This document shows positions 1-64,000 of a DNA stretch of 64,000 nucleotides, in pieces. This DNA is from an uncultured bacterium (GTDB lineage: Bacteria; Chloroflexota; UBA5177; JANWHV01): positions 256,001 to 320,000 of the forward strand of contig CAWHAE010000009.1 of NCBI GenBank assembly GCA_963827235.1. The letters run 5' to 3'. Each line of letters starts with the position of its first letter. Position 1 is the first letter of the stretch. The position numbers and the translations under genes were made by a program. The notes under the pieces are model-generated. The model was given only the letters and a program-made list of their open reading frames with translations. It made no database searches and was not told where the DNA came from.

Positions 1-1112
1 AGCACGCCCACCAGCATGCCGCCGATCGGCGTCGTGCCGGCGAAGAGCAGGTAGTAGAGGCTCATCACACGTCCGCGCAGATGATCCGGCGCGGACATCT
101 GGAGGCGGGTGCTGGCGCTGGAGCTGAAGGTGATGCTGGCCACGCCCAACACCACCAGCAACCCCAGCGTGACCGGCATCCAGGTGGAGATCCCTACCAG
201 TGCCAGTACGACCGAAAAGACAAGTGCGGCGACCATGATCACCGTTTGCGAAGTCTGCCGTGCCGAGGCCACGCCGAGCGCGGCGACCACCGAGCCCACG
301 CCGAGCGCCGACGTCAGCAAGCCAAGGCCTAGCGCACCGGCGTGCAAGGTGTACCTCGCCAGCAGCGGCAGCACGGTGCCGAAGTTGTAGCCGAACGTGC
401 CGACGATACCGACCATGGTCAACGTGCGCAGCACATCGGGAGCGCCGACGGCGTAGCGGATCCCTGCCCCTATCTGCCGGAATACGGTGCCGCGCGCCGG
501 TCCGGCCACGGCATGGAACTCCCGCGGACGCATGATCGCTAGGCCCACGAGCACCGGCAGGAAGCTGGCCGCATTGATCAGAAATGCCTGACCGATGCCG
601 ATGGCGCTGATCACAATGCCGGCCAGAGCGGGGCCGACCACCCTCGCCGCATTGAACAGCATGCTATTGAGAGCAACCGCATTTTGCAGCTGCTCGTGTC
701 CGACCAACTGCGCCACGAATGCCTGTCGGGCCGGATTGTCCACCGCGTTGACGGTGCCCAGCAGGAAGGCCACCACGTAGATTTCCCACAACTGGACCGC
801 ATTGGTGACGACCAGCATGCCAAGCAGCACGGCCTGCAGAGCAGCCACGCTCTGCGTGCAGAACACCAAGTTGCGCCTGGGCACCCGGTCGGCGATCACG
901 CCGCCGACCAGCGTCAACGCCGTCACCGGCAGGAACTGCAACATGGTGACCGTGCCCAGCGCCGTCGGGGAGTTGGTCAGCTTCAGGACCAGCCACGCTT
1001 GTGCCGTGGTCTGCATCCAGGTGCCGCTGATCGAGATCAGCTGCCCGAGCCAGAAGACGCGATAGTTGTAGATGGCAAGGGAGCGAAACGTCCGGCCGAA
1101 GCGCACCCTCAT
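1..1112 (-). CDS. MFS transporter (MFS_3/DUF894-like), truncated by the left window edge
   Basis: Minus-strand translation from ATG at 1112: MRVRFGRTFRSLAIYNYRVFWLGQLISISGTWMQTTAQAWLVLKLT...GGVIADRVPRR (MFS motif A). Overlaps the MarR stop codon (ATGA). Confidence 0.9.
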   Translation of the reverse strand, partial: MRVRFGRTFRSLAIYNYRVFWLGQLISISGTWMQTTAQAWLVLKLTNSPTALGTVTMLQFLPVTALTLVGGVIADRVPRRNLVFCTQSVAALQAVLLGMLVVTNAVQLWEIYVVAFLLGTVNAVDNPARQAFVAQLVGHEQLQNAVALNSMLFNAARVVGPALAGIVISAIGIGQAFLINAASFLPVLVGLAIMRPREFHAVAGPARGTVFRQIGAGIRYAVGAPDVLRTLTMVGIVGTFGYNFGTVLPLLARYTLHAGALGLGLLTSALGVGSVVAALGVASARQTSQTVIMVAALVFSVVLALVGISTWMPVTLGLLVVLGVASITFSSSASTRLQMSAPDHLRGRVMSLYYLLFAGTTPIGGMLVGV

Positions 1113-1573
1113 GTACTGGATAGCTCCTGGGCTTCGGCGCTCGGTGCCTGCACACGCTCGATGCCCGCTGCCACCAGCTCCAGCATCTCGGTCACCCGTT
1201 CGAGATCCGGTCCAAGCTGGTCTGCCAGCGTCGTGAGGAGCGCACGATTGCCCTCCCCGATCGTGCCGACGGCTGCCGCACCGTCGGCGGTAAGCGTGAG
1301 CGGGATCACGCGCCGGTCGGCCACCAACCGGCCACGCTCTACCAATCCGGCGCGTACCAGCTTGTCCACCAGTCCACTCACGGTCGCCGTGGTCAAGCCG
1401 AGATGGCGAGCCAGCACATGGGTGGTGACGCCGGGCTGTGCTCGAATCTTGAATAGGACTCGCAACTGCGGCAGCGTCACACCCTGCTCTTCCCATACGT
1501 GCAGGCGAAGCGTCTCCACGTAATGCACCAGCGACCAATACGCACTGCGAAAGCGCTGTTCGATATCACCCAT
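1109..1573 (-). CDS. MarR family transcriptional regulator
   Basis: VTLPQLRVL...LARHLGLTTATVSGLVDKLVRAGLVER...DRRVIPLTLT wHTH signature; coupled to the MFS gene. Confidence 0.92.
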   Translation of the reverse strand: MGDIEQRFRSAYWSLVHYVETLRLHVWEEQGVTLPQLRVLFKIRAQPGVTTHVLARHLGLTTATVSGLVDKLVRAGLVERGRLVADRRVIPLTLTADGAAAVGTIGEGNRALLTTLADQLGPDLERVTEMLELVAAGIERVQAPSAEAQELSST

Positions 1574-1647
1574 AGCTTCATACTACGGCATATCCTAACA
1601 ATTAGCTATCGCCTGCCTAATTACCGTTGCGGGACGCGCAACTCCAC

Positions 1648-1975
1648 ATGCCCTGGCTGCCCTGCAACAAGCTGGCGACCAGGCCGGTCAGGTGGACCGG
1701 GACCTCCATTCCCTCGATAGCTCCGTCATTCGTGCCCATCAGCACGCCGGCGCGGCAGAGGGGGGACCCGGCGACCGAAGCGCCCGGGCGCTCGCGGGCC
1801 GGGTTCAGCACCAGAGTGCACGTCCGGGCCGCGGGGCAGGGCAAACCGGTCGTCTTCGTCCTGACGGCGGGCAAGCGGCACGACCATGCCGCGGTGGGGC
1901 GCTGATGACGCGGAGGCCATCAAGCGGGCGGGGCGGGGACGATCATGGTTGCGCCCGCGGCGACTGGACGGGACG
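1648..1975 (+). mobile_element. IS5-family transposase remnant (internal fragment)
   Basis: LDSSVIRAHQHAGA in one frame, then GRSRAGFSTRVHVRAAGQGKPVVFVLTAGKRHD after a G-run frameshift; both ends missing. Confidence 0.85.
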
Positions 1976-2001
1976 AGCGGCCCAGACACGACAAAGGGAC
2001 G

Positions 2002-2901
2002 TCACCCGGCAGGCTGATCGTCGAGAATCTGCACGTCGAGTTCCTGCAGCTGAGCGGGGTCGGCAAGCACGTCGATGGCGACGATCTTGCCGGAGACGAT
2101 CGTGAACTCGAAGACGCCGCGAGGCTTGCCGCCCGAAGCCCAGACGGCGCCCACAGCCCCGTCCACCAGTGCGGCTTGCGCGCCCTGCGCCCGCCCTGTG
2201 AAGGTCCTTGCGACGGCCGTCGCACCTCGGACCTCGGCTTCCAGTTGCGCGCGAGGCCGCGCCACGGCGGCGCGGTCGGCCCGGAGCACGACGTCGGGAT
2301 CGAGCAGTGCCAGCAACGCGCTAAAATCGCCGTTGCGCGCGGCCGCCAGGAACGCATCCACGATGGCACGCTGGCGCGTGCGATCGGCGTCGGGAGTCGC
2401 CGCCGAGCCCTGCACGCGACGTCGAGCGCGGCTGGCGAGCTGCCGCGCCGCAACCGGCGACCGACCGACGATCGTGGCGATCTCGTCGAACGGCACGCCA
2501 AACACGTCGTGCAAGATAAATGCGAGCCGCTCGGCGGGCTCCAGCGCCTCCAGGACGACCAGCAAGGCAGGACCGACCGCGTCCGCCAGCAGCGCCTCCT
2601 GAGCGGGATCGGGGCCGCCCGTCGCGCGCACCACCGGCTCAGGAGCGTGCAGATCCAGCGATTCTTCACGGCGCGATCGCCGTGCCTCCAGCATATTCAG
2701 GCAGACCCGCGAGACCACGGTCGTGAGCCAGCCACCAAGGTTCACTACGCCGTCGGCGCTGGCGCGGCTGACCCGGAGCCACGCCTCCTGGACGGCGTCG
2801 TCCGCCTCGGTCGTCGAGCCGAGCAGCCGGAATGCCACCGCCTGCATATGGGCGCGGTGGTCTTCGAAGCGCTGTGCCAGCCACTCGCGTTCGTCCATCA
2901 C
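2002..2901 (-). CDS. ECF sigma-70 factor, SigJ/ECF41-like with SnoaL-like C-terminal extension
   Basis: EADDAVQEAWLR, WLTTVVSRVCLNML, ERLAFILHDVFGVPFDEIA, RQLASRARRRV, then FLAAARNGDFSALLALLDPDVVLRAD. Confidence 0.92.
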   Translation of the reverse strand: MMDEREWLAQRFEDHRAHMQAVAFRLLGSTTEADDAVQEAWLRVSRASADGVVNLGGWLTTVVSRVCLNMLEARRSRREESLDLHAPEPVVRATGGPDPAQEALLADAVGPALLVVLEALEPAERLAFILHDVFGVPFDEIATIVGRSPVAARQLASRARRRVQGSAATPDADRTRQRAIVDAFLAAARNGDFSALLALLDPDVVLRADRAAVARPRAQLEAEVRGATAVARTFTGRAQGAQAALVDGAVGAVWASGGKPRGVFEFTIVSGKIVAIDVLADPAQLQELDVQILDDQPAG

Positions 2902-2947
2902 TGCCCTTCCCTGGTCACGTTTTATCGCCGCTACCTGTCATGATACT

Positions 2948-2974
2948 GACCGGTGGAATACGGCCGGGGTGACA
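2948..2974 (-). promoter_or_regulatory. Candidate ECF41-type autoregulatory promoter
   Basis: Minus strand TGTCACC-N16-GGTC just upstream of the sigma gene; the ECF41 consensus as I recall it is TGTCACA-N16-CGTC. Confidence 0.5.
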
Positions 2975-3006
2975 CAGCGAGTGTAGCGAGTGAGAGGAAA
3001 CCAGCC

Positions 3007-3477
3007 GTGACGGACATCCAGAAGTCGGCCAGGAGTACCACCAGCAAGGCGTCCACCGGATTCTCGGACGAGGAACGAGCCGCTATGCGGGAGCGCGTCC
3101 AAGAGCAGCAGGTGGCCACGCGCCGCGACCAGCGCGCGGTCAAGGAGGACGGGGAAAGCGACGTGCTCGCGAAGATCGCCGAGATGCCGGAATCGGATCG
3201 CGCCCTGGCCGAGCGACTCCATGCCCTCATCACCGCCAGCGCGCCGGCCCTCGCGCCGAGAACCTGGTACGGGATGCCCGCGTATGCCAAGGATGGCAAC
3301 GTCGTCTGCTTCTTCCAAAGTGCGCAGAAGTTCAAGACGCGGTACGCGACGCTCGGCTTCAGCGACAAGGCGAACCTCGACGAAGGCGCCATGTGGCCGA
3401 CCGCCTTCGCGCTGACGGAGTTGACCGCCGACGACGAGACACGGATAGGCGCGCTCGTGAAGCAAGCCGTGAGCTAA
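3007..3477 (+). CDS. DUF1801 (YdhG/YdeI-like) protein
   Basis: [13 protein letters not shown]...[39 protein letters not shown]...MWPTAFAL; GTG start after GAGGA. Confidence 0.88.
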
Positions 3478-3488
3478 AGGACTGAGAG

Positions 3489-3734
3489 GTGACAACGATG
3501 AAGACGATGACCTGTAAACAAATGGGAGGACCTTGTGATGCCTCATTCCATGGAAACACGGCTGATGAGGTGATAAAAGCGCAAGATAAGCATCTGAAAG
3601 ACATGGTCGCCGGAGGTGATGAAACGCACAGAAGCGCCCTGAAGAGCATGCAGGGTAGGTGGAAGAATCCCGTGTCAGGAATGGGGTGGTACCTAAGAAC
3701 AAAGAAGGCCTTTGCTGCTCTTTCCGAAGACTGA
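3489..3734 (+). CDS. DUF1059-like small metal-binding protein
   Basis: MKTMTCKQMGGPCDASFHGNTADEVIKAQDKHL (Cys/His pattern). Confidence 0.75.
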   Translation: MTTMKTMTCKQMGGPCDASFHGNTADEVIKAQDKHLKDMVAGGDETHRSALKSMQGRWKNPVSGMGWYLRTKKAFAALSED

Positions 3735-4069
3735 TCGGTCATCGATGCTTCTGCGGTGCGAGTGGCGGCAGTTCTCGCATTCACGTCGATCTGGCAGGCG
3801 AGCACCACCGACCTGACATCGAATATCGCTTGGCGTGGGATGCTATAGTGGTGGACCACTATGGTGGAAGTTGGTGGTCGGAGAGTACTCGGTCCACGAC
3901 GTAGCGCATCGCCTGCGACGACGGTCGACAACGTTGAAGCATACTCTACGATGAAAGCGGATGTACGAACTCGCTAGCACATGAGCCTAAGCGAGATGGC
4001 CGGCGGCCGAGCACGAGCGAGCCTGTGGCTTCGACTATGACTGCTGCGCCGACTGAAGGGAGGACCACG

Positions 4070-4627
4070 ATGCGCCGGCTGTTCAGGCTCTTTGCCCTAG
4101 GAAGCCTCGTCCTAACGGCCACGGCGGTGCGCATGCCCGCCGTGCACGCAGGCTCTCGCGACGCGGCAACCGTCGCGACGTGCCAGGCCAACGCCTTGAG
4201 CATCGCGCCTGATCTCGTCTCGGGCGCCACGGGCCACATTGCTGTGGAGATGCGGGTGCGCAACGTCTCTGGGATGCCGTGTGCTTTGGAAGGCTACGCC
4301 ACGCTCGTGCTCCTGGACGGGTCTCGTCGACCGCTGCTGACGGTCCTGACGTGGGGCTCGCGCTACTTCACGATCTTCAACCGCCCGGTCCGCTTGGTGA
4401 CGCTGGCACCCCGCGGCAACGCGTACCTGGCCCTGGGCTGGTCGCACATTCCTGAGCCAGGCCAGACCTGCCCGAAGGCGCCCAACCTGCTGGTCTTGCC
4501 GCCTGGAGCCACGAGCGCACTCTTGGTGGCGCTGGGTAAGCCCAGCACGCTGTCCTATGGCCCGATTGATGCGTGCGGTGGGGCACTCGCCGTCTCGCCC
4601 ATCGAGCCGACGCACTTCAGTTTGTAG
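4070..4627 (+). CDS. Secreted DUF4232-like protein
   Basis: GGAGG RBS, signal peptide ending AVHA, CQANAL...GATGHI...VRNVSGMPCALEGY...VTLAPRG motif. Confidence 0.8.
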   Translation: MRRLFRLFALGSLVLTATAVRMPAVHAGSRDAATVATCQANALSIAPDLVSGATGHIAVEMRVRNVSGMPCALEGYATLVLLDGSRRPLLTVLTWGSRYFTIFNRPVRLVTLAPRGNAYLALGWSHIPEPGQTCPKAPNLLVLPPGATSALLVALGKPSTLSYGPIDACGGALAVSPIEPTHFSL

Positions 4628-5049
4628 TGCAGGTCGGTGCACGGCATAGGTCAGGGCGGAACACTTGCGCCCGACGCGAACGCTTGCGGTGTAGTACTCC
4701 GCGGCGTTCCCACCACGTCAGACGTCTGCGAGGGCGCTAGCGAGCTGATGAATAGCTAGACATACCGCCGCTAGACCACTGGTGCGCCGGTCTGACAACA
4801 TAATCGTCGCACAACTGCTGCGCTGTATCGCACGACATAGCGTCGTGCAGTCCCACCGGCTACTCTGCAGGGTGACACAGGTGCAGGTACAGGAGTGCCC
4901 GCTGGACGCGCTCACGCGACCGGGCATGACCCTCGACGACCAGTTGAGGTCGTTGCGCAGGCTGCTATGCCCGGCCGTGGGCCCGGGCCGCGCAGCTGGC
5001 CACTCGCTCGTGATGATCTACGCTTCGTTGGATTGCGGAGGAGACTCGT

Positions 5050-5787
5050 ATGGAACCGATTCCGATCACCGGCCACCAGCAGCTGCACCCCTATGCCTGT
5101 CGCGGGTTGAGTATCGACCCCGACCCGCCCGAGGTCGGGCAGCCCAGCCTGATCAGCCTGTTGCTGGTCAATTCCGACCCTCTGCCGCTCACCGTGTCAC
5201 ACGTGGAATTCAGCGTGGCTCGCTTCGGTATCGGCGTCCTTGAACCGGAGCACCTCCCGCCACTGGGACCATTCGTCATGCCGGCAGATCCTGACCATAC
5301 CGAACTGGTGCGTGTGACCTGGACGCCGGGCGAGAGCGGTCACCGCTGCGTGCAAGCGCTCATCCATATTGCTGGGTGCTCGCAGCCACAGCGGCTGCGC
5401 CGCAACGTATTGGTCCTGGAGGAAGTGGACTCTAGCCGGCGAGAGTGGCAGATTCCCTTCCGGCTAGGGAATCCAGATACGGAGCCGGCGGCGCTCGTGC
5501 TGAGCACGGTAGGCGATGCCGCGCGCAGCGTCGCCGCGCTGATGATGGTGAAGGGACGCTATGTGCCGCTTGGCCAGCCGATCCAGATGGCGCCACGGGA
5601 AGAAGTGGACGCTATGCTGGTCCTGCTGGCCCCTCGGGCAGCGACTGGCGAGATCGCTCTCGGGCTCGAGGCGACAAGCGGTGGGCGCCTGATCGACGGT
5701 ATCCAACTGGAGGTGCGGCGGTCGGGGACCTGGCAGGGACTCGGCCTTGATAGCACGCGCGACGTAGCGCGCCTGGTATCTGTGTGA
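5050..5787 (+). CDS. Hypothetical protein (beta-rich, possibly two Ig/CARDB-like domains)
   Basis: GGAGGAG RBS, 245-aa ORF with coding-like composition; VTWTPGESGHRCVQALI motif. Confidence 0.7.
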   Translation: MEPIPITGHQQLHPYACRGLSIDPDPPEVGQPSLISLLLVNSDPLPLTVSHVEFSVARFGIGVLEPEHLPPLGPFVMPADPDHTELVRVTWTPGESGHRCVQALIHIAGCSQPQRLRRNVLVLEEVDSSRREWQIPFRLGNPDTEPAALVLSTVGDAARSVAALMMVKGRYVPLGQPIQMAPREEVDAMLVLLAPRAATGEIALGLEATSGGRLIDGIQLEVRRSGTWQGLGLDSTRDVARLVSV

Positions 5788-6081
5788 GGCAGCGCTGCAC
5801 CAGGATTCGCCATCGGGCAGGTTGCAGGCGGTATCGAGCGGCCGAGGTTGCGCGCCTAAGTCGTGGTGACCGGTCAGGTCGTGACAGTCTTGTGCGAGCC
5901 AACGTGATTCGCGATGAGCGCGCGCATGCGCTCTGACGCGTGACGCTTCGATTGATGTTGCATTGAGAGACTGTCTTCAGATCTGGCGCGATTTCCAGGT
6001 CGTCGAGAACGAGACCGACCTGCGGGTGCGACGAGCGCAAAAACTAATACCTCGTCTACCCTCTCGGGTCTCAGGCGCTGG

Positions 6082-6517
6082 TCACAATCTGCCCCGATGC
6101 CGCTCCTTGGCCTTGGCACGCTTGACCGCACTTCGGTGCTCTTCCCGCCGCACGGCCTCCTCCCGTCGAGCCGCCTCCCTTCGGGCAGCCTCCTCGGCAA
6201 TCGCGGCCTTGACGGCGGCTTGCGCGGCTGTACCGACCACGGAAGCCTTCCGCTCTTTTGCCCTGCCCCTGGCTTGTCGCTTCGGACTCGTTCGTTGGTG
6301 CTCGACCGCAGCGCGTGAGTTCAGGGGAGTGGCCGGAGCAGCGCACGCTCGAATCCAACAGTGCGTCATAGCCGTGCAGCGAGAAGGCGAGGACCTCGGC
6401 GCCCGACGGCTCCGCACCGAATACGTGGCGCGCCGCCCGCACGTGGCCATCTTCGAGAATCTCAAGGAGGCCTACCCAGAACTGACCATCAAAATACACG
6501 GTGAACGTCGTCGACAT
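6082..6517 (-). pseudogene. yjdF: YjdF family (DUF2992) protein with one frameshift
   Basis: [19 protein letters not shown]...[13 protein letters not shown]; the C-terminus (SPKRQAR...GTAAQAA...KAKERHRGR) is in another frame, with an apparent extra T near 6352. Confidence 0.85.
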
Positions 6518-6551
6518 CGCTTCGCTCCCAGGCACACTCAAGTGACCCGGC

Positions 6552-6606
6552 AGCAACAGGACTCTTCGATGCCGAAGTGACGGGCTAGTACGTCCGGTGT
6601 CCTGCC
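6552..6606 (-). promoter_or_regulatory. Candidate structured cis-regulatory RNA upstream of yjdF
   Basis: Minus strand GGCAGGAC/GTCCTGTT closing stem enclosing CGG-ACGTACTAGC-CCG and CTTCG-GCAT-CGAAG hairpins. Confidence 0.4.
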
Positions 6607-6895
6607 ACGAACCCCGTACGACTGCCATCCGGACTTCCTCCGGACCGTGCAATTCGTGCAGCCAGCGTAGAAATGAGTGTACCACCGGCAGTCCCCGTCG
6701 CGGTATTCGGGCGCGCTTTCGGGCGCTATCTTTTGTAACGGGTGATCCGTAGGCCTGGCATAGTCAGCCGCTACCCGCGGGCACGAAGGCTCAGGAGTCA
6801 GCGCTCAGCGCACTTTGTCCCGTTGCCACATGCCATGCCGGCAAGCTGCAGAAGTCGTTGCTGCGCCGCGAAAGTGAAACTCGCCTGTGGCATCC

Positions 6896-7438
6896 ATGCC
6901 GGTTCGCTTTACTGCCCGGCTCCGTCTAGAGCCTATTGGCCCACAGCATGCGGACGGCCTCTGGCGGTTGTTTCAGGATCCTGCCGTCGCTGCCTGGTAC
7001 GGACCTTGGACCCGCCAGATGGCGCAGGATGAAGCCGCCCGCATCGGTGTGTGCTGGGCGGCCGATGGCGTTCATAAATGGATGGCGTACGACCGCCTGA
7101 GCGGTGGCCTCGTCGGGCGCGGCGGACTTTCGCGGACGCGCCTGGCTGGCCGGGACTACCTTGAGGTCGGCTGGGCGCTGCTGCACCAGTTCTGGGGCCA
7201 CGGCTACGCAACGGAGATTGGACAGGCTGCAATCACCTTCGCCTTTGACGAGCTGGACGCCGCCGAGATTGTGTCCTTCACTGAAGTTCGAAACACCCGG
7301 TCGCGCGCTGTGATGGAGCGGCTCGGCTTCCAGTTAGTACGCGAGTACGTACCCGAGAACGGCAGCGAGCCTTTCGCCCTCTACGCGCTCAGCCGATCCG
7401 GCGTCAACGAGCCGACAGACAAGCCTGACAACGGCTAA
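6896..7438 (+). CDS. GNAT N-acetyltransferase (RimJ/RimL type)
   Basis: TARLRLEP...LEVGWALLHQFWGHGYATE...NTRSRAVMERLGF. Confidence 0.9.
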   Translation: MPVRFTARLRLEPIGPQHADGLWRLFQDPAVAAWYGPWTRQMAQDEAARIGVCWAADGVHKWMAYDRLSGGLVGRGGLSRTRLAGRDYLEVGWALLHQFWGHGYATEIGQAAITFAFDELDAAEIVSFTEVRNTRSRAVMERLGFQLVREYVPENGSEPFALYALSRSGVNEPTDKPDNG

Positions 7439-7829
7439 GGGATATGCGCCCATATCGGGCTCAGCATCTCTCGGCAACTCGAGCCCGGTTCGCGCATTCT
7501 GCCAGCGCACCGATGCGGTCAGCTTGCTGCTTGGGCATGCATCTGGTCACCCCGCCGTCTCCCGTCCTGAGGATCACCTTCCCCGTGCTTGGGCCTTCGA
7601 CGTACCTTTTGCCACCGACGGTTGGTAAAGCGCTCCATGGCTCGCGCCACTCACGACTTTGCAGCACGCTCTCGTGCTTGCCACAGGCGCATTCGCGCTG
7701 CTGGCTCACGACGGTGACGCCGGACGCGGCACGTCGAATGTGCGTCCGCGCGTTGCGGCGCAGCGTGGTACAACGGGGAAGGCAGACTGGCATGCTGCAA
7801 GGACCGGATGTCGAAAGGGGCGCGCTGCG

Positions 7830-8709
7830 ATGGATGTGGCCATTGGACTGCCGGCGACCATACCCGGCGTGGAAGGACCGGCGCTGGTTGCCTGGGCGCA
7901 GCGCGCAGAGGCGCGCGGGTTCTCGAGCCTGGGCGTGATCGACAGGCTCGTGTACCCGAACTACGAGCCGCTCATCGCCCTCACTGCGGCGGCCGCCGTG
8001 ACCACGCGTATCCGCTTGACGACCGCGATTCTTGATCGCGCCACTGCGGACGAACACTGCCATGCTCGCCAAGCAAGCCGCGTCGCTGGACCGCCTCTCA
8101 GGCGGGCGGCTCGTGCTCGGCCTCGCAGTGGGCGGCCGAGAGGACGACTTTGTTGCCAGTGGGGCCGACATGCACACGCGCGGGCGAGCATTCGAGCAGC
8201 AGCTTCTCGAGTTGAAGCGCATCTGGAGCGAGGAGCGCGAGGACTGGCAGGTGGCCATTGGTCCGCGACCGGCCCGCGCTGGTGGGCCCGAGTTGATTAT
8301 CGGCGGGCAAGCCGAGGTCACCTTCAAACGAGCGGCGACGCACGGAAGCGGCTGGATCATGGGCGGAGGGACGCCCGACAACTTCGCGACCGGGCTGCAG
8401 GCGCTCCGCCAGGCCTGGAGCGCTGCCGGTCGCACCGACACGCCGCGGAACATCGCCCTGTGCTACTTCGCGCTCGGCCCGGACAGCAGGTCGCATGCAG
8501 ATCAGTATCTCCGGCACTACTATGCGTTTATGCCGCAGTACGTCGACATGGTCGCAACGAGTGCCGCTGTGAGCGAGCAGATGGTGCGGAGCTACGCGGA
8601 TGCCTTCGCCGCAGCGGGCTGCGACGAGCTGATCGCCTTCCCCTGTTCGGCCGATCTGGAGCAAGTCGATTTGCTCGCATCGGCAGTCGCATCCTACCTC
8701 AGGTCGTAG
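7830..8709 (+). pseudogene. LLM-class flavin-dependent oxidoreductase with one frameshift
   Basis: AEARGFSSLGVIDRLVY...EPLIALTAAAAVTTRIRLTTAIL, continuing in another frame IAPLR...LAKQAASLDRLSGGRLVLGLAVG; apparent extra T near 8032. Confidence 0.88.
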
Positions 8710-9029
8710 AAAGACTTCGGCGACCTTGGATGCCGGGGTGCCGCCCCCAGCGGCCAGGCGGTGCATTCCACTGGTCGTGCAATCACCGATGTGCGAGGCA
8801 GCGCCACTGCTGCCGGGACACGGCAGTCGGAGTGCATACGGTTGCGACTCCGAGCGACACATCTCCACGATCTGGTGGGCCATGGCGTTCGCCTGGACCA
8901 GAAGTGGTCCGAGGGTTTGCGCACCGGCGGCACCAGCGTGCCTGGCCAACCGAACGATCAACAAGAGAGCGAGCACCTGTTCCAGGGTGCTCGCTCTCGA
9001 GGCTTTGCAGCGTGCCGTCATCCAGTGGT

Positions 9030-9550
9030 TGGCTACGCTCGCTTCCGGCATCCTGAAGCCCCTGAACAACAGCCAGAACGGGAGCAGGATGATCTCGAAC
9101 GAGGCCACGGGAAGGGCAAGAAACTGCGTTGAGCCACCCGGAGAGGTGTCAATGAGATCGAACCAGCCGGCAATGCCCCCGAACAACACCAGGGCGTAGC
9201 CGATCAAGCCAACCACGGAGATACTTCGTGGCACGAGTCGGAACCGGAACAGCATCCAGGTAAAGAGCAATCCACCCAGCCCGAGCATGAGAAGATGATC
9301 GACCACAGCAGGGAGCCCATTCAATCGCTCCCCTCTGCGGATACACCTTGGCCAGATAGCCGGAGGCGTTCAGGATCGGATCCAGGAGAAAAGCCGCTGG
9401 GATGCTGACGGCCGCGGTAATCAGAAAGAGGGCCGCAATCACGATCTCTGCCCTGCGCTGGCTTGCATCCACGGCGCGCTGGGTCCTGTCCTCTTCCCGC
9501 GGTGACATCTCCACCACGTCATGTAGCGCAGCGCTCTTGAGGTTCATCAT
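9030..9550 (-). pseudogene. DUF4386-like membrane protein with internal deletion/frameshift
   Basis: N-part IAALFLITAAVSIPAAFLLDPILNASGYLAKVYP and C-part LFRFRLVPRSISVVGLIGY...LPVASFEIILLPFWLLFRGF are in different frames and the central helices are missing. Confidence 0.7.
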
Positions 9551-9586
9551 GTTCGTGTCTCCATTTGTGCAAGCTACTGGTGCGTT

Positions 9587-9859
9587 TCACGGTCCGATAT
9601 CCGGCGCTTCCGCCTGTGCGGGTACAACGTGCATGACCGAGAGCAACGGCAGGCCGAGATCGCGTACTTTCCTCAGCACGGCGTGCAACGCGGCCTGATC
9701 AATGACTGGTCCGGCTAGAAGCGTGTCGCCGTTGTCTACTCGCCTGAGGGTCAGACCCGCGAACCAATCGGCCCACCGGTCGTCAAGGTGTCCCTTGATG
9801 CGAATCTCGTACAGTACAGGCTCGTCTTGCTCGTCAGCTGGTGCGCGTGTTTCGCTCAT
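9587..9859 (-). CDS. Conserved hypothetical protein commonly adjacent to MalT-like LuxR regulators
   Basis: YEIRIKGHLDDRWADWFAGLTL...GPVIDQAALHAVLRKVRDLGLPLLSV. Confidence 0.85.
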   Translation of the reverse strand: MSETRAPADEQDEPVLYEIRIKGHLDDRWADWFAGLTLRRVDNGDTLLAGPVIDQAALHAVLRKVRDLGLPLLSVMHVVPAQAEAPDIGP

Positions 9860-10101
9860 TCCGTGCCTTGTCCGGTTCCCTCCTGCCTGGCGTCTCTGCA
9901 TGTCGTTGCAGGCGCTCTGCTCATGGACCACACCGTGCGAGCGTATGTGGGGAGGCGTCGTCCCCATGTATGGGGTTAGATGTGGGGATTTGTAGGGGTG
10001 GCAGATGCCGGACAGGCCGATACCCCGCGAGCCTCGCGACGGAAGACCGGGTTAGCGAGTAGCGGGACGCTGCAGTCTGCTCGGGCAGGGCTGGGCCGTG
10101 A

Positions 10102-12130
10102 CTATAACAGACCCAGCTCTGCTGCCCGATCGACCGCCGCCCGGCGGTTGACAACGCCGAGCTTCGCGTAGATGCGCTTGGTATGGGTACGGACGGTGCT
10201 CAGGGCGACCACCAGCTCACGGGCGATCTCCGGCCCGGAAAGCTCGGTCTTGAGCAGCCGGAGCACGTCGCGCTCACGGTCACTGAGCGGCTCGATGAGG
10301 GGCGCCGCGGCGCGGGATGTGGGGAGCGACGTGTCGCCTGCGCGCCGCTGTTGCTCCGCTGCGCCATCGGTGGGCCTTCGTCCACAAAGGTGCGGACGTA
10401 GGCTCACAGGTGCGCATTGCCTCGTGGAGACGACCCTGCGCAATCCGAATATCCGCCAGGGCGATGACGCCACCGACTGCGTCGGAGATGTGCCCGGCCT
10501 TCTGCACCCTCGCCATGCAATCGGCATACGACCGGTGCGCTGCCTCGAGATCCCCGCTCGTCCAATAGGCGAGCCCCAGGAGCCCCGCTGCCGCTCCCCG
10601 CCGGAGATGGTCATCCTTAGGGACGAGGTCAGGCATCCGTAGGGCGTGGGTCACGGTGCCGGCCACATCGCCCACGGCCAGGGCACGTGCGGCACGGTTC
10701 AGGGCGATCGTACCAGGCAGACCGCGAAATTCCTCTTCATCCACGACGACCATCTCAGCCGATGCGGCGTCCGGTCGCCTTCCCATGTCTGCCGTCGTGG
10801 CCAGCCACCGTTCGGCGTCCCGTAGCCGGGTATCCACTCCCTCGAGCTCGCCGCGAAGCAGTAACGTGCCGGCATAGTGCACGCTGAGCACGGGCCTGCT
10901 GGGGAACAGCTCGCCCGGGAGCGCCTTGAGCCAGCCAAGCACCGTGGCCTCGTGTCGACTCCGGCGCATGGCCGGCACTGCCCGTTCGATTAGGCCCGCT
11001 GCCCGCGCGAAATCCTCGGCGGCCAGCGCGTGGCGGATTGCCCCGGCCGATAGACCGTTCTGCTCGTACCATTCGCTCGCCCGTCGATGCCGTGGAGCTA
11101 CCTGATCGGGCTGCTCCGCCTGCAAATGCGCAGAGAGCACGTCGCCAAAGAGGTGGTGGTAGCGGTACCAGCGGCGCTGGTCATTCAGCGGCACGACAAA
11201 GAAGTTGCCGCGCTCCAGAGCCTGCAGGAGCACGTTGCCTCCCTCCTGGCCGGTAACGGCATCGCACAGCGCACCATGTAGCCGGTCCAGCATGGCGGTC
11301 TGCAGCAAGAAGCGGCGGACATGCTCCGGCTGACGCTGCAGGACCTCTTCGACCAGATAGTCCACGATGTACCGGTGGTCTCCGGCGAAGGCTCGGATGA
11401 ATCCGGCAACATCCTGCTGGCCCTGCAGGGAAAGCGCGGCCAATTGCAGGCCGGCAATCCAACCTTCGGTGCGGTCTTCCAGGGCAGCAATGTCCGCCGG
11501 GGAGAGGCTGAGGCCCATCACAGCATTGAGGAATTCGGCCGCTTCGCCGGGTGTAAACCGCAAGTCGGCGGCGCGAAGCTCAGTCAGCTGCCCCCGCGCG
11601 CGTAACCGGGCCAGGGGGAGCAGCGGCTCTTCGCGGGTGGCGATCACCAGGTGCAGGTGCAGCTGCGGCGGCAGGTGCTCGAGCAGAAAGATGAGGGCAT
11701 TGTCAACCGGTTGGGCATCAATCAGGTGGTAGTCGTCAAGTACCAGGAGGAGCCCGTCCGGGAGGGCGGCGATCGTGTTGAGCAGGTTCGTCAGAATCGC
11801 GTCGGTCGGCGGTGGCTGCGCGGAGGGCAACGCCTCCACCATACTGTCTCCACGCTCAGTCGCAATCGTCTGTACAGCAGCGACCAGATAGACCAGAAAG
11901 CGTGCGAGGTCGTTATCCCCGTCGTCCAGCGACAGCCAGGTGGTCGGTCGCTCGATACCCTCGACCCATGCGCCGAGCAGCGTGGTCTTGCCAAAGCCGG
12001 CCGGGGCGGCGATGAGGGTTATCTTGCGGTGCAGTCCCTCATTCAGCCGCTCGATCAGTCGGGGGCGGGGGACAAGCGTGGGCCGGGGTCGGGGAATGAA
12101 GAGCTTGGTGATCAGCACCGGCGTAGGCAT
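10102..12130 (-). pseudogene. MalT-like LuxR-family ATPase regulator, internally deleted and frameshifted
   Basis: TKLFIP..RPRL, APAGFGKTTLL, LVLDDYH, RTEGWIAGLQL; the LuxR HTH (LSDRERDVLRLL...TVRTHTKRIYAKLGV) is out of frame and part of the TPR region is missing. Confidence 0.88.
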
Positions 12131-12395
12131 GGATTGAACCCCTCAGGCGGTACCTCGGCGTTTGCTTCCGCAGTCTCGCGTACGCCTGACCTTTGGCGAC
12201 GATGGCACCACTACCGAGAACGATCGCCTGGAGCAGTGTAAGACTATGAAGTATACCCACGCGGTGGCAAACCGTCCGATATCCAAGCGCAGGCAGCCGG
12301 CTCAACCTTGCTGCTGAAGTCTGAACTCTTGCCGATATCCATGCGCCCACGCCGCGCTCTTCTGTATGAGCTAGCTTATTGGTTGTACTGGTACC

Positions 12396-12818
12396 CTATT
12401 CTCTTTTCTCTCCTCTGAAAATCCACTGAACGCCGTACTTGTCATAGAACTGACCATACGTTCCAAATGGCATTTCATGCAATTCCTGAAACCTATTTTC
12501 TGCTGCTCCTTCTGCCAGCTTATCGAACACTGCCTTCAGTTCATCATACGTTCCGCCAATGACAAAGATTGCAGAGGTATTGCCCTGCTTGGGCTCAAAG
12601 TCGGGTGAAGCCATCCAATCTGCCGCGGATACTTCAATAGCACCGCTCTTGAGATGTGCATTGATAATCCTGCTGTGCTTATCTGGTGGAAACTGTGCTT
12701 TCATAGGAGTGTCTACAAGCCTTAGCAGCCTCAGTTCTCCTCCAAGACACCTGCGATAAAAGGTCATTGCCTCTGCACAGTTGCCGTCAAATAAGAGAAA
12801 TGGCGTACAATGTAGCAC
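12396..12818 (-). CDS. VOC/PhnB-like glyoxalase-superfamily protein
   Basis: TPFLLFDGNCAEAMTFYRRCLGG...HAHL...FGTYGQFYDKYGVQW; visibly lower GC than its flanks. Confidence 0.9.
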   Translation of the reverse strand: MLHCTPFLLFDGNCAEAMTFYRRCLGGELRLLRLVDTPMKAQFPPDKHSRIINAHLKSGAIEVSAADWMASPDFEPKQGNTSAIFVIGGTYDELKAVFDKLAEGAAENRFQELHEMPFGTYGQFYDKYGVQWIFRGEKRE

Positions 12819-12846
12819 GACCTTTTCCTCCTCGCGTACACCAACG

Positions 12847-13320
12847 CTAATATCGGGGCGATACCGTTACGTTAAGGGCGCCACTTGGGACCAAGGCCAA
12901 CCGCCGTCGAAATACTCGGGCGACGATGCCGCCTTGGACCGTGACTACGGCTACCGAAATCATGCCACCGTTCATGCATAGCGCGCTACTACTGGTGCCA
13001 TCGACCGCCACGCTGCCGGCCGTCAGCGTGCCGCCGTTGAGCAGCAGGTGACAGGAGTTCCCGTCCTGGCTCAGCGCAAGCAGGGTTCCGGCCGTGAAGT
13101 GCTTGATCATCAGCGAGCCCGCCAGGTAGCTGATCGTGTAGTTGGCCGCCGTGGTACCTGTGCAGGTAACGATGTATGTCTCCGCTGGCATGCTCGTACC
13201 GACGGTCCGGCCGCGGCCGTCGAGAGCAGTGCAGGCAAGTCCGCTCAGTACGGCAGGCGCGTCCCCGTTCAGGAAGCCAGCATAGCTCGCATCCAAGGGC
13301 GGATCCGCGCCGCCGAATGG
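12847..13320 (-). pseudogene. Fragment of a surface protein with an MBG-like Ig domain
   Basis: DPPLDASYAGFLNGDAPAVLSGLAC...YIVTCTGTTAANYTISYLAGSLMI; no credible start. Confidence 0.6.
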
Positions 13321-13439
13321 GCGACGTCCAGCCGGTCTTGTGTGCGTACAACACGGAGTTGTCTCTGCACCCGCTGCGCCGTCTAGGTGCGTCAGCTCGG
13401 GTGGATCGGGCAGTTCGCAGTCTTGCGTGAGGAGCATGG

Positions 13440-14272
13440 GGGTCTGGCGAAGGTCAACACTGCGGGGACTGGGAGATAGCTGGGGTATTGCTACCGCACT
13501 CCATAATCTCGGAAGCGTGGCGCATTTTCAAGGCGCGTATGCTCGGGCGACGGTGTTGCACGAGGAAGGACTTGCGCGACGCCGGGAGTTGAGTGACAGA
13601 TGGGGTATCGCCGCCTCACTGCTCAATCTGGGGAAGGTGGTGCTCGACCAGGGCGACCACAGTCGGGCTGCTGCGTTGTCCGAGGAATCATTGGCGCTGT
13701 ACCGGGAGCTTGGGGACAAGGGAGGCATCGCCAACTCGCTCAATAGCCTGGGAACGTGGGCGTACGTGCTGGACGACTTCGGCCGGGCGGTGGCACTGCA
13801 TCAGCAGAGTCTGACCCTGAAGAGGGAGCAAGGAGACGAGGGTGGCATGGCGGCAGCGCTCAACTCCCTGGGGAGGGCTGTAGCTGCGCTGAGCGACGCC
13901 GGGCGAGCCACCGAGTTGCAGATGGAGGCCCTGGCTCTCTGCCGGGCAATAGGTGATAAGCGTCTGAGCGCGCTCTGCCTGGAGGCATTGGCCGGAATAT
14001 CCAGCACCCAGGACCGGCCCGAGCGCGCCGCACGGCTGCTTGGAGCTGCCGATGGCGTGCGCAGCCGCATCGATGCTCCCCTTCCCCTGAACGAGCAATT
14101 GCACCATGAGTGTCTGAAAGAATCAGTGCGCGTCCAACTTAACGAAGCGACGTATGGGGCGGCATGGGAAGCCGGGCACGACATGAGCCTGGACGAGGCC
14201 ATCGACTTGGCGCACAGCGCAGATTGGCCGGCTGAGCTGGTCAGCGAGGTATTGCCAGCGCTGGAAGCTTGA
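13440..14272 (+). pseudogene. C-terminal TPR region of an ATPase-TPR regulator (5' truncated)
   Basis: Repeats LGDSWGIATALHNLG / LGDKGGIANSLNSLG and the ending ERAARLLGAA...AAWEAGHDMSLDEAI; N-terminal ATPase absent. Confidence 0.8.
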
Positions 14273-15031
14273 CGGGTCCAGTCGTGGCGACGACATTTGA
14301 CTGCCACTGCGATCCAGTTTGGTCATTTGGTCGCGCAGCAGAACCGTCCCCCGCTGAATGACGCGGTTGCCTTCCGTGCTAGGACCACGTCTGAACCGAG
14401 AATGCCTCCCGCACTTCCGATCGACTGCATAGTCGTCACATCGGCGCTGCGTGACAAGATCGCGCTGACCTTGCCGATCACGCAGGCTTGTCGTCGTCTG
14501 GCAGTACAGTCTGTGCACGGCCCGAGCCAGTGCATCATTCGCGTGATCCAGGATTGCTGCGTCTGCACGCTGCGACACAGATGCACATGTGCGAGGTCAT
14601 GCCCACAACCGCCGGCTCAGCCGCGAGAGTTCTCGATTTGGCCGCTCTCCCACCCATACACACATCATCCGAGCGCCACAGTGCGGCAAGAGTGCGGGAA
14701 CTGTGCGGGATCTCTTCATGGCCGGGCGGATAAAACACGTTCAAACTGAAGAATATACGGTAACAGCTCAGAACTGGCTCCCTACAGGGCCGAAAGGAGC
14801 AGCCACCTTCGTCGATACGCGGTCGAAGATCCGGTCACGGCCAGCACGGCCTTCGACCCGGCAGCCACGTATGGTCCCGGCTCGGCCCGCGCCTGCAAGC
14901 GCGTGAGCGCCTGCCGGAAAGCACCATCACGGCGTGCGGGACCGCAACATGCTCCCAGTGGTGCGGCGCGACCGCACGGTCTACCCCAGGTAATTCTTCG
15001 AATGGCATGTCCAGCAGACAGGATAAACATT

Positions 15032-16762
15032 ATGCGCACACGACTGCGATTCTCGACCCTCTCGACTCTTCGGCAGTACGTCGTCCTACTTCGTGGTGCC
15101 GCCTGCGCGCTCGTTGTCGTCTGCACGCTGGCTTTGGGTGCCGGCGCTGTGACCGGGCCGCACGCATACGCCGCGGCGGCTTGCAGCCCAACGACGACGC
15201 CCACGGCCGACGACACGCCACCTGCCGACTTCTCCAGCGACGCCAACATCATCGGCAACTTCACCGCGGCCCGGCAGGCCGAGGGATGCGCGACGACCTT
15301 CACGCTGCCCGCGGGCTTCGATGGGCTCTCGCCGCAGCAGCAGATGCTGGCCCTCTTCAACACGGAGCGCGCCGACCGCGGACTGGGCGCCCTGCAGCTG
15401 GACGGCACGCTCCTCTCTCAAATCTCGCTCAACCACAGCCGCGAGATGGCGCAGTACGCGTACTTTGACCACCCCAGCCCGATCAATCAGCCGACCGGAG
15501 TCTTCGCCCGGTTCACCGTCAACCCGGCAATTGCCCATGCAAGCCACGGTGAGGGCGAGAACATCTCGGCCGGCCAGTCGACGGCGGCTTCGGCGGTTTA
15601 CGGCTTCATGTACCAGGATTCGCAGTCAGCCTGGGGTCATCGGCACAATATCCTGGGCAACTTCGATTGGGTGGGCATCGGCATCGCCCCGGGCACGCCT
15701 ACCAGCCCGTTCACGCCGTACTACACCGACGACTTCCTCCAGGACTCGCCCGCCACGCCCTACACGCCCCCCGCAACCGCCAACACCAATGCGCCCAGCC
15801 TGAATGCGCCGACCCTCGCGGGCTCGGTTGCCACGGTGACCAACGTCGTCGAGCAGGGCGACCCGACCGCCATCACCGGGGTGGTGTTCTACACAGGATC
15901 GATTGTCGAAACCGGGAACACCTTCAACACCGTTGCCGCCACCAACCAGGGAAACGGCACCTGGACGGCAACGCTCCCCGCAGGAGCCACCGGCGCGCTG
16001 CACGCCATAGCCGTCGACGCCAGCGGTAACTTCACCGATGTCGCCATCGCCGGCGCAACCGCTCCCGGAGGCGGTACGGGCGGCACTGGCGCCTGCACGC
16101 CGGACGGCACGGTCTGTCTCACGAGCTTCACGGCCAGTAGCACGGCGCCTGCCGCGGGCACAAGCGTGACGCTGACCGCATCGACCAACATCGATCCCGG
16201 ACCGACCATCTGGTTTGTCGATATTGTCGATGAGAACGGCGCCATTCTCACGAGCTGCGGCTCCGGCCTGAGCTGCACCGCCACCGCGTCGTCGGCCGGC
16301 GCTGCGACGCACCAGTACACGGCACGGCTGAGCACCTCGTCGTCCAGCATCAGCGCAGGTGCGCCGACATCCGCCACGGTCGCCGTGACCTGGAGTGCAG
16401 CCGCCGGTGGTACCGGTGGCACGGGTGGCACCGCCGCTCCCGGCGGCGCAGGCGCCTGCACGCCGGACGGCACGGTCTGCCTGACGAGCTTCACGGCCAG
16501 CAGCACGACGCCTGCCGCGGGCACAAGCGTGACGCTGACCGCATCGACCAACATCGATCCCGGACCGACCATCTGGTTTGTCGATATTGTCGATGAGAAC
16601 GGCGCCATTCTCACGAGCTGCGGCTCCGGCCTGAGCTGCACCGCCACCGCGTCGTCGGCCGGCGCTGCGACGCACCAGTACACGGCACGGCTGAGCACCT
16701 CGTCGTCCAGCATCAGCGCGGGCGCGCCGACGTCCGCCACGGTCGCCGTGACCTGGCACTGA
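15032..16762 (+). CDS. Secreted CAP (SCP) domain protein with Ig-like domain and two C-terminal repeats
   Basis: Signal peptide ending AYA; LFNTERADRGL...NHSREMAQYAYFDH...GENI...WGHRHNILG...VGIGI CAP motifs. Confidence 0.9.
   Translation: MRTRLRFSTLSTLRQYVVLLRGAACALVVVCTLALGAGAVTGPHAYAAAACSPTTTPTADDTPPADFSSDANIIGNFTAARQAEGCATTFTLPAGFDGLSPQQQMLALFNTERADRGLGALQLDGTLLSQISLNHSREMAQYAYFDHPSPINQPTGVFARFTVNPAIAHASHGEGENISAGQSTAASAVYGFMYQDSQSAWGHRHNILGNFDWVGIGIAPGTPTSPFTPYYTDDFLQDSPATPYTPPATANTNAPSLNAPTLAGSVATVTNVVEQGDPTAITGVVFYTGSIVETGNTFNTVAATNQGNGTWTATLPAGATGALHAIAVDASGNFTDVAIAGATAPGGGTGGTGACTPDGTVCLTSFTASSTAPAAGTSVTLTASTNIDPGPTIWFVDIVDENGAILTSCGSGLSCTATASSAGAATHQYTARLSTSSSSISAGAPTSATVAVTWSAAAGGTGGTGGTAAPGGAGACTPDGTVCLTSFTASSTTPAAGTSVTLTASTNIDPGPTIWFVDIVDENGAILTSCGSGLSCTATASSAGAATHQYTARLSTSSSSISAGAPTSATVAVTWH
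16088..16756 (+). repeat. Near-identical 306-bp direct repeat (16088-16393 and 16451-16756) inside the CAP gene
   Basis: Both copies encode GACTPDGTVCLTSFTAS...ATVAVTW with few nucleotide differences. Confidence 0.95.
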
Positions 16763-16777
16763 GTCTACAAGCACGGA

Positions 16778-16818
16778 GCCGGTCGGGATCATCGAGGCAA
16801 TCCCGACCGGCCTGTTTC
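16778..16818 (+). terminator. Intrinsic terminator-like hairpin after the CAP gene
   Basis: GCCGGTCGGGAT-loop-ATCCCGACCGGC followed by CTGTTT. Confidence 0.75.
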
Positions 16819-17120
16819 CCCGTCACCTGGGATCGGTACGCGGGATGGCTGCTCTTGCGGCGCGCTCTGCGGCCCCGATGCATGTGTCGAGTCTTGAGAT
16901 TCTCGTTCAGGCATGTTCAAACAATAGGGAGTTGAGTCCATGGAGGAGGTGCTACGACGTCGCAGCTACCGGCTTATCGCTGGTGGCGCGCTGCTGATGT
17001 GAGGAACTCAGCGGCACACCGTCGTGTTTTGGTCAAACGCTCGTATCCGCGCTACAGAGAGAGCCTCAGCGCGCGCCAACGTTGCCGGCGCGCCGACAGA
17101 GTCAAGAGAGGGAGTACGCC

Positions 17121-17687
17121 GTGAAACAACCCATCGCGCGAACCGTGGCTGCCTGCGCATTGCTGCTCGCCACGTTTATGGCCGCGTCGCACGCGCCTGC
17201 CACTGCCGGCTCATCCTTGAAGACGTACCGAGACAATGCCAATCATTTTACCTTTCAGTATCCTACGAGCTGGGCGCTGGATTCGAAACTCTCCGACATT
17301 TCCAGGGTTGCGGCCTCGGTCGGCATCAAGAGCGGCGTGGCGGTAGCTCCTTCCGACAACGCGGCGTATTTCGCGGTGCTCGTGAAGCCCTCCGGCACGT
17401 CTCTGGCAGCGCAGCGCAGCGCGGACACTGCCCTCATCAAAGAGGGAGTGACGATCATCGGATCCATCCACTTCAAGGACATGTCGGCCGCCTTTGGCGG
17501 TAACGCACTGGGCGCGGGCGCAACCGTGCGTTTTGACGCCTCACATTCCGGCTGGGTGACGGTCCAAGCGTACGTCCACCATAGTAGGACCTATTACAAC
17601 CTGCAGTCCGAACTGACCACTCCCACCATATCCAGCGCCGAGAACCAGCAGATGAAAGCAGTGGTCACCAGCTACGTTTCCGACTGA
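17121..17687 (+). CDS. Secreted hypothetical protein (PsbP-like start)
   Basis: GGGAG RBS, GTG start, signal peptide, KTYRDNANHFTFQYPTSW motif. Confidence 0.75.
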   Translation: MKQPIARTVAACALLLATFMAASHAPATAGSSLKTYRDNANHFTFQYPTSWALDSKLSDISRVAASVGIKSGVAVAPSDNAAYFAVLVKPSGTSLAAQRSADTALIKEGVTIIGSIHFKDMSAAFGGNALGAGATVRFDASHSGWVTVQAYVHHSRTYYNLQSELTTPTISSAENQQMKAVVTSYVSD

Positions 17688-17786
17688 TCGGCTGGCGCGC
17701 TGCACCACAGCGTTGGAGAGATCCCATTGCCGGCCTGCACCGCGCCCAATGCGGACGACGTTCCGCTGGCGTGTCTGCATGCAACT

Positions 17787-17915
17787 CTAGATCGTGTTAT
17801 CCGCTTTGCTTGAGGAGTGGGCAGCGCGGTGCAACAGCAGGCAGATGAAGGCGGCGAGGCGCATTCCTATCAGGTTGGCCTGCAGCCGTTCGTAGTCCTT
17901 GGCCAGACGACAGAC
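17787..17915 (-). mobile_element. IS5-family transposase 3' end remnant
   Basis: RLAKDYERLQANLIGMRLAAFICLLLHR...NTI*, with the stop inside a CTAG. Confidence 0.75.
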
Positions 17916-18059
17916 GGAGTGCGCTAGCCGATACGGGGTCGTGCTGAGATACGTGCAAAAAGAGGAATTAGGCCGATACGACGCCATCAGGTGCGCCTGA
18001 CTCCTGTACAGACAGCGTCATATTTCCATCCAGCGGGGTCGGCGGCACGTCCAACTGCA

Positions 18060-18240
18060 CGAGGCAAAAGATCGTGCGAACGACCCGACCGTATCGCCCT
18101 GGTCCATGCCAAAGACCACGACCGGTCCCTCGCCAAGGATGTCTGCTGTGGCAAGGGCGATGTGCCGTGGGAGGATGCCTTCGCCGCCTTGCGCGGCGTG
18201 GGCTGCGACGACAACCTGATGGTCGATACTCCGGCCCGAG
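18060..18240 (+). pseudogene. Sugar-phosphate isomerase/epimerase (TIM barrel) C-terminal fragment
   Basis: DRIALVHAKD...GKGDVPWEDAFAALRGVG.D. Confidence 0.6.
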
Positions 18241-18347
18241 CCGGCCGGGCACTGCCCTATCGTGCTGCCGGTCTCCATGCCGCCGAGACGAGCCTGCGCT
18301 GGCCGACCCGCTACCCCTGATGTGAGGGTCTGCGCGGCGACCGCGAC

Positions 18348-18728
18348 ATGTTCATGATCTGGCAGGTGAACGGCGGCGGCAAGACCATGCAGGACTTCGG
18401 CAGCCAACCCATCCCGGTCCCCTATCTCAAGTTCATGGAGCGGATGCCGCTCTGGCACAAGACCGACGACTACATCTTCGTGCATGCCGGCCTGAAGGTC
18501 GGCGGCACGCCGGCATCCTCCAGCGCCGAGGACCTGCTCTGGCAGCGCGAGCCGTTCCTCTCCAGCCCCTACGATTGGGGCAAGCGGGTGATCTGCGGCC
18601 ACAACATTCAGACGCAGGGCCCCCTGGTGATGTCCAACAAGATCTGCATCGATACCGGCTCCTTCCTGCCGGCCGGCACGCTCACCTGTCTGATCCTGCC
18701 CACCCTCGAGTTCGCCTGCGCCCACTAG
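18348..18728 (+). pseudogene. Ser/Thr metallophosphatase (PphA-like) C-terminal part
   Basis: W.VNGG..T, YIFVHAG, DLLWQRE.F, VICGH, ICIDTG; the N-terminal DxHG/GDxxDRG/GNHE motifs are missing. Confidence 0.8.
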
Positions 18729-18859
18729 GCCAATAATCGTCAAGGACGCAGGGCGGCTGCAACCCGCTCGAGCCGGGCGCGCTACCCGGATTGGCCTCCA
18801 ACCCGCTGTCATCTGTACGCGCTCCACATGCTATCCGCATACTGAGCGAGCGCACTTAA

Positions 18860-18903
18860 CAGCAAGAAGCCCCCGGTCATCACTGGCCGGGGGCTTCTTG
18901 CTG
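18860..18903. terminator. Bidirectional terminator-like hairpin between convergent genes
   Basis: CAGCAAGAAGCCCCCGG...CCGGGGGCTTCTTGCTG, 17-bp perfect arms. Confidence 0.85.
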
Positions 18904-18911
18904 CGTTCTGG

Positions 18912-19364
18912 TCACTTCTTGGGCGGCATGATCGCCTGGCATTGGCTAAACTCATGCACGGCGAGGGCGTAGTCATAGCGCGCAATGAACGCCGGTTGTC
19001 CGTTGTCCAACGGTATCTGCCAGGCCGCTAGGAACACTGCATCCATGTTGCCGAACGCGCTGATCAGCAGACCTTCCTGCTTCTTGTAGTGGGTGTATTG
19101 GGTCGGGCGTCTGTCCCAGTAGTACCACTCCTGATCTATCGTGTGGTAGTCGGCAACGGCCTGCTGGGAGAACTGTTGCTCAGAGATGTGGCCCACCTTC
19201 AGGCCGCTGGACAAGGTGTTCCACAGGGTTATTGCTTGCAGGACTTGCGCATGTTGCGCCCACAAGTAGACACGCTGTTTGGAGACTGACCAGCCCTGGG
19301 CATGAGCGGGCTGCGCGGCGGATAGGAGCAAGAAAACGGCCAGGATCGCGGCAATTCTCTTCAT
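18912..19364 (-). CDS. Secreted hypothetical protein
   Basis: GGAGG RBS, MKRIAAILAVFLLLSAAQPAHA signal peptide; aromatic-rich helical mature part. Confidence 0.75.
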   Translation of the reverse strand: MKRIAAILAVFLLLSAAQPAHAQGWSVSKQRVYLWAQHAQVLQAITLWNTLSSGLKVGHISEQQFSQQAVADYHTIDQEWYYWDRRPTQYTHYKKQEGLLISAFGNMDAVFLAAWQIPLDNGQPAFIARYDYALAVHEFSQCQAIMPPKK

Positions 19365-19619
19365 GTCGGGCACCTCCACAGCCCAAGTATAGCCCGGCTC
19401 GTTTCGCCTGTGAAGCACTCCCGCGCCCAATAGCAAGCCCCCAACCACGGTTGATGGTTGGGGCTCTCTGCTTACTGCTTGGGCTCTTACTGCGCGGCCG
19501 GCAGGCGCTTCTGCAGGTCGTCTACCTCGTTCAGCAACGCCATGATCACTCCGCAGAGTGCCTTGGTGCTGTGGTCCTTTTTGGTTTGGGCAATGTCGCG
19601 CACGGATTCACGAAGTACA

Positions 19620-20666
19620 GTTACAGTTGTCGGTCACGACCAGGATCGCGATCCAGGCGGGCGTGGTGGCCGCCGCTGCTGGCGCCGGGCAAGGGTGGCC
19701 TGGCGCCGCTCCTGGAGGAAGAGAAAGTAGTCCTCGGCCGCCAGATAGGCGACGTGCTGCCGCGGCGTCCAGCGCGCGGGGCGGAGTCGTGCCTGCCGCT
19801 CGCGGCACACATCGCGCCAGGCCGCGTCCTCCTGCCGGCGCTGCTGCCGGAGCGCGCGGTCCGCCCCGTGCTCCGTCGCCTCCTGGCATCGCTGCCGAAC
19901 CGTGCGCACAGGCGTGCGCGGCGCCGACCGCCACACGAACTCCCGCATGGCCCGCTCATAGGCCGTCTCCAGGTTTGCGAATACCTGGCCCGGCCAGGTC
20001 CGTTCCGCGTCGCTCGCGCTCGGGCGCGGCCCATACACCACGAGCCGGCCCGACGACCCGCTCACCACTGGCAGGTGCGCCGCCACCGCATGCACCGCCG
20101 GCACGAAGCACAGGTCCACATTCAGGGTTTGGCCGGGCTCGTCGGCGGTGCGGTTCTCGCCGTTCGACCCCCCCTCTTGCCCGGCGCGCTCGGCGCAGGT
20201 AACAACCCGGCAGCGCGCAGGATGCGCTGCACCGTGCTCGCACTGACCAGCGGCACCCACCCGTGCGCCTTCGCCAGCTCCGCTGCCAGCCGGCGTTTGC
20301 CCCACGCCGGCTGCTCCTGCCGCAGGGCAACTACCTGCGCGACCACTGCGGGTGCTGTCCGGTGGGGCTGGTGCGGCACCTGGCTGGCGAACTGCTCCAA
20401 GGCGGGGTAGCCCCCCGCCAGAAACCGCGGCTTCCAATAATAGAAGGTACGTCGTCCGACGTGCGCCACCCGACAGGCCCGCGCGACGTCACCGGTCGCC
20501 TGCCAGGTCTCGAACAAGAGCCGTCGTTGGGACGGCGTCGTGCGGGGGAAATGCGTCCGTGCCATGCGGGTCACCTTGGTCTTAGCCGGCGATCGCGAGT
20601 CCTGCTCCAGGTCCGCTCAGCATGGCACACCGCTCCGTAATGTGCAATATCCGATGAGCCCTAACA
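19620..20666 (-). mobile_element. Truncated IS481-like element
   Basis: HTH region (GDVARACRVAHVGRRTFYYWKPRF...WGKRRLAAEL...VSASTVQRIL), -1 shift at AAGAGGGGGG into TADEPGQTLNVDLCFVP, later WIAILVVTDNC; left end TGTTAGGGCTCATCGGATATTGCACA; no right end seen. Confidence 0.75.
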
Positions 20667-20803
20667 GCCCTTCGTGGCCGACACGCCACGGAACATGACT
20701 ATCCCCGCCAACGGGGCGTCGACAGCAGTGACGTCACCACGGTCGAGGCGCTCGCCGCAGACCTGCGTGCTCGCCGTATTCTCGAACCTTGACCAATCGC
20801 GAG

Positions 20804-20858
20804 GTTAGCCGAGTGTTAATGCCGGCTTAACGTGGGCTTAACGCTCACTTGCTAGAGT
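20804..20858 (+). promoter_or_regulatory. Four 11-bp-phased direct repeats (PHO-box/OmpR-type) and a -10-like TAGAGT
   Basis: GTTAG (20804), GTTAA (20815), CTTAA (20826), CTTAA (20837); TAGAGT at 20853. Confidence 0.6.
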
Positions 20859-20928
20859 GTATGGCGTACTGAAGCAACAGACGCTACAGTGTGACGTTTG
20901 CTGCGCCAACCAGGAAGGGAGTCTATCC

Positions 20929-21978
20929 ATGTCCAGATTGCCGCGGTTGTTGACGTCCATGCTGCCCGCCGCAATCCTCGCCTCAAACGCCGCCTTTGGT
21001 GGGCCGGCAGCGCGCGCCACGGGGCCAACGGCGCCGACCGTCGTCACCTTACCCGGTTACCAGATCAGCGTGTTCGCGCGCGGCACAAGTGCCTACTCCA
21101 ATCCCGATGCGATCGTGTCCGATGGCCAGCACGTCTATGTCGGCTTCCAGAACGTCACGGCGAAGGACGGCACCGACCACAAGAGCAGTACGGTGGTCGA
21201 GTACACCATGCACGGCACGGTTGTCCGTACCTTCGCCGCGCTCGGCCACTGCGACGGGCTGCGCATCGATCCGTCCTCGCACCTGCTCTGGGCCCTGAGC
21301 GATGAGGACGGCGATCCGCACCTGACCACCATCGATCCGGCCACAGGCGCCACCCAGCTCTATCAGTTTCCCAGGACGCCGCACGGCGGTGGCTACGACG
21401 ATATGGCGTTCTCTCATGGCATGGCCTTCATCGACGCCTCCAATCCAAACCTCGATAAGAACGGCGTCAACGTATTCCCTGCTCTGGACACGGTGACACT
21501 GAGCAAGAGCGAGGTGCATCTCACGACGGTGCTCATGGGGGATGCCCCGTCGCTGGACATCACGGCAGGAAACGACAAGACAGTCACACTCAATCTGATC
21601 GATCCGGATTCGCTCACCTTTGATTCCGCCGGCGATCTCGTCCTCGACAATCAGGCCGGCATGCAGCAGATCTTCATCAAGAGTCCCGGCACACCCCAGC
21701 AATCCGTACGCAGTCTGAATCTCGGCGACGCCGTGGACGATACGATCTGGCCGTCGTCTGCCGCCGGGCGACTCCTGATCAGTGACACGGGTTCCAACAC
21801 CATCTTCGCCCTGCACAGCACGGCGCTGGCGAAGGGGAGCGTGTATGGGGCGGCGCCCAACGATTCCGGCGTGGCGGGGTTCGTCGGCACCGTCGACCTG
21901 ACGTCCGGCATCATCACGCCGGTGGCGATAGGCTTTGCCAGTCCCCACGGCATGCTCTTCCTGCCGGACGGCATGTGA
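20929..21978 (+). CDS. Secreted beta-propeller-like protein
   Basis: GGAAGGGAG RBS, signal peptide, blade-like motifs NPDAI, HCDGLRIDP, GGGYDDMAF, DPDSL, SPHGMLF; Asp-rich. Confidence 0.8.
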   Translation: MSRLPRLLTSMLPAAILASNAAFGGPAARATGPTAPTVVTLPGYQISVFARGTSAYSNPDAIVSDGQHVYVGFQNVTAKDGTDHKSSTVVEYTMHGTVVRTFAALGHCDGLRIDPSSHLLWALSDEDGDPHLTTIDPATGATQLYQFPRTPHGGGYDDMAFSHGMAFIDASNPNLDKNGVNVFPALDTVTLSKSEVHLTTVLMGDAPSLDITAGNDKTVTLNLIDPDSLTFDSAGDLVLDNQAGMQQIFIKSPGTPQQSVRSLNLGDAVDDTIWPSSAAGRLLISDTGSNTIFALHSTALAKGSVYGAAPNDSGVAGFVGTVDLTSGIITPVAIGFASPHGMLFLPDGM

Positions 21979-22049
21979 GGTCCGCAGACGCGCCGAGGGA
22001 AACACGCCTGGTCTGACATGCCCGAGTGAGCGCCGGGACCCTGGCCGCG

Positions 22050-22222
22050 GAAGAGTCGGCATCGAACGCGATCTGCGGCCTCTGGCCCATCGCTACCTTG
22101 GCGTGGAGGGCGGTGACCGATGGGTCGAGGAGAACGGCGGCAGCAGGGCAGGGCAAGGCGACCTCCTGATCCGCCTGCGGCCCCAGATCTGGCTCTCCGC
22201 CGACTTCGGGAATGGCGACTGA
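22050..22222 (+). pseudogene. Pyridoxamine 5'-phosphate oxidase-family C-terminal fragment
   Basis: ERDLRPLAHRYLGVEGGDRWVE...LIRLRPQIWLSADF*. Confidence 0.55.
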
Positions 22223-22866
22223 AGTACCTGGAAGCACGTCGACCAGCCGACAGGGGCCGCCGTCAAGAGCCATCGCGTTGCGTTTCTGACACCCAGAATA
22301 GGCTCGCCGTCTGGTTCACTGCAATTCCGGCCTCATGGCTTCCTACACAGCCTTCGCGTGCCCTGGCGAGCGGGCCGCTATGAACTCGCAGGGCACGTCG
22401 ACGCCATCGCCCCAGCATCTTACAGATTGGACCTACGCCGCTTGGATCCACACGTCGTTCATACGATTGTCCAAGACGCTGACGGCGGCGGCTTGACTGC
22501 GTGTTCGTTGGTGCGTAGCATGCCCATCCCAAGGCGCATTGCCGCATGGAGTCAGAGCCTGGCGTTCGACCGACTAACTGACGGTCTTTGGGCGAGCGAT
22601 CATTCTGGTATGTTCGTCGATCTAGCAGTTGGGAGGGACAGCTGAATTGGGGGGCGGAGTCTTGCCGTCTGCGTGCATCTGTCTTGTGGTCGTCGGGCCG
22701 CCGCCAAGACGTGGGCATGATGCTTAGCAGGAGTATGTGCAGGCCGCGGTCATCCGACGCCCGTCACTGTGCTTGCGTACACGTTGTCGCAAGCGCGTAC
22801 CTGAGTTGTGCTGTGCAGCCTGCCATGGGACAATGGCGCTGAGGCATCTCTGGCTCGAAAGGATCG

Positions 22867-23499
22867 GTGGGCGATTTGATACCAGTTGACATGGATCCGC
22901 TAGCAGTATCACGCCCTCGTGGCCAGCTCTCCACTACCTCCGATCTGACGGCGGAGGAGAAAGCCGTTGTAGCCAGGTTCCGCAACACCTCCTTCTTGCC
23001 GGCGAACCGGGTCGCAGGTGGATCGGTCTGGCAACAGCCGTCCCTTGGCGCCATCTTGCTGCTACCGGGGATGGTATGTGCCGAATTGGTTACGGCCAAT
23101 ATTCTAGCCTCAGCCTGGGTAGTGAAGACTACCGCACGCTATCTTGCGCCGGACTTCAGCGTGCTTGCGCTGCTGGATGCAGTACTCCTGGCGTGTTCCA
23201 TGGGCGTGGTACTTGCGCTCGCGCGGCGGGGCAAGTCACGTGCTCGCCGCACCGCTGTCGCGGGGATTGTCGCCTTTGTCCTATCCCTGGCGTTCCTGCT
23301 GGCTATTGCGGGGTCTGGCTCCCAGCTGGGCCTTGACACTCTACTGGGGTTTGGAGCAGCGGCGTTGGTGATCCCAATGGCGGCTGCGGGCTTCAGCATC
23401 ACCCGTGCCTTCCAGCTGCCTCGCGAGACTCCGCCGCTCATCGGCCCGCATGACATCAATTCGCTTGAAGGTGGCGCGGTCCGACTGCGCCAAGGCTAG
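22867..23499 (+). CDS. Hypothetical membrane protein (about 4 TM)
   Basis: 210-aa ORF with four hydrophobic segments. Confidence 0.6.
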   Translation: MGDLIPVDMDPLAVSRPRGQLSTTSDLTAEEKAVVARFRNTSFLPANRVAGGSVWQQPSLGAILLLPGMVCAELVTANILASAWVVKTTARYLAPDFSVLALLDAVLLACSMGVVLALARRGKSRARRTAVAGIVAFVLSLAFLLAIAGSGSQLGLDTLLGFGAAALVIPMAAAGFSITRAFQLPRETPPLIGPHDINSLEGGAVRLRQG

Positions 23500-23519
23500 C
23501 AGCGCTCCTCGCCGGCCTC

Positions 23520-23745
23520 TCTGCACCGCTTGGGGCGCGCGCAATTTGAGCAAATCGATCTTCATCCGACCATATCCGCTCCTCTTGATGAGTTTGTTCA
23601 CACTACCCTCCACGGATCCCAATGTCCACGAAAGCGTGAGTGCGGCCCGGACAGCAGCATCCTCCTGCTCCAGGCTCGTGGCGAAGTTGCGCAGCTCTGC
23701 TGTAGACCCAGCACGGCACTCTCGCAAGCCAGGGGTCGAGGTCAT
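23520..23745 (-). mobile_element. ISL3-family transposase C-terminal remnant
   Basis: ELRNFATSLEQEDAAVRAALTLSWTLGSVEGSVNKLIKRSGYGRMKIDLLKLR. Confidence 0.8.
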
Positions 23746-24139
23746 CGCGACGCCGTTGGCGCTCCATGGCCCGGAACCGCGCGACCATCCGCTGGAGCCA
23801 GACCAGTTCGCAGACGGTTCCAGAGCACACGATTCTCGGGGGCCAGTGTCTCGTCGCCAGCCTGAAGCACCAACCATGAGCGTTCCTTGGGGCCAGGCAG
23901 CGGCATGAGTGGGACCGACGGCTTGGCCAGCCCGAGACGATGCGCACAGATCCACTTGGATGCGAGCGAGCGCCCACCATCGACGCCCTGTGCGCTGATC
24001 TCCTGCTATAGGCGACTCTGATTGGTGCAACCTTCGCTGAGCCGGCGCAGCATGCATGACGCAGAGCGATCCACTGTTCTCCGGCGTCGGTAGCCCCGAC
24101 GTTCGGGCGGCAGCACGTCTGCACGAAGCCAGGGCCGCA

Positions 24140-24210
24140 CGGTCGCCACATAGGCGCGGTGTTCGGCGTGAGCCGCACGACCGTCTACCGCGCCCTACGG
24201 CGCGAACACA
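24140..24210 (+). pseudogene. Resolvase-type HTH remnant
   Basis: IGAVFGVSRTTVYRAL. Confidence 0.55.
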
Positions 24211-24264
24211 CGATTATGCGAAGGTCTGACCGGATGCCTCAACAGGACATCGGAAAACCGACGG

Positions 24265-24549
24265 CTACTTTACCGCCTTGGACGTGTTCCCGAGCGACGC
24301 AGCGATCTGGGCTTGTTCCGATTGCGGCACGCTGAGCGACGAAATGATCCGACTGACGCTGCGGTTTCCCCCTCGGGCCAACGCGGCCCGTGCTTGCCCG
24401 GTGTACTGGACCGTCGTGACCGAGGCCGCCGTGGACTTGGGTGCTGCGGCCTGAACCACCGCCGCCCGCGCGGCTTGCACGGCGGATGCAGCGTGCGCCG
24501 GGGTCTGTTGGGCATTCGCCGCCGAGGCGAGTTGTGCTTGCTTCGACAT
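24265..24549 (-). CDS. Ala/Gln-rich hypothetical protein or 3' gene fragment
   Basis: Coding-like composition; start uncertain. Confidence 0.4.
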   Translation of the reverse strand: MSKQAQLASAANAQQTPAHAASAVQAARAAVVQAAAPKSTAASVTTVQYTGQARAALARGGNRSVSRIISSLSVPQSEQAQIAASLGNTSKAVK

Positions 24550-24725
24550 GGTGACGGTGACGGCTGGCTGTGCCGGAGGTGGTCTTTCCTCCTTCGGAGG
24601 CGCAAGGATGGCAGCCCGATGCTCGATCGCTCACCTGATAGTCTTCGGCAGAAGGCGGCACATCGAGAGGCCCTAAAATCGAGATGCAGGATCCTTCTTT
24701 GGCGTCGCCTCGAATAGGATAGCCT

Positions 24726-25226
24726 TCAAGTCGTGCGAATTCGAGCCCAGACCCGCACATGCCTGCTGCTGAAGGACTCCGGCAGCGGCCGACGTGCGAT
24801 AGCCAGGGCGACCACCACGGCGATGGCCATACTGCCGGCGACATCCATGGTGTGATGGGCGCCGATGCCGAGTCGTCCGAGCGCGATGAGGAGGGTGCCG
24901 AGCGCGAAGCATGGCAGCTTGCCACGATCGATCTACCGGAGGCTTGCCGTAAGAGCGGAAGCCAGCAGTGTATGGTCCGAGGGAAAGCCGTTGTCGTGTC
25001 GGACGGGCGTGAGCGCCGACGAGAGCGCCACGAAGTCCGGGCGCGGATCGGAGATGAGTCCGTTGAGAGCTTGCGCGAGTAGCGCGGCGAGCAACAGAAG
25101 CAGCGCGATACGTGCGGCGTCAACGAAGGACATCCGCGCAATGCGCATCGCCGCAACCACGAGCCAGGCCGCACACAGCAGGTAGAGCACATAGACCGCT
25201 AGGCCGCTGGCTATATCGCGAGTGAC
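24726..25226 (-). pseudogene. PAP2-family phosphatase with in-frame TAG at 24933-24935
   Basis: DPRP...NGFPSDH...ASLR*IDRG...GRLGIGAHHTMDV: the PAP2 motifs are in one frame across the stop. Confidence 0.8.
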
Positions 25227-25499
25227 GCTGTGCCGCTGCTTGCGGTAAGTCACGTTCCCCCATCGTGTCGACGTGATACATGCGACGAGCACCCTCAGCC
25301 CGACCCGTTTAACCGGCGACATTGAGGCCCTTGGTCCCCAGCCCGACCTCCAGTTGCGGTATCTGGGCCCCAAGCACCAAGCTGATCGGGCCGTTCATGA
25401 TCGCGTTCTCCTGGTCCAGGATCACTTGGCCGATGCCCTTGATCACCCCGGAACCCGTGGTGCCGCCCGTCCGGCCTATCGAGAAACCGGCGCTGCCGT

Positions 25500-25952
25500 C
25501 TATGCGTCGCTGATGGTCGTGCTGTGCGTGGGCACGTCGTGGGCGAGATTCTCCGTGGGGCTCAGATACTCAATCCACCAGCCGCGGAAGAACGTCACTT
25601 CGTATCCGCCGCATGCGGTAATCACGCGCGCGGCCGCCTGCGCGTCCAGTAGCGCAGGGATGGGCACGGCGAGCACGATGTGCTCGTGGCGGAGATGCCG
25701 CGCGTAGATCGTGGCCAGATGGCTCTCGCCACCCAGTCTCTTACAGAAGCGCGCGAGCCGGCCGTACAGACCGGCACGCCGTGCTGGGTGCTCTAACGCC
25801 GGCGCCTCGCAGGGCAACAACACCTCGGGTTGCAGACCAATCCGACGGAGGCCCCCCTCCGCGCGCCGGCACGCTGCCGCATCATCGACGACCGCGAACA
25901 CATGATGCCTACGCGGCGTGCCAGCGCCATCGATCGACGCCATATGTGCCAT
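25500..25952 (-). CDS. Hypothetical protein
   Basis: 150-aa ORF with plausible RBS; HHVFAVVDD...YARHL...VLAV...GGYEVTFFRGWWIEYL. Confidence 0.65.
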   Translation of the reverse strand: MAHMASIDGAGTPRRHHVFAVVDDAAACRRAEGGLRRIGLQPEVLLPCEAPALEHPARRAGLYGRLARFCKRLGGESHLATIYARHLRHEHIVLAVPIPALLDAQAAARVITACGGYEVTFFRGWWIEYLSPTENLAHDVPTHSTTISDA

Positions 25953-26079
25953 CGCAGCCGCCTATCTCCTGGTGGTCATGTCCGCCACCATTGTCGCACG
26001 GCCGCCACGATGTGTGTACGTCGGTCAGCGGCGCAGCCTGGATATGCTGGCAAGGGGCTGCGCGCGGAACCGTGCCGGT

Positions 26080-26377
26080 GCCGCATGCAGCGGCGGCTCA
26101 CCCTGAGCGCGTACAGGCAGTGGTCTCGCGCGGTGGCCGACCCGATCTCGCCGGCGATGCGCTTCCGCGCATCGAAGCGCCCACGCTGCTGATCGTCGGT
26201 GGCAACGATCCTCAGGCGCTGCTGCTGAATCAACAAGCACAGGCACTGCTGCATGCAGAGCACAACGTCCAGATCATCCCGGGAGCAACGCATCTGTTCG
26301 AGGAACCGGGCGCGCTCGAGAAAGTGGCGCGTCTGGCGCGGCAATGGTTCACGGCGTATCTTCGCCGGGCCTCGTAG
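26080..26377 (+). pseudogene. Dienelactone hydrolase-family C-terminal fragment
   Basis: AVVSRGGRPDLAGDALPRIEAPTLLIVGGND...IPGATHLFEEPGALEKVA; N-terminus absent. Confidence 0.8.
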
Positions 26378-26575
26378 CGGCGCACCGCAACTACGTGGCC
26401 CGGAGCCATCGCCTGTCCGCCCGCGCAGGCGGAGCACTGACGGTTCTCCGTTCACACAGAGTTTGCAGAACGACCACAGCTGGTTACACGACGGCAACAG
26501 CCCGGAAACAGTCTCGTCCTATGCTGGTTCTCGTACACCAGATTGCTGGTGATGCAGTAGACAGCGGAGGAAGAG

Positions 26576-26845
26576 ATGAAGGCGTTCCGACAGTCCGGCA
26601 AGCGAATCCTTGGTGGCGTGGTCGTGTCAACCGTCCTGGTCCTGGCAGCCGTCGCTCCGACGGCGACTCACGCAGCAGCCTCTGCGCACACCACGGCGTT
26701 GGGCATTCCCAAGCGCTGCCAGCCGATCATGAGCGAGATCCAGAATCTCAGCCCGGCGGACTTCCCCAACCAGCAGGCTTTTCAGAACGCCTTGCGTGCC
26801 CTGATGAGCGAGTTGCATGCCTGCGAGCAGCACTACGGGAAGTAG
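26576..26845 (+). CDS. Small secreted protein with one Cys pair
   Basis: GGAGG RBS, signal peptide ending ATHA, 89 aa. Confidence 0.7.
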   Translation: MKAFRQSGKRILGGVVVSTVLVLAAVAPTATHAAASAHTTALGIPKRCQPIMSEIQNLSPADFPNQQAFQNALRALMSELHACEQHYGK

Positions 26846-26879
26846 GCAGGAGGTTAGGCGGCCTGCCGAGCGGGCCTGT

Positions 26880-27010
26880 GTGTGAGGCGGACAGGGATGA
26901 GTACCGCATCCCTGTCCGCCTCGCCCAGATCGACCTGGCTACCATGGTCGGCGCCACGCGGGTCCAGTCAGCCCGCGCTCTCGCCCCGCGTCGGCGCGGT
27001 ATCCTGGCAA
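26880..27010 (+). pseudogene. Crp/Fnr HTH remnant
   Basis: YRIPVRLAQIDLATMVGATR. Confidence 0.6.
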
Positions 27011-27106
27011 CGACCGCTGTAGCAGCGCGCAGAGTGCGCCGGGCCGGCGCCTGGCGACCGCAGGCGTACTTCGGAGAACTGACCAGCCATACTGCTGCAA
27101 GAAGCG

Positions 27107-27289
27107 ATGATCGAGCGACTGCGGGCCCTGTGCCAGGGTGATACGCATGTCCACGCCGCCCTCCTGGGCGGGTCGTTCTCCCAACGCGACGGCGATGCCT
27201 TTGCCGACATCGATGCGGTGCTCTTCTTCGCCGGCGAGGCCCTGCCGGCTCTGGACCAAGTGGCAGGGGGCAGGGGGAGTTCTTTCTAA
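27107..27289 (+). pseudogene. Nucleotidyltransferase (LinB/ANT-like) N-terminal fragment
   Basis: MIERLRALCQGDTHVHAALLGGSF..RDGDAFADID (GS...DxD motif); stops at 60 aa. Confidence 0.65.
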
Positions 27290-27314
27290 CCGTCGGTGTC
27301 CTCATCTCACGAGC

Positions 27315-29579
27315 CTACGGCACAGGTACGTTTGTCACCTGCATCCACGTCGCGGCACCATTCACCGGTGCCTCCTGCTCGATACTGATCGCCGATTGCG
27401 CCAGATCGCCGCCGACTGTGAAGCTGAGCGCGCCCTCGACACCGTTCAGCTTGGTCGCTGCGACCTGGGCCAGCACGCCGGTTCGGAGGTTCTGAGCCGC
27501 TGCCGGCGCGCCCGCTGCGCTCGGCAGTTGCGCACCTTCGCCAATCGCGACCTTGATCGCCGAGATCAGGACGGTTGCGCTATCGTAGCCGGTCCCGCTG
27601 AAGGGCCCGGGTGCGCCGAATCTCGCCTGGTATTGCTGCACGAATGAAGCAGCGGTTAGCACAGTGGTGAAGTCCGCGGGCGTCAGCGTGCTGAAGACCA
27701 GGCCGCCGGCCGCCGGCTGGACCGCCTGGAGGAATGGCACGGTCCGTATGCCGTCTGTTCCGGCGAACGACGTGTGTGCGAGCGAAGGAACCTCCAGCAT
27801 CTGCTCGCGGACACTGATGCTGTCCGGCGTCCCCGTTGCCGGATCGCTGCCACCGTAAAAGATCACGTCTGGCTGCTCGGCGGAGATCTCCGTGAGGGCA
27901 TTGAGGTAGTCGGCGGTGCCCTCCGGCAGGCTGATATGGTCCAGTAGGTTGCCGCCAAGCGCCTTCCAGGTCTGGCTGAAAGCAGCGGCGACTGTAGCGC
28001 CATAGGCAGTCGCGTCGTCCACGACAGAAGCCCTCCTGTACCCTTTGATGAGGAACAGATACTGGGCCATGGCGCTGCCTTGCTGCGCGTCGGTCGGTAT
28101 TGTGCGGAAGAAGGTGAGGTTACTCGTCGGGCGAACGGTCGCGAGCTCCGTGGTCGCGGCGACGCAGCCCGTCGCGGCGCTGTTGCTGGTCAAACACGGG
28201 TCGCCGGCCGAAGGGCTGACGACGGTGATGCCTGCTCTGTTTGCCAGGGGAAGCTCCAGCAGTGCCGTCGTAGTGTCAAACGGCCCGATGATGCCTGCCA
28301 CGTGCGAGTCGCCGATCAGCGAGGTGACGGCGGCAGCACCGGTAGCGCCGTCCGGGGCGCCGCCTGCACCGGTGTCATCCATGGCGTCCAGCGCAAAGGT
28401 TACGCCGGGCACGAAGTTGGCGGCATTCGCCTGATCGATCGCCAACTGCGCCCCGTGCTCGGCCGCGAGACCTTGTGCCGCATCCTTGCCGCTGAGCGGC
28501 AGGACCAGTCCCAGCTTGATCGTCGTCGAGACCGCCTGCGTGGCGGCAACGGTTGCCGTGGGCGTCGACGTCGATTGGCTGGCCCTAGTTATAGGGGTCG
28601 ACGTCGGCGTAGCCGACGGCTGAGCAGGAGGGATACCGGTTCCCTGATTCGACACCGGCATGCCCACAAGGCCGACGGTGTTTTGCGCCTCATCCACGAC
28701 GAAGCCGACGATCTCTCCGGCATTGTTGATGCCGTTGATCACCGTCGCGGTCACACCCGGTGCCTCAACCGAGTGGTAGGCGCGCGACGTGACGTCGAAG
28801 ATAAAGCCGTGAGTGTTGCCAGCGGAATCCTGGTAGAAGCCGACAACCTGTCCATCGTCGTTCTCACCCAGTGCCTGCGTGAAGGCAGAGCCAGGATAGA
28901 TGAGGAGGCTGAGCGTGCCGCCCTGCACCATGAAGCCGGCCGACGTGGTGTCGGAAGGCTGGGTGAAGCCCACGACAGTGCCGGAGTCGTTGATCCCGGT
29001 TGCCTGGCTATCGGCTAGCGGCAGCACCTGGAACGTGCCACTGCTCGAGCGAACATACGCGTGGTCGTGCCCTTGCGCATCCTGGTAGTAGCCCGCGGCC
29101 TGGCCGCGATTGTTGATACCCAGGATCTGGTTGAACTTTGTTCCCGGTCGATCCACGGTCTTGAACCGGCCGTTGACGTGCAGGAAACCATGGGTCGTGC
29201 CGGCATGGTCGATATAGAAGCCGCCGCTATTGCCCTGGTTGTCGATGGCGATCACCTGCGTCTGCATCGACTGCGGAAAGTTCTCCGCTGTGTAGCTGGA
29301 CGGCAGCGTGAGCGTAAAGCCCTGGTTCGGATGCAGGATGCCTCCCAGTATCTGCCCGGCCCCATAGTAGCCGGCGATGGCCCCGTGGCCGTTAATGCCG
29401 AGCAACTGCGTGAAGGTCGGGTCGTGCGGGCTCGCGATGTGCTGGAAGGTATACGCAGTCGCTGCGGCCTGCGGAATGGCAGAGGTGCGGGCCGCGGCAG
29501 TCAAAGCCGGAGTGCCGGCAACGCTCGCTGCGATTGCGAACGCGCCGAGCAGAGAAACGAGGTACGGTGGCGTCTTCAT
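27315..29579 (-). CDS. Secreted fusion: HAF-like extracellular repeat domain + Thr/Pro linker + branched-chain amino acid-type solute-binding domain
   Basis: Repeats GINNRGQAAGYY...HAY / GINDSGTVVG / GENDDGQVVGFY...HGF; then IKLGLVLPLSG...GAQLAIDQAN...FFRTIPTDAQQG...YDSA...GVEGALSF...GD. Confidence 0.85.
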   Translation of the reverse strand: MKTPPYLVSLLGAFAIAASVAGTPALTAAARTSAIPQAAATAYTFQHIASPHDPTFTQLLGINGHGAIAGYYGAGQILGGILHPNQGFTLTLPSSYTAENFPQSMQTQVIAIDNQGNSGGFYIDHAGTTHGFLHVNGRFKTVDRPGTKFNQILGINNRGQAAGYYQDAQGHDHAYVRSSSGTFQVLPLADSQATGINDSGTVVGFTQPSDTTSAGFMVQGGTLSLLIYPGSAFTQALGENDDGQVVGFYQDSAGNTHGFIFDVTSRAYHSVEAPGVTATVINGINNAGEIVGFVVDEAQNTVGLVGMPVSNQGTGIPPAQPSATPTSTPITRASQSTSTPTATVAATQAVSTTIKLGLVLPLSGKDAAQGLAAEHGAQLAIDQANAANFVPGVTFALDAMDDTGAGGAPDGATGAAAVTSLIGDSHVAGIIGPFDTTTALLELPLANRAGITVVSPSAGDPCLTSNSAATGCVAATTELATVRPTSNLTFFRTIPTDAQQGSAMAQYLFLIKGYRRASVVDDATAYGATVAAAFSQTWKALGGNLLDHISLPEGTADYLNALTEISAEQPDVIFYGGSDPATGTPDSISVREQMLEVPSLAHTSFAGTDGIRTVPFLQAVQPAAGGLVFSTLTPADFTTVLTAASFVQQYQARFGAPGPFSGTGYDSATVLISAIKVAIGEGAQLPSAAGAPAAAQNLRTGVLAQVAATKLNGVEGALSFTVGGDLAQSAISIEQEAPVNGAATWMQVTNVPVP

Positions 29580-30183
29580 GGTGATGTCCTTTCGAGAGAC
29601 GGCGTCTTGCAAGTCTCAGTATGAGCCGCCAGAAGGGGCCAAACCACGGTCGTAGCCCTGACAACGCCCGGACAATAGGTGCCGCTGCACCGCCTGTCAG
29701 GCGCTTTCGACTCCCTCACCGTTGTCGCTGGAGACGTCAGCGTCGAACAACGCCCGTCCGTGTGGTACTACCTGTGATCACTGACAGCGTTGCTGTCGCT
29801 GCTCGTTGGCCGAAGCCCCGACTGCTGGTCCTACGCCAAGCACTTCGCCCTCCTTGACCGCCTGTTTGAGCCTGTCACCTCGTGCGTGCTGTCCGTCGGA
29901 TCTGCGTGTCGTGGCCGCCCTGCACAAGGCCACGCGGCTGCCGTTCGTCCGCCTCTGCAGTCAAACTCCTCCACCTGCGACCGGGCCGCAGTCCTGGTAC
30001 TCCCCAGGGCAAGAGGCGCGCAAGGCCGCTCGCCACGCTGCCGGAATGCATTGGGCAGCTTGTCTTGACTCTTACGCCAAGCGCTCGCTCATAATTGAGC
30101 CACTACCCTCGCGAGCGCAGTGCGTGCTGGCGTCCCTCGCTGCCTCCAGAGGGCAACGGCATGCTTCGTAACCCCGGAGGTGT

Positions 30184-30813
30184 ATGATGGCTGCGGCGAA
30201 CTGGCAGATCAAGGGCGACTACTTCGAGAACTGCAACTGCGACGTCGTCTGCCCCTGCCTCTTCTCGAGCATGGCACCCATGACAGCACGGCCGACGCAA
30301 GGCGTCTGTGATGTCGCCTTTGGTTTTCACATAGACAGCGGCACATTCGGCGGCACCACACTCGACGGCTTGAACGTCGCCCTGACCGCGCACACGCCGG
30401 GCCCGATGGCAAACGGCGGCTGGTCCGTCGCCGTGTACCTCGATGAGCGCGCCGACCCGACCCAGCGCGATGCGCTCACCGCCATCTTCAGCGGCAGCGC
30501 TGGCGGCGTGATGGGTGCGCTCGCACCGCTCATTGCGACGGTTCTCGGCGTAAAGGCGGTGCCTATCGCCTTCCACAAGGACGGTCTCCGGCGCAGCCTG
30601 CAGATCCCCGGCATCATGCAGCTGGGCGTCCAGGCAGCGCCCAGCATCGCGGCGCAATCGGCCATCATGGCGGCCAACGCCCACCCCTTCAACCCGGCAG
30701 GCGTGGCCATGGCGGTGGGCAGCGACCAAAGCACCTGGACCGACTACGGCATGCACTGGGACAACTCCGGTAAGAACGGCCACTACGCCGAGATCGCCTG
30801 GTCCAACGCCTGA
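30184..30813 (+). CDS. DUF1326 protein
   Basis: WQIKGDYFENCNCDVVCPC...PTQGVC...YLDERADPTQRDAL..IFSG..GG. Confidence 0.92.
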   Translation: MMAAANWQIKGDYFENCNCDVVCPCLFSSMAPMTARPTQGVCDVAFGFHIDSGTFGGTTLDGLNVALTAHTPGPMANGGWSVAVYLDERADPTQRDALTAIFSGSAGGVMGALAPLIATVLGVKAVPIAFHKDGLRRSLQIPGIMQLGVQAAPSIAAQSAIMAANAHPFNPAGVAMAVGSDQSTWTDYGMHWDNSGKNGHYAEIAWSNA

Positions 30814-30843
30814 ATCGCCGCACTGCTGGCCGGGAGTGCACCC

Positions 30844-31611
30844 ATGGCCGTCCCTGCAGACCGTTTAGTCCCGCGTGACCGCCTCGTGATCCTGGCGGTG
30901 CTGCTCGGTCTTGCGGCAGCCGGCTGGGCGGTGCTGATCTGGCAGGCCCGCGGGATGGGCAGCGCCATGGGGCTGACCATGGGCATGGGGGCGCCGTTGT
31001 TCCTGGCGATGTGGACCAGCATGATGGCGGCGATGATGTTCCCGGCCGCCGCACCGATGATCTTGCTGTTCGCCGCCATCCAGGCCGGCAAACAGCGGCA
31101 GGGCCGACCCTTTGTGCCCACGTGGCTCTTTGCCGCTGCATACCTCCTGCTGTGGGCCCTCTTCGGTGCGCTGGCCTATGCGGCGGCACTTGGGGCAGAA
31201 CATCTCGCCGCGCAGAGCATGTGGCTCATGGACCACGCCGCACGCATCGGCGGCCTGGTGCTCATCCTGGCCGGTCTCTACCAGCTCTCGCCGCTCAAGC
31301 ACGCCTGCCTGACGCGGTGCCGCACGCCGTTGCAGTTCATCCTCACCTCCTGGCACGACGGCATGGGCGGCGCGGTGCGTATGGGCATCACGCACGGGAT
31401 CTACTGCCTGGGCTGCTGCTGGCTGCTCTTCGTGATTCTATTCCCGCTGGGCGTGATGAACCTCGCAGCCATGGTCTTGCTGACCGCGTTCATCTTCGCG
31501 GAGAAAGCCTTGCCGGGCGGTTATTGGGTCGCACGCGCCGTCGCCGCAGCATTGATCGGCTACGGCGTGCTGGTCCTCGTGCAGCCAAGCATCTTGCCCA
31601 CCGCCATGTAG
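30844..31611 (+). CDS. DUF2182 predicted metal-binding membrane protein
   Basis: MMAAMMFP, YQLSPLKHACLTRCRTP, GIYCLGCCWLL, GVMNL, EK. Confidence 0.92.
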   Translation: MAVPADRLVPRDRLVILAVLLGLAAAGWAVLIWQARGMGSAMGLTMGMGAPLFLAMWTSMMAAMMFPAAAPMILLFAAIQAGKQRQGRPFVPTWLFAAAYLLLWALFGALAYAAALGAEHLAAQSMWLMDHAARIGGLVLILAGLYQLSPLKHACLTRCRTPLQFILTSWHDGMGGAVRMGITHGIYCLGCCWLLFVILFPLGVMNLAAMVLLTAFIFAEKALPGGYWVARAVAAALIGYGVLVLVQPSILPTAM

Positions 31612-31824
31612 CAACGCCCGGTTCCGCCACGCAGGCTGAATGAACATGCACGAGGCGCGCTGCTTGATCAGTGCCGGCTGCCGTGCGATGCCGATTGCCT
31701 CGCCAGCGATCCCGGCTACTCAAGCTGCGATCGCGCCGGTAGACGGCATAACAAATAGGTCCCATGCCGATCGATGCTGCCTCAGAAAACCGCTGCTCGG
31801 CATGGGCCGGACCGTGGACTCAAG

Positions 31825-34200
31825 TCACTGCGACGCCGTACACCCAAGCTCCAGGGGCTGTCCGGCGAGCTCCTTCGTAGCACTGCCGTTCGGCGCAGAG
31901 ACTGAGAGGCGGTTGAGGGCGCCGACTGAATAGATCTCACCGTGCGTGCCCACGGCGAGCGGCCATCCAAGATCCGAGTGCAGCACGGTGGTGCCCCGCG
32001 GCGTCAGCGTGAGCGTCTCCTCGTCGTAGGGCACATAGATGGTGCCGGAGCGCGACACGGCAAAGCCTGGGAAGTAGCCTCCCCGGGAAACGCTGACCGG
32101 CAGCACGCCGGCGGTCGTCAGCCGTCCGTTGCCGTCGATCCGCTGCACCGCCTGGACGCCTGCTGAGGTGTTGAGCACGTAGACATGGCCGGCTCCATCG
32201 TCCGTCATTGTGCTGGGTCGCCAGGTATTGTCAGTCGCACTGGCCGGCAGGAAGAAGGCCCAGGCTGGCTGGTAGCCCTGATAGGCAGGCCGGCTTCTCA
32301 CGTTCAGATTCGGTTCGTACACCGCCGAGCCGTCGGAGACGTAAACCTTGTCCCCGGGACCGATTGCCACGCTTGTTGGTATAGAGGGCCAGACAATTCC
32401 ATCGTCGAGGGCGCGAATCTTGCCCGGCGAGTCGAGCGCGTACAGCCAACCCTGTGCGGAGTCAGCCAGCAGTACCGAGCCTTCTTGAGTGATGACTAGG
32501 CCTGTCAGATCGAGATCGGCATCGGAGACGTTGTCCGGCAAGCAGGGTTCCCGCAGATTGAGGAGCGTGTGAAAGCGCCCGTCGGGTGTCCGTTCCAGAA
32601 GTCCGTGATCGCCGAGAAGATAGAGGTCGTCGTGCGCATCCACCGCCAGCGCGCGGACGTGGTCGGGCTGGGCAGGCACTATCGCACCTTGCGTGGGTGG
32701 TGCCGCGACCTGCGCTGCAGACAATGCAGGCTGCGGCGGCGGTCCAGGTATGACCAGACCCGAGAGCGACGCGGCGATCGCCACGACCGAGATAGTCGCG
32801 GCTGCATGGCGAGGCTTCCATCGCAGGAGCGGCTTCCCATCCCGTGCGGCCAACCAGGCATATCGGATGGCGCCTGTGCCCAGGAGAGCGAAGACGAGCG
32901 GCAGCCAGCAGGCGGGGGCCTCTCGCCCGGGTACGGCGGTAAGGCCATCCCAGCGGCGCATGAAGAGTCCCGCCAGCCAGGCGAGCAGGGGCGCCAGCCA
33001 GCAGAGTGCGATGATGCCGGCGGCCGTTCTCCGGTGCCGTCTAGCGATTGGCGAGTCGGCCGCCGCGTCGCGGATCGTGGGCGTGCAGAGCGGCAGCAGT
33101 GCCAGTACGCCCGGCGCGAACACCGCAAGCACCCTGAACAGATTGTCCGGCAAGTCCGGTTCGACAAAGGTGTTTGGCATTGAACCACTGCCGGCAGATC
33201 CATACATCGCGCCGTAAATGGCGCCGCCGGTGACGAAGGCGAGTGCCGCCGCCACGAGCACCCGGCCGTACATCGCGCAGACCGACGAACGCACCCAGTC
33301 GCGGCTCCTCTGGCCGGCCAGCGTGGCCGCGACCTCTGCCGCGCTGTGCGGCCGGTCCTGCGGGGCAAGCTGCAGGAGCGAGTCGACGAGGCCGGCGACG
33401 CTGCGCGAGACGTCGGGCCGAAGCTCGGCCACGGGCGGATGGCGGAAAGGCGCCTGCTCGTCCGGATTGTAGCCGGTGAGCAGGCGGTGCATGGTGGCGC
33501 CCAGCGCGTACAGGTCGCTCCGCTCGTCGGCGATGCCCTGGTACTGCTCCGGCGCCGCGTAGCCCGGCGTGCCGATAGCCGTGCCCGGGACGCCATCGAG
33601 GGCGCGCCGCGCCACGCCGAAGTCGAGCAGCGTGATGTCGCCGCCGTGATAGAGCACGTTCGAGGGCTTGAGGTCACGAAAGGTCACGGGCGGCCGCTGC
33701 CGGTGCAGGAACTGGAGGAGCTCGGCCAGCATGGCGCTCCAGCGCACCACCATGTCTTCCTCACACGGCCCGTCCCGGGCGACCAGCTCCTCGAGCGTCT
33801 CGCCGGCCACGTAGCGCATGGCCACGTAGTGGCGATCGCCCTCGCTGAAGCTAGCGATGAAGGCGGGCAGGCGCGGATCGTCGATGGCGGAGAGGAGGCC
33901 GGCCTCACGCACCAGCCAGGTGATGACCTCGGGGCGCTGTTCGGGCGGGAGATTGCCCGCGCACAGCTCTTTGAGTGCGACGTCGCGAGGCGTCACCTTG
34001 AGGTCGACGGCGCGGTAGACGGTGCTCATCGTGGAGCGATGGGCGACGGCCTCGATGCGGAAGCGACCACCAACCACGGTACCCGGCGGCAGCGCATCCT
34101 GTGCAGCCAGAACGGGCAGGGTCGTCTGGACCGGACAGGGCCTGTCGGCCGCGTGCAACAGGCCGCAGCGCGTGCAAGCCAGCGGACCCACGGTTTGCAT
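31825..34200 (-). CDS. Hanks-type Ser/Thr kinase with multi-TM region and NHL-like C-terminal propeller (PknD-like)
   Basis: VALKE, FRDLKPSN, LLDFG, GTPGYAAPEQ, SDLYALG; about 5 hydrophobic segments; LAVDAHDDLY/VAIGPGDKVYVSD repeats. Confidence 0.9.
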   Translation of the reverse strand: MQTVGPLACTRCGLLHAADRPCPVQTTLPVLAAQDALPPGTVVGGRFRIEAVAHRSTMSTVYRAVDLKVTPRDVALKELCAGNLPPEQRPEVITWLVREAGLLSAIDDPRLPAFIASFSEGDRHYVAMRYVAGETLEELVARDGPCEEDMVVRWSAMLAELLQFLHRQRPPVTFRDLKPSNVLYHGGDITLLDFGVARRALDGVPGTAIGTPGYAAPEQYQGIADERSDLYALGATMHRLLTGYNPDEQAPFRHPPVAELRPDVSRSVAGLVDSLLQLAPQDRPHSAAEVAATLAGQRSRDWVRSSVCAMYGRVLVAAALAFVTGGAIYGAMYGSAGSGSMPNTFVEPDLPDNLFRVLAVFAPGVLALLPLCTPTIRDAAADSPIARRHRRTAAGIIALCWLAPLLAWLAGLFMRRWDGLTAVPGREAPACWLPLVFALLGTGAIRYAWLAARDGKPLLRWKPRHAAATISVVAIAASLSGLVIPGPPPQPALSAAQVAAPPTQGAIVPAQPDHVRALAVDAHDDLYLLGDHGLLERTPDGRFHTLLNLREPCLPDNVSDADLDLTGLVITQEGSVLLADSAQGWLYALDSPGKIRALDDGIVWPSIPTSVAIGPGDKVYVSDGSAVYEPNLNVRSRPAYQGYQPAWAFFLPASATDNTWRPSTMTDDGAGHVYVLNTSAGVQAVQRIDGNGRLTTAGVLPVSVSRGGYFPGFAVSRSGTIYVPYDEETLTLTPRGTTVLHSDLGWPLAVGTHGEIYSVGALNRLSVSAPNGSATKELAGQPLELGCTASQ

Positions 34201-34994
34201 CCGACCAGCCTCCAGCACGCTCTCTCACGCGCCGCGCTACGCCGAACGTACGTCCTTGGTAGATCGCCGACAGAAGGTAGGCGCCGGCTCACATCCCGCA
34301 TGCCGCGAGCCGATCCCGGCTTTGGTCGTCTACAACCTCAGCTATAACACACTGCCAGATGCCTGTCCAACGCGGCATGGACCGAGGAGCTGAGTGAGCC
34401 GAAACGGCGCATGCTCAGTTTTGCAGGGAGCCGGGGAGCTGGCGATAGCCTCCGGCCACCTAACCCACGGCGTGCTCTTCATTTGTCGCCCTCGCACCCA
34501 ATGCATGGTATCCAGACCACTCGCGGGTCATACCGGACTCTTGCCCACAAATACGTTGGCTCGCTTGCTCAATCTGCAAGTGCGATGCGGTGCAGCCGCA
34601 AGCCTGGCGCGAGGCTGGGGCCGTTATCACACGCGGTGCTGCGCTACCTGGCATACCGTATCTGCCGTGTGCGCTGCCTGCACAGCCCGCCCTTGCACGG
34701 CTGAGTCCGCCGCAGTATGATCGGGCTGCCGCCGGCCGGGTGCGCCCGCGCACTCGTGGCAGCAGGGCAGCGACACAGGTAGCTAGAAGGAGCTTGGCGC
34801 GCAGACTGGGCGGGTCGCACCTGCGGCTGCTCCTTGTGACCTGAGCACGCTCCAGCAGCACATGGCCACCTGCCGAGCCGGATTGCGAGCCCGGCGTTCG
34901 CTGCGGCGAGCCGGGATGCCTCGCGGCGCGGGCCCGCCCGTTCGCAAGGGTGGCGCGAAGGTTGGCACGCTGAATCATGAAACGAGGAAGTACT

Positions 34995-36041
34995 ATGCAG
35001 GCAGTAGCCGTCCTGGAGCCCGGCAGGGTCGCCGTCGTCGTCGTCCCCGCGCCCGCGCCGGGCCCGTATGAAGCTCTGGTCAAGAGTGAGGTCGCCTATA
35101 TCTGTAACGCTACCGACCGCAAGGTGATCCAGGGCCATGCCGCCGCGCTCGGCATCGTGGCGTCGGACTACCCGCTCATCCTCGGGCACGAGACGGTCGG
35201 GCGCGTGGTGGAAGTCGGCCGCAAGGTGACCTCCTTCAAGCCCGGCGATCGCGTGCTTGGCGGGCTTTTCTTCTCTCCCGAAGGATACGGCTCGGCATGG
35301 GGTGGCGACTCCGAGTACGTCCTGGCGACTGACCACGCGGCGATGGCCGCCGATGGCGTTGCCGACGTGCAGCACGGTTGGGACGAAGTCTTCAAGATCA
35401 TGAAGAAAGTCCCTGAGGACATCCCGGTAGAAGCCGCGGGAATGCTCGCCACCTGGCGGGAAGTCTACGCTGGATTCTCGGATTTCCAGCTCAAAGCGGG
35501 TGACGACATTCTCATCTTCGGCGCAGGGCCGGTCGGACTCTCGTTCTGCCGGTTCGCCAAGCTGCTTGGACTGGGCTGGGTTGGCGTCGTGGAGGTCGTC
35601 CCGTTCAAGCGCGAGAAGGCCCTTACGCTGGGCGCCGACGCCGTCTTCGCTCCCAGCGACGCGGCCATTGCCGATCTCGCTCGCACGCGCGGCAAGCCGC
35701 TCGACGCCGTTATCGACGCCGTAGGCTCGGTCACCATCATCAATGCCGCATTACCGCTGATCAAGCTTGCCGGATCGATCTGCGTCTACGGCGTACTGGC
35801 CGACGCGCTCATCACACTCGACAAGAGCAACGCCCCCAAGAACTTCAACTTGTTCCTGCACCAATGGCCCACGCGCGACGCCGAGGCGGCGGCGCAAGAG
35901 CCGCTCGTGCAATGGATCAGAGATGGTAAGATCAGTCACCGGGATTTCAAGACCGCGGAGTTCCCGATAGCCGATGTCGCGCAGGCCCTGGCTATCACCG
36001 AGTTGCCGACGTCGATCAAGACCATGTTGCGATTCTCGTAG
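34995..36041 (+). CDS. Zn-binding (MDR) alcohol dehydrogenase-family protein
   Basis: ICNATD, LGHETVGRV, GAGPVG Rossmann motif; lacks the 4-Cys structural zinc lobe. Confidence 0.92.
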   Translation: MQAVAVLEPGRVAVVVVPAPAPGPYEALVKSEVAYICNATDRKVIQGHAAALGIVASDYPLILGHETVGRVVEVGRKVTSFKPGDRVLGGLFFSPEGYGSAWGGDSEYVLATDHAAMAADGVADVQHGWDEVFKIMKKVPEDIPVEAAGMLATWREVYAGFSDFQLKAGDDILIFGAGPVGLSFCRFAKLLGLGWVGVVEVVPFKREKALTLGADAVFAPSDAAIADLARTRGKPLDAVIDAVGSVTIINAALPLIKLAGSICVYGVLADALITLDKSNAPKNFNLFLHQWPTRDAEAAAQEPLVQWIRDGKISHRDFKTAEFPIADVAQALAITELPTSIKTMLRFS

Positions 36042-36087
36042 CACATGCGTGATCTCGCCGTGCTTGCACTCCCTTGGATTTGTCGCC

Positions 36088-36762
36088 TCACACCTTGCTC
36101 AGCCGGACCTCCAGGCCGATCCCCTGCGTCGTCACCGTACCGGTCCGAAAGGCGCTCTGCGCGACAAGCTGCTCGAACTGCGCCCGTGTGTAGGCGCGCC
36201 GCCGCAGCCACCGCAGCGTCCACCGCACCACGAACGCGCTCATCCGGCTGACCTGCATATGCTGCACTTCCTGGTCGACGGCTGCACCGGTGGCATCCTT
36301 GCGCATGTCCTGGACCACGGCGCTGCCGCCACGGCGCAGGACGCGGTACATCTCGTTGAGCGCCCCCACAGGCTCGGCGAAGTTCTTGAAGGCGGCCTGG
36401 CACACGATCAGGTCGAAGGAGTCCGCCGCGAACGACATGTGCGCCGCATCGCCGCGCTCAAAGTCCACGCGTACGCCCGCGGTCTGGGCGTTCTCCCGTG
36501 CGATATCGACCATCGTCCGGCTGATGTCCAGCCCCGTCACCCGGTAGGGGCCGCACCGCGCGATCTCCACCGCGAGGTAACCCGGTCCCGGCGCGATCTC
36601 GAGCACCGCCGCTTCCGGCGGCAGTGCCTCGGTCAGCCGCACGGCCTCCTGGTGGTACTCCGCGCGCTGGGCCGGCGTGCCCCGGTTCCGCGCGTACCAC
36701 CGCGCCGTGCGTCCTTCCATCTCCGGAATGAGCTTGAAGCGCTTGCTTTCTCTGAGCACCAT
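36088..36762 (-). CDS. Class I SAM-dependent methyltransferase
   Basis: VLEIAPGPG, GLDIS, GDAAHMSFAADSFD, ALNEMYRVLRRGG. Confidence 0.92.
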   Translation of the reverse strand: MVLRESKRFKLIPEMEGRTARWYARNRGTPAQRAEYHQEAVRLTEALPPEAAVLEIAPGPGYLAVEIARCGPYRVTGLDISRTMVDIARENAQTAGVRVDFERGDAAHMSFAADSFDLIVCQAAFKNFAEPVGALNEMYRVLRRGGSAVVQDMRKDATGAAVDQEVQHMQVSRMSAFVVRWTLRWLRRRAYTRAQFEQLVAQSAFRTGTVTTQGIGLEVRLSKV

Positions 36763-36924
36763 CGGCCTGATCCTCCCGGGCCAACGCCATCGCGTGCGAG
36801 CGGCGTTGGCCCGGCGGACCTGGCCGCCTCGCCGCGCGCCGCTTTATTATTCGATGCATCGAACTATACACTGAATGGTACCATCTGTCTGTATCGAGCA
36901 GTACACCGTTGCGGAGAGGCTAGC

Positions 36925-37446
36925 ATGGCTGGAGAGGCTGACAGCCCGAACCGGGCCCTCATGCTTGATCAGATCGGCACCAAGCTCCGGCTCCTGATCG
37001 CACGGGCCCTGGTCTTCAACCATCACGTCGCGGACCAGCTCGGACTACACCCCACTGACAATCAGTGCCTCGGGCTGCTCCAGCTTGATGGGGACATGAC
37101 ACCCAGTCGTCTCGCGCAACGCGTGGGATTGAGCCGTAGCGCGATGACCGCGGCCCTGGATCGGTTGGAGCGCACCGGATTCGTGCACCGCGTGCCGGCT
37201 GCAGTTGACCGCCGCCAGGTGATCGTGCATGCCGACCAGGAGCGACTACAGAACCTGGCTGCACCACTCTATATATCGCGCCGCGCACACATGGAGCGCG
37301 TGTGGCCAGCGTTCACCGACCAAGAGCTGCGGGTGGTAGCGCGGTTCTTCCAGGCGCTGACGGCCGAGGCGGAGGAGCCTGTTGCGGGAGCAGGGCCGAC
37401 TGACGAGGGGCCAGATGAGCCAGCGCCCCCTGGCAGAACAGGTTGA
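36925..37446 (+). CDS. MarR family regulator, divergent from the methyltransferase
   Basis: LGLHPTDNQCL...TPSRLA..VGLSRSAMTAALDRLERTGFV...DRRQV; palindrome ATGGTACCAT at 36875-36884 in the intergenic gap. Confidence 0.9.
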   Translation: MAGEADSPNRALMLDQIGTKLRLLIARALVFNHHVADQLGLHPTDNQCLGLLQLDGDMTPSRLAQRVGLSRSAMTAALDRLERTGFVHRVPAAVDRRQVIVHADQERLQNLAAPLYISRRAHMERVWPAFTDQELRVVARFFQALTAEAEEPVAGAGPTDEGPDEPAPPGRTG

Positions 37447-37553
37447 CGCATTCTCGCCTGCCGGGTTCGCCAGCGGAAATCTCAGGACAGCCGGATCCGC
37501 CGTATCTTGCAGCGCGACCGGGTGCGCCGGCGGCATGCCCGCACCTGGGCCGG

Positions 37554-38996
37554 TCACGTCGCGCCATACGTTACGGACGAACCCTCGTCGACGACTTCGA
37601 TCCAGGTCTGCCCGGGATTGAATTGCTGTCGTTTGCCGCGACTGTCACGCAGCTCCAACGCAGCATTGGTCGAAGGCTTGCTCCAGGATCCTTGCGCGAC
37701 GTGGCCGTCCTGGAAGTACAGGGCCGATCCCGTGCCTGTCGCGTGAACGTTCACGCCGTCCGGTGTGAAGGCATCGTGGTCCGGAGTGACCGGCGTGAAG
37801 AGCACCACGACGTTGCTCGCGGCATCGGCCAGGCCCGAGATTGAGTCGACTTGTGTAACGCCGCCGATGCTTCGCAGGTACCGGTTCGTCACCCTGTCGT
37901 ATGCCCAGTGCACGTCATACCAGTACCCGGAGAAGCCCACGTCGATCCAGGCAGTTTCTGGTCGGTGGAAGTAAGCGTCCGGCACCCGGTGGGGCAATGC
38001 TGTGGGGAAAGTGTCCGCAACAGGAAAGCCAGCCTGCGCGGCGAACCCTCGTAGCGAGAGCGTGCTGGTATACAGGTTGTGTGGAACGGCTCGATACGGG
38101 GATCGCATAAACGGAGGGCCCAGCGGCCCGGGCGCTGAAGGGAGATTGAGGTCATCGATATTGGCAACGTTCGGCATATTCAACAGTTGGTAGAGCGCGT
38201 CGCTGTTACCCCCGGCGTGGGCATAGATTGCATGCAGTCCCGAGGCCCAGGCATCAAAGTAGATTCGTGCGCTGCGCACCGGTCCCACGACCGGCGCATC
38301 CTTCTCGAGAAATACTGCCATGATCCGCGTCACCCCGCCTTCCGCCAGCGTCTCGAATACGAGGCTCGCCCGGTTGAGGCCGGTTTGCGGTCGTGCGTCC
38401 GGCGCGTAGTTGTCGATCACCACGGCGATGGCGCGCCGATGTGACAGTTCGGGTCTCGTCGGCAGGCCGCTGAGCGGCCCTGCCGGGCCCGGTCCCGTAT
38501 CGTCAAGCGTGTCGTCCGCCCGATAGGCTTTGTCGATTGTCGGCGTGGGCGTGATGGTAGGTGTCGAGGTGATGCTGGGGCTCATGGTCGGCGTGCCGCT
38601 GGCGGTCGCACTGGGCGTTTCCGATGAGCTCGGCGTCGCGGTCGGTTCGGGCGAGGCGGTCCAGGTCGAGGTCGCGGCAGGCAGGGCCGTGCCGGTAGCT
38701 GTGCTGGTCATCGTGAGTGGCAGCAATGTCTCGGTGGGCTGCGGCGCCGGAGTAGCTGTGAACGCAGGGGCGACTGCTGTGGACGAGGGATGCGTAGCGG
38801 CGGCATTCAGATGTCGATGCAGGGGATCCGTGCCGTGAGATCGAACGACGCCGGCTACTGAGACACAGAGCAGTGCCGCCAGCACGCCTGAAGCGACCTT
38901 AGCCCGCGGCGATTGAAAGACGTTCCGTAGCGTCCGCCGAAGCTGCCTGGCGCGCGGACCGCGCAAAAATGCCCACACGCCTGACGTCAGCTGCAT
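37554..38996 (-). CDS. DUF3048 (YerB-like) membrane-anchored protein with Thr/Pro stalk
   Basis: PLSGLP...IAVVIDN...ARPQTGL..ASLVFE..AEGGVTR, GPVRSAR, PHNLY, PGQTWIE. Confidence 0.92.
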   Translation of the reverse strand: MQLTSGVWAFLRGPRARQLRRTLRNVFQSPRAKVASGVLAALLCVSVAGVVRSHGTDPLHRHLNAAATHPSSTAVAPAFTATPAPQPTETLLPLTMTSTATGTALPAATSTWTASPEPTATPSSSETPSATASGTPTMSPSITSTPTITPTPTIDKAYRADDTLDDTGPGPAGPLSGLPTRPELSHRRAIAVVIDNYAPDARPQTGLNRASLVFETLAEGGVTRIMAVFLEKDAPVVGPVRSARIYFDAWASGLHAIYAHAGGNSDALYQLLNMPNVANIDDLNLPSAPGPLGPPFMRSPYRAVPHNLYTSTLSLRGFAAQAGFPVADTFPTALPHRVPDAYFHRPETAWIDVGFSGYWYDVHWAYDRVTNRYLRSIGGVTQVDSISGLADAASNVVVLFTPVTPDHDAFTPDGVNVHATGTGSALYFQDGHVAQGSWSKPSTNAALELRDSRGKRQQFNPGQTWIEVVDEGSSVTYGAT

Positions 38997-39364
38997 ACGG
39001 GAGCGAGCCCTCTGCGTACTGTGGAATTGTGTCTATCTGGAAAGTACCTGCGAAGCCTTCGCGAAGGCAACAGGTGCCGTGGTGGCGGCGTATCGATAGT
39101 CGCGCCTTGCCGCTATCGACTGTGGCTCATGTGTCCGGTAGCGCAGTTGTTCGCCCGGGTAGAACGGACCAGCGCGAGGCTCGGAGGGCCCAGCGTCACG
39201 ACGTGTGCGTCAAATGTCTCCTTGCGGCGCCGTCTGACCGACCATACTATGAGGGCACACCAACCATCGCAATTGGTGACCAGCGTGGAAATTGCGACAT
39301 GAGCCCGCGTGCTAATGCCAGGCGCGGACGTCGACCACGCAACAATCCAGGCTAGCATCGCTCC

Positions 39365-42300
39365 ATGAGCAGTTGGTTAGGAATGCAACCCAGGCATCTC
39401 AAGCTCGTCACGGTGGGTCGGGTGAAGCTCTGTGTCGATCCAGTGGAACTGGCGGATGCGAGAGATCCGACGGAGCTTCCATCCTTGCCGTGTACGGCGT
39501 TGGGCCAGGATGCCCGAGGCTTCCTTTGGGTCGGCACCCAGAACGGGCCGATGCTCTTTGATGGCTGCTACTGCGGCACTCCGGCCGCTCTATCCGGCAT
39601 GGGCGGCTCCACGATCAACTGCCTCTGCTTTGGTGGGAACGACACCGTGTGGGCCGGCACCGAGGGAAGTGGCATTGCCTGGATTCAGATCGGGCTCACC
39701 GGCCCCCGACTCCGCCGCCTGCTGACACGCTCGGATAGCCTGCCCGGTGACTTGATACACTCGCTGTGCTCCGATAGGCGGGGCCGAGTGTGGGCGGGCA
39801 CGCCAGACGGCCTGGCTCTGCTGGAGCATGGTTGCGTTGCTCGGGTCATGGGCGCGCTCGACGGCTTACCCGCGGCGCGCGTAAACGCATTGGGGTACGA
39901 TACGCGCGATCGCCTGTGGGTAGGGACCGACCGGGGAGTCGTCGTGCTCGTCGATGGTGCCGTCTCTTTCACCGGGGACCAGGCGTGCCCGTTCACCGAG
40001 GACCTGGTTCAGCGGTTCTATTGCGATCCGCTCGGGCAACTGTGGGCCGGCACGCGCGCCGGCAATCTGTTTCGGGCCGAGGTCGGAGCAGACGGCCGGG
40101 TACAGGTAGCCTACGTGCACGGCTGGGGGTCGCCAATCGCCGACATTTGCATGGCTGCCGATGGTCGCCTTTGGGTGGCAACGCTGGAGGGCGTGTTCGT
40201 GCTTACCGCCGGCGTCCTGAGCGATCACCTGGCGGTCGCCGACGGCCTGCCGTCGGCCGACACATCTGCACTCTATTGCGACCGTGACGGCCGCATGTGG
40301 GCCGCGACTCGCAAGGGCCTCGCGGTGCTTCTTGACGTTGATTATCCCGTGCATGTGCTTGTCGGCGCTGATCTTCGCGCGCGGGTGGTGTGGAATATCG
40401 AGCCGGATGCCAACAATTGCATGTGGCTCGGCACGGATAGCGGCCTGATCGCCGTATCAGGTGAAGACTCGCAGGTTCTGCATCTACCTGATCTCCCGGA
40501 GACACTGCGCGACAATGCGATATGGGCAGTGCGCCACGACGGCCTGCGCCAGATCTGGGCGAGCCAACGGCGGAACGGTCTGTTCTGCCTGGACGCCTCG
40601 ACCGGAGCCCCACTGGCCCATATGCTGGCCGACCGCGGCGTGAACGTGATCGCCATGTGCATGGTAGGGCAGCAGGACCTGTGGCTGGGCACGTCGCGCC
40701 ACGGCCTCATCTGTGTCGACATGCGGTTGCGGAAGGTCGTGGGAGAGATTGGCACTGCAGACGGTCTCCCCGAGACGTTGGTGTCTTGCCTCCATCTGGA
40801 CGGCGCGGGTCGTCTCTGGGCCGGTACCCTGTCCGGGCGGCTGGTCTGTATTGACCCCGTGCAACGCGCGATTCTGTCTACGCTCGAGTTGGCCACTCAT
40901 GGCCCTGCCCCCTCGGCTTTGTGCCTGATGCATGACACTCGGAGCGGGCTATGGGCCGGTACCAGTGCCGGGTTGATGAGCATTGATCCTGATCGCAACA
41001 CGATACTCCGCACCATCGGAGCGGCGGACGGCCTCAGAAGCCTGACAGTGCTGGGATGCACCGTCGATGCCCGCGGTCACCTCTGGCTGGGGACGGGATG
41101 TGGCGTGATCCGCTATGCGCCCGACACCGGCACTCTCGCGGTGATCGACCGCAGCATGGGCCTGCCACATGACGAATGCGATCAGAACGCCGTTCATCTG
41201 GACGACCGCGGGAGGCTCTGGATCGGCACCGCCAAGGGCCCGGCGATCATCGACACCAACCGGATCCCCATCGACGTGCCTCCTTGTCCCGTCGTCCTGA
41301 CAGGGTTCCTCGTCATGGGCGAGGAGCGCGACGTGACGCCCGACCTGGAACTGGAAGACAGCGATTGCGACCTGCAGTTCTCCTATGCCGCCGTCTCCTT
41401 CACGGCACCGACGCTGGTCCTTTACCGTGTTCAGCTGGAAGGCTTCGAGTCGGGCTTCTCGTCCCCGAGCACCGAGCGCAGCCGGCGCTACACGAACCTC
41501 CGGCCCGGAGCATATGTGCTCCGTGTTTCGGCGTGCAATTGGGGCGGAACGTGGAGTACGCCACTCGAGATCCCCCTGCGCATCGTCCGCAACCATCAGG
41601 CACAGGAGGCGGAAGAGGCCCTGGAGCACGAGCGGTTCGAGAAGGAAGTCTATCGGGCGGCCGCGACACGGTTGGAGGATCTGAATCAGCGGCTGGCAGA
41701 GGCATCACGGCTGAATGGCGAGTTGCTGGAGCAGACCAGGGCCTCATACGCGGACACGCTGGCACGCCAGGAACGGCTGTCCGCGCTGCAGACCATCTCC
41801 TCGACCCTGGCGGCGACGCGCACGCCGTCCGAGGTCGGCGAGCAGATCATGCGCATTAGCGCCCTCTATCTGGACGCACCTTTCATCAGGATTCGCCTGT
41901 TGAGTGCCGACAGGGCATGGCTCGAGCACGTCATTGCTTCCACTAACGATACGGAAGACCCGCGTTTCCCCAAGCGACGGCCCTATGACGACCAGGTGCC
42001 GTCGGCCGAGGCCGTGCGGACCGGCCGCCCGGTCTGGCTCGAGTCGCCGGAGGAGATGCTGGCCAGGTTCCCAGACTTCGCTCGCAAGATGAGGGAACGC
42101 GGTTTCCTGGCCAATGTGACGCTGCCGCTGCTCACCGACGGCGAGGCGATAGGCTCTATGGGGCTCATGTTCACCGCGCCGCGTCGCTTCCGCGGCGACG
42201 AGCGCGAGTTTCTGCTGGCCGTGGCCAGCCTGGCCGCGCAGGCGGTCGATCGCGCCTGGCTCTATGCGCGGGAACAGAAGCGAGCACAGACGGCGGAGGA

Positions 42301-43060
42301 TCTGGCGCGCATGCGCGGCGACTTCGTGGCCTCTGTCAGCCACGAGCTGCGCACGCCACTCACGGCCATCGTCGGCTATGCAGAACTGCTGGAGGCGCGC
42401 TGGAGCATGCTGGCTGACCAGGCGCGACTCGAGCACGTGCGCCGGATCGTCTGGTCCGCCAACCGGCAGTTGCGCCTCGTACAGGATCTGCTGTTGGTAA
42501 GCAAGCTGGACTTGGGAGCGCCAACCCTTGAGTGCAGGCCGGTGGACCTGGAAATGCAGGTGCAGCTCGCAATCGCCGAGCTGCAGGGCAGCTATCCCGG
42601 CCAGCGCGTGGAGACGGTCGGCCCACCGGAGATCCGGGTACACGCGGACGCGGCACGGGTCAGCCAGATCCTCGTCAATCTCCTGGACAATGCCGCCAAG
42701 TACTCGCCGGAAGGAAGCCCCATAGAAGTGGACTGGAACGTCGTCGCGCCGGAAGCGAGGATACGGGTGCGGGACTACGGGCCGGGCATTCCGGCTGAGG
42801 GACGGCAACGGCTCTTCTCGCGGTTCGGCCGAATCTCCGGGAGCCGGATTCGGGCCGGCCGGGTAGGGACGGGGATGGGCCTGTTCCTGGCCCGCCAGCT
42901 CGCCCGAGCGATGGCGGGTGAGCTGGAGCTCGAAGACACCGGACCGCAGGGGACCATTTTCTGCCTGCGGCTGCCGCTGGTTATCGAAGGGTTCTCTACA
43001 GAGTCGGTCGGTCGGCCAAATGCCGGCACGGCGAACGATGAGCAGGGCAGAAGTCTCTAG
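39365..43060 (+). CDS. Sensor histidine kinase: Reg_prop beta-propeller repeats + Y_Y_Y + GAF + HisKA + HATPase
   Basis: Repeated D..G.LWVGT..GL; YRVQLEGF..RYTNLRPGAYVLRV; SHELRTPLT; NLLDNAAKYS, DYGPGI, GTGMGL. Confidence 0.92.
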   Translation: MSSWLGMQPRHLKLVTVGRVKLCVDPVELADARDPTELPSLPCTALGQDARGFLWVGTQNGPMLFDGCYCGTPAALSGMGGSTINCLCFGGNDTVWAGTEGSGIAWIQIGLTGPRLRRLLTRSDSLPGDLIHSLCSDRRGRVWAGTPDGLALLEHGCVARVMGALDGLPAARVNALGYDTRDRLWVGTDRGVVVLVDGAVSFTGDQACPFTEDLVQRFYCDPLGQLWAGTRAGNLFRAEVGADGRVQVAYVHGWGSPIADICMAADGRLWVATLEGVFVLTAGVLSDHLAVADGLPSADTSALYCDRDGRMWAATRKGLAVLLDVDYPVHVLVGADLRARVVWNIEPDANNCMWLGTDSGLIAVSGEDSQVLHLPDLPETLRDNAIWAVRHDGLRQIWASQRRNGLFCLDASTGAPLAHMLADRGVNVIAMCMVGQQDLWLGTSRHGLICVDMRLRKVVGEIGTADGLPETLVSCLHLDGAGRLWAGTLSGRLVCIDPVQRAILSTLELATHGPAPSALCLMHDTRSGLWAGTSAGLMSIDPDRNTILRTIGAADGLRSLTVLGCTVDARGHLWLGTGCGVIRYAPDTGTLAVIDRSMGLPHDECDQNAVHLDDRGRLWIGTAKGPAIIDTNRIPIDVPPCPVVLTGFLVMGEERDVTPDLELEDSDCDLQFSYAAVSFTAPTLVLYRVQLEGFESGFSSPSTERSRRYTNLRPGAYVLRVSACNWGGTWSTPLEIPLRIVRNHQAQEAEEALEHERFEKEVYRAAATRLEDLNQRLAEASRLNGELLEQTRASYADTLARQERLSALQTISSTLAATRTPSEVGEQIMRISALYLDAPFIRIRLLSADRAWLEHVIASTNDTEDPRFPKRRPYDDQVPSAEAVRTGRPVWLESPEEMLARFPDFARKMRERGFLANVTLPLLTDGEAIGSMGLMFTAPRRFRGDEREFLLAVASLAAQAVDRAWLYAREQKRAQTAEDLARMRGDFVASVSHELRTPLTAIVGYAELLEARWSMLADQARLEHVRRIVWSANRQLRLVQDLLLVSKLDLGAPTLECRPVDLEMQVQLAIAELQGSYPGQRVETVGPPEIRVHADAARVSQILVNLLDNAAKYSPEGSPIEVDWNVVAPEARIRVRDYGPGIPAEGRQRLFSRFGRISGSRIRAGRVGTGMGLFLARQLARAMAGELELEDTGPQGTIFCLRLPLVIEGFSTESVGRPNAGTANDEQGRSL

Positions 43061-43081
43061 AGCTAAGCCTGAGCCTCCGGA

Positions 43082-43320
43082 TTAGCCGGCTGCACCACGC
43101 AGCGGCAAGACGACGCGGGATCCATCGTGCTCGATCGTGACTGCCGGACTGGTCGGCATTGCAGTGTGCGCAGGCTCACCGGACAGGAACAACACGAGAC
43201 GAAATCGCCGGCGGAACTGCATGCCGGTGTAAGAGCCGATCCGCTCGCCGATGCTCAACACGCCCGTTTCGTCATCCCAGTCGAAGCGGACCGACACATA
43301 TGAGCCGCCCTCGTATTTGA
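43082..43320 (-). pseudogene. GH31 glycosidase C-terminal (DUF5110-like) fragment
   Basis: YEGGSY..VRFDWDDETGVLSIGERIGSYTGM...RFRLV. Confidence 0.65.
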
Positions 43321-43321
43321 C

Positions 43322-43556
43322 GTGAAGGCAATGGTTCCCGGACGCTTTTGGCGGTAGCATGGGCAAGCTCATGATGGCGTTGGCCGAAGGGCGCGAGCCG
43401 GCGACAAACGGCGAGGACAATCTGCAATCGCTGGAAATGGCGTACGCGGCAGTGACCAGCTCCGAATCCGGCGGCGTCTGTGCGGTCTCGGGCGGAGCCG
43501 AGACGCAGGGTACGGAGTCGAGCGGCGGATCCACGCACACAAAGAGCAGAGGCTAG
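43322..43556 (+). pseudogene. Gfo/Idh/MocA oxidoreductase C-terminal fragment
   Basis: WFPDAFGGSMGKLMMALAEGREPATNGEDNLQSLEMAYAA..S. Confidence 0.7.
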
Positions 43557-43585
43557 CCGCGCCGCTGGAAGAAAAGGAGGAGTAT

Positions 43586-44707
43586 ATGCCTGCATATTCG
43601 CTGTTCGCAGATGCCGATTGGCCAAGATTGGAGCGCGACTGGACGGCATGGTGGGCGGGGGGGCTCGAACGACCGATAATCGTGCTGGAGACACGTGCAC
43701 CGCGCCCTGGTATCGACTGGAATACGTTCGACCCGTTCCTCACCCAGTTTCCGCCGGAGACGCCGGTCGACTCGATGCTTGATCACAGCCAGCTCCTGCT
43801 CGACGCGACACACTATTACGGCGATGCCTACCCCAAATGGGACTCGAACTTCGGCGCCGGCAACGTCGCCGGATTTCTGGGCGCCGCATGGCAGCACAGT
43901 CATGACGTAAGGACGACCTGGTTTCACGGACCGCCCAGTGCATCGCTGGCAGAGATCGACGTGCGGTTCGATCCGGCCAATCCCCTCTGGCAAACGGTTC
44001 GGGCAGCCACGGAACGAGCCATAGAGCGCTGGGCGGCCCAGTGCACAATCGGCTATGCCGATCTGGGCGGCAACCTGGATGTGCTGGCCAGCCTGCGCGG
44101 CACGCAGAATCTGCTCTACGACCTCTACGACGCTCCTGAGGAGATCGAGCGGCTCTGTCCACGGATCACGAATGCCTGGCTACGCTACTACGACGTGTTG
44201 GATGAGCTCATCGCGCCGACGCCGAAGGGATCGTCGTGCTGGGCGCCGCTCTGGTCTCCCACCCGAGCCTACATGCTGCAGAGCGACTTCTCGTACATGG
44301 TGTCGCCGGCGGTCTTCGAACGCTTCATACTGCCCGATCTCGAACGCTGTTGCGCGGCGATCGACTACCCCTTCTATCACATGGACGGCAAGGGACAGCT
44401 CAAACACCTGGACATGCTGCTCTCGATCGACAGGCTGCGCGGTATCCAGTGGCAGCCCGGCGACGGCGCCCAATTGGCCGATCAGTGGCCGGAAGTGCTG
44501 CAACGTATCCGCGCCGGGGGAAAGCTCTGCCAGATCTACGTCGATAGAGAAGGAGCTTTCAAGGTTGCCCGGGAGCACGGCGGAAAGGGATTCGTGTTGT
44601 CCATCGTGGAACAGCTCAGCGATAACGACGCGACAGAGTTCATGGAGGCCTTCGAGCGAGAGTTCGCGCCCAATAAGCGGGCCGCGGCGATCCGGCCAGG
44701 CATGTGA
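43586..44707 (+). CDS. Uroporphyrinogen decarboxylase (URO-D/CIMS-like) superfamily protein
   Basis: AGGAGG RBS; NFGAG.VAGFLG, DLGGNLDVLASLRG..NLLYDL, LQSDFSYMVSP..FERF, YHMDG, IQWQPG. Confidence 0.85.
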   Translation: MPAYSLFADADWPRLERDWTAWWAGGLERPIIVLETRAPRPGIDWNTFDPFLTQFPPETPVDSMLDHSQLLLDATHYYGDAYPKWDSNFGAGNVAGFLGAAWQHSHDVRTTWFHGPPSASLAEIDVRFDPANPLWQTVRAATERAIERWAAQCTIGYADLGGNLDVLASLRGTQNLLYDLYDAPEEIERLCPRITNAWLRYYDVLDELIAPTPKGSSCWAPLWSPTRAYMLQSDFSYMVSPAVFERFILPDLERCCAAIDYPFYHMDGKGQLKHLDMLLSIDRLRGIQWQPGDGAQLADQWPEVLQRIRAGGKLCQIYVDREGAFKVAREHGGKGFVLSIVEQLSDNDATEFMEAFEREFAPNKRAAAIRPGM

Positions 44708-44884
44708 CGAGGACATCGAGCACCATGGCGCTACCTGCGCCCCGAGCGAGTTCAGGCCTGGCGGGAAGCCGACGAGCTGGCGGGCAAGGCGCTCATGCGG
44801 GCCGGCCGCTGGATAGTCTGATGCCCGACCCACTCTCCGATCGACGCCGAATCCCGGCCGGAGCTGCGATGAAGCGCAGTCCTC

Positions 44885-46081
44885 TCATGCCCGCCGTGCC
44901 GGCAGCGGCATGTCGACTATCTCGCCTGCCGCCTCGATCTCGAGCTCTATCTGCTCCGAGACGAAGTCAGGCCGGAAGAACGCCTGGGCAATCATGGTCG
45001 GCACCACGGCCGAGAGAATCACGACGGTGACGAGAATGGTGTACTGCGATTGCGTGATCAGCTTGTTGGTCAGTCCGAACAGGGCGGAGATGGTGCCGAA
45101 CGTGAGCCCGGTGCTCATCAGCAAGGTGAGATAGGCACTCTCCCGCGGCGGCATCCGCAGCCTCCGCGCGGTTGGCCACACGCCGACACCCTTGGCCGAC
45201 AGCTTGACGAGCAGGAAGAGGGCAATCAGCCCGGCGCCGGAGAGCACGGCCGGCAGCGACACGTACAGGCCGGCCTTGAGGAAGTAGAACGGCGTCAGCA
45301 GCGAGAAGGCAATCGACCGCATCCGCTCCACCAGCTGGCGGTTCTGCACGAAGACGCCGGCCACCACCAAGCCCACCAGGTAGGCGGGCAACACCGCCTC
45401 GCTGTTGGCGCCCTGGGCCAGCCATCCCAGGAACAGCAGGACGGCAAAAAGAAACTTCACCTCCGGCTCCGACACGCGGCCGCCCACCGAATCGATCACG
45501 AAGCGGGTGGCTCTGGGCAGGGCTATGAGCGCTACGCAGGTCACCGCCGCGAAGAGCGCCAGCCAGCCGTTGAAGTCGGCAAACAGCACGCCCAAGGCCA
45601 GCACGGTACCCAGGTCCGTGACAAAGCAGGCCGCCAGGATCAGCTTGCCGAAATCGGTCCGGTTGAGTCCGGTCTCTACCATCACCGCGTAGACCACGGC
45701 CACGGATGTGGTGGAGAGGGCCACGCCGGCAATCTCCGACGCGTGCACGTTCCAACCGACGACAAACCGCGCCACGAGCAGGGCGCCCACGAATGGAAAA
45801 CTGAACGACACGGCGCCGATCGCCAGCGCGGCTTTGGCGTGCCGCCTGAGCGCCTCGGGATCAATCTCGGCACCGGCCAGAAAGGTGAGCAGTATGGATC
45901 CGAAACCGGCCAGGAAGTCGATGAAGGGCACCGTGTGCATGTGCAGAAAGTTGCCGCCGACCACGCCCACGGCAATCTCGACCAGGGCCACGGAGATGCC
46001 AACTCGAATGGAGATGACACTGGCTACGAGTGCGAGAGCAAGCCAGGCCGATGCGATGAAGTAGATGCTGCTTGTGTCCAC
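44885..46081 (-). CDS. Cation:proton antiporter (Na_H_Exchanger family)
   Basis: About 12 TM; LTFLAGAEID, ALSTTSVAVV, ACFVTDLGT, TPFYF, LMSTGLTFG. Confidence 0.92.
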   Translation of the reverse strand: MDTSSIYFIASAWLALALVASVISIRVGISVALVEIAVGVVGGNFLHMHTVPFIDFLAGFGSILLTFLAGAEIDPEALRRHAKAALAIGAVSFSFPFVGALLVARFVVGWNVHASEIAGVALSTTSVAVVYAVMVETGLNRTDFGKLILAACFVTDLGTVLALGVLFADFNGWLALFAAVTCVALIALPRATRFVIDSVGGRVSEPEVKFLFAVLLFLGWLAQGANSEAVLPAYLVGLVVAGVFVQNRQLVERMRSIAFSLLTPFYFLKAGLYVSLPAVLSGAGLIALFLLVKLSAKGVGVWPTARRLRMPPRESAYLTLLMSTGLTFGTISALFGLTNKLITQSQYTILVTVVILSAVVPTMIAQAFFRPDFVSEQIELEIEAAGEIVDMPLPARRA

Positions 46082-46157
46082 GAGAACCCGCGTCTTTCGT
46101 TGCTAAGACCGGGCGGGTTCGCCGTAGAGTGCCTCGCCAAGCGCTGGCGCACGGCAC

Positions 46158-46198
46158 AAAAAAGCTCCCGACCGGCCATTCTCTGACCTAGCAGGAGC
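46158..46198 (-). terminator. Riboswitch expression platform terminator
   Basis: Minus strand GCTCCTG...CGGGAGC followed by TTTTTT; the 5' arm is the aptamer 3' end. Confidence 0.75.
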
Positions 46199-46255
46199 CA
46201 TCAGCAGCCGAGCTGCGGTTTCAACACCAGTGTTGGGGCGGTCTCCATCGCCACT
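46191..46255 (-). ncRNA. Fluoride (crcB) riboswitch
   Basis: GGCGATGGAGACCGCC...AAACCGC-agctcggct-GCTGATGGCTCCTGC matches the GGCGAUG/CGCC, AACCGC and GCUGAUG..UCCURC consensus; TGTTACGAT extended -10 immediately upstream. Confidence 0.9.
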
Positions 46256-46409
46256 GCCCGTATCGTAACAGACCGGGTACGATACCGCCAATGGCGAAAT
46301 AGGGATGTCGGCAGGCGCACGCCGTGGCGTACGCATCAGTCCGTGCTCAGGTAACCCGGCCGCCCCACGCTTCCGCAGGTCGAACATGTGCCGACCAGAG
46401 CGCCGCCCC

Positions 46410-46838
46410 TCAACGCACGATCAGCACGTGGCAGGTGGCATGCCGGCTGACCTTCTCCGCAGTGGTTCCCATGAAGGAACCCCAGATGTGCGAGTGGCCG
46501 GCATGGCCCAGGACTACCAGATCGTAGCCGCCATCCTTGGCCACTTGCACGATCGTCTGAGCTGGGTGCCCCGGCACCACCTTGGTCGACAGGATGAGTC
46601 CATGCTCGGCAGCAACATGGCGGGCCTGCTCCAGCACCGTCCCGTAGAAGGCGTCCCGTTCCTCCTTCACCGCGTCGAACTCGTCAATGGTGCCCACATA
46701 GGTAGGCAGCCCCTCCTCCACGGAGAGGCAACAGAGGTCGGCATGCTGCTCCTGTGCCAGCTGCACGGCGACGCCGAGTGCCTTGATGGATGACGCTGAA
46801 CCATCGCAACAGGCGAGAATGCGGTGAAACACAGTCAC
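46410..46838 (-). CDS. Universal stress protein (USP)
   Basis: FHRILACCDGSASS..AL, GHPAQTIV, DLVVLG, MGTTAEKVSRHATCHVLIVR. Confidence 0.93.
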   Translation of the reverse strand: MTVFHRILACCDGSASSIKALGVAVQLAQEQHADLCCLSVEEGLPTYVGTIDEFDAVKEERDAFYGTVLEQARHVAAEHGLILSTKVVPGHPAQTIVQVAKDGGYDLVVLGHAGHSHIWGSFMGTTAEKVSRHATCHVLIVR

Positions 46839-47036
46839 CTCCTCGATACCGCTGTGGCGCGAGCACCGGTGTAAGTACAGACGCGCAACGTGGGCAATCG
46901 CTGCACGTGCACTGTGTGCGCAGCGCTGTGCGAGTCGGCCGGCATCGACGGACCGCCAGAAGGCCGAGCTTTACGCCAGGTGGCGGCAGGTAAGAGTCTG
47001 CGGCGATCGTCGCGATGCAAGGCCGACCTGGCACAG

Positions 47037-47065
47037 AGCATAGTCCTGTCTCTGGCGGCAGTCAA
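47037..47065 (-). promoter_or_regulatory. Sigma70-type promoter for the USP gene
   Basis: Minus strand TTGACT-N17-TATGCT. Confidence 0.65.
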
Positions 47066-47133
47066 CGGTGGGCGCACCCTCCTTTAGCGGTCCTCCGTCA
47101 TCTTGCCTCGCCGCCGTCGCGGTGAGCCTACGC

Positions 47134-49335
47134 CTACGCGATCAGCTCTGCCTCGCTCGTGGTATCGCCAGCCTCATCCGAGCCCCGCCCTGCCAGCGCG
47201 TGCTTCAGCTGCTCGCCTTCGATGTCTAGATTCGGCATCGCCCGATCGAGCCATCGAGGCAGCCACCAGGCGCGGCGGCCCAGCAGCGCCATCACCGCCG
47301 GCACAATGGTCATCCGGACCACGAAGGCGTCGGCCAATACGCCGAAGGCGAGGGAGATGCCGACGGCCTTGATGGTGGCATCGCTTGAGAGGGCAAAACT
47401 GCCGAAGACTGTGAACATGATCAGCGCCGCGGTCGTCACCACGCGCCCACTCTGCGCAAAGCCGATTACTACGGCGTCGCGGGCGTCTCCGGTATGCACG
47501 AAGCGCTCGCGCATGCGCGAGACCAGGAAGACCTCGTAGTCCATGGCCAGACCGAAGAGGATGCCGATCAGCAGCACCGGCAGGAAGCTGAGCACCGGTC
47601 CGGTGTTCGTCACGCCGAGAAGGCTGGTCAGGTGCCCGTCCTGGAAGATGGAGACGACAACACCCAGCGAGGCGAAGATACTGAGCAGAAAACCCAAGAC
47701 CGACTTGAGCGGCACCAGTATTGAGCGGAACACCAAGCCCAACAGGATCAGGGCCAGGACGACCACCACCACCGCGAACTCCGGTAAGGCAGCGCTCAAC
47801 TTGTTCGACACATCGATGTTGATCGCCGTGGTCCCGGTCACCATCATGTTCACGCCCGTCTGCAGGCGTGCCGGCACCGCTTTTGCCCGCACCAAGTTGA
47901 CCAGGTCCTCGGTCTGTTGCGTGGAAGGCCCGCTGCGCGGGATAACGGTAATAATCGTCACGTCGCCGGACCGGTTGTGCTGCGCCGGACCGACCTCGGC
48001 CACGTCGGGTAGTGTGCGCAGCTCCTTCGTCACCGCCTGCGCGATCAGCGTGGGGTTCTTCCCAGGACCGTCGACCACGATCAGCAACGGCCCATTGAAG
48101 CCGGGGCCGAAACCCGCGCTCAGCAGATCATAGGCGCGTCGTTCGGTCGAGGTGGTGGGCTGCGTGTTGGCGCCGGGCAGCCCCAGCCGCATATGGAGCG
48201 CCGGCAGCGCCAGCAGGACCAGCGCGGACACGCTCACCAGCACGACCGGCCAGGGGTGGCCGGTGACGAAGCGCGCCCAGCCCAGGGCGAAGCGGGGCGC
48301 ACGGGTCGCCACGTCGTCGCGGCGGAACAGGCCCCGGCCCAGCCGAGCACCGCCGAAGCCGAGCACGGCGGGCAGCAAGGTGACGGCAACCAGCACGGAC
48401 ACGGCCACCGTGCCCGCCGCGGCCAGACCCATGACCGTCAGGAAGGGGATGTTGACTATCGACAGACCCGCGAGCGCGATCACCACGCTCAGCCCGGCAA
48501 AGATCACGGCACTGCCGGAGGTGGCGACGGCACGGCTGGTCGACTCGGACGGCGCCTGCCCCTCGCCAAGCTGCTGCCGGTGCCGGGAGACGATGAAGAG
48601 GGAGTAGTCGATGCCCACGGCCAGGCCGAGCATGATCGCCAGGATTGGCGCCGTCGAAGATTCGTCGACCACGCGGGAGAGCGCCGTCAGCCCGAGCATG
48701 CCGATGCCCACGCCGACGACCGCCATCAGCAACGGGATGCCGGCCGCCAGCAGGGAGCCGAAGGCGATCACCAACAGGATGTAGGCGATCGCGATGCTGA
48801 CCCCGATCGAGCTGTCGCTGGCCGTCCGTGCCGCCACCACCCCACCGCCGAACTCCACCTGCACGCCGGCCGCCCGTGCCGGCTGCGCACTGTTCGCCAG
48901 ATCGGTCCTGGAGGCATCCCTGATCTGGCTGACCGCGACCGGGTAGATCACGCTGGCGTAGGCGATCCGTTTGTCCTGCGACACGGTTCCGCCGCTAAAC
49001 GGATCCATGACGGCCACCACCTGCGGCGCCGAACGGGCTTCAGCCAGCGTGTGCCGGATCGCGGCCTGGTGCGTGGCGTCGGTGAGCGTTTGTCCGGCCG
49101 GCACGGCGAACACGATGGTCGCGGTGGTGCCGCCGGTCCCCGGGAACTTCGCGTTCAACAGGTCGAGGGCCTGTTGGCCCTCGGTGCCCGGAAGCGAGAA
49201 GGTATTGCTGGTCGGCCCCTGAAAGGCGGCCGCGCAGCCGGCGACGATGCCCAGCACCACCAGCCAGAGCAGGAGCATGCGGCCACGGTGCTGGAAGGCC
49301 CAGCGCCCCACGCGATACAAGGCGGATGCCATCAT
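47134..49335 (-). CDS. MMPL (RND superfamily) transporter
   Basis: LYRVGRWAF, GLAVGIDYSLFIVSRHR, AYDLLSAGFGPGFNGPL, FGLAMDYEVFLVSRMRE, AWWLPRWLDR..PNLDIEG. Confidence 0.95.
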   Translation of the reverse strand: MMASALYRVGRWAFQHRGRMLLLWLVVLGIVAGCAAAFQGPTSNTFSLPGTEGQQALDLLNAKFPGTGGTTATIVFAVPAGQTLTDATHQAAIRHTLAEARSAPQVVAVMDPFSGGTVSQDKRIAYASVIYPVAVSQIRDASRTDLANSAQPARAAGVQVEFGGGVVAARTASDSSIGVSIAIAYILLVIAFGSLLAAGIPLLMAVVGVGIGMLGLTALSRVVDESSTAPILAIMLGLAVGIDYSLFIVSRHRQQLGEGQAPSESTSRAVATSGSAVIFAGLSVVIALAGLSIVNIPFLTVMGLAAAGTVAVSVLVAVTLLPAVLGFGGARLGRGLFRRDDVATRAPRFALGWARFVTGHPWPVVLVSVSALVLLALPALHMRLGLPGANTQPTTSTERRAYDLLSAGFGPGFNGPLLIVVDGPGKNPTLIAQAVTKELRTLPDVAEVGPAQHNRSGDVTIITVIPRSGPSTQQTEDLVNLVRAKAVPARLQTGVNMMVTGTTAINIDVSNKLSAALPEFAVVVVVLALILLGLVFRSILVPLKSVLGFLLSIFASLGVVVSIFQDGHLTSLLGVTNTGPVLSFLPVLLIGILFGLAMDYEVFLVSRMRERFVHTGDARDAVVIGFAQSGRVVTTAALIMFTVFGSFALSSDATIKAVGISLAFGVLADAFVVRMTIVPAVMALLGRRAWWLPRWLDRAMPNLDIEGEQLKHALAGRGSDEAGDTTSEAELIA

Positions 49336-49476
49336 CGCCGGTCCCTCCTCGGATTGTGGGGCATAGTGATCGGGAGCGGCCGGCGTTCCATGAACAGTGC
49401 GTGTGTGCGCGTCACGAGATCGTTCCCTTCGCTGTGGTGAGCTAGGCATTGCCGGTGCCGTTTGGCGGTAGTACAC

Positions 49477-49531
49477 TATGAACAGGAGTTCAAGTTCCTA
49501 TGCCATCAGTATGAACGTGAACCCAAGTTCC
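49477..49531. promoter_or_regulatory. Two candidate TetR operators, TGAAC-N4-GTTC(A)
   Basis: TGAAC-AGGA-GTTCA and TGAAC-CCAA-GTTC between the divergent MMPL and TetR genes. Confidence 0.6.
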
Positions 49532-49569
49532 GTCAATGGCTCGTTCGAGTAGTAGGAGAACAGTCGTCC

Positions 49570-50157
49570 ATGAACCCCGCCGGAGCGCACGCTAGACGCG
49601 CCGACTCGACAGCAAACCACGCACGCATTCTCGCGGCGGCGCGATCGCTGCTCGCGGAGCGCGGTCTCGATCTGGAAGTGGACGCTATCGCCGAGCGTGC
49701 AGCGGTCAGCGTCGGTGCGCTGTACAGCCATTTCACCAATCGCGACGCCCTGGTGCGCGCCGTGCTCGGCCAGACGTTGGACGAGGCGATGACTCGCTTT
49801 CGCGCCGCGGCGGCGATCGAGGATCCGGTCGAGGCGCTTCGCCAAATCCCCCTCGCCTGCGCCGCCGACCGGCTACTCTTGGTCGCGTTTCGCGATCCGC
49901 GCAGCAGCAAGATCCAGCCGGATATCAAGGAACAGCGATACGTAGTCGGCACCGAGCTGTACAGGATGGTGGAAGGCATCCTCGAGCGGGGCATGCAATC
50001 TGGTGCGTTTCGTCCGGACCTTGATCCGCGCATCACTGCTTCTGCCATACTCTGGTCTATCAGCGGTGTGGTCGAGACCGGCACCGCGGAACGGTCGCAG
50101 GACGAGCTTGTGCACGCGCTCGCCGATCTGCACAGCCATATGGTCGCCTCCCGCTGA
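49570..50157 (+). CDS. TetR family regulator
   Basis: RRADS..NHARILAAAR...IAERAAVSVGALYSHFTNRDAL. Confidence 0.92.
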   Translation: MNPAGAHARRADSTANHARILAAARSLLAERGLDLEVDAIAERAAVSVGALYSHFTNRDALVRAVLGQTLDEAMTRFRAAAAIEDPVEALRQIPLACAADRLLLVAFRDPRSSKIQPDIKEQRYVVGTELYRMVEGILERGMQSGAFRPDLDPRITASAILWSISGVVETGTAERSQDELVHALADLHSHMVASR

Positions 50158-50275
50158 ACGTCTCGGCGCGAAGCAAACCAGCTCACGGCACACTGGCCCG
50201 GCGAAGTCGCGCGCCCTCGTGCAAGCGGTAAGACCGTCGAACAGCGTAACCGGCGCGACCATCGGCTACACGGTG

Positions 50276-51175
50276 CTATGCACCGGAGAGGAATGCGGCT
50301 GCCCGTGCGCCCCATGTGCGTACGTCAGCCACGCTCTCGGACACGTGCAGCTCGGCGCGAACGATGAGCCGGGCGAGCTCTTCGGCAACCGAGACGGGAT
50401 GGACAGGGTCCGTGGCCCAGCTGAGAATGAGCGTAGACTGCGCGATGCGCGCCAGCTCCGCACGGTCCGGCACATTCGACCTACCCACTCCCCGGAGCAG
50501 GGTGGGCAGCACGTCCAGTGAGACATCCGGCGTCGAGAGGTAGCCGGAGACGCCGCTAAAGATGGGCGGCGTCGGCAGCCGTGCGAAGGCGGCCGCGATG
50601 GCCTCCGGAGTGCTCGTCTCCACGGTCGCTGCCAGTTGCTCGTACATGGCAGCCTGCCCGGCGCGGCCTTCCCACGATGTCCCCGGTGCGGTCAGCACGA
50701 GCCGCTGGAAACGCCCGGGCGCTTTGACCACGGCGTGCAGGATAGTGGCCGTGCCCATCGAGTTGCCGATCGCGGAGATCGGCTGGTCGGGAGAGAAACG
50801 ATCGGCAAGCGCGAGCAGGTCGTCGGCCAGGGCGGAAAAGGTGTACTCAGCCGGTCGCCGGCTGGCACCCGACTCGCCATGACCGCGTGCGTCGTAGGTT
50901 ATCAGGTGATGCTCGGCCGCGACGGGCGAGAAGTCGAGCAGTCCCAGGCGACGGTCGCCTGCTCGACTGAGCGTAAGCCCGTGCGCGTAGATTGCCGGCG
51001 GCCCGCTTCCGGCTTCTGAATACGCGAGCTGGATGCCGTTTACGTCGATGAACTTGGTTGGCAGCGCGGCTGCGCCGGCGCCGTCGATGTCTTTCGTCGT
51101 GACCGCGTCTCTCCGTGTACGCTGCCAAAAACAAAAAGCCGCCACGGCAACCCGCACGGCACACGATCTATCCAT
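50276..51175 (-). CDS. Alpha/beta hydrolase (start uncertain)
   Basis: AHGL, YDARGHGES, GNSMG nucleophile elbow, DPVHP. Confidence 0.85.
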   Translation of the reverse strand: MDRSCAVRVAVAAFCFWQRTRRDAVTTKDIDGAGAAALPTKFIDVNGIQLAYSEAGSGPPAIYAHGLTLSRAGDRRLGLLDFSPVAAEHHLITYDARGHGESGASRRPAEYTFSALADDLLALADRFSPDQPISAIGNSMGTATILHAVVKAPGRFQRLVLTAPGTSWEGRAGQAAMYEQLAATVETSTPEAIAAAFARLPTPPIFSGVSGYLSTPDVSLDVLPTLLRGVGRSNVPDRAELARIAQSTLILSWATDPVHPVSVAEELARLIVRAELHVSESVADVRTWGARAAAFLSGA

Positions 51176-51463
51176 ATCTATAGTACCGGCGGTGGTGGAA
51201 GCGTCAGGATCCGGCACGGGGTACCGGGGTACCCTCAGCTCGCGCACCTGTGGAATCATGTATGCTTATGCTCGATTGATGCTCGTGCCTCGATCACCAT
51301 GCGCGGGCCCGACCTGTTCGCTGATATGCCATACGACCCGGACGCTCTCTGCAAACACGGCAGCGTGCGAGTGGACAAGCGCCGGATGCATGACGGGGAA
51401 CTGCGGCGGTGCGCCTCAGACTTGCCAGCTACCGTTCTCGCACATTGATCGGAGGGACTGGCG

Positions 51464-52489
51464 ATGCGCATAGGCATATTAGGGCCGATCTCATGGCGCG
51501 TCCCACCGCGCCATTATGGTGGCTGGGAGTTAGTGACCCACCATTTGGCAGAGGGGCTGGTGCGCCGCGGCCACAAAGTGACGCTGTTCGCCAGTGGTGA
51601 TTCTCAGACTTCTGCAGAGTTGGCAAGCGTCGTGCCGCACCCGCTCTCCGAGGATGCCGGCCTGCAGCGTCTTGCTCGGACTTGGGAGACCCTGCACCTT
51701 GCGGCTGCGCTCGAGCGCGCCGGCGAATTCGATCTGTTGCACAATCACCTCGGCTCGTACCCGGTGGCTTTCTCCAGGCTGTGCCCGGTACCACTGCTGA
51801 CGACGCTGCACGGCTCAGGTGCCGAGGAAGCCAGCCGATTGATCTACGGGCGCTTCCGTGAGGGACCCTATGTCTCCAGCACGGACGCCGAGCGGCGGCT
51901 GGCCCCGGACCTCACATATGCGGCCACCGTCTACAGCGGCGTCGACCCGGCGCAGTTTCCGTTTGCTCCACAGGGCGGTGATTACTTGCTTGTCCTTGGG
52001 CGGATGTCGCCCGACAAGGGCATCCACACGGCGATCGACGTAGCGGAGCAGTGCAACCTGCCGCTGATCCTGGCAGGCATCGTGCCTTCCGAACACGAGC
52101 GCTACTTCAGCGAGCGGATCCAGCCGCGACTGAGCGATCATATTCGCTTCGTCGGCCCGGTAGATCTGGAGACCAAAGCACGACTCTACGGCGGGGCACG
52201 GGCCCTCCTCCACCTGATCGCGTGCGAAGAAGCGTTTGGCTTGACAATGGTCGAAGCCATGGCCTGTGGCTGCCCGGTCATCGGCGCGCGCCGGGGCTCG
52301 GTGCCGGAGCTGATCGCCGATGGCGTGACCGGGTTCATCGTCGAGGGGGTCGATCAGGCAGTGGCCGGCGTGCGGGGGCTGGGGCACATCGACCGCGCGA
52401 CCTGCCGAGCCCACGTGGAGGCGCACTTTACAGCAGATCGCATGGTCGACGGCTACGAGGCGGTGTACCGTCGCCTCATGCGCGGCTGA
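51464..52489 (+). CDS. Glycosyltransferase family 4
   Basis: VPPRHYGG.E, VTLFASGDS, GRMSPDKG, EAFGLTMVEAMACG.PVI. Confidence 0.93.
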   Translation: MRIGILGPISWRVPPRHYGGWELVTHHLAEGLVRRGHKVTLFASGDSQTSAELASVVPHPLSEDAGLQRLARTWETLHLAAALERAGEFDLLHNHLGSYPVAFSRLCPVPLLTTLHGSGAEEASRLIYGRFREGPYVSSTDAERRLAPDLTYAATVYSGVDPAQFPFAPQGGDYLLVLGRMSPDKGIHTAIDVAEQCNLPLILAGIVPSEHERYFSERIQPRLSDHIRFVGPVDLETKARLYGGARALLHLIACEEAFGLTMVEAMACGCPVIGARRGSVPELIADGVTGFIVEGVDQAVAGVRGLGHIDRATCRAHVEAHFTADRMVDGYEAVYRRLMRG

Positions 52490-53350
52490 TATGCATCCAC
52501 CCACACTCCGATCGAAAGTAGTCAGACTTCGATACGTAAGCACTGCTGGTGATGTGAGCATCCTTGACCACGCCTGCAGCGAACCTGCCGGCTCCGACGA
52601 GGAGCGCGGTGTGGCCTGGCATCCCGTGGCTCCTCCTCCGGATCTCGGACGAGCCTGATGGGATGCTCAACCTCGCCGCCGCAGACAGTAGGATAGCGAA
52701 GGCCCGGATTCCACGAGGCTATACGTGTCTACGCGTTGCGCCTAGTTTCTTCGCTTCGAGCGGGAGCCTAGCATGCTGGTGCCCATGCTTGCGGTTCGCG
52801 TAACGCGCAGGGACTTTGCCGACTCCACAGGATCCGGCTTGGCCGGTAGCATGACCCTGGCATCAACCGCGGTCTTGAGAAGGTCGATGAGGTCATCGTC
52901 GTGATTTAAAGACACAAAGTCGACGACGAACGTCCTGGTTTCGTCCATGGTTCAACCCTGGCCTTTCTCGCGCGCCGCGGATATTTGGTTCTACTATCGA
53001 CTATCCTACTACCTTGGCGGCTGAGCTGCATCTGGTTACCGACCTGAAACCACTGCTTGTCACTTCTTATCAGCCCGATAGTCTTCAAATCCTGCGAAAC
53101 GATGTGGAGGGCTTTTCGCACCGGGAAATGACCCGCGGACCATCTCCGAGATTGGCCGAATAGCGTGCGCTCATGGGTGGCAAGGGACTAGACTTGGGGT
53201 AAAGCGGTCTAGAGCGGCTTGCCCCGAAAACGCTCGGTTCTTACGATGCATAGTTCTCACTGATAGGTACCGCTGTTCAACCTACGCTACTATATTTGGC
53301 AAGACCTCCTCCCCGGCACATGCACGACCAGATACGGCCGGAGGACCGAG

Positions 53351-54517
53351 ATGCATACGTATTACAGCGGGAAGGCAGGGGCACTAGGGTCAATGCCAGA
53401 CCTCGACACAAACCTAACGAAGGCCGCGGTCCTGGACCAGCAGTTCATGCTCCGGCGACTCAGCATTGTGATGCGCCCACGAATAGACGACGCATACGAG
53501 GCATGTGGCGTGCTCAATCCTGGCGGCGTACGTGCCCCAAACGGCGATTACCTGCTCTTTCCCAGGTTGGTCGGTCAAGGCAACTTCTCGCGAATCGGCA
53601 TCGGGAAAGTCGTTTACGACTCGGTAGGGCGGCCCATAGACGTTGAGCGGCGAGGCATTGCGCTCGAGCCTAGCATGCCGTACGAGCTTAATCCGCTGTC
53701 GGGAGGTGGCTGCGAGGATGCCCGTGTTACATACGTGGCCGTTCTCGGGGCGTATGTGATGGCTTACGTGGCCTTCGGGCTTAATGGACCCCGCGCCGCG
53801 CTGGCGCTATCCAGTGATCTCTACGAGTGGCGGCGCGTCGGACCCATCAACCTCGCTCCTCATCGCGGCGCGGACATGAATGTGTACAGCAACAAAGATG
53901 CGATGCTCTTCCCAGAGCCCGTTGTCGGCCCAGACGGCCGCCCCTCGCTGCTGCTCATGCACCGGCCAATGTATGAGATCTTCGTGGAAGGGACGATGAG
54001 CGATCGCGAGCACACACCTTTGCCGCCAGGTGTGAAGAGCGACTTCTGGACCGTGTGGTTGTCGTATTGCGCGCTCGACGATGCCGATTGGGCTTCGCCA
54101 AGCGCGGGCTCAACCACGAAGCCTCCTACATTTGGCAATCACGTTGAGTTGCTGCCTCCAGCGCACGCATGGGATTCGATCCGGATTGGAGGCGGCACGC
54201 CGCCTGTTCGCCTGCCGCAGGGATGGTTCACACTCTACCACGGCATTGGAGAGGTGTCGCGCCCGGGGCCACGGCAGGTCCTGCGCTATGTCGCCGGCGC
54301 GTTGGTGCTTGACACCGCCGATCCGCGGCGGGTCATCTACAGGTCGACCAAGCCTGTGCTCGAGCCGCTCCTTCAGGAAGAGTGTTCCGGCGTCGTCTCG
54401 GACGTCGTCTTCCCGACGGCGATCGACGAGCACGATACGTATCTGGATGTGTACTATGGTATGGCTGATGCCTGTATCGGCGCCGCCCGCATGAATATGC
54501 CGCGGACCGGAGTCTAG
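53351..54517 (+). CDS. GH130-like glycosidase/mannoside phosphorylase
   Basis: GVLNPG, GGGCEDARVT, NKDAMLFPE, HRP, RIGGGTPP, YHG, VVFPT, YYGMAD. Confidence 0.9.
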   Translation: MHTYYSGKAGALGSMPDLDTNLTKAAVLDQQFMLRRLSIVMRPRIDDAYEACGVLNPGGVRAPNGDYLLFPRLVGQGNFSRIGIGKVVYDSVGRPIDVERRGIALEPSMPYELNPLSGGGCEDARVTYVAVLGAYVMAYVAFGLNGPRAALALSSDLYEWRRVGPINLAPHRGADMNVYSNKDAMLFPEPVVGPDGRPSLLLMHRPMYEIFVEGTMSDREHTPLPPGVKSDFWTVWLSYCALDDADWASPSAGSTTKPPTFGNHVELLPPAHAWDSIRIGGGTPPVRLPQGWFTLYHGIGEVSRPGPRQVLRYVAGALVLDTADPRRVIYRSTKPVLEPLLQEECSGVVSDVVFPTAIDEHDTYLDVYYGMADACIGAARMNMPRTGV

Positions 54518-54560
54518 AGCACGCTGCTCGCCAATTTCACGTATTGGTAGGGGGTAGTGC

Positions 54561-57500
54561 ATGCAGGTAGACACCTCATTGGATGCCGGTTTTGGCGCAC
54601 ATGTCGACTGGCCTGAGGCTTCCGGTCCGGTCGATCCTGCCAGACTTGCGGCTGCCCAGAATCAGTTCTCGCGGCTGCCGATAGATGCCATTCCCGGCCC
54701 GTCGCCGCTTCCGCCCGGATCGCGTGTGCCGATTATGCCGAATCCGTTGTTCACTGGGCGCACCGCGGACCTTCGCGTTATGGCCGCGCTGTGCAAGTCG
54801 GCTGCTCCGATCGTGGTAGCACTCGACGGTCCAAGCGGCATCGGCAAGACATGCCTTGCAATCGAGTTCGCGTATCGTTACGCTGGATATTTCGCGGGCG
54901 GCGTCTTCTGGCTGAGCTTCGCCGATCCCACAAACGTTGCGATTCAGGTAGGCGCTTGTGGCGGGCCCGACGCCCTCAACCTATGGACCCAAAGAGACGT
55001 TCCGCCACTGCACGAGCAGGTGCGCCGTGTTCGCGCCTATTGGCGTAGTCCGTTGCCGTGCTTGCTTATCTTCGACGGCTGCTCCGCTGAGACGTCGATA
55101 GAGGAGTGGCGGCCGCCGGACGGTGGTAGTAGGGTTCTTGTAACCGGACGCTTCGGACAAGGCCTTTCCAGATCGATTACCTCGCGACTGCAGCTTTCTG
55201 GTCTCTCGCCTGCCGAAGCATTGGAGCTGCTACACGCCTTTCGCCCCGGCCTTCCGACCGACGATGAGGAGCTCGGAGCCATCGCGAGAGAGCTTGGCGG
55301 CGTACCGCTGTCTCTCCATCTGGCAGGTGGCTCGATGAGCAGCTCACGTCGAGCGATTGCGCCCGCCGAGTACCTTGCCGAGCTACGCAGCATGCCGCCG
55401 GCCGCACCCGGCGAGCATAGAGCCGTGGGGTTTGACGAGCGCGACATGCCGCCGCATCTCGCGCGTGCCATTGAGCTCAGCTACGATCGCCTCGACCCAG
55501 ACGATGCTATCGATGCTCTTGCCATCAGACTCCTGGCACGCGCCACATATTGCGCCGCGGATGCGATCATCCCTTGCAGCTTGTTGTACTCGGCAGTCGA
55601 TAAGCCCGAGGCGAGACGCGATGAAGCGAAGCTCGCGCTGGAGAGGTTGATTCGCCTCGGCCTGTCGACGTCGATGGGGGAGGATTCAGTTCAGACATTT
55701 CCGCTCCTCGCGGAGTTCGGGCGCGCGGCCTTGCAAGATCCGTTGGCTCAGACCGATGTCGAAGTTGCCGTGCTGGAAGAGGCGAACCGGATCACTGGCC
55801 TCGCTCATGCCGAACAGGCCGTTCTCGTGGAGCCGCACCTGAGGGCACTGACGGATGCCGCGCTCCGGCGCGGTGACGCGCATGCCGCAGCTCTTTGCAC
55901 GGCCCTTGGCAACTATTTGATGCTCGTCGGCAGCTATGCAAAGGCACAGGACTACTTCTTGCGCGCGCTCTCGGTCGACGAGACCACCTACCGCGAGCAG
56001 CATCTAGATATTGCCGGCGGCCTGCGAACGCTCGGCGGGCTGCAAAGGGCACAAGGCCGTTTTTCGGAAGCCCGCACGCTCTACGAGCGTGCCCTGGATA
56101 TCCGCGAACGCCTGCTGGGACTCGATCATCCGGACACCGCCGAGAGCCTCAACGACCTTGGAGGCCTCCTTCGCGATCAGGGTGAGTACCCAACCGCCCG
56201 CCGGTACTACGAACGCGCCCTGGCTATCCGCGAGCGGGTGTTGGGGCCCGATCACCTGGATACCGCGGCAAGCCTGAACGACCTGGCAGGCGTATTTCGC
56301 GACCAGAACGAGTACCCAACCGCCCGCCGGTACTACGAACGCGCTTTGGCTATCCGCGAGCGGGTGTTGGGGCCCGATCACCTGGATACCGCGGCAAGCC
56401 TGAACGACCTGGCGGGTTTGCTGCGCGAGCAGAGTGAGTACTCAACTGCCCGCCGGTACTACGAACGCGCTTTGGCTATCCGCGAGCGGGTGTTGGGGCC
56501 CGATCACCTGGATACCGCGGCAAGCCTGAACGACCTGGCAGGTTTGCTGCGCGAGCAGAGTGAGTACTCAACTGCCCGCCGGTACTACGAACGCGCTTTG
56601 GCTATCCGCGAGCGGGTGTTGGGGCCCGATCACCTGGATACCGCGGCAAGCCTGAACGACCTGGCAGGTTTGCTGCACGTGCAGAGTGAGTACCCAACTG
56701 CCCGCCGGTACTACGAACGCGCCCTGGCTATCCGCGAGCGTGTGTTGGGGCCAGACCATCCAGACATCGCGGCCGCACTCAACGACCTGGCGGGATTGCT
56801 TCAGGATCAGGGCGACTATGAGGAGGCCCGCTCGCTCTACGAGCGTGCGCTGGCTATCGAAGAACGATCCCACGGCCCGCAGCACGTCAGGGTGGCTACA
56901 GCTCTTCATAGCCTTGCCAGTGTGCTGCGGGATCAGGCAGACTACGGGAAAGCTCGGCCGCTCTACGAGCGTGCCGTGGACATCCGTGAGCGCCTGCTGG
57001 GGCCCGATCATCCGGACACCGCCGAAAGCATCAACGATCTAGCCTGCCTCCTGCGGGCGCAGGCCGACTACCAAACAGCGCGGCCACTCTACGAGCGTGC
57101 CCTGGCAATTCGCGAGCGCGTACCGGGACCTGAGCATTCAGTTACGGCGGCGAGCCTGAACGATTTGGCTGTTCTGCTCCATGCACAGGCTGATTTCCCT
57201 GCCGCCCGCGTCAAGTACGAGCGCGCTCTTGCCATACGACTGAAACTGCTTGGCCCAAACCACCCAGATATCGCGGCCAGCCTGCACAATCTGGCCGGAT
57301 TGCACCAGGATTTGGGTGAGTATGCACAGGCCCGCGAATACTTCGAGCGGGCCTCGAAGATGTACGAATGTACGCTTGGGCCTGAACATCCGGACATCGC
57401 GACTACCTACAATAGCCTTGCCGCGCTGTTACGTGCCCAGGGTGATTTAGCCGCCGCCTCCCCTCTGTACAGGCACGCCTTGTCCATCCGCGAGCGCAGC

Positions 57501-59531
57501 CTGGGCCCGAATCACCCTACCACCGCAGCCAGTCTCAACGATCTGGCGGGCCTGCTGCAGGACCAGGGCGACTACGCGGCGGCCCACAGTCACTACGAGC
57601 GCGCCTTGTCCATCCGCGAGCGCGTGCTGGGTCCGAATCACCCTGCCACCGCAGACAGTCTCAACGATCTGGCGGGCCTGCTGCAGGACCAGGGCGACTA
57701 CGCGGCAGCCCGCGCGCACTATGAGCGCGCCTTGTCCATCCGCGAGCGTATGCTAGGTCCGAACCACCCTGCCACCGCAGCCAGTCTCAACGATCTGGCG
57801 GGTCTGCTGCAGGACCAGGGCGACTATGCGGCGGCCCGCGCGCACTATGAACGCGCGCTGTCTATTCGTGAGCGGGTTCTGGGTCCAGAGCACCCCGACA
57901 CCGGTCAAACGCTTGCCAACCTCGCCGTCCTGCTTCACAATCACGACGACGACCTACTGCGCGCGCGTGAATGCCTGGATCGCGCTCTGCGCATTGGCAC
58001 CAGGTATTTTGGCGTGAACTCCTCGGAGGTCATCGTCGAGCGCAACTACCTTGCGCTTCTGCTAGGCGCGATGGGCGAGCTGCCCGCGGCGCGGAAATCC
58101 TTCGAAGATCTCGCGATCGCGATTGAGCACTCGGAGGTCCTGGAGCCACCAAACAGACAGCAGTTCCAAGGATATACGCAGCAGTTTGCACGTGAGATGG
58201 AAGCGGCATGGACGAGCAATTCGGAACGGGGCCGAAGCTCGGCACTCGGACGTGCTGCCGGAGTGCTATCAGACGTCACCAGGTTGCTTGCCAGGGTCAC
58301 CCAGGCAGAGCGCGCGGTCCTGGAGCGAATCTCGAAACGTTGGCGGGAAGTCGTCACCCGTGAGTCTGCACGGGCAGGTAGGCTTGCCATTCTGAAACAG
58401 GTCGCCAGTCCCTACAACTTCACGATTCCGGTGGAGGGTCTGGCGCTCGTCGGACGAACAGATGTGTTTGAACGGATCGAATCCCATTGGAGCGGCCCAG
58501 GCGCACGAGACTCCTTGCTCATCCACGGTCATCGCAGAATGGGCAAGACCAGCGTGGCCCAGGCCATCGTGGAGCGGTGCCACCTTGGTGACGATACTCG
58601 CCGGATCTACCGCTCGATGGAGACGGTACAGCTGCGGCACGAGGGAGACCTGCTCTATGCGCTGGCATCGGCCCTTCAGCTCGAGTTTCCCGAGTCACTG
58701 CCGAAGCCTCGACGGCACGCCTATAGGTTCTCCGACGCGCGCACGGCCTTTGACCGTTTCCTTCGTCGCCTGGAGCAGGTGAGAGGGCAGGCCCGCATCG
58801 TCATGGTTCTGGACGAGTTCGAACTGCTTTTCGAACGTCTGGGAGCCGGGGAGGCGGAGGAGGCACTTCAGAATCTGCGCGGCCAGACTAACACCTATTC
58901 GTGGTTGGCTCTTGCCCTCGTCGGACTGAGCGACCTCCAGGATCTGCAGTACTCCTACAAGAGTGCCATTCTCGGTTGGGTTGGCATTCGCGTGGGTTTC
59001 CTCGACCACGGCCAAGTCGCCGATGTACTGGCAAACCCCGCGCGTGATCCCGACTTTCAGCTCGAGTACACGCAGGAGGCCCTGACTCACATCGCAGTGC
59101 TGACAAATGGCCAGCCATACCTTGTGCAGGTCATCGGCGACCTGCTGGTGCAGCGCTACAATCGCATCCGCTTCACGGAACGACGGGACCACAGCGGCAC
59201 GTTTTCGATTGAAGACGTCAAGGAGGTGGTCGATAATCCCGCCTTCTACGAGACTGCGAGCGCCTATTTCACAGGCGTATATGGTCAGGCAACGCGCGGC
59301 CAGCAAGGTCAGATAAGCGTCCTCACTGCGCTTGCCCCGTACGAGAACGGCTTGAGCGAAGACGCGCTGCGGAGTGCGGTCCAGCTCGACGACGATACGC
59401 TCAACGAAGCGCTCACGGCGCTGGAACGACACGCTGTGCTGTACAGGAGTGACTCCCAGCTCCTCTATAGCGTTCCTCTTATGCGGCGCTGGATGGAGAG
59501 GACTTACCTCGGCATGAACCCTCGGGCCTAG
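54561..59531 (+). CDS. NB-ARC/STAND NTPase + ~17 TPRs + second P-loop ATPase (1656 aa)
   Basis: NPLFTGR, GPSGIGKT, LLIFD, VLVTGR, LGGVPLSL; 42-aa TPRs (YERALAIRERVLGPDHLDTAASLNDLA); then SPY...LVGR, GHRRMGKT, VMVLDEFE, TNGQPYLVQ. Confidence 0.92.
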   Translation: MQVDTSLDAGFGAHVDWPEASGPVDPARLAAAQNQFSRLPIDAIPGPSPLPPGSRVPIMPNPLFTGRTADLRVMAALCKSAAPIVVALDGPSGIGKTCLAIEFAYRYAGYFAGGVFWLSFADPTNVAIQVGACGGPDALNLWTQRDVPPLHEQVRRVRAYWRSPLPCLLIFDGCSAETSIEEWRPPDGGSRVLVTGRFGQGLSRSITSRLQLSGLSPAEALELLHAFRPGLPTDDEELGAIARELGGVPLSLHLAGGSMSSSRRAIAPAEYLAELRSMPPAAPGEHRAVGFDERDMPPHLARAIELSYDRLDPDDAIDALAIRLLARATYCAADAIIPCSLLYSAVDKPEARRDEAKLALERLIRLGLSTSMGEDSVQTFPLLAEFGRAALQDPLAQTDVEVAVLEEANRITGLAHAEQAVLVEPHLRALTDAALRRGDAHAAALCTALGNYLMLVGSYAKAQDYFLRALSVDETTYREQHLDIAGGLRTLGGLQRAQGRFSEARTLYERALDIRERLLGLDHPDTAESLNDLGGLLRDQGEYPTARRYYERALAIRERVLGPDHLDTAASLNDLAGVFRDQNEYPTARRYYERALAIRERVLGPDHLDTAASLNDLAGLLREQSEYSTARRYYERALAIRERVLGPDHLDTAASLNDLAGLLREQSEYSTARRYYERALAIRERVLGPDHLDTAASLNDLAGLLHVQSEYPTARRYYERALAIRERVLGPDHPDIAAALNDLAGLLQDQGDYEEARSLYERALAIEERSHGPQHVRVATALHSLASVLRDQADYGKARPLYERAVDIRERLLGPDHPDTAESINDLACLLRAQADYQTARPLYERALAIRERVPGPEHSVTAASLNDLAVLLHAQADFPAARVKYERALAIRLKLLGPNHPDIAASLHNLAGLHQDLGEYAQAREYFERASKMYECTLGPEHPDIATTYNSLAALLRAQGDLAAASPLYRHALSIRERSLGPNHPTTAASLNDLAGLLQDQGDYAAAHSHYERALSIRERVLGPNHPATADSLNDLAGLLQDQGDYAAARAHYERALSIRERMLGPNHPATAASLNDLAGLLQDQGDYAAARAHYERALSIRERVLGPEHPDTGQTLANLAVLLHNHDDDLLRARECLDRALRIGTRYFGVNSSEVIVERNYLALLLGAMGELPAARKSFEDLAIAIEHSEVLEPPNRQQFQGYTQQFAREMEAAWTSNSERGRSSALGRAAGVLSDVTRLLARVTQAERAVLERISKRWREVVTRESARAGRLAILKQVASPYNFTIPVEGLALVGRTDVFERIESHWSGPGARDSLLIHGHRRMGKTSVAQAIVERCHLGDDTRRIYRSMETVQLRHEGDLLYALASALQLEFPESLPKPRRHAYRFSDARTAFDRFLRRLEQVRGQARIVMVLDEFELLFERLGAGEAEEALQNLRGQTNTYSWLALALVGLSDLQDLQYSYKSAILGWVGIRVGFLDHGQVADVLANPARDPDFQLEYTQEALTHIAVLTNGQPYLVQVIGDLLVQRYNRIRFTERRDHSGTFSIEDVKEVVDNPAFYETASAYFTGVYGQATRGQQGQISVLTALAPYENGLSEDALRSAVQLDDDTLNEALTALERHAVLYRSDSQLLYSVPLMRRWMERTYLGMNPRA
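56184..56751 (+). repeat. About 4.5 near-identical 126-bp tandem repeats (TPR units)
   Basis: GAGTAC..AAC.GCCCGCCGGTACTACGAACGCGC recurs at 56184, 56310, 56436, 56562, 56688. Confidence 0.95.
57478..57885 (+). repeat. About 3 similar 126-bp tandem repeats (second TPR block)
   Basis: TGTCCATCCGCGAGCG at 57481, 57607, 57733; CTCAACGATCTGGCGGG.CTGCTGCAGGACCAGGGCGACTA three times. Confidence 0.9.
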
Positions 59532-59549
59532 CGAATTAGGGGCACTACC

Positions 59550-61469
59550 GTGAGCAAGCTCGCGCCCGCTTTGACCATCTCTGTAGGGTCGCCCGATACG
59601 AACGAGCGTATCCCCTTGACGCTCAGCCTGTCTCCGGAAGGAGGAGAGGGCGAACAGTGCACACTGGAGCTGCCATTCCCATTGGCAAGGATTCCACTGC
59701 TGCTACGAGCCCTGAGCGCGCGTCAGAATCCGTACTACCCGACCAATGACAAAATGTTCAGATCGGCTGACGAGCGTGAACAGGCCGCCAACCATCTGCG
59801 GAATCTCCAGCTTTGGGACGACAATGCCGGGCCATCAGGCGCGGTGGTCAGTGACGTTCATATGCGCGTGGGACAGATTCTCGGTGCCGCCATACTGGCT
59901 GCCGGGACTATGAGATCAAGCCTATCGACACTCTATGACGCGGCCATTGCCGCCGGAGAAGGCGAGGTTGTCCTGCACTTTGAGCCGAACGCTACGTCGT
60001 TGGCAGCCTTACCATGGGAGCTGGCCTATGATGGGCCGCGACCTATCTTATTGGCGCGCGGCACACATCTTGCTTGTACCCGGATACTTGCCTTTGGTCA
60101 CGCGCTGGCGCAGCAACACAATGACGGCCAGGAACGGCACATTCTTACCGTCGCGCCACACGCGTACATGGACGACGCTGCACGCGCCTTCGAGCAAAAC
60201 GCTCGCATGCGATTGAGAGAGGCCGTGCGCGAACGCCCTGTGGTCGTCGAATCCCTCAATCCGGCTACCATGGAGGCGCTCAGCACGCGCTTGGAGAAGC
60301 AGCCTCGCATCGATGTACTGGACTACTTTGGCCATGGGCGACTCACGAATGCCGGAGGCGCCTTGCTGTTTGACAGTCCTCAGGGCGGGCCCCACCCTGC
60401 TCTGGCCAGCCAGTTGGCCGCTCTCCCAGCGCTGCCGCTGCTCGTCGTATTGCACGCCTGCCACTCCGCCCAGGTGGATATCGACGAGCCACTCGCTACC
60501 GTAGCGGTTGCTCTGAGTGAGGCTGGAGTGCGCGCCGTCATAGCTATGCAGGTGACCATCCAGATGAGTGCAGCAACGAACTACGTTGTGCCGACCCTCT
60601 ACCAAGCTCTAGCGGACGGACGAAGCGTCCAGCAGGCAGTCACCGACGTGCGACGTTCTCTCTTTACCGCCGAGCCAGGCGGCACGAGCTGGTATGTTCC
60701 CGCGCTATACCTGCGCCAACCCGATCGACAGCCGTGTGTGCCCCTACCGAAGCGCACCGCCGCAGCACCTAATCCGTTCGCGGGCCTCGGCGCGCTCGAG
60801 GATTCATCACAGTTGGTTGGACGCAAGCCGGAACAACTGCGGCTATGGGAGCGCTTGCAGGCCGGCGGTCATTTGTCGATCGTTGGACCGGCCGGCAGTG
60901 GTAAATCGGCCATGCTGGCGCTCATCGACGCGCGACGAGAGTCACTGCTTACGCGGAAAGGTGCAAAGCTCGTCTGGCTGAGATTCCATCCGCGGATGAA
61001 CCTGGTAGGAGCCCAATTCACTCTCGCCACGGCGCTCGGTGGTAAGAAGGTAACGGACTTGACGCGTTTCCTCTACGACAGACATCTCTTCCTGATCCTG
61101 CTGCTGGACGATCTGCACCTGCTCGATAAGGGCTCGATCGGACTCGATGTACGGATATGGCTACGGGGTATTGCTACGCCGAGTGCCGGCGCGAAGGTGC
61201 AGCTCGTGGCAACGAGCACGGAGCCGCTCTCCCGTGTCTTCGAGCAGGATGATCCAGTCATAGCGTCTCCGCTGGCCGGCACGCTGAGCGACGCGATTAC
61301 ATTGGGCCCGTTGGCGAAAGACGAGGCCCGAGAGTATATCCGCTCGCGGCTCGAGAATACTCCACTTCTGAGCAGCCAATTCGAAAGCCTGCTCACGCAG
61401 CCACTGTATCCGGGACCGTTGCAGACCGCGTGCCGAATCCACTATGACAGCCTCTGCGAGGCTCAGTGA
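59550..61469 (+). CDS. CHAT (caspase-like) protease domain + P-loop ATPase
   Basis: LAALPWEL, DVLDYFGHG, LVVLHACHSA, GVRAVIAMQ, WYVPALY; then PNPF, LVGR, GPAGSGKS, LLLDD, WLRG, SPLAG. Confidence 0.9.
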   Translation: MSKLAPALTISVGSPDTNERIPLTLSLSPEGGEGEQCTLELPFPLARIPLLLRALSARQNPYYPTNDKMFRSADEREQAANHLRNLQLWDDNAGPSGAVVSDVHMRVGQILGAAILAAGTMRSSLSTLYDAAIAAGEGEVVLHFEPNATSLAALPWELAYDGPRPILLARGTHLACTRILAFGHALAQQHNDGQERHILTVAPHAYMDDAARAFEQNARMRLREAVRERPVVVESLNPATMEALSTRLEKQPRIDVLDYFGHGRLTNAGGALLFDSPQGGPHPALASQLAALPALPLLVVLHACHSAQVDIDEPLATVAVALSEAGVRAVIAMQVTIQMSAATNYVVPTLYQALADGRSVQQAVTDVRRSLFTAEPGGTSWYVPALYLRQPDRQPCVPLPKRTAAAPNPFAGLGALEDSSQLVGRKPEQLRLWERLQAGGHLSIVGPAGSGKSAMLALIDARRESLLTRKGAKLVWLRFHPRMNLVGAQFTLATALGGKKVTDLTRFLYDRHLFLILLLDDLHLLDKGSIGLDVRIWLRGIATPSAGAKVQLVATSTEPLSRVFEQDDPVIASPLAGTLSDAITLGPLAKDEAREYIRSRLENTPLLSSQFESLLTQPLYPGPLQTACRIHYDSLCEAQ

Positions 61470-61779
61470 GCCACTCAGGGCGTCGGCGGCGTAGGCGAAA
61501 GAACGATCGCCCGACTCGGTACTTGACCATCGGTGCCAAGATGAAGGGCCGCCGTGAGCGGCAACCCGATGACGGCCACACGTCTCAGGATCAGGAGATC
61601 TGGCCGAGACTGCAGGGTACAGGCGCTGACATCACGCTCCGCACTACAGTTCCTCCCCGGTCGGCTCGTTTTCAATCCAGCTCGGCAAGAGTGCGTGCGC
61701 TCTTATGTACCGCGGTCCGAGATCGTGAGACGGCCCTGTACATACTTCATACCGATCGAAGCCCCATGCTGATCTCGAG

Positions 61780-62334
61780 CTAAGGCAAAGGCGTCGGTGC
61801 AGTAATGGCTGTCGGCGTGATCACGAGCACCCGTGTAGGACCCGGCTCGGCGGGCGCAGGCAGCTGGGTCACCACGACCAGTAGCGCCAGCAACGCCGCG
61901 AAACTAGCCACCAAGAAGCCATGCGCCAGGTGTAGGAAGCATAGTTTCTCGCCCACGGTCTCGGTGTAGGTCCGTCGCAGCGCCAGCCAAGCATTAGCAT
62001 CGAGATCGTTCGTATTGGAGTCCTTGCGGACACGCGGCAGAAAAGTCAGCGTGGCGAAGAACTGGCTGGTCAGCCACAGCGCCACCGGCAGGAAGAACAT
62101 CAGCAGCCACATGTGGGTGACCTGCTTGCGCAGATCACTGAAGGCGAAGACGGCCAGGTAAAACCCCTGCAAGGTGCCCGTGAGGGTAATCAGTTGTTTG
62201 GCCGCATCCTCGACCCTGCCTAGCTCCTGCAGCGGGGCTTCCGTGGCGATCGCGCGCCACCGCTCTGCGGCCGCTTCAGCTCTGTTTTGCTCTCCTGCAT
62301 TTGGCTCCTGGCCGGAAAACTCAGGCGATGACAT
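61780..62334 (-). CDS. 3-TM membrane protein, candidate effector
   Basis: EDAAKQLITLTGTLQGFYLAVFAF / LLMFFLPVALWLTSQFFATLTFLPR / K..FLHLAHGFLVASFAALLALLVVV; starts 1 nt after the upstream stop. Confidence 0.8.
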   Translation of the reverse strand: MSSPEFSGQEPNAGEQNRAEAAAERWRAIATEAPLQELGRVEDAAKQLITLTGTLQGFYLAVFAFSDLRKQVTHMWLLMFFLPVALWLTSQFFATLTFLPRVRKDSNTNDLDANAWLALRRTYTETVGEKLCFLHLAHGFLVASFAALLALLVVVTQLPAPAEPGPTRVLVITPTAITAPTPLP

Positions 62335-62335
62335 A

Positions 62336-62581
62336 TCAGGCTTGATTTCCCTGCACCACCGGCAGGCCGTTGCTGTAACCCAACACGCCGTCGCCGAGTA
62401 CCGGGTTGCTGACATCCCAGGTATCAGGCAGGTCAACCATATTCAGCCGGTTGCAGGTGCCGCAGTAGAATGGCTTTCGCTTCGTGCTGACCACCGCGAC
62501 CACCTTCTCCGGCACGGATACCTCCGTCTCTGTCTCCGCCGAGCAATGATAGCAGCGGATCACGATCTTCATCTGGGCCAT
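62336..62581 (-). CDS. Small zinc-ribbon protein (CxxC...CxxC)
   Basis: GGAGG RBS; IRCYHC...FYCGTC; 81 aa. Confidence 0.8.
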   Translation of the reverse strand: MAQMKIVIRCYHCSAETETEVSVPEKVVAVVSTKRKPFYCGTCNRLNMVDLPDTWDVSNPVLGDGVLGYSNGLPVVQGNQA

Positions 62582-62881
62582 AGTGCGATCCTCCCACGCT
62601 GTCGCCTGCACAATCGAAATATGCTCGCCACCCTGGTGCTACCTCGTTCCCTCAGCCTACGCTCTCCCGCCCTTCGCCGCTACCCGCTCGCCGGCCACGG
62701 GCGTTCATGCGCGACACGAGAAACTGCTCTCCGTGGCCAAGGCCGTCCATGATTTCGGCTTGACTGATCGGCGCCCGACGTGTCGGCACCTAGCGGCGAC
62801 CGCGATCCGTGCGCCCGGGCCGACTGCCCTGGACTGGAGGACCGGAGGGGACACACTGCCAGACAGGCGGATCTCGCTACA

Positions 62882-63020
62882 CTACCCGAGGCTCCCGAGG
62901 ATCTTGCTCTTTGCCTCTTGAAACTCACTCTCGGTTACCACGCCATCCCGGACAAGGTTGGCAAGTTCTCTGAGCTGTGCCATGCGGCTCGGTGCCGCCA
63001 CCACCTGCCGTATGCGCTCG
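62882..63020 (-). pseudogene. SHOCT-domain C-terminal remnant
   Basis: MAQLRELANLVRDGVVTESEFQEAKSKIL. Confidence 0.65.
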
Positions 63021-64000
63021 CTACCGGCGACCGGCGGCACGGATCCGGCCGCTCTGCATCGTTGGCTGGCCTTCACTCCCGGTGCCGCGCGGGTATGGGA
63101 TGTCGGCAGCGAGGATGCCGCGTTGGCGGAGGAGAGCAGCCAGCTGCGAATAGCTGATGCCGTGCTCGAGCGCAATCGTGGATGCATAGCTGGCACCCTG
63201 CGGCACACCTGGCCGGATACGGAACGTCCGACGCTCGCACTCTTCTGCACCGTCCAGTACGACCTCTGCAAGCAGGCCACCCACGCGGGAATCCCCCGGT
63301 GTCTGCGCATTGATCTCATCGACCCGAGCCGCGAGCTCGTGCAGGTGCGTCACGTAGATGGCCCGTGCCCCGAGCATCCGCAAACCGCGGACCACATCAC
63401 AGGCCAGGGCCAGGCCTTCGGTCGCGCTGGTCCCGGCGAGCACTTCGTTCAGCACGATCAGGCTGTTCGGACTCGCTTGGTGGAAGATCGCGGCGAGCCG
63501 TGCCGCCTCCTCGTCCAGCCGCCCCATGCCGGGCTGGGCTCGCTCTGGTGTCGGGAAATGGGTGTAGATGCCATCGACGGGACTCAGCCGTGCGGCACGC
63601 GCCGGAACATACAACCCGGCCTGAAACAGCACCTGGGCCACGGCCACACTGCGCGCATAGACCGTCTTGCCTCCCCGATTGGGACCGGTCAGAATCCAGA
63701 CTCGTCCCTGCGTGGCATCAAAGAGCACGGGATTGGTCACGAGCTCGTCCGTCACCGGGCGAGCGGCGGCACCATCAAGCATGCGGAGGGCGAGCGTGAG
63801 ATTGTAGCTCTCGTCGAGGGTACAGACTCGCTGGTCGATGGAGGCACACTCTGGTCGGCACAGGGGCAGCCCCACCGCGCGTAGCTGGCCAAACAGAGCG
63901 GCGCTGTGGAGCAGGAAGGCCAGCTCGGGTTCGATGGCGCAGAACGTCCGGGTCTGTACGCTCAGGTAGCGGTCGAGCGCCTTGCGCACCGGATCCGTCA
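63021..64000 (-). CDS. MutS domain V-type ATPase (5' part outside window)
   Basis: ILTGPNRGGKT, Q.GLYVPA, IYTHFP, GRLDEEA.RL, IVLNE...TS..EG, YVTHLHEL, SYA. Confidence 0.9.
   Translation of the reverse strand, partial: TDPVRKALDRYLSVQTRTFCAIEPELAFLLHSAALFGQLRAVGLPLCRPECASIDQRVCTLDESYNLTLALRMLDGAAARPVTDELVTNPVLFDATQGRVWILTGPNRGGKTVYARSVAVAQVLFQAGLYVPARAARLSPVDGIYTHFPTPERAQPGMGRLDEEAARLAAIFHQASPNSLIVLNEVLAGTSATEGLALACDVVRGLRMLGARAIYVTHLHELAARVDEINAQTPGDSRVGGLLAEVVLDGAEECERRTFRIRPGVPQGASYASTIALEHGISYSQLAALLRQRGILAADIPYPRGTGSEGQPTMQSGRIRAAGRR

What the first reader, a model, noticed from the sequence alone, without database searches (positions are those of the whole stretch)
54561..62581. Candidate four-gene NLR-caspase-membrane effector system
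Seen: an NB-ARC/STAND-TPR giant lies 18 nt upstream of a CHAT-ATPase gene. Facing them across about 310 bp is a zinc-ribbon gene coupled to a 3-TM gene. Established: STAND-TPR proteins act as bacterial pattern receptors (Avs-type), and CHAT domains are caspase-like proteases that can activate cell-death substrates such as bacterial gasdermins. Inference: the TPRs sense a trigger, the ATPase modules couple the two proteins and activate CHAT, and CHAT cleaves the zinc-ribbon or TM protein to cause membrane damage. I do not recognise this exact combination as a named system.
Basis: partly seen in the sequence, partly recalled or inferred. Interest (0 to 1): 0.85.

Follow-up and report, generated by a model that had tools for sequence, protein, structure and literature searches.

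The report
Caspase-like NLR locus with membrane effector
Four neighbouring genes encode an NLR-like sensor, a caspase-like protease, a small zinc-ribbon protein and a three-helix membrane protein, and related genomes keep these parts together, which marks a likely, still unnamed, bacterial cell-suicide or immunity module.

Summary
Gene A (54561-59531, +) encodes an NB-ARC-like NTPase, a TPR array and a second ATPase. Gene B (59550-61469, +) starts 18 nt later and encodes CHAT plus a P-loop NTPase. Across a 310-bp gap lie the convergent 3-TM gene C (61780-62334, -) and the zinc-ribbon gene D (62336-62581, -), which are 1 nt apart.

The suspected link holds up. In 17 of 17 metagenome loci and in 21 Chloroflexota genome loci, a TM homologue follows a 4-Cys zinc-ribbon gene. 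Wherever enough flank exists (13 of 17 and 18 of 21), a CHAT-STAND(-TPR) giant sits beside the pair on the same strand. The CHAT His/Cys dyad is kept in 25 of 25 sequences.

The TM protein is a remote relative of the Pycsar effector domain PycTM (hhalign 76-94%, controls at most 2%). PADLOC holds no model for the zinc-ribbon protein and no system model for the trio. One TM subgroup matches a single orphan entry, C3a152.

This window is atypical. The sensor and the protease are two genes, the pair is inverted, and B's CHAT belongs to a different subfamily.

Best reading: an NLR-like, protease-gated membrane-effector system. The association is shown; cleavage, trigger and phenotype are inferred. 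It is a new variant of a known kind.

The parts
54561..59531 (+). Gene A, 1656 aa: NLR-like protein with no effector domain (NB-ARC-like NTPase, TPR array, second ATPase, C-terminal winged-helix-like tail)
54741..55760 (+). A, aa ~61-400: NB-ARC/STAND NTPase (Walker A GPSGIGKT, Walker B LLIFDG)
   Evidence: NB-ARC E 1.2e-4, below the cut-off. FxSxx_TPR model 538 bits, covering this part. Motifs read.
55878..58040 (+). A, aa ~440-1160: TPR_12/TPR_10 array with near-identical 126-nt (42-aa) units
   Evidence: 5.7 copies at 90% identity (56081-56800) and 3.3 copies at 89% (57476-57886).
58446..58946 (+). A, aa ~1296-1462: second P-loop ATPase (AAA_22/AAA_16/ATPase_2; Walker A GHRRMGKT, Walker B VLDEF)
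   Evidence: homologues
59280..59528 (+). A, aa 1574-1656: C-terminal tail. It is 42% identical to the N-terminal extension of the B-like protein P0034.
   Evidence: E 4e-15
59550..61469 (+). Gene B, 639 aa: CHAT caspase-like protease plus P-loop NTPase, no repeats
59922..60671 (+). B, aa 125-374: CHAT domain. Catalytic His262 (60333-60335) and Cys304 (60459-60461).
   Evidence: The dyad is invariant in 8 of 8 B-family proteins and in 25 of 25 CHAT domains aligned.
60774..61466 (+). B, aa 409-639: AAA_16/nSTAND1-like NTPase (Walker A GPAGSGKS, Walker B LLLDD)
61470..61779 (.). 310-bp gap between the convergent genes B and C. It holds one terminator-like hairpin (61546-61567, - strand).
   Evidence: The hairpin count is not above the shuffled expectation.
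61780..62334 (-). Gene C, 184 aa: 3-helix membrane protein and remote relative of PycTM (PF18967). It belongs to the same family as PADLOC C3a152.
62336..62581 (-). Gene D, 81 aa: 4-Cys zinc-ribbon protein (C10, C13, C40, C43 invariant), all-beta model, translationally coupled to C
62590..62595 (-). Shine-Dalgarno-like GGAGGA upstream of D
   Evidence: read directly

Best explanation
The locus is an atypical copy of a conserved, unnamed three-part module of Chloroflexota. The module has (i) a caspase-like CHAT protease joined to a STAND NTPase and a TPR sensor array, (ii) a small 4-Cys zinc-ribbon protein, and (iii) a ~150-190-aa three-helix membrane protein distantly related to the Pycsar membrane effector domain PycTM. 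Elsewhere part (i) is one giant protein, co-directional with the pair and often overlapping it. Here it is divided between A (NB-ARC-TPR-second ATPase, no effector domain) and B (CHAT plus its own P-loop NTPase), and the D-C pair is inverted.

Proposed mechanism (inferred):
1. The TPR array of A recognises a trigger, probably a phage or other invader protein.
2. NTP-dependent assembly of A recruits and activates B.
3. The CHAT protease then releases the PycTM-like protein C from an inactive state. It would do so by cutting D, or by cutting the cytosolic N-terminal segment of C.
4. C perturbs the membrane, and the cell stops growing or dies.

Shown: gene anatomy, domain content, conserved catalytic and P-loop residues, conserved gene neighbourhood, and the remote homology of C to PycTM.

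Inferred: that A, B, C and D work together in this window, the direction of signalling, the protease substrate, the trigger and the phenotype.
For: 1. The pair is conserved. A zinc-ribbon gene lies directly upstream of the TM gene in 17 of 17 metagenome loci. In the 20 fetched genome loci it is present as a clean ORF in 16 and as a fragment or fused form in 4. It is also present in G025.
2. A partner is present wherever it can be seen.
   - Metagenome loci: 9 full giants and 4 C-terminal pieces directly upstream on the same strand, 13 of 17 in all. The other 4 loci have at most 525 nt of flank.
   - Genome loci: 17 of the 20 fetched loci, the other 3 being cut by contig ends, plus G025.
   - All 6 giants scanned are CHAT + AAA_16/NACHT + TPR.
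   - Genes overlap by 4-8 nt in, for example, L020.
3. The CHAT His and Cys are kept in 25 of 25 sequences. In the B family, His262, Cys304 and Walker A/B are invariant in 8 of 8.
4. C versus PycTM by hhalign:
   - 80% probability, E 1.3e-5.
   - 86% and 79%.
   - 75.7%.
   - 93.6%, E 2e-7, over 107 collinear columns with a 140-sequence profile.
   - Reversed and column-shuffled controls reach at most 1.8% in 20 runs.
   - The only PADLOC hits of C at E<=0.1 are the '2TM effector' model and two PycTM models.
   - The ESM Atlas rank-3 hit is a PycTM-named cluster, score 0.88.
5. In this genome there are 2 CHAT genes and 1 TM gene in 8.0 Mb, and one of each lie 310 bp apart.
6. No remnant of a canonical giant was found in the 54 kb searched.
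7. The neighbouring genes are metabolic and have no PADLOC hits, so this is not a general defence island.
8. A plus B together hold the same domains as the giants. Relatives of A's C-terminal module carry CHAT, caspase C14 or TIR at their N-termini.
9. A B-like protein (P0034) begins with a copy of A's C-terminal tail.
10. The locus was not found in 4 same-genus genomes, 83-92% complete, as expected of accessory genes.
Against: 1. C and D are convergent with A and B, so they form a separate transcription unit. All other loci are co-directional.
2. B's CHAT matches stand-alone Chloroflexaceae CHAT proteins at about 1e-50. It matches the pair-linked giants only at 1e-10 to 1e-16, or not at all by phmmer for L020, L026, L027 and the first giant of L030.
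3. The one B-family locus with readable downstream DNA (L048) has no zinc-ribbon/TM pair in 5.4 kb.
4. The link of C to PycTM is below every curated threshold. Pfam gives E 0.22 for C, only 5 of 140 family members reach E<=0.01, and 5 also hit LPG_synthase_TM.
5. No proteolytic site, trigger, expression or phenotype is known.
6. Related loci are not independent samples. L026/L027, L028/L029 and L033/L034 are near-duplicates.
Confidence: 0.55

Rival explanations
1. Two separate units lie side by side. A and B form a self-contained sensor-NLR plus CHAT-executioner pair whose substrate lies elsewhere. D and C are an orphan pair left over from a canonical trio that lost its giant, or they act alone.
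For: - The orientation is convergent.
- B's CHAT subfamily differs from that of the pair-linked giants.
- The B-like gene in L048 lacks the pair downstream.
- The A-like/B-like pairing seems to recur without evidence of the pair. P0034 carries A's tail, and P0041 and P0034 both list a longest contig of 8310 bp.
Against: - The only TM gene lies 310 bp from one of only 2 CHAT genes in 8 Mb.
- No locus with enough flank shows the pair without a CHAT-STAND neighbour.
- There is no giant remnant nearby.
- The neighbours are not defence genes.
- D and C are intact, with a good ribosome-binding site and tight coupling.
Confidence: 0.25
2. The signal runs the other way. D and C form a membrane-associated sensor or anchor, as proposed for EACC1 in the EACC1-caspase systems. 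They would activate the CHAT-STAND protein, whose protease then cuts cytosolic targets.
For: - In one clade the order is zinc-ribbon, then TM, then giant (G025, L095, L097-L099, L106). This is the 5' TM gene followed by a 3' caspase gene, as described for EACC1 systems (PMC7159879, section 33, read).
- No cleavage site is known in C or D.
Against: - C is related to an effector domain (PycTM/2TM effector models).
- The giants already carry long TPR arrays with repeat homogenisation, which is typical of sensors.
- C has three helices, not the single glycine-rich helix of EACC1.
Confidence: 0.12
3. The module is not an immune system. It would be a developmental or envelope-signalling module of filamentous Chloroflexota, with the CHAT protease acting like HetF in cell differentiation.
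For: - B has a weak NCBIfam match to HetF (33.7 bits against a cut-off of 1200).
- The family is concentrated in filamentous lineages (record titles).
- No phage or mobile-element genes were seen next to the locus.
Against: - Distribution is patchy. The profile matched 26 of 401 genomes in the phylum sample (G000 included) and none of 4 same-genus genomes.
- The trio occurs in tandem duplications (L030, L032) and in decayed copies (L096, L112, L033/L034).
- The TPR units are homogenised.
- These are features of fast-evolving conflict genes rather than core development.
Confidence: 0.08

Closest known systems
Bacterial gasdermin-protease systems (Johnson et al.; preprint 10.1101/2021.06.07.447441, passages read)
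   Same: A caspase-like protease (CHAT or C14), often fused to NACHT, TPR, LRR or WD40, is encoded beside a membrane-permeabilising protein that it activates by cleavage. The outcome is cell death.
   Different: There is no gasdermin here (no Pfam hit for C or D). The membrane protein is an integral 3-helix protein of PycTM type, and it comes with an obligatory zinc-ribbon partner. Cleavage is not shown.
Pycsar membrane effector PycTM (Pfam PF18967; PADLOC PycTM models). The biology is recalled from Tal et al. 2021, which was not read here.
   Same: C aligns collinearly with PycTM over all three helices and the conserved P-R and K...L-R-x-A motifs. Its size is similar.
   Different: No cyclase gene and no cyclic-nucleotide-binding domain were found among the domains and neighbours scanned. 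All direct HMM scores are below threshold. The inferred activator is a protease/NLR rather than a nucleotide.
EACC1-caspase two-gene systems (Kaur et al. 2020, PMC7159879; section 33 read in full)
   Same: A small membrane protein gene sits next to a gene with an N-terminal caspase-superfamily domain and variable C-terminal STAND/repeat modules. These systems are found in multicellular bacteria.
   Different: [quoted passage not shown] Here the membrane protein has three helices plus a separate zinc-ribbon gene, and no Pfam match was returned for C or D.
C3a152, a candidate type III-C CRISPR accessory gene (Shah et al. 2018, PMC6546367; Table 2 row read; PADLOC PDLC01077)
   Same: It is the same protein family. 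The L101 TM protein matches at 6.8e-42 and the G025 TM protein at 5e-11. The window's subgroup matches that subgroup at 99.6% by hhalign.
   Different: The paper lists 3 members, a borderline association score (25.85, cut-off 24) and no function. No CRISPR array lies in this window. The window's own C does not reach the model at E<=0.1.
Type III-E Craspase (TPR-CHAT/Csx29 cutting Csx30; seen in search listings and abstracts only)
   Same: A TPR-linked CHAT protease cleaves a small partner protein to trigger a response.
   Different: Csx29 has no NTPase and is activated by Cas7-11 and RNA. No CRISPR array was seen here, and cas genes were not searched for specifically.
NLR/Bell amyloid-signalling gene pairs (Dyrka et al. 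preprint 10.1101/2020.01.06.895854; passages read)
   Same: An NB-ARC/NACHT-TPR protein lies next to a small predicted membrane-targeting death protein in filamentous bacteria, including Chloroflexi. The TPR repeats have high internal identity.
   Different: No amyloid motif shared between the proteins was looked for or noticed. The effector here is PycTM-like rather than Bell, and a protease is present.

Membership tests
Bacterial gasdermin-protease system | A gasdermin-family pore-forming protein encoded beside the protease | tested here: not met
   Pfam returns no gasdermin hit for C or D at E up to 10 or 1. The model of C is all-helical with three hydrophobic helices.
Bacterial gasdermin-protease system | Adjacent caspase-like protease with an intact catalytic dyad | tested here: met
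   CHAT E 6e-17. His262 and Cys304 are conserved.
Pycsar | Pyrimidine cyclase (PycC) gene in the operon | tested here: not met
   No cyclase domain was found in A-D or in the 17 neighbouring ORFs scanned with Pfam. No PADLOC cyclase hit.
Pycsar | Effector carrying the PycTM domain (PF18967) above the Pfam threshold | tested here: inconclusive
   Direct scan gives E 0.22 and 12.4 bits against a 27.2-bit cut-off. Only 5 of 140 family members reach E<=0.01. Profile-profile comparison gives 76-94% probability with clean controls.
Avs / bacterial NLR antiviral STAND proteins | Match to the Avs or bNACHT models used by PADLOC | tested here: not met
   For A, PADLOC returns only generic TPR and PDC-S39 hits, through the repeats. 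For B it returns 'chat', 'SAVED_CHAT' and a weak mad8.
Avs / bacterial NLR antiviral STAND proteins | Tripartite design: effector, STAND NTPase and repeat sensor | tested here: met
   The related giants have it in one chain. In the window it is spread over A and B.
EACC1-caspase system | Partner protein with a single conserved glycine-rich TM helix (EACC1) | tested here: not met
   C has three helices, and no Pfam family was returned for it. The definition comes from PMC7159879, section 33.
FxSxx-COOH system (NCBIfam NF040586 names A as its TPR protein) | Accompanying precursor peptide and radical-SAM maturase genes (composition recalled, not checked in a source) | tested here: not met
   The HMM match covers only the NB-ARC and TPR parts (aa 61-775). 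No radical-SAM domain was found in the neighbours scanned. Small peptides were not searched for.
C3a152 family (PADLOC PDLC01077) | Match to the family model | tested here: inconclusive
   The window's C gives no hit at E<=0.1. Its family profile matches the subgroup that does hit, at 99.6%.
Type III-E Craspase | Cas7-11 and a CRISPR array with TPR-CHAT | tested here: not met
   No CRISPR-like array was found in the 64-kb window. The protease here carries a P-loop NTPase, which Csx29 lacks (that detail is recalled). cas genes were not searched for specifically.

The most novel reading that the evidence does not exclude
A and B form a bacterial sensor/helper NLR pair. An effector-less NLR with two NTPase modules (A) activates a separate CHAT-NTPase executioner (B). 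B then proteolytically licenses a non-gasdermin, PycTM-type membrane pore that is held in check by a dedicated zinc-ribbon subunit. This would be a three-tier, inflammasome-like cascade, and it would mean that PycTM-type pores can be gated by proteolysis as well as by cyclic nucleotides.
Probability: 0.25. Interest if true: 0.8.

Novelty: new variant of a known kind. Interest (0 to 1): 0.62.

Why it matters
If the trio works as proposed, it adds a second kind of membrane executioner to bacterial caspase/NLR immunity. That executioner would be a PycTM-type three-helix protein with a zinc-ribbon partner, standing beside gasdermin. It would also show that an effector domain known from cyclic-nucleotide signalling has been rewired to a protease-based sensor.

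The TM family is not small. There are 1054 clusters at 50% identity with E<=1e-3, and 411 with E<=1e-10. It is essentially uncharacterised. In the sources checked here its only label is a borderline CRISPR-accessory entry.

The window's split form (sensor NLR plus separate CHAT-NTPase) offers a natural system for asking how an NLR hands a signal to a caspase-like protease in bacteria.

Tried and rejected
- Co-folding of C with D: no answer, score 0.00, controls not run. This is no evidence either way.
- Fold search of the model of C against 48,161 PDB representatives: only generic helical bundles, best Z 9.5, below the level that is meaningful for helical models.
- Fold search of the model of D in PDB: nothing at E<=0.001.
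- Synteny with a same-genus genome to delimit an island: only the GH130 gene is shared, so no boundary could be drawn. The MutS_V gene was not found in G001-G004.
- RNA evidence: no RNA holder listed, only two DNA runs with a 0.06 share.
- Genome-contig scan with the TM alignment: 125 pattern matches, none confirmed.
- Promoter and terminator scan: counts are not above the shuffled expectation.
- BLASTP of A's C-terminal module against B's NTPase: no similarity (E 13), so the idea that the two modules are paralogues was dropped.
- Search for a decayed canonical giant near D and C: none.
- Literature searches for a description of the trio found none. The library lacks most subscription papers.
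The Kaur et al. source data and the Shah et al. supplement may list these genes or their neighbourhoods.
Full report
**Observation**

Gene A (54561-59531, +, 1656 aa) has these parts:
- An NB-ARC-like STAND NTPase. The Pfam NB-ARC match is E 1.2e-4, just under the cut-off. The NCBIfam model FxSxx_TPR, which spans NB-ARC plus TPR, scores 538 bits against a cut-off of 300.
- A long TPR_12/TPR_10 array, aa ~440-1160.
- A second P-loop ATPase (AAA_22/AAA_16/ATPase_2, aa ~1296-1462), followed by a C-terminal tail.

The TPR array contains 126-nt units at 89-90% identity (5.7 and 3.3 copies). This is the repeat homogenisation described for NLR sensors (passages of 10.1101/2020.01.06.895854).

Gene B (59550-61469, +, GTG start, 639 aa) starts 18 nt after A. 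It holds a CHAT domain (aa 125-374, E 6e-17) and an AAA_16/nSTAND1-like NTPase, with no repeats.

Gene C (61780-62334, -, 184 aa) has three hydrophobic helices. Gene D (62336-62581, -, 81 aa) has two CxxC pairs and a GGAGGA motif upstream. D's stop and C's ATG are 1 nt apart, and C ends 310 nt from B's stop in convergent orientation.

**The pair and its partner elsewhere**

C has 22 homologues in the word-indexed protein collection, at 42-54% identity.

A scan of metagenome contigs returned 17 loci.
- In all 17 a D-type zinc-ribbon gene lies directly upstream of the TM gene.
- A giant ORF of 1282-1661 aa lies directly upstream on the same strand in 9 loci. Its C-terminal end does so in 4 more.
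- The remaining 4 loci have at most 525 nt of upstream DNA.
- L026/L027, L028/L029 and L033/L034 are near-duplicates, so the independent count is lower.
- All 6 giants scanned are CHAT + AAA_16/NACHT + TPR.
- An all-against-all comparison found no fourth conserved gene.

A profile of the family matched 26 of 401 genomes of the phylum sample, G000 included (E<=0.01). I fetched 20 loci from 19 of those genomes.
- 17 loci have a CHAT and/or STAND giant adjacent on the same strand. The other 3 are cut by contig ends.
- A 4-Cys small ORF lies just upstream of the TM gene in 16 loci, and as a fragment or fused form in the other 4.
- G025, found first, has zinc ribbon, then TM, then CHAT-STAND-TPR.

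Two gene orders occur: giant, zinc ribbon, TM; and zinc ribbon, TM, giant.

Record titles and one source name place these relatives in Chloroflexota (Ktedonobacteraceae, Oscillochloris, Chloroploca). I infer the same phylum for the window.

The CHAT His and Cys are kept in 25 of 25 aligned domains.

**What C and D are**

No library gives C a family above threshold. Profile-profile comparison with 11 PycTM (PF18967) proteins taken from genomes of the phylum gives these probabilities:
- 80%.
- 86% and 79%.
- 75.7%.
- 93.6%, E 2e-7, over 107 collinear columns, when a 140-sequence profile is used.

Reversed and column-shuffled controls reach at most 1.8% in 20 runs.

The shared features are a D/E-x-K/R-A/Q motif before helix 1, a P-R after helix 2, and a K...L-R-x-A motif before helix 3.

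Other leads point the same way:
- The only PADLOC hits of C at E<=0.1 are a CBASS-type '2TM effector' model and two PycTM models.
- The ESM Atlas lists a PycTM-named cluster at rank 3, score 0.88.

Against this, only 5 of 140 family members reach E<=0.01 on Pfam PycTM, and as many hit an unrelated TM family. C is therefore a remote relative, not a member by curated thresholds.

One subgroup of the family matches PADLOC C3a152 at 6.8e-42. That entry is a three-member, borderline 'type III-C specific' accessory cluster of unknown function (Table 2 of PMC6546367). No CRISPR array is in the window.

The family comprises 1054 clusters at E<=1e-3 and 411 at E<=1e-10, nearly all stand-alone proteins of 140-190 aa.

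D's four cysteines are invariant in 14 of 14 sequences. Its model is all-beta (pLDDT 77.5) and has no significant PDB match.

**How the window differs**

The CHAT/STAND/TPR content is spread over A and B.

B belongs to a small family: 7 relatives at 41-49% identity over the NTPase part. His262, Cys304 and Walker A/B are invariant in it.

Its CHAT domain is closest to stand-alone CHAT proteins found in 25 of 25 genomes of one family of the phylum, at E 1e-31 to 1e-53. It is not closest to the giants that accompany the pair (1e-10 to 1e-16, or below the phmmer limit).

A's C-terminal ATPase module recurs at the C-terminus of NLR-like proteins whose N-termini carry CHAT (P0037), caspase C14 (P0042) or TIR (P0038). 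A is therefore an effector-less member of a double-NTPase NLR family.

One B-like protein (P0034) begins with an 83-residue copy of A's tail (42% identity, E 4e-15). It lists the same longest-contig length (8310 bp) as the A-like P0041. This suggests, without proving, that the A-then-B order recurs.

The only B-like gene with readable downstream DNA (L048) is followed by metabolic and repair genes, not by the pair.

**Is the adjacency meaningful?**

- The genome has 2 CHAT genes and 1 TM gene in 8.0 Mb, and one of each lie 310 bp apart.
- No remnant of a canonical giant lies within the 54 kb searched.
- The surrounding genes are GH130, a glycosyltransferase, a hydrolase, MMPL, a MutS_V protein, an enolase-family protein, an SDR and a GDSL lipase. 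They have no PADLOC hits apart from a single weak mad8 match of the MutS_V protein (E 0.0085). General clustering of defence genes therefore does not explain the adjacency.
- The locus was not found in four same-genus genomes, 83-92% complete.

**Mechanism**

I commit to a protease-gated membrane-effector model. The TPR array senses a trigger. NTP-dependent assembly activates CHAT. CHAT then frees the PycTM-like protein, either from the zinc-ribbon protein or from its own N-terminal segment. Membrane damage follows.

The association, the intact catalytic residues and the effector-like nature of C are shown. Everything about signal flow, substrate and phenotype is inferred by analogy with two systems:
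- Gasdermin-protease systems (passages of 10.1101/2021.06.07.447441).
- Pycsar (recalled; the original paper was not read).

The main rival is that A-B and D-C are independent neighbours. A second rival reverses the signal flow, as proposed for EACC1 (PMC7159879, section 33).

**Novelty**

PADLOC v2.0.0 has no model for D and no system combining these parts. Five literature searches found no description of the trio. This holds within the limits of a library that lacks most subscription papers, and supplements were closed.

The design (NLR-like protease plus membrane executioner) is known. The executioner, its zinc-ribbon partner and the split sensor/protease form are not. I rate the finding a new variant of a known kind.

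Noticed in passing
window 56081-57037 and 57476-57886: The TPR array of A holds 126-nt (42-aa) units at 89-90% identity (5.7 and 3.3 copies). This suggests recent repeat homogenisation or expansion.
   Followed up: partly
window 58071-59531 (A, aa 1180-1656): This second ATPase plus tail module defines a family of double-NTPase NLR-like proteins. Their N-termini carry CHAT, caspase C14, TIR, a sigma-54 activator/receiver, or nothing. 32 relatives were found at E<=1e-5. Its role is unknown.
   Followed up: partly
L030 5426-14814; L032 2-6026: The trio occurs in tandem. L030 has giant, zinc ribbon, TM and then a second giant. L032 starts with the end of another TM gene upstream of its giant.
   Followed up: no
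L096 9315-9879; L033 607-1178; L034 1438-2009; L112 1079-2479: Decayed copies exist. The TM gene is split into two ORFs in L096, L033 and L034. In L112 the CHAT gene is fragmented and only half of the zinc-ribbon gene remains.
   Followed up: no
window 63021-64000 and beyond (L036 2022-4016, -): A 664-aa protein whose only Pfam domain is MutS_V lies 440 bp upstream of D on the same strand. It was not found in four same-genus genomes at E<=1e-30.
   Followed up: partly
window 16079-16756: A 363-nt tandem repeat, 1.9 copies at 97% identity, lies inside a 619-aa ORF (14903-16762, +).
   Followed up: no
window 39365-43060: A 1231-aa sensor histidine kinase has Reg_prop/Y_Y_Y beta-propeller repeats and a GAF domain.
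   Followed up: no
G000 contig C12, 672395-673198 (-): The genome's only other CHAT gene is a 1000-aa ORF with a strong CHAT match (E 1.4e-62). Its neighbourhood was not examined. No second TM-family gene exists in the genome.
   Followed up: no
L048 33-1685: The Ktedonobacteraceae B-like protein has N-N where the B family has the invariant Walker B D-D, so its NTPase may be inactive.
   Followed up: no
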